Assembly: GCA_029858305.1 (NCBI GenBank)
Contig: JAOUFI010000073.1
Location: 1-11,615, forward strand
DNA length: 11,615 bases
Direction of reading: 5' to 3'
Source: Candidatus Thorarchaeota archaeon
GTDB lineage: Archaea > Asgardarchaeota > Thorarchaeia > Thorarchaeales > Thorarchaeaceae
Below are positions 1-11,615 of the stretch, in pieces (the first letter of the stretch is position 1; every line of letters starts with the position of its first letter). The translations under genes were made by a program, and so were the position numbers. The notes under the pieces are model-generated. The model made no database searches, was not told the origin of the DNA, and saw only the letters and a list, made by a program, of their open reading frames with translations.

Positions 1-156
1 CTTATCCCATTGAATTCTAGGGACCCGCAAGATCTATCTATGCATCCCGGAATGAACTACCAGCTGAGATTCCTGTGGTGGAATAATGTAAACCATGGGG
101 AGCCTTCATTCTCTAGTCCATGGAAGAACTTCTGGGTTCCAGTTCAGTTACACTAG
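1..156 (+). CDS. 3' end of a partial CDS, possibly DOMON-like C-terminus
   Basis: Frame 1 is open from base 1 to TAG at 154-156 (LIPLNSRDPQDLSMHPGMNYQLRFLWWNN...VQLH*). It is followed by a hairpin and T-run and converges on nop10. The domain guess rests only on the PLxxxDxxD pattern. Confidence 0.55.
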   Translation, partial: LIPLNSRDPQDLSMHPGMNYQLRFLWWNNVNHGEPSFSSPWKNFWVPVQLH

Positions 157-174
157 AAAAAGTATGATACAAAT

Positions 175-214
175 GGCAACTGATGAAGAGTCAGTTGCCT
201 TCGCTTCTTTTTTT
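175..214. terminator. hairpin with T-tracts between convergent genes, possibly bidirectional terminator
   Basis: Perfect 9-bp inverted repeat GGCAACTGA(175-183)-7 nt-TCAGTTGCC(191-199), with T7 downstream on + and TTTTT downstream on -. Confidence 0.55.
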
Positions 215-231
215 GGAATGGTTGATAAATT

Positions 232-399
232 TTATACATTAATGCTCGCGCGCTTAGCTTTTCTTCTATACACACCATATTTGTCCTGAGGGCTATATTT
301 CGGGGGTTTGGGATCTGATACAGGACCTCCACACTTTGGACATATTTTCGGATTGAGGGTATAGTTGTCACATTTGGTGCATTTATAGAGATGCGCCAT
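232..399 (-). CDS. nop10: H/ACA RNP protein Nop10
   Basis: Not in the ORF track. Manual translation gives MAHLYKCTKCDNYTLNPKICPKCGGPVSDPKPPKYSPQDKYGVYRRKAKRASINV (55 aa), with a CxxC-YTL-CPxCG zinc ribbon and PPKYSPxDKY motif. Canonical position after aIF2alpha. Confidence 0.95.
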   Translation of the reverse strand: MAHLYKCTKCDNYTLNPKICPKCGGPVSDPKPPKYSPQDKYGVYRRKAKRASINV

Positions 400-409
400 T
401 GGTAATCCC

Positions 410-1204
410 CTATTTCTTTAGATAACTAATAGTACCATTATTCTGTTCAATCTGAGTTTGAATCAGACTGACAACTGCGGAGCGAATTTCTTCTGCTTCC
501 TTATAATCAGGGCTGACAATTCTAAGCTTGTATCTGGGAGAACCAAGAGTGTACACTTCAGTAGTAGATTTCTCATAGGTCTTTCCCTTTGCGAGACCCT
601 CTGTAAGAGCCTTCTTTATCACTTCAACACCATCAGGTCCAGGTACTGTTATGGTCAATTCCCCGTCAATCTCGACAGATGGGATCTCGATTCTTTGTGC
701 AGCAAGGTCAGCTACCTGTTTCTTTAGTTTCTTTGTGGACTGAACGTCTTCAAGTACTTCGACACCACCATCCGAGGCTCGCTCTAGTCCTGTATAGATC
801 TCCCCAAAGACCTCTTCGATTGGCCAGCCTATTTTCTCATAGACTTGCTCGAGTGTCATATCATTCTCTTTGGCAACTAGTTCAAGGAGTTTCTCAGCTT
901 TCTGTGCACGTTTCCACTCATTATTCTTGACTCTTCTTGACTCATTAGAAACACGTCTCAATGAGCAATCTATATGCATCTTTTCGGAATCGACCTTTAG
1001 AATCTTAACAACGACGCGCTGATTCTCATGGATGTGATTGCGAATATTCCTGACCCATGTACTGCTGACTTCAGAGATGTGAATGAAACCTTCTTTATCA
1101 CCGTACTCTGGTAACGTGACGTATGCGCCATAAGCGGCTACCTTAGTGGCGACTGCTATTGCATAATCGTCCACATTTGGCCATTCGACACGTTTCAGTA
1201 CCAT
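410..1204 (-). CDS. eif2a: translation initiation factor 2 subunit alpha (aIF2alpha)
   Basis: S1 domain (YGAYVTLPEY..EGFIHISEVSSTWVRNIR, IDCSLRRV) and C-terminal GSPRY. Upstream AGGAG Shine-Dalgarno. Conserved operon context. Confidence 0.97.
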   Translation of the reverse strand: MVLKRVEWPNVDDYAIAVATKVAAYGAYVTLPEYGDKEGFIHISEVSSTWVRNIRNHIHENQRVVVKILKVDSEKMHIDCSLRRVSNESRRVKNNEWKRAQKAEKLLELVAKENDMTLEQVYEKIGWPIEEVFGEIYTGLERASDGGVEVLEDVQSTKKLKKQVADLAAQRIEIPSVEIDGELTITVPGPDGVEVIKKALTEGLAKGKTYEKSTTEVYTLGSPRYKLRIVSPDYKEAEEIRSAVVSLIQTQIEQNNGTISYLKK

Positions 1205-1216
1205 CTTTTCTTCTCC

Positions 1217-1417
1217 TTATGGAAGGACTTCAACCTCTCTCGCAATCGGTTCGAGCTTTGCTTTCCCTCCACTAGGCTTAGCAAGTAGCTTTCCACACTT
1301 AAGACATTTCACTTCTGTTGTGGCGTTCCCGAAAATAATCTGCTCGTTCTCACAATCAAGGCACTTTACTTTGAGGAACCGTGAGTTTGGTTGTTGTACT
1401 ATCTCGCCCTTGGTCAT
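1217..1417 (-). CDS. rps27e: 30S ribosomal protein S27e
   Basis: PNSRFLKVKCLDCENEQIIF...CLKCG..LAKPSGGKA. Start moved to ATG 1417, which follows a GGTGA SD; the ORF track start is 1441. Confidence 0.96.
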   Translation of the reverse strand: MTKGEIVQQPNSRFLKVKCLDCENEQIIFGNATTEVKCLKCGKLLAKPSGGKAKLEPIAREVEVLP

Positions 1418-1427
1418 AATAATCACC

Positions 1428-1709
1428 TTACGCTCGCTCAACCTCGACCTTCTTCATTCGTATACTCTTGGACAAAATGATGTGACTACATTCCTTACAT
1501 TTGAATTTCAAAACAGTCTTCTTCGTTGTCTTGGCGAACCGATGTTGGATTGGTTTTGGAAATGATCCATAACCCTTTGTCCTACGCCTCATACGACGCT
1601 CACCCTGAGCCTGACTTCGTCTTTTTCCTGCCTTTTCAATGGATACAGCATGTTCCGTATATTTATGACAACGGGGACAGTACTTGTTCAGTTCACCTTT
1701 TACTTTCAT
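1428..1709 (-). CDS. rpl44e: 50S ribosomal protein L44e
   Basis: YCPRCHKYTEH, GERRMRR..KGYG, KTTKKTVLKFKCKEC. GGTGA SD upstream. Confidence 0.96.
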   Translation of the reverse strand: MKVKGELNKYCPRCHKYTEHAVSIEKAGKRRSQAQGERRMRRRTKGYGSFPKPIQHRFAKTTKKTVLKFKCKECSHIILSKSIRMKKVEVERA

Positions 1710-1804
1710 TGCTAGTCACCAGTCTTGGCTGTGCGATTCGACCTAGAGTCTCTTATAATACTTAGGGCATGTTCCATCTGAATCTTAGGTTCAGACTGAC
1801 CTGA

Positions 1805-1999
1805 TTAATTTGCGATTTGGTAGAATATGTGTGCGATCACCGTAGCAACCACAAGAATACTTGCGAGTATCACGACTACCGTTGGTCCTACTTTGATGCC
1901 TGGAGTCTCGTCTTCGAAGAACCTGATAAGCCCGGCGCCTCCGCTGGGCATTGGTCCATCTCGACGCTTCTTTCTACTCTTTTTAGCGGTCTTGGGCAT
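1805..1999 (-). CDS. secG: preprotein translocase subunit Sec61beta
   Basis: Basic N-terminus, GAGLIRFFEDE..GIKVGP motif and a single C-terminal TM helix. GAGGTG SD. Confidence 0.93.
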   Translation of the reverse strand: MPKTAKKSRKKRRDGPMPSGGAGLIRFFEDETPGIKVGPTVVVILASILVVATVIAHIFYQIAN

Positions 2000-2071
2000 C
2001 TAAAGCAGCACCTCTACTTGAACTTTCGATTACCGTTCCCTTTTAATCATATTGTTATAATTAATCACGAA

Positions 2072-2276
2072 CTAATCTTCATATGTATCATCAGACCTTT
2101 TCTTCTTTTTCTCTCTACGAAGAAGCATGTAAACCATTGCGGTAGTACGAGCCAAACCTTGATCGTGCCAGAGTCTTTCTACAATCTCACCTGCTTTGAG
2201 CCCATCTCTATGAAGTTCTAAAATCAGTTTCTTCTCATTTTCTGGAGTTTTCTTGAACTCCCGAGTGTCTTCTCAT
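2072..2276 (-). pseudogene. frameshifted small helix-turn-helix protein
   Basis: Open frame 2272-2072 reads EDTREFKKTPENEKKLILELHRDGLKAGEIVERLWHDQGLARTTAMVYMLLRREKKKKRSDDTYED*, an HTH-like pattern. The upstream ATG (2276-2274) is one base out of frame. Confidence 0.5.
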
Positions 2277-2354
2277 CGTATTTATCAGGAAACTGACATA
2301 ACCAAGCAAATAATTCGCCGGTCCTTGGATTCCGGCTTCTATCAATATTGACTC

Positions 2355-2371
2355 AAAAAAGGCGAAAAAAA
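2355..2371 (-). terminator. oligo-T archaeal terminator
   Basis: T7-CGCC-T6 on the minus strand, ~20 nt after the stop of the 197-aa ORF. Confidence 0.5.
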
Positions 2372-2392
2372 GTTGTAATCCATCAAGCAAAA

Positions 2393-2986
2393 CTATCGGT
2401 CTTCAAATTTTGAAAGCTTCTCTTGATCCTCCTTTTTCCTAAATAGAGCTATTGTCACTTCTTTCGAGGCATAGCCAGTTGAAGGTATTAATAGGAGATA
2501 GAATACTATGAAATATGGACCAAAATTCATGTAAAAAGGCGGCCATCGTGGACCGCCCAGAAAGCCAACCACATTGAGCCAGACCACATAGAATAGAAAT
2601 CCTATGATTAGCATGAAAATACCTTGTAGTAATAGACTTGACCATGAATCATCAATTTTCCGACGGTAGATGTAGCTCACAGAGTACGAATTCACTGCTC
2701 CTAGGAGAATCAATACAAGGGGCACTAAAACTACCATGAGTTGCGGGAGGAAAAAGATGTAGTTCCCAGAATGGGGACTAAATGAGTTCATCAAAAAAAT
2801 GAACAAGTACCCCAATACAATGAGGTATCCGAATAGTAGGATGAGGCTGTGACCTAAGGCTTTGAACATGCTCGTAGTTAATCTAATGATTCTGTGTTGT
2901 ATACGCTCCTTTTGTTCACTCAAATCCTGATTGCTTGATATCCCCATAGAACGACATGCCTCATTGTGTAACGACTGGAAAACCAT
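2393..2986 (-). CDS. hypothetical integral membrane protein (~4 TM)
   Basis: 197-aa ORF with four hydrophobic segments and a charged tail. Start is uncertain. Confidence 0.75.
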   Translation of the reverse strand: MVFQSLHNEACRSMGISSNQDLSEQKERIQHRIIRLTTSMFKALGHSLILLFGYLIVLGYLFIFLMNSFSPHSGNYIFFLPQLMVVLVPLVLILLGAVNSYSVSYIYRRKIDDSWSSLLLQGIFMLIIGFLFYVVWLNVVGFLGGPRWPPFYMNFGPYFIVFYLLLIPSTGYASKEVTIALFRKKEDQEKLSKFEDR

Positions 2987-3059
2987 ACAACTGATGTTCT
3001 CTTAAGGTCTTGCTACAATTATCCTCTCTGAGTGATTAGTGAAAAAATGAACTGCTAAA

Positions 3060-3102
3060 TTACTATTTTCTCCTAGTAATTCTCACAAGGAGAAAATCGT
3101 AA
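3060..3102. promoter_or_regulatory. inverted repeat (terminator of the dehydratase gene or operator of the next gene)
   Basis: ATTTTCTCCT(3065-3074)...AGGAGAAAAT(3088-3097), extendable by TTAC/GTAA, adjacent to a minus-strand T-run. Confidence 0.4.
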
Positions 3103-3157
3103 AAAAGTGAACCTTTTGAAGGCTGCAAGCTCATCTAAGTAGGACTGCTCCTTCTTT

Positions 3158-4621
3158 CTACTCTTCAATCTTCGCTAGTGTTTTGGCGAGTTTCATCTTC
3201 TCTTCAATATTGCTTAAACGACTAATCATGATTCTTTGTGCCTGCGGAGAACCTGCCCCATGCATTGATTCAGTAAGATACCCCACAGCAGCTCTTCCCA
3301 TCGTAAGGTTCTCAATCAGTCTCAGCATCTTAATCCTATCCAGCGTATCAATCCCATCTGCCCCAACAAGATACTTCTCAATGACAGCTCTTGTTTCAGG
3401 ATTGCTCAATTCCTTCGCACTCGGACAAGTCACGAATAGTCCACCAGCAATGTCTTGCAAGAGTCGAGCAATCTCATATGGAAATCTCGTTACGTTTTGC
3501 TTACACACATTGGCGAGAAGAATGTCAACCAAAAAGTTACCTGCTGGTGTCTTTTGACCTGAAGCTGAACACGCGATGCCACAGGAGTAGAGGGTTTCAT
3601 TGAGATGCGCCATCTCCGTAATCTTGTCCTGAATGTGTGAAGCTTTCAGCACTCCATTGTATTCTGCAATCGAGGCAGCAGCTCCTATTAACACATCTCC
3701 AACACCGACCTTACAGCCTCCATAGCTCTGTCTATGATAAGCTGCAAATGACTCAACAACACGTCCACAAAATTCGTTTTCACCGTTCATGAAGATGCGT
3801 TCGTTGGGAACAAAGACATCTTCAAAGATGACAAGACATTCCTGCCCACCATATACAGGATTACCACAATCGATATCTCCTTCTGTGGTTTCATCCATTC
3901 GGCGAAGATCACATGACTGTCTTCCATAGTAGTACGTTATCCCATCAGCATCAGCTGGGATGGCACAACAGATTGTAAAATCAGCGTCTTCTTTCCGCAT
4001 TGCCAATGTCGGCATAATCAGATGTTCATGTGAGTTGACTGCTCCAGTCTGGTGTGCCTTGGCTCCCCGTATCACAACGCCATCATCTCGTCTTTCTGTA
4101 ACATGAACGTAAACGTCTGGATTGGCCTGCTCAGAGGGTCGTTTGCTGCGGTCCCCTTTAGGGTCTGTCATGCACCCATCAATTACCCAGTCCTTGGTTT
4201 CTGCAATCTTAACATAGTTCAAGAACCTTTGATGATATTCTGTTCCGAGCTTCTTGTCAATGTCATACGTTGTCAAATAGACGGCATTGATAGCATCCAT
4301 TCCGACACATCGTTGAAAACAGGTCCCGCACTTCTGACCAAGAAGTCTTAACATCTTCACCTTATTCTGAAGATCCTCAACACTGTAATGCAGGTGGCAG
4401 AAGCGGTTAATTGTTTGTCCAGTTAGAATCGATTTAGCAGTCATGAGTTCATGATACTCGGGATCGTGAACCAAATCATAAGTTAGTGCAATAGAATTTA
4501 TAGATGCACGGATGATGGGGTGGTCAAGTGGATTTTCAATCTTCTGACCCATCAGGTAGATTGTAAGTGGCTGTCGCTTTCGCAAGCTCTCGATATACTC
4601 TTTGCCAGTCATTAACACCAT
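3158..4621 (-). CDS. abfD: 4-hydroxybutyryl-CoA dehydratase / vinylacetyl-CoA isomerase (HpaB/AbfD family)
   Basis: [4Fe-4S] ligand motifs CFQRCVGMD and HRQSYGGCK, plus MTDPKGDRS, GAKAHQTG and ESMHGAGSPQAQR. Start set at ATG 4621 after GGAGG. Confidence 0.93.
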   Translation of the reverse strand: MVLMTGKEYIESLRKRQPLTIYLMGQKIENPLDHPIIRASINSIALTYDLVHDPEYHELMTAKSILTGQTINRFCHLHYSVEDLQNKVKMLRLLGQKCGTCFQRCVGMDAINAVYLTTYDIDKKLGTEYHQRFLNYVKIAETKDWVIDGCMTDPKGDRSKRPSEQANPDVYVHVTERRDDGVVIRGAKAHQTGAVNSHEHLIMPTLAMRKEDADFTICCAIPADADGITYYYGRQSCDLRRMDETTEGDIDCGNPVYGGQECLVIFEDVFVPNERIFMNGENEFCGRVVESFAAYHRQSYGGCKVGVGDVLIGAAASIAEYNGVLKASHIQDKITEMAHLNETLYSCGIACSASGQKTPAGNFLVDILLANVCKQNVTRFPYEIARLLQDIAGGLFVTCPSAKELSNPETRAVIEKYLVGADGIDTLDRIKMLRLIENLTMGRAAVGYLTESMHGAGSPQAQRIMISRLSNIEEKMKLAKTLAKIEE

Positions 4622-4698
4622 GAGCTCTGCCTCCAATCAATTGGAGTCCTATCGATACTACTCTGCACTTAATAGTTCTAGCTCTCTATGAATTAGTA

Positions 4699-4989
4699 TC
4701 ATTCGGGGCAAGTACAAGGGTTCTGTTTACACTTGGAACAGGTGTCTGTATATTTCTTATAAAACGCCTCGGACACATCGATATCAAGAAGATTAGCGAG
4801 AGAGCATAGCCAGGCAAAGACATCAGCTATCTCCTCTTCCAAGGAGGTTCGGCTTTTTCCTTTGAGGATTGCTTCCCTAAGCTCATTCAGTTCCTCACTG
4901 GTTCTTTGAAATGTACCCCTAACACCTCTTGCCCTATCTCTCTCAAAATAGATCTTACGCATCATTTCCTGTGCATCTTCAATCTTCAT
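4699..4989 (-). CDS. MazG-like nucleotide pyrophosphohydrolase
   Basis: EELNEL..AI and EEEIADVFAWLCSLANLL, KKY and a C-terminal CxxCxxxPCxC tail, typical of small archaeal MazG proteins. Confidence 0.9.
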   Translation of the reverse strand: MKIEDAQEMMRKIYFERDRARGVRGTFQRTSEELNELREAILKGKSRTSLEEEIADVFAWLCSLANLLDIDVSEAFYKKYTDTCSKCKQNPCTCPE

Positions 4990-4993
4990 ATAA

Positions 4994-5028
4994 GACCCCC
5001 ATGAGGGGGTCCGAAATTACTCGGACCC
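4994..5028 (-). promoter_or_regulatory. two overlapping, mutually exclusive hairpins between glyA and mazG
   Basis: mRNA reads UAA GGGUCCGA-GUAAUU-UCGGACCC, overlapping GACCCCC-UCAU-GGGGGUC UUAU AUG. Confidence 0.45.
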
Positions 5029-6351
5029 TTACTTGAACCTAAGGTGCGCGTAAGCTGGAGTATCTGTTTCAAAGGCATAGTGCACCTTCTGATACTCTTT
5101 GCGGAACTCTCCAACCTCTTTAGCAATCTTCTTGACATCTACACCCTTCATGACCACGCGTGTCATGAATTCAGCAATTGCATCCATCTCTGACTCTTTC
5201 ATTCCTAGTCGTGTCATTTCACTTGTACCAAGTCTGATTCCACCTGGAGTCTTATAGTCGCGACCCCGTTTCTTGTCCCATGGTAGGAGATTTCGATTGA
5301 TGACTATATTAGCATCCTCTAGGTTCTCTTCAACTGTAGCGCCGTCTTTCATTGGTGTTTCAGTTACATCCACAAGAACCACATGGGACTGTGTGAATCC
5401 CTTGTGCTCTGCAATGACCTGCCATCCTCGTTCGTGAAGTGCCTGAGCTAGAGCCTTTGCATTCTTCATGATCTGCTTACTGTATTCAACACCAAATTCC
5501 ATCATCTCAGCAAGCGCCACAGCCAAGCCTGCAACATTGTGCAAGTGGTGATTGCTCAGTAAGCCTGGGAATGAAGCCCGCTTGATGGCATCCGCCCACT
5601 TCTCCTTTGCCAACACCATCGCGTGTTGTGGCCCTGGAAGTGTCTTGTGGGTAGATGTTGTCATCATATCGGCCCCTTCTCTCAAAGGATCCTGGAAGAA
5701 ACCTGATGCAATCAGACCTGAAACATGCGCAGAGTCATAACCAATTGTCATTCCGTATTCGTCAGCAATATCCCTGAACTCCTTTACGGGATGTGGAAAT
5801 GGGAAAACGCTTCCACCAAATAGGAGAAATTTGATCTCATCACCCTTCTCTTGGAGGTCCTTTATCTGTTTCATACTGGCATCGATATCAATATTGAACT
5901 CCTTGTCATCAAATATCCAATTGCGTACCTTGTGTCCTCGTATCTGACCTGCTGTCCCCCCAAGATCCTTTCTTGCATGAGATATATGTCCTCCATGCGC
6001 AATGGACAAAGCCATCATTCTGTCCAGTGGTTCCATAGCTGCAGTGTACATTGCGAGGTTGGCAACAACTCCCGAAATAGGACGTACATCTGCAAATTCA
6101 GCCTTGTATAGCTTCTTTGCAAGATCAATAGTGATTAGTTCTACTTGGTCTATGTACTTACATCCCGCATAGACTCGTTCCCCTGGCCATCCTTCAGCAT
6201 AGCGGTCTCGGAAGTCACAGACTATTGCTGACCTGACAGCTGGTGATGATACATTCTCAGAAGCGATAAGATTAATCGTCTTGCTCATCCAATCATCATG
6301 TTTCTCTATGAGTCCAAATACTTCATCATACAGTTTCTTGTGCTCGCTCAT
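5029..6351 (-). CDS. glyA: serine hydroxymethyltransferase (archaeal type)
   Basis: INLIASEN, YAEG.PG.R.YAGC, HGGHISH, YDSAHVSGLI, PLP-Lys motif STHKTLPGPQ and GIRLGTSE.TR. Start is 6351 or 6366. Confidence 0.97.
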   Translation of the reverse strand: MSEHKKLYDEVFGLIEKHDDWMSKTINLIASENVSSPAVRSAIVCDFRDRYAEGWPGERVYAGCKYIDQVELITIDLAKKLYKAEFADVRPISGVVANLAMYTAAMEPLDRMMALSIAHGGHISHARKDLGGTAGQIRGHKVRNWIFDDKEFNIDIDASMKQIKDLQEKGDEIKFLLFGGSVFPFPHPVKEFRDIADEYGMTIGYDSAHVSGLIASGFFQDPLREGADMMTTSTHKTLPGPQHAMVLAKEKWADAIKRASFPGLLSNHHLHNVAGLAVALAEMMEFGVEYSKQIMKNAKALAQALHERGWQVIAEHKGFTQSHVVLVDVTETPMKDGATVEENLEDANIVINRNLLPWDKKRGRDYKTPGGIRLGTSEMTRLGMKESEMDAIAEFMTRVVMKGVDVKKIAKEVGEFRKEYQKVHYAFETDTPAYAHLRFK

Positions 6352-6513
6352 ACCTAGATACTCCATGTCCTAAAGACGATTCGGGCTAGGTTTAGCTTCG
6401 TTATATGACTTACGACCTGACAAGAGAAACAAATCGCTGTGTTAAGATTTGGCAAACTCGCTTTGAAAGGAATCTACATATTCCATGATTCGCCTTGAAC
6501 ATGATGTGATATT

Positions 6514-6936
6514 ATGGGCAAATCTGGAAATCATAGCATCTTGCTGATCACTGTTTTCATGTTTCTGGTGGCACTGTTGGGGCCTTTTGCATATCATCTA
6601 GACCTGAATCCATTCGGATGGAACTCGTACGAGGCGGTATTGTGGCATTATGTTGAATCCATTTCGAGTTTTCTCTTTTTCAATAACACCGTGAACCTAT
6701 TACCATACTATTTCTTTGGATTTGTATTCATCATTCAGTTGTATAGATACTATCAAGGTAAGGCTGGGAAGACCTCTACTCTGATTTTAGGTCTTTATGC
6801 ACAGATACATCCTCTCTTGCTCTCGCTTCCAGTTCTTCTGCGATTACCATTCACCATAGCCTCCGGTGGCGAGATCTTGTATCCTGTCATCATTCCAATT
6901 TCGATTTTGCTACTAGTAGGAGTTGCTCTGGTCTAA
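6514..6936 (+). CDS. hypothetical 4-TM membrane protein, apparent paralog of 11029-11502
   Basis: 140-aa hydrophobic ORF with motifs VALLGP, F..QLYRYY..ILGL and IIPISILLLVG. Confidence 0.75.
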   Translation: MGKSGNHSILLITVFMFLVALLGPFAYHLDLNPFGWNSYEAVLWHYVESISSFLFFNNTVNLLPYYFFGFVFIIQLYRYYQGKAGKTSTLILGLYAQIHPLLLSLPVLLRLPFTIASGGEILYPVIIPISILLLVGVALV

Positions 6937-7013
6937 CTCAGACCGCCAGCGCATATCACTGAAACTGATTGAATCCTAATTCTGACAAACAAGAACCCTG
7001 CTCTCTCAACACT

Positions 7014-7244
7014 TCAGCGAGTTCTACGGTCTTTTATCATGAACGCCACAGCCATTATTATGAGTGTGACGCCAACTATGAAGAAATAATATCGCAGGCT
7101 ACCCACCCAGGGTACATGAACTGAAACCGGATTAGCGCCTCCAAGTATTACTAACGAGATTCCCAGAACAAGCAGATTGCGCGTTGAAGTAGAGTCCCCT
7201 CTCGTTGAAATAGAATCCCGCTCCACTGTCACCACCTGTGCCAA
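7014..7244 (-). CDS. small 2-TM hypothetical protein (TTG start, possibly truncated)
   Basis: 76-aa ORF with two hydrophobic helices and a basic tail. No ATG start. Confidence 0.45.
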   Translation of the reverse strand: MAQVVTVERDSISTRGDSTSTRNLLVLGISLVILGGANPVSVHVPWVGSLRYYFFIVGVTLIIMAVAFMIKDRRTR

Positions 7245-7357
7245 GTATCTGCTACAGTCTTAATAAATTCAAACATCCGAGAAGAAAAACAGAACTGTTA
7301 TTGTGTCAGGTTCACCAGCTAGCAGTTTGATTTTGATATCAGTAACACCGCAATCTC

Positions 7358-7363
7358 TATAAA
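7358..7363 (+). promoter_or_regulatory. TATA box of the tRNA gene
   Basis: TATAAA about 27 nt upstream of tRNA position 1. Confidence 0.5.
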
Positions 7364-7427
7364 CGCAAAACAGGCAAAGAGCGTTTTGTGGGCCAGTGGC
7401 TAAGCCAGGTATAGCGACAGGCTCTTA

Positions 7428-7458
7428 CTCTCGCTAGCTTTTGTTAGCGAGATGAGAA
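7428..7458 (+). other. tRNA intron 1 (position 37/38)
   Basis: BHB motif: bulges TAC and AAA, central helix CTCT/TGAG (one U-U pair), and 10-bp intron stem TCTCGCTAGC-TTTT-GTTAGCGAGA. Confidence 0.85.
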
Positions 7459-7474
7459 ACTTGTTGGTCGCGGG

Positions 7475-7504
7475 TGGCATGGCCAATCCGACCAAGCCAG
7501 CGAA
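7475..7504 (+). other. tRNA intron 2 (non-canonical, ~53/54)
   Basis: 30-nt insertion between GCGGG and TTCAAAT. Relaxed BHB: CGCG/AGCG helix, bulges GGT and AAT, GGC/GCC stem. Boundary is ambiguous by 1 nt. Confidence 0.75.
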
Positions 7505-7633
7505 TTCAAATCCCGTCTGGCCCGCCATTCGATCTTGATTTTCCCCTCAAGTGAATAGAGGATTGCCATGCGAAGATATCGAGAGTGTACTACTTTTTCT
7601 GGAGTCTAATACTCTCTCGAAGATTAATTCACT

Positions 7634-8020
7634 TCACGATTCATTGATTCCCCGTTCTTTAGCAAGATACGTAAGGAATGCAATCAAGAATGAGATAATC
7701 GTTGAGTAGAGTGTTTCAATAGTCGGTGGAAATCCATAACCTGCGGCAGTTGACAATCCAGCTATTCCAGCGATTATTAAGGCATTAACAATTGCATTTT
7801 GTGCTTTTTTCGGCATCCCAGCTGCTGCGATAGTCATTGCAGGTTTCGATGGCAAGAACCATAGCACAACTATTCCGACCAGGAATATCACAAGGGCAAT
7901 GACAACTCCAATATAGAACTCTAATGCAATCCCAAACAAGTATGTAATGACAATGAAGCCTAGAGTAAGAAGAACAAACAGTATGCTTCCTAGTTGGTTT
8001 TTCATATTCTTTCCCTCCAT
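7634..8020 (-). CDS. cassette 1 cargo: 4-TM hypothetical membrane protein
   Basis: 128-aa hydrophobic ORF wholly inside repeat interval 1. Start may be the second Met. Confidence 0.8.
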   Translation of the reverse strand: MEGKNMKNQLGSILFVLLTLGFIVITYLFGIALEFYIGVVIALVIFLVGIVVLWFLPSKPAMTIAAAGMPKKAQNAIVNALIIAGIAGLSTAAGYGFPPTIETLYSTIISFLIAFLTYLAKERGINES

Positions 8021-8106
8021 GAATACGGTTTCAACATCTATTTGAAACCCAGAATACTATTAGACGATTCTGTATAAGAATAGTTTCAAAACAATAATCA
8101 CACGAC

Positions 8107-8131
8107 ATTCAAATCCCGTCTGGCCCGCCAT
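8107..8131 (+). repeat. tRNA-Lys 3'-end direct repeat, copy 2 (att-like)
   Basis: ATTCAAATCCCGTCTGGCCCGCCAT, 25/25 identical to 7504-7528. Confidence 0.95.
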
Positions 8132-8261
8132 CCTGCTTAAACAATCTTGTTTCAACAATCAGGACATTCTACCAATATTTACTAAAATGACTATATAATT
8201 GATAAGAAAATATTTATATTAAATCGATATCTAATATATAATAAGGAGGTTTTGGATTTCG

Positions 8262-9251
8262 ATGAAGGGACGAAAAAGAGCACAATATATATTCTTGGTA
8301 GTTATTCTTTTATCACCACTAGTTATAATGCCACTATCTGTTCCAGTCTTGTCAAATGTAGTAGTTGTCATGCATGACGATGCCGCAACGTCTGCAGCAG
8401 TCAAGACTATTACTGAGAGCACATCAAATGTAAAGGTCGTACAGTATAAATCTCTTGATTATATATTGACTATTCAAAGAGTATCTGGACAAGTAGCTTG
8501 GGTCTCACATGGCTCAGAAGATGGAATACTCGCGGAGAACAATCTAATCTCTTGGAGAGATTTCAGCCGCCAAATCAAATTGACACCGTGCCGAGATATT
8601 GTTCTTGCCTGCTATTCTAATTGCTTAGAGGATTATGTTTCTCCTGAATCTATAATAGGTGTTGATGGTTCAATAGATGCGGTTCTGGGTGGACTAATCG
8701 CATCATACATACTACAACCTCAAGACGCGATAATACATCAGGTTGAAAAACACGTTAACGATCTCTTATTCGGAAGAGCAGACATAGACCCACTTGGTCT
8801 GTCGCTTACTGAAATAACCTACTGGACTGCTATTTTCTTACTCTCTATCCTAGCGTATTATTCGGGGAATGTACTAGCTGTCACAAATCCGACTTGGATA
8901 CAAATGACGGTTCACTTCCTACAGCAAAATGTGATTACAAACTCACCAGCAATAGTATTGACTTTGACATATCTGGTTCTGGGACAAATCGATATTTGGG
9001 CTGCAGTCTGGCAAATTATTGGTTTTGTTATCTTTGATGTTCCAGCCGCACTCGGGCAGATGCTTTTTGATCCTCTGATAATGACGGATCCTTTATTCAT
9101 CGCCACAATTGGGCTATCAATAACAATGATTGCTATCAGTGTTTTTTGGGGCAAATTCACTTTTGACCTTGCTGCATTGATTATTGGTTCCATGTTCATA
9201 CTTGGTGGAGTTGTTATTGATTTCTATGACAATAATAATTGGGTTGGATAG
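8262..9251 (+). CDS. cassette 2 cargo: membrane protein with putative caspase/CHAT-like His-Cys domain and hydrophobic C-terminus
   Basis: N-terminal signal/TM, VAWVSHG (H83) and DIVLACYS (C117), several C-terminal TM helices. AT-rich upstream region and AGGAGGT SD at 8244-8250. Confidence 0.8.
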   Translation: MKGRKRAQYIFLVVILLSPLVIMPLSVPVLSNVVVVMHDDAATSAAVKTITESTSNVKVVQYKSLDYILTIQRVSGQVAWVSHGSEDGILAENNLISWRDFSRQIKLTPCRDIVLACYSNCLEDYVSPESIIGVDGSIDAVLGGLIASYILQPQDAIIHQVEKHVNDLLFGRADIDPLGLSLTEITYWTAIFLLSILAYYSGNVLAVTNPTWIQMTVHFLQQNVITNSPAIVLTLTYLVLGQIDIWAAVWQIIGFVIFDVPAALGQMLFDPLIMTDPLFIATIGLSITMIAISVFWGKFTFDLAALIIGSMFILGGVVIDFYDNNNWVG

Positions 9252-9343
9252 GAGAAATGAATTAGCAGAAGGATGTCAATATCTCAAGATGATAAAGCAA
9301 AACGCTGAAGTTAATCACGATTTCAAGAAGATTCTATAATAGG

Positions 9344-10066
9344 ATGAGAATTATAATGAACATAAAACGTCATTTTGAACCGGCAATCCATGTATTGAGT
9401 TCAACGCCAGAGAGCAAATCTTTCTTACTTTTCTCATTGGTGATATTTATTTTTCTAAGGCTTCTCCTTCTTTGGGGATATCATAATCTGTTCCACATGA
9501 CATACCTACTAGTCGCCTTTTCCTTCTTTCAAGTAACAATCCTATCCATTTTTGTTATGCAGAAAATCAAAGACGCCTTGACTCCGGAAGAGCATTTCGC
9601 TATGAGGAAATCTGCACTTCTGCTTGGATACATTTGGTTAATTCTATTGTATATCCCAGTAGTTGCAATATGGGTTGTAGACCTCTGGCAAATCCAAATC
9701 GGTGTAGCTTGGCCTATGAGTAACTACACTCCTGATGCAGTTTTACTACTGCTCGTTTTACTCGTGTGCATGCTTCATTTTCCACTAACACTCTACGCTC
9801 TCTATTGGCAGTGGGATTGTTTCACAACCAGAGAAGATGATATGAAACTGGTTTTGAACAAAGGTTTGTTCAAGACGCGAAGCACTACTACATTCTTCAC
9901 ATTAGCATTTGTTTTTGTTTTATTTTTTGGCTTAAAATCTGCAATGGAGAGAGAGTTTCTTTTACCACTGTGGCTGAATCCGTTAACATTGGCTTTATTC
10001 ATCCTTCTCTTGATGATTACATTCACCCTGGGGTTATGGTACAGATATCGAAGGAACCACACCTAA
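9344..10066 (+). CDS. cassette 2 cargo: ~6-TM hypothetical membrane protein
   Basis: 240-aa hydrophobic ORF co-oriented with, and 92 nt downstream of, the 329-aa gene. Confidence 0.8.
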   Translation: MRIIMNIKRHFEPAIHVLSSTPESKSFLLFSLVIFIFLRLLLLWGYHNLFHMTYLLVAFSFFQVTILSIFVMQKIKDALTPEEHFAMRKSALLLGYIWLILLYIPVVAIWVVDLWQIQIGVAWPMSNYTPDAVLLLLVLLVCMLHFPLTLYALYWQWDCFTTREDDMKLVLNKGLFKTRSTTTFFTLAFVFVLFFGLKSAMEREFLLPLWLNPLTLALFILLLMITFTLGLWYRYRRNHT

Positions 10067-10382
10067 AAGAGAGAAAAGACAAATCAACCGCTTCAACTAA
10101 GATGATTCGCTCTTAGGAGCGTTTGAACACTACATAACTGACAAGTGCAATCATGAACTGAAATACCATACAAAATATGAACGAGTATCTTTGAATCCCT
10201 TTTCTAACCTTTTAATCCCAAAAATTTTAGAGAATTGACTTCGTTTCACATTCGAGGTGGGCAATAAAGCTATAAGTCTACATCTCTTGCATTAATTTTT
10301 CATAGTGGCATTTGAAAGATCATCTGAAAATTTCTAAATTGCATGTTCATCCAAGCTCGTTGATTTCCAACTGGCTGCCTAA

Positions 10383-10402
10383 AAATCCCGTCTGGCCCGC
10401 CA
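10383..10402 (+). repeat. tRNA-Lys 3'-end direct repeat, copy 3
   Basis: AAATCCCGTCTGGCCCGCCA, 20/20 identical to 7508-7527. Confidence 0.95.
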
Positions 10403-10520
10403 CTCTTTTGCTCCTCAGAGAGAGCACCTAGACTATTATCAAAAACACCATCTCACTTTAATAGGCGTTTATCTCCACAGATTATACGAGTTATCACTCA
10501 GAAGGGGCATGGTGAAATCT

Positions 10521-10787
10521 ATGTCTGATATTATTGACACATATAGTGAAAATACGAGCACTGGCCCTGCTCCGACGCAAAAGCGATCTGGTGGAGGGAT
10601 CAGTGGATATCTTTCGGAAGTCATGTGTGGCATTGGGCTGATAATCATAGCTCTTTTCATTATGTCACTCACAGGTATAGGCGGTGTGCATCTGGACACC
10701 AGCAATCCTTTGATGGTTGTTTTGGTCTTCGGTGTCGCTATACTATTGATTATCGGCGGATGCTTGTTAAACCGCCGCAAATCCTAG
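10521..10787 (+). CDS. cassette 3 cargo: small 2-TM membrane protein
   Basis: Hydrophilic N-terminus, two TM helices and an RRKS tail. GGTGA SD at 10511-10515 favours ATG 10521; the ORF track start is 10509. Confidence 0.7.
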   Translation: MSDIIDTYSENTSTGPAPTQKRSGGGISGYLSEVMCGIGLIIIALFIMSLTGIGGVHLDTSNPLMVVLVFGVAILLIIGGCLLNRRKS

Positions 10788-10947
10788 TTTCTGCTCTCTA
10801 TCATATCTCTCAAGACAGCATCACGATTTCGCGCGACTCAAGTATGAGGACTGCAATACAAGTTCCAGTAAGACGGAAAACTGTCAATAAAAACCAAGAC
10901 AAACAGTTATAGTGTAAAATCTGAATGATCTTCTAGATAGAATCACA

Positions 10948-10973
10948 AGAATCTTCATGGTACTGAAGATTCT
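10948..10973. repeat. perfect 10-6-10 inverted repeat
   Basis: AGAATCTTCA-TGGTAC-TGAAGATTCT. Confidence 0.6.
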
Positions 10974-10996
10974 GTGCAAGACGAATTGGTTGTATG

Positions 10997-11020
10997 TTCA
11001 AATCCCGTCTGGCCCGCCAT
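10997..11020 (+). repeat. tRNA-Lys 3'-end direct repeat, copy 4
   Basis: TTCAAATCCCGTCTGGCCCGCCAT, 24/24 identical to 7505-7528. Confidence 0.95.
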
Positions 11021-11028
11021 GCATTTTA

Positions 11029-11502
11029 CTACTTTGCTTTCTTAATTAGATGAATTCCCGCAAGTAACAGAATAGGCGTCGGAATAAATAGTCGAACATC
11101 GACGACTGGTGCTGCGATTGAGAAAAGGACTCCAGGTGGAGTGCCAAAGATTGAGTTTACAGTCATCATTACAAAGCAAATAACAATCAAAATTCCTGCA
11201 AGTAGCAATCCAAGGATGCGAACAAGATTCAGGTCAGCATTATCTCTATTGAATCTAATTAGAGTGAAAACAAACAACAATCTTGGTATTAACACAAAGA
11301 TGTTTGGAAGGAGAATGATCAACCAGTCGTTGAGATACCAATCCGAATATGAAATCATCCATGTTGATCCAGTGATTCCAACAAAAAGATGATTTGAATC
11401 ATACCATTCTAGATATTGAAACCCTATGACTGCAGGAGAAACTAATGCTAATACCAATAATAGAAGGAGGTTCCTATTTCCTATAGAAGAATTGAGTTTC
11501 AC
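11029..11502 (-). CDS. cassette 4 cargo: 4-TM membrane protein, apparent paralog of 6514-6936
   Basis: 157-aa ORF with GTG start and motifs LALVSP, F.FTLIRF..ILGL and FIPTPILLLAG. Confidence 0.78.
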   Translation of the reverse strand: MKLNSSIGNRNLLLLLVLALVSPAVIGFQYLEWYDSNHLFVGITGSTWMISYSDWYLNDWLIILLPNIFVLIPRLLFVFTLIRFNRDNADLNLVRILGLLLAGILIVICFVMMTVNSIFGTPPGVLFSIAAPVVDVRLFIPTPILLLAGIHLIKKAK

Positions 11503-11602
11503 TTTCCCTAGCTCACATCACGCAAATAGCAAAAACCAGACTCTTTTGATTTATGCGTTTATTCATTACTAAAAATATGTACTAAATCCATCTACTTTGA
11601 TA

Positions 11603-11615
11603 AAATCCCGTCTGG
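11603..11615 (+). repeat. tRNA-Lys 3'-end direct repeat, copy 5 (truncated by window end)
   Basis: AAATCCCGTCTGG, 13/13 identical to 7508-7520 up to the last base of the window. Confidence 0.85.

What the first reader, a model, noticed from the sequence alone, without database searches (positions are those of the whole stretch)
7505..11615. tRNA-anchored, integron-like array of tiny gene cassettes delimited by tRNA-Lys 3'-end repeats
Seen: the core AAATCCCGTCTGGCCCGCCA starts at 7508 (in the tRNA), 8111, 10383, 11000 and 11603 (truncated), with no mismatches. Each interval holds one or two whole genes with their own upstream non-coding DNA, in mixed orientation (-, ++, +, -). No integrase, transposase or replication gene is present. 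Known: tyrosine integrases duplicate tRNA 3' ends as att sites, but such islands are normally many kb long and carry their own integrase. Inference: these are non-autonomous ~0.6-2.3 kb cassettes added serially at the tRNA by a recombinase acting in trans. That would be an integron-like gene-stockpiling system using the tRNA end as its recombination site.
Basis: partly seen in the sequence, partly recalled or inferred. Interest (0 to 1): 0.92.

Follow-up and report, generated by a model that had tools for sequence, protein, structure and literature searches.

The report
tRNA-anchored gene cassette array in Thorarchaeota
Downstream of a lysine tRNA gene in an Asgard (Thorarchaeota) archaeon lies a row of tiny one- or two-gene modules, each ending in a copy of the tRNA's last 20-23 bases; related genomes carry different modules in different orders, so it behaves like a gene-collecting site whose recombination enzyme has not been found.

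Summary
The 20-nt core is exact at 7508, 8111, 10383 and 11000 and truncated at the contig end. The first copy is the 3' end of a two-intron tRNA-Lys(CUU) gene. The genome is a Thorarchaeota MAG.

The array goes on beyond the window. A metagenome contig overlaps its last 127 nt exactly and adds two repeats. Contig C69 holds the distal end.

Six or seven other tRNA genes of this genome carry similar short arrays. So does tRNA-Lys in 18 of 87 Thorarchaeia genomes.

Content and order differ between species, and one closed genome has an empty site. For a methyltransferase cassette seen in five contigs, similarity stops at both repeats.

No intact tyrosine or serine recombinase, Cas1 or reverse transcriptase was found in the genome or arrays. 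The only trace is a truncated integrase on C1. The repeats have no attC-like fold.

Best reading, about 0.62: integrase-less single-att modules, inserted and shuffled by site-specific recombination supplied in trans. It works like an integron but is not one. I found no description in print.

The parts
7390..7527 (+). tRNA-Lys(CUU) gene, CCA encoded, with two introns: about 7428-7458 (31 nt, position 37/38) and 7476-7505 (30 nt, T-loop 54/55). Its 3' exon, 7506-7527, is the anchor copy of the repeat.
   Evidence: Rfam RF00005 at 32.6 bits with two insertions. ARAGORN calls tRNA-Lys(ctt) after script-side removal of the two inserts. Alignment with 18 orthologues.
7505..7527 (+). Repeat 1 (TTCAAATCCCGTCTGGCCCGCCA), running from the T-loop to CCA of the tRNA.
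7528..8107 (.). Cassette 1, about 0.58 kb. One ORF, 7634-8020(-), 128 aa, 3-4 predicted TM segments, no Pfam family. Found in 1 of 87 Thorarchaeia genomes (this one only).
8108..8130 (+). Repeat 2, exact 23-nt copy.
8131..10382 (.). Cassette 2, 2.25 kb. It has two ORFs and no repeat between them. ORF 8262-9251(+) is 329 aa: a signal anchor, a roughly 150-aa domain and TM segments. ORF 9344-10066(+) is 240 aa with 6 TM segments.
   Evidence: The c2a family has 12 clusters, whose named members are Thorarchaeota; its N-terminal domain is found in 33 of 87 genomes. Contigs of another study cover parts of this cassette, and one diverges right after 10402.
10383..10402 (+). Repeat 3, exact 20-nt copy. 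Its left flank GCCTAA matches the end of the T-loop intron of other species' tRNA-Lys genes.
10403..10996 (.). Cassette 3, about 0.6 kb. One small ORF, 10509-10787(+), 92 aa, 2 TM segments. A competing ORF lies at 10469-10780(-).
   Evidence: Other genera give only weak matches (E 3e-5 to 9e-4) to the TM part.
10997..11019 (+). Repeat 4, exact 23-nt copy.
11020..11602 (.). Cassette 4, 0.58 kb. One ORF, 11029-11502(-), 157 aa, 4 TM segments.
   Evidence: The family is found in 9 of 87 genomes, and in 5 of those 9 it lies next to a tRNA-Lys 3' core. A contig of another study covers 10996-11615 with 6 differences.
11603..11615 (+). Repeat 5, cut by the contig end. L116 completes it and continues with cassette 5 (1560 nt, 473-aa NosD/beta-helix protein), repeat 6 and the start of cassette 6 (DinB_2-like).
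6514..6936 (+). Conserved flank, not a cassette: a 140-aa membrane-protein gene between SHMT (5029-6366, -) and the tRNA. It fixes the orthologous locus in relatives.

Best explanation
This is a tRNA-anchored array of small, non-autonomous gene modules in a Thorarchaeota (Asgard) genome.

Each module holds one or a few cargo genes, their own upstream DNA, and one recombination site at its right end. That site copies the tRNA-Lys gene from the T-loop to CCA (20-23 nt).

I infer that modules enter as small circles by site-specific recombination between their site and the copy in the tRNA or in the array. This restores the tRNA and leaves a direct repeat. They can leave again by recombination between neighbouring repeats, which yields gain, loss and reordering.

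No recombinase lies in the modules. I infer that the enzyme comes in trans, most likely a tyrosine integrase of a plasmid, virus or integrative element that is absent from or unassembled in this bin.

Shown: the repeats; that they bound the modules; their variability between genomes; and the absence of a recombinase in cis. Inferred: the circular intermediates, the type of enzyme and its source.
For: 1. Structure. There are four exact 20-nt copies plus a truncated fifth, against a chance expectation of 0.01. The first is the 3' exon of tRNA-Lys(CUU).

2. Extension. L116 equals window 11489-11615 in 127 of 127 nt and adds repeats 5 and 6. On the minus strand near the end of C69 lie a CPBP-protease cassette, a variant repeat with 2 mismatches, a VIT1-like cassette, an exact repeat and then the NMO gene. 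In relatives, CPBP and NMO lie downstream of the same tRNA-Lys. The array therefore has at least 8 repeats.

3. The repeats bound exchangeable modules. A methyltransferase cassette of 807-816 nt occurs in 5 contigs at rank 1 or 2 with different neighbours. Mean pairwise identity is 0.71-0.93 inside it and 0.16-0.36 just outside both repeats.

4. Reordering. L115 reads tRNA|MT|GNAT|S41|NMO. L117 reads S41 (97.8% identical)|269-aa gene|GNAT. MT precedes CPBP in L045 and follows it in L037.

5. Empty site. In a closed Thorarchaeota chromosome the tRNA is followed directly by NMO.

6. Each module keeps its own right-hand site. The left flank of the downstream repeat travels with the cassette, and the sequence after CCA changes.

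7. Internal repeats differ from the resident tRNA at core positions 8-9 (GT, AC, TC or CC). These are alleles seen in the tRNA-Lys of other species. Several also carry GGTTC or GCCTAA left flanks typical of other tRNA-Lys alleles. The sites were therefore brought in, not copied from the local target.

8. Other samples. A contig of another study matches 10263-10402 with no difference, then runs on for 77 nt unlike the window directly after the repeat. A contig of a third study covers cassette 4 with 6 differences in 620 nt, while that run's contig over the flank 6582-7360 has 94 differences in 779 nt.

9. Generality. Within this genome, short arrays with cassettes of 183-2401 nt lie at the tRNAs on C5, C204, C119, C202, C113 and C34. 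Across the class, 18 of 87 Thorarchaeia genomes in 3 genera have two or more same-strand tRNA-Lys cores on one contig, 333-4211 nt apart (my count from its table).

10. Polarity. Repeat mismatches grow with distance from the tRNA in 7 of the 10 distinct multi-copy arrays listed, counting L043/L177 once. The distal cassettes (CPBP, VIT) are shared with relatives. Of the proximal ones, c1, c2b and c3 matched no fetched locus, and c2a matched only a weak paralogue on C188.

11. No recombinase in cis. Searches with PF00589, PF16795, the XerA model, resolvase, Cas1 and RVT_1 found nothing significant in the genome. A profile built from 13 integrases of relatives hit only a truncated gene on C1 in this genome, and hit nothing in 16 further array loci.
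Against: - No helper was found. Integrases occur in only 8 of 28 genomes of the genus. None of those examined lies near a tRNA or a repeat.
- The core, exact or degenerate, has 0 matches in the viral contig collection.
- Circles and same-strain empty sites could not be looked for, because only contigs were available.
- The resident tRNA has an intron inside its T-loop, at the left edge of the core. If crossover takes place in the T-loop, the tRNA copy would be a poor target.
- The closed genome G061 has only one candidate extra 3' copy among 33 tRNA hits. The process is therefore lineage-restricted or episodic.
- The six exact copies here could also reflect gene conversion.
- The bin is 88.9% complete, so absence of a recombinase is not proven.
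Confidence: 0.62

Rival explanations
1. Island accretion by autonomous elements. Larger integrase-carrying elements (plasmids, viruses or tycheposon-like elements) integrated one after another at the tRNA. Each later lost its integrase and backbone by deletion or imprecise excision, leaving one cargo gene and one partial tRNA. On this reading the cassettes are remnants, not units of mobility.
For: This is the known route to partial-tRNA repeats in Prochlorococcus islands (passages of 10.1101/2020.12.28.424599) and in tandem archaeal integrations (passages of PMC8371274). A truncated integrase exists on C1. Repeats degrade with distance from the tRNA.
Against: The cassettes hold whole genes with no fragments of integrase or backbone genes. 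Pfam found none in the 5 window ORFs, and none appears among the 25 most frequent of the 38 families matched by 60 further cassette ORFs. The integrase profile gave 0 hits in 16 array loci. The same cassette recurs with the same length and the same boundaries at different ranks and with different neighbours; independent decay would not produce that. 25 of 36 further cassettes hold a single ORF of 50 aa or more.
Confidence: 0.2
2. A dedicated host gene-capture system. A chromosomal or otherwise unrecognised recombinase of Thorarchaeia uses the T-loop-to-CCA segment as a universal cassette site, as IntI uses attC.
For: Arrays lie at several different tRNAs in one genome and in three genera. No recognisable recombinase is present in this genome. 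20 of 28 genomes of the genus have no PF00589 match at all. The cargo resembles integron cargo as I recall it: GNAT, methyltransferase, DinB-like and small membrane proteins.
Against: No candidate gene is linked to the arrays. Each tRNA has its own repeat sequence, which would need several specificities or a structure-reading enzyme. No common fold is seen at the repeats. Arrays are nearly absent from a closed genome of the class.
Confidence: 0.12
3. Not site-specific recombination: a target-site duplication of a transposon or casposon, a tRNA-primed retro-element, or a misassembly at short repeats.
For: As I recall, casposons and some transposons insert at tRNA 3' ends. The repeat is the 3' end of tRNA-Lys with CCA, reminiscent of a primer-binding site. 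The contig ends inside a repeat.
Against: - No terminal inverted repeats at cassette ends.
- No Cas1 and no reverse transcriptase.
- Internal repeats carry foreign alleles, unlike a duplication of the local target.
- All 30 tRNA hits of the genome are followed by an encoded CCA, so CCA is not a mark of RNA origin.
- An independent contig spans three repeats.
- Like arrays occur in 18 of 87 genomes and in metagenome contigs.
Confidence: 0.04

Closest known systems
Tycheposon-driven, tRNA-anchored genomic islands of Prochlorococcus (Hackl et al., bioRxiv 10.1101/2020.12.28.424599; I saw passages)
   Same: Elements integrate at specific tRNA genes. New arrivals push older ones away from the tRNA. 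Partial tRNA copies separate neighbouring elements and lie scattered through the island. The cargo is accessory genes, and content differs between close relatives.
   Different: Per the passages, tycheposons carry their own tyrosine recombinase (about 1 kb) and usually a replication module (2-4 kb), with up to 10 kb or more of cargo. Here the units are 0.18-4.2 kb, mostly hold a single gene, and none carries a recombinase. The host is an Asgard archaeon. The paper's supplementary examples could not be read, because supplements were closed.
Integrons, including the attC-based integrons reported in Archaea and enriched in Asgardarchaeota (PMC9668308; I saw passages)
   Same: An array of small cassettes, each a gene plus one recombination site at one end. 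Content and order vary. Arrays without an integrase (CALINs) are common. The cargo range is similar.
   Different: There is no intI next to the array. The site is a tRNA 3' segment with no attC-like single-strand fold: z-scores -1.6 to +0.4 with no shared structure. Cassettes point both ways and carry their own upstream DNA. The anchor is a functional tRNA gene rather than attI.
Cis-mobilizable elements (CIMEs) and accretion-mobilisation by integrative conjugative elements of streptococci (recalled; no call showed me these papers beyond a review title)
   Same: Integrase-less DNA flanked by att sites of a tRNA- or gene-end-specific integrase. It sits in tandem with, and is moved in trans by, a helper element.
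   Different: As I recall, CIMEs are few per site, several kb long, and derive from decayed ICEs. Here there are up to 8 or more single-gene units per site, at several tRNAs, and no helper was found.
Tandem integrated mobile elements at archaeal tRNA genes (PMC8371274, passages; PMC6563490, search listing only; Heimdallarchaeum elements at tRNA genes, PMC8813620, passages)
   Same: In archaea, tRNA genes are integration sites. Several elements can sit in tandem at one locus, and integrase loss after integration is known.
   Different: The elements in those passages are proviruses, plasmids or giant-gene 'aloposons' of many kb. I saw no passage describing arrays of sub-kb to 2-kb single-gene units.

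Membership tests
tRNA gene (tRNA-Lys, anticodon CUU) | Cloverleaf model match above the curated score, and a Lys anticodon | tested here: met
   Rfam RF00005 at 32.6 bits against a gathering score of 29, model positions 1-71, with two insertions. After script-side removal of two inserts, ARAGORN gave tRNA-Lys(ctt) in 77 of its 287 tRNA calls, out of 3168 splice combinations tried. ARAGORN on the unspliced window found nothing.
Integron | Integron integrase gene (a PF00589 tyrosine recombinase with the IntI insert) next to the array | tested here: not met
   PF00589 gave 0 matches in the whole genome. A relatives' integrase profile hit only a truncated gene on another contig, C1.
Integron | attC sites: imperfect palindromes that fold as single strands | tested here: not met
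   100-nt windows around three repeats were folded as DNA on both strands. Z-scores ranged from -1.62 to +0.43 and no common hairpin appeared. The repeat is the tRNA 3' strand. An Rfam scan of the window gave only the tRNA and one chance snoRNA match.
Integron | Cassettes mostly promoterless and co-oriented behind a common promoter | tested here: not met
   Orientations are -, + +, +(?), -. Each gene has 60-130 nt or more of its own upstream DNA. Promoters themselves were not tested.
Integron | Cassette made of gene(s) plus one site at one end, with arrays that vary in content and order | tested here: met
tRNA-targeting integrative element of the tyrosine-integrase type (genomic island, tycheposon, archaeal provirus or plasmid) | Direct repeats that copy the 3' part of the tRNA gene, so that the gene is restored | tested here: met
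   Repeats run from the T-loop to CCA, 20-25 nt.
tRNA-targeting integrative element of the tyrosine-integrase type (genomic island, tycheposon, archaeal provirus or plasmid) | Integrase gene inside the element | tested here: not met
   The 5 window cassette ORFs match no Pfam family. 0 integrase-profile hits in 16 further array loci. No integrase family appears among the 25 most frequent families for 60 cassette ORFs; 38 families matched in all and the rest were not shown.
tRNA-targeting integrative element of the tyrosine-integrase type (genomic island, tycheposon, archaeal provirus or plasmid) | Element of several kb or more, with replication, packaging or transfer genes | tested here: not met
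   Cassettes measure 0.58-2.25 kb in the window, 183-2401 nt at other tRNAs of the genome and 313-4191 nt in relatives.
Non-autonomous att-flanked module moved in trans (CIME-like) | Flanked by att copies and lacking recombination genes | tested here: met
Non-autonomous att-flanked module moved in trans (CIME-like) | A helper element with the cognate integrase in the same host or population | tested here: inconclusive
   None found. Integrases of relatives are not near tRNAs. The viral contig collection has 0 matches to the core. A truncated integrase on C1 shows that such elements visited this genome. The bin is 88.9% complete.
Non-autonomous att-flanked module moved in trans (CIME-like) | Excised circular form | not testable with these tools
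   Only contigs, not raw reads, were available for the runs that hold this DNA.
Casposon or DNA transposon with target-site duplication | Terminal inverted repeats, a transposase or Cas1, and a duplication identical to the local target | tested here: not met
   No inverted repeats pair cassette ends. Cas1 gave 0 matches. Internal repeats carry other alleles than the resident tRNA.

The most novel reading that the evidence does not exclude
Thorarchaeia may run a true gene-capture platform that evolved independently of integrons. In it, the T-loop-to-CCA end of a tRNA gene is the cassette recombination site. Single-gene cassettes of 0.2-2.4 kb would circulate through the population as minicircles and insert next to the tRNA. 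The enzyme would not be a recognisable tyrosine or serine recombinase, or would be a host function rather than a passenger of a mobile element. That would make it a main route by which Asgard archaea stock lineage-specific membrane and accessory genes.
Probability: 0.15. Interest if true: 0.9.

Novelty: new variant of a known kind. Interest (0 to 1): 0.7.

Why it matters
Asgard archaea have large accessory gene pools, and little is known about how genes enter them. This locus suggests a concrete, testable route. In some Thorarchaeia, tRNA genes act as docking points where very small, integrase-less, mostly single-gene modules are stacked, lost and reshuffled between species.

The design combines the tRNA att logic of integrative elements with the cassette economy of integrons. 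Four full-text searches and passages of five papers turned up no description of it.

It also bears on three practical matters:
- Annotation: orphan tRNA 3' fragments and multi-intron tRNAs are missed by standard tools.
- MAG assembly: contigs often break at these sites.
- The long-standing idea that tRNA introns interfere with integration. Here a T-loop intron abuts the edge of the site.

If the enzyme proves to be new, it would be a compact recombination system with a 20-23-nt site.

Tried and rejected
- **ARAGORN** on the window found no tRNA. The gene has two introns, so I rejected this as evidence against a tRNA.
- **Rfam snoRNA match** at 7986-8096 (27.9 bits against a gathering score of 101): chance.
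- **Helper search.** I looked for tRNAs, T-arm-like ends and repeats around the integrases of relatives and found none. G016:C120 carries its integrase at the end of a core-metabolism contig.
- **Viral contig collection.** 0 matches for the exact core and 0 for the degenerate core.
- **Closed genome G061.** Its single PF00589 hit (304 aa) has no homologue in this genome.
- **Cassette function.** Protein atlas searches for c2a and c2b gave only scores below 0.9 and TM below 0.5 or short matches, so no lead. c4 against the upstream 140-aa gene gave E 0.017, which is not convincing. Loci of c2a relatives show no tRNA-like ends within about 1.5 kb. My first regular expression for that scan was wrong and I corrected it.
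- **Reads.**
  - In run X3 no contig was laid outside cassette 2. In run X4 none was laid on cassettes 1-3. Parts without cover are no evidence.
  - X4's joint 7529->10998 has only 22 letters on its short side, and X4's joint 7420->10374 has 26. Both may be the repeat itself, so I do not count them.
  - Contig depths cannot rank copy number.
  - The loose end in X1 after 10404 is the junction of repeat 6 with cassette 6 seen in L116, not heterogeneity.
- **Other mechanisms tested without support.** Reverse transcriptase, Cas1, serine recombinase (best E 0.17) and the SSV-type integrase family.
- **Split SSV-type integrase on C1.** The break of the C1 fragment does not resemble a tRNA.

Full report
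**Observation**

The 20-nt string AAATCCCGTCTGGCCCGCCA is exact at 7508, 8111, 10383 and 11000. It is expected 0.01 times by chance, and 0 of 200 shuffles reached four copies. Its first 13 nt end the window. In three copies identity extends to 23-25 nt.

ARAGORN sees no tRNA. Rfam's tRNA model matches 7390-7524 at 32.6 bits with two insertions. When a script cut out a 31-nt insert after position 37 (about 7428-7458) and a 30-nt insert in the T-loop (7476-7505), ARAGORN called tRNA-Lys(ctt). The repeat is therefore the tRNA's 3' exon, from the T-loop to the encoded CCA.

The four intervals hold five ORFs. All are predicted multi-pass membrane proteins without a Pfam family.

**Where it lies**

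The window is the whole of contig C91 of a 3.04-Mb, 205-contig, 88.9%-complete genome. The neighbouring SHMT gene is 78-97% identical to those of MAGs titled Thorarchaeota. The host is therefore an Asgard archaeon of the class Thorarchaeia.

**The array is longer than the window**

- Metagenome contig L116 is identical to window 11489-11615 (127 of 127 nt). It continues with a full fifth repeat, a 1560-nt cassette encoding a 473-aa NosD/beta-helix protein, a sixth repeat, and the start of a DinB_2-like gene.
- On its minus strand, contig C69 ends with a CPBP/Rce1-like protease cassette, a variant repeat (2 mismatches), a VIT1-like cassette, an exact repeat and then a nitronate-monooxygenase (NMO) gene.
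- In relatives, CPBP and NMO lie downstream of the same SHMT-linked tRNA-Lys. C69 is therefore the distal end of this array.
- The array has at least 8 repeats and at least 8 cassettes, with a gap of unknown length.

**The phenomenon is not limited to this tRNA or this genome**

Within this genome, 30 tRNA hits were found. Extra same-strand 3' copies follow the tRNAs on C5, C204, C119, C202 and C113, with cassettes of 183-2401 nt that mostly hold one ORF. C34 has four whole tRNA copies plus a fragment about 1 kb apart.

Across 87 Thorarchaeia genomes, 64 match the tRNA-Lys core with positions 8-9 left free. By my count from the table, 18 have two or more same-strand copies on one contig, 333-4211 nt apart. 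These are 11 genomes in this genus and 5 and 2 in two other genera. Many matches lie at contig ends, so this is a lower bound.

By contrast, one closed Thorarchaeota chromosome has only one candidate extra copy among 33 tRNA hits.

**Evidence that the repeats bound exchangeable modules**

1. At the orthologous locus the content differs.
   - The closed genome reads tRNA|NMO, an empty site.
   - L037 reads tRNA|beta-helix|CPBP|MT|NMO.
   - L043 reads tRNA|487-aa gene|CPBP|NMO.
   - L045 reads tRNA|three genes|MT|181-aa gene|CPBP.
   - L106 has five repeats, with a relative of cassette 4 after the last.
2. Order changes. MT precedes CPBP in L045 and follows it in L037. L115 has GNAT before S41 peptidase. 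L117 has S41 (97.8% identical DNA), then another gene, then GNAT.
3. A methyltransferase cassette of 807-816 nt occurs in five contigs at rank 1 or 2. Mean pairwise identity is 0.71-0.93 between the repeats and falls to 0.16-0.36 just beyond both.
4. The left flank of a cassette's downstream repeat travels with the cassette, while the sequence after CCA changes. The unit is therefore gene(s) plus one right-hand site.
5. Internal repeats often differ from the resident tRNA at core positions 8-9. They then match alleles of other species' tRNA-Lys. Their left flanks look like other alleles' T-loops, either GGTTC or the intron end GCCTAA. The sites were imported, not duplicated from the local target.
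6. In contigs of another study, a piece identical to 10263-10402 diverges directly after the repeat. In a third study, cassette 4 is covered with 6 differences in 620 nt, while that run's contig over the flank shows 94 differences in 779 nt.
7. Distribution of the window's own cassette genes:
   - Cassette 1 occurs in 1 of 87 genomes.
   - Cassette 3 has only weak matches.
   - The cassette-4 family occurs in 9 of 87 genomes. In five of them, spread over three genera, it lies beside a tRNA-Lys core.

**Polarity**

Mismatches to the tRNA's own copy grow with rank in 7 of the 10 distinct multi-copy arrays listed, counting L043/L177 once. Distal cassettes are shared with relatives, and most proximal ones are not. 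This fits insertion next to the tRNA with older units pushed outward. The six proximal copies here are all exact, which suggests recent events or homogenisation.

**Cargo**

The named cassette genes in relatives are GNAT acetyltransferases (7 of 60 ORFs), SAM methyltransferases (4), NMO (3), CPBP proteases (3), VIT1-like proteins (3), DinB_2 (2), and single peptidases and others. The rest are unnamed, and many are membrane proteins. The c2a and c4 families are small, with 12 and 13 clusters in 5.8 billion proteins. Where members are named they are Thorarchaeota, apart from one c4 cluster labelled Thermoplasmata.

**The enzyme**

The following found nothing significant in the genome: PF00589, PF16795, the archaeal XerA model, resolvase, Cas1 and RVT_1.

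A profile built from 13 integrases of relatives found only C1:73-471(-). This is the N-terminal part of a gene 80% identical in DNA to a full-length integrase at the end of G016:C120. The similarity ends about 98 nt from the contig start.

Only 8 of 28 genomes of the genus have any PF00589 match. The ones I examined are not near tRNAs or repeats. Sixteen further array loci gave no integrase hit. The viral contig collection has no match to the core.

The repeats have no attC-like fold, and the cassettes have no terminal inverted repeats.

**Mechanism**

The identity block from the T-loop to the 3' end is what tyrosine integrases of the T-loop sublocation class leave. (I recall this from Williams 2002; I saw only its title, in a reference list.)

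I therefore favour site-specific recombination of small circles that carry one site, catalysed in trans. I recall that integrase-less CIMEs are moved this way by helper ICEs.

Two rivals remain. One is decay of larger integrated elements, as in tycheposon islands. It fits the degraded distal repeats and the C1 relic. It does not fit the recurring, sharply bounded single-gene units. The other is a dedicated host system with an unrecognised enzyme. It is not excluded, and it is the most novel reading.

**Compared with what is known**

The locus behaves like an integron but fails three of four integron features that I tested. It shares the att logic of tRNA-targeting integrative elements but lacks their integrase and backbone.

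Archaeal integrons reported so far are attC-based. Asgard mobile elements described at tRNA genes are large. Four full-text searches found no description of mini-cassette arrays at tRNA genes. That is no proof that none exists, since subscription journals and supplements were not searchable.

**Verdict**

The feature is real, reproducible and widespread in the class. It is a new variant of a known kind. Interest is 0.7. The main gap is the missing recombinase and the lack of direct evidence for excision.

Noticed in passing
window 7390-7527; loci L036-L115 (tRNA-Lys orthologues): tRNA-Lys orthologues in Thorarchaeia carry introns at up to three places: the anticodon arm (two alternative positions), the variable region and the T-loop. 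A T-loop intron, at 54/55 or 56/57, is present in 13 of 19 aligned genes. It abuts the left edge of the repeated core. This bears on the recalled idea that tRNA introns interfere with integration.
   Followed up: partly
L046, L047, L048, L055, L068, L085, L106 (rows marked 'no 3 end'): Orphan 5' parts of a tRNA-Lys-like gene lie near the true tRNA-Lys in several relatives. They run from the acceptor to the anticodon arm, with an intron, but have no T-arm or 3' end within 220 nt. They could be 5' att remnants, genes with very long introns, or split tRNA halves.
   Followed up: no
G000 contig C34:45914-49983 (minus strand): Four full-length copies of one tRNA (Rfam 34-55 bits) plus one 3' fragment are spaced about 0.75-1.2 kb apart, with small ORFs between them. 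This is an array whose repeat spans the whole tRNA.
   Followed up: partly
G000 contig C1:73-478 (minus strand): A truncated tyrosine-integrase gene (N-terminal part only), 80% identical in DNA to a full-length gene at the end of G016:C120. The similarity ends about 98 nt from the contig start. It is the only recombinase trace in the bin.
   Followed up: partly
G000 and 27 genomes of its genus; closed genome G061: 20 of 28 genomes of the genus have no PF00589 match at all. The closed chromosome has one weak match (40.9 bits, 304 aa). A canonical XerA-type chromosome resolvase may be missing or highly divergent in this lineage.
   Followed up: no
G000 contig C205:128860-137692: A repeat of about 80 nt occurs seven times at spacings of roughly 0.4-1.9 kb. 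Read on the minus strand it is open and starts with ATG. It may be the conserved 5' end of tandem paralogous genes rather than another cassette array.
   Followed up: no
window 8262-9251 and 33 of 87 Thorarchaeia genomes: The N-terminal 150-200 residues of the cassette-2 protein define a Thorarchaeia-wide multi-copy family with variable C-terminal parts, up to 11 matches in one genome. No Pfam family matches it.
   Followed up: partly
G000 contigs C126:79-94 and 1104-1430; C188:18104-18646: Paralogues of the upstream 140-aa membrane gene and of the cassette-2 protein lie beside 3' fragments or copies of other tRNAs. The same small membrane-protein families may therefore recur as cargo at different tRNA sites.
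   Followed up: no
contig ends (for example G076:C34:6-25, G009:C31:3-22, G020:C435:1-20) and the window end: Assemblies of many Thorarchaeia MAGs break at or within about 200 nt of a tRNA-Lys core. Strain-level heterogeneity at these arrays would produce this.
   Followed up: no
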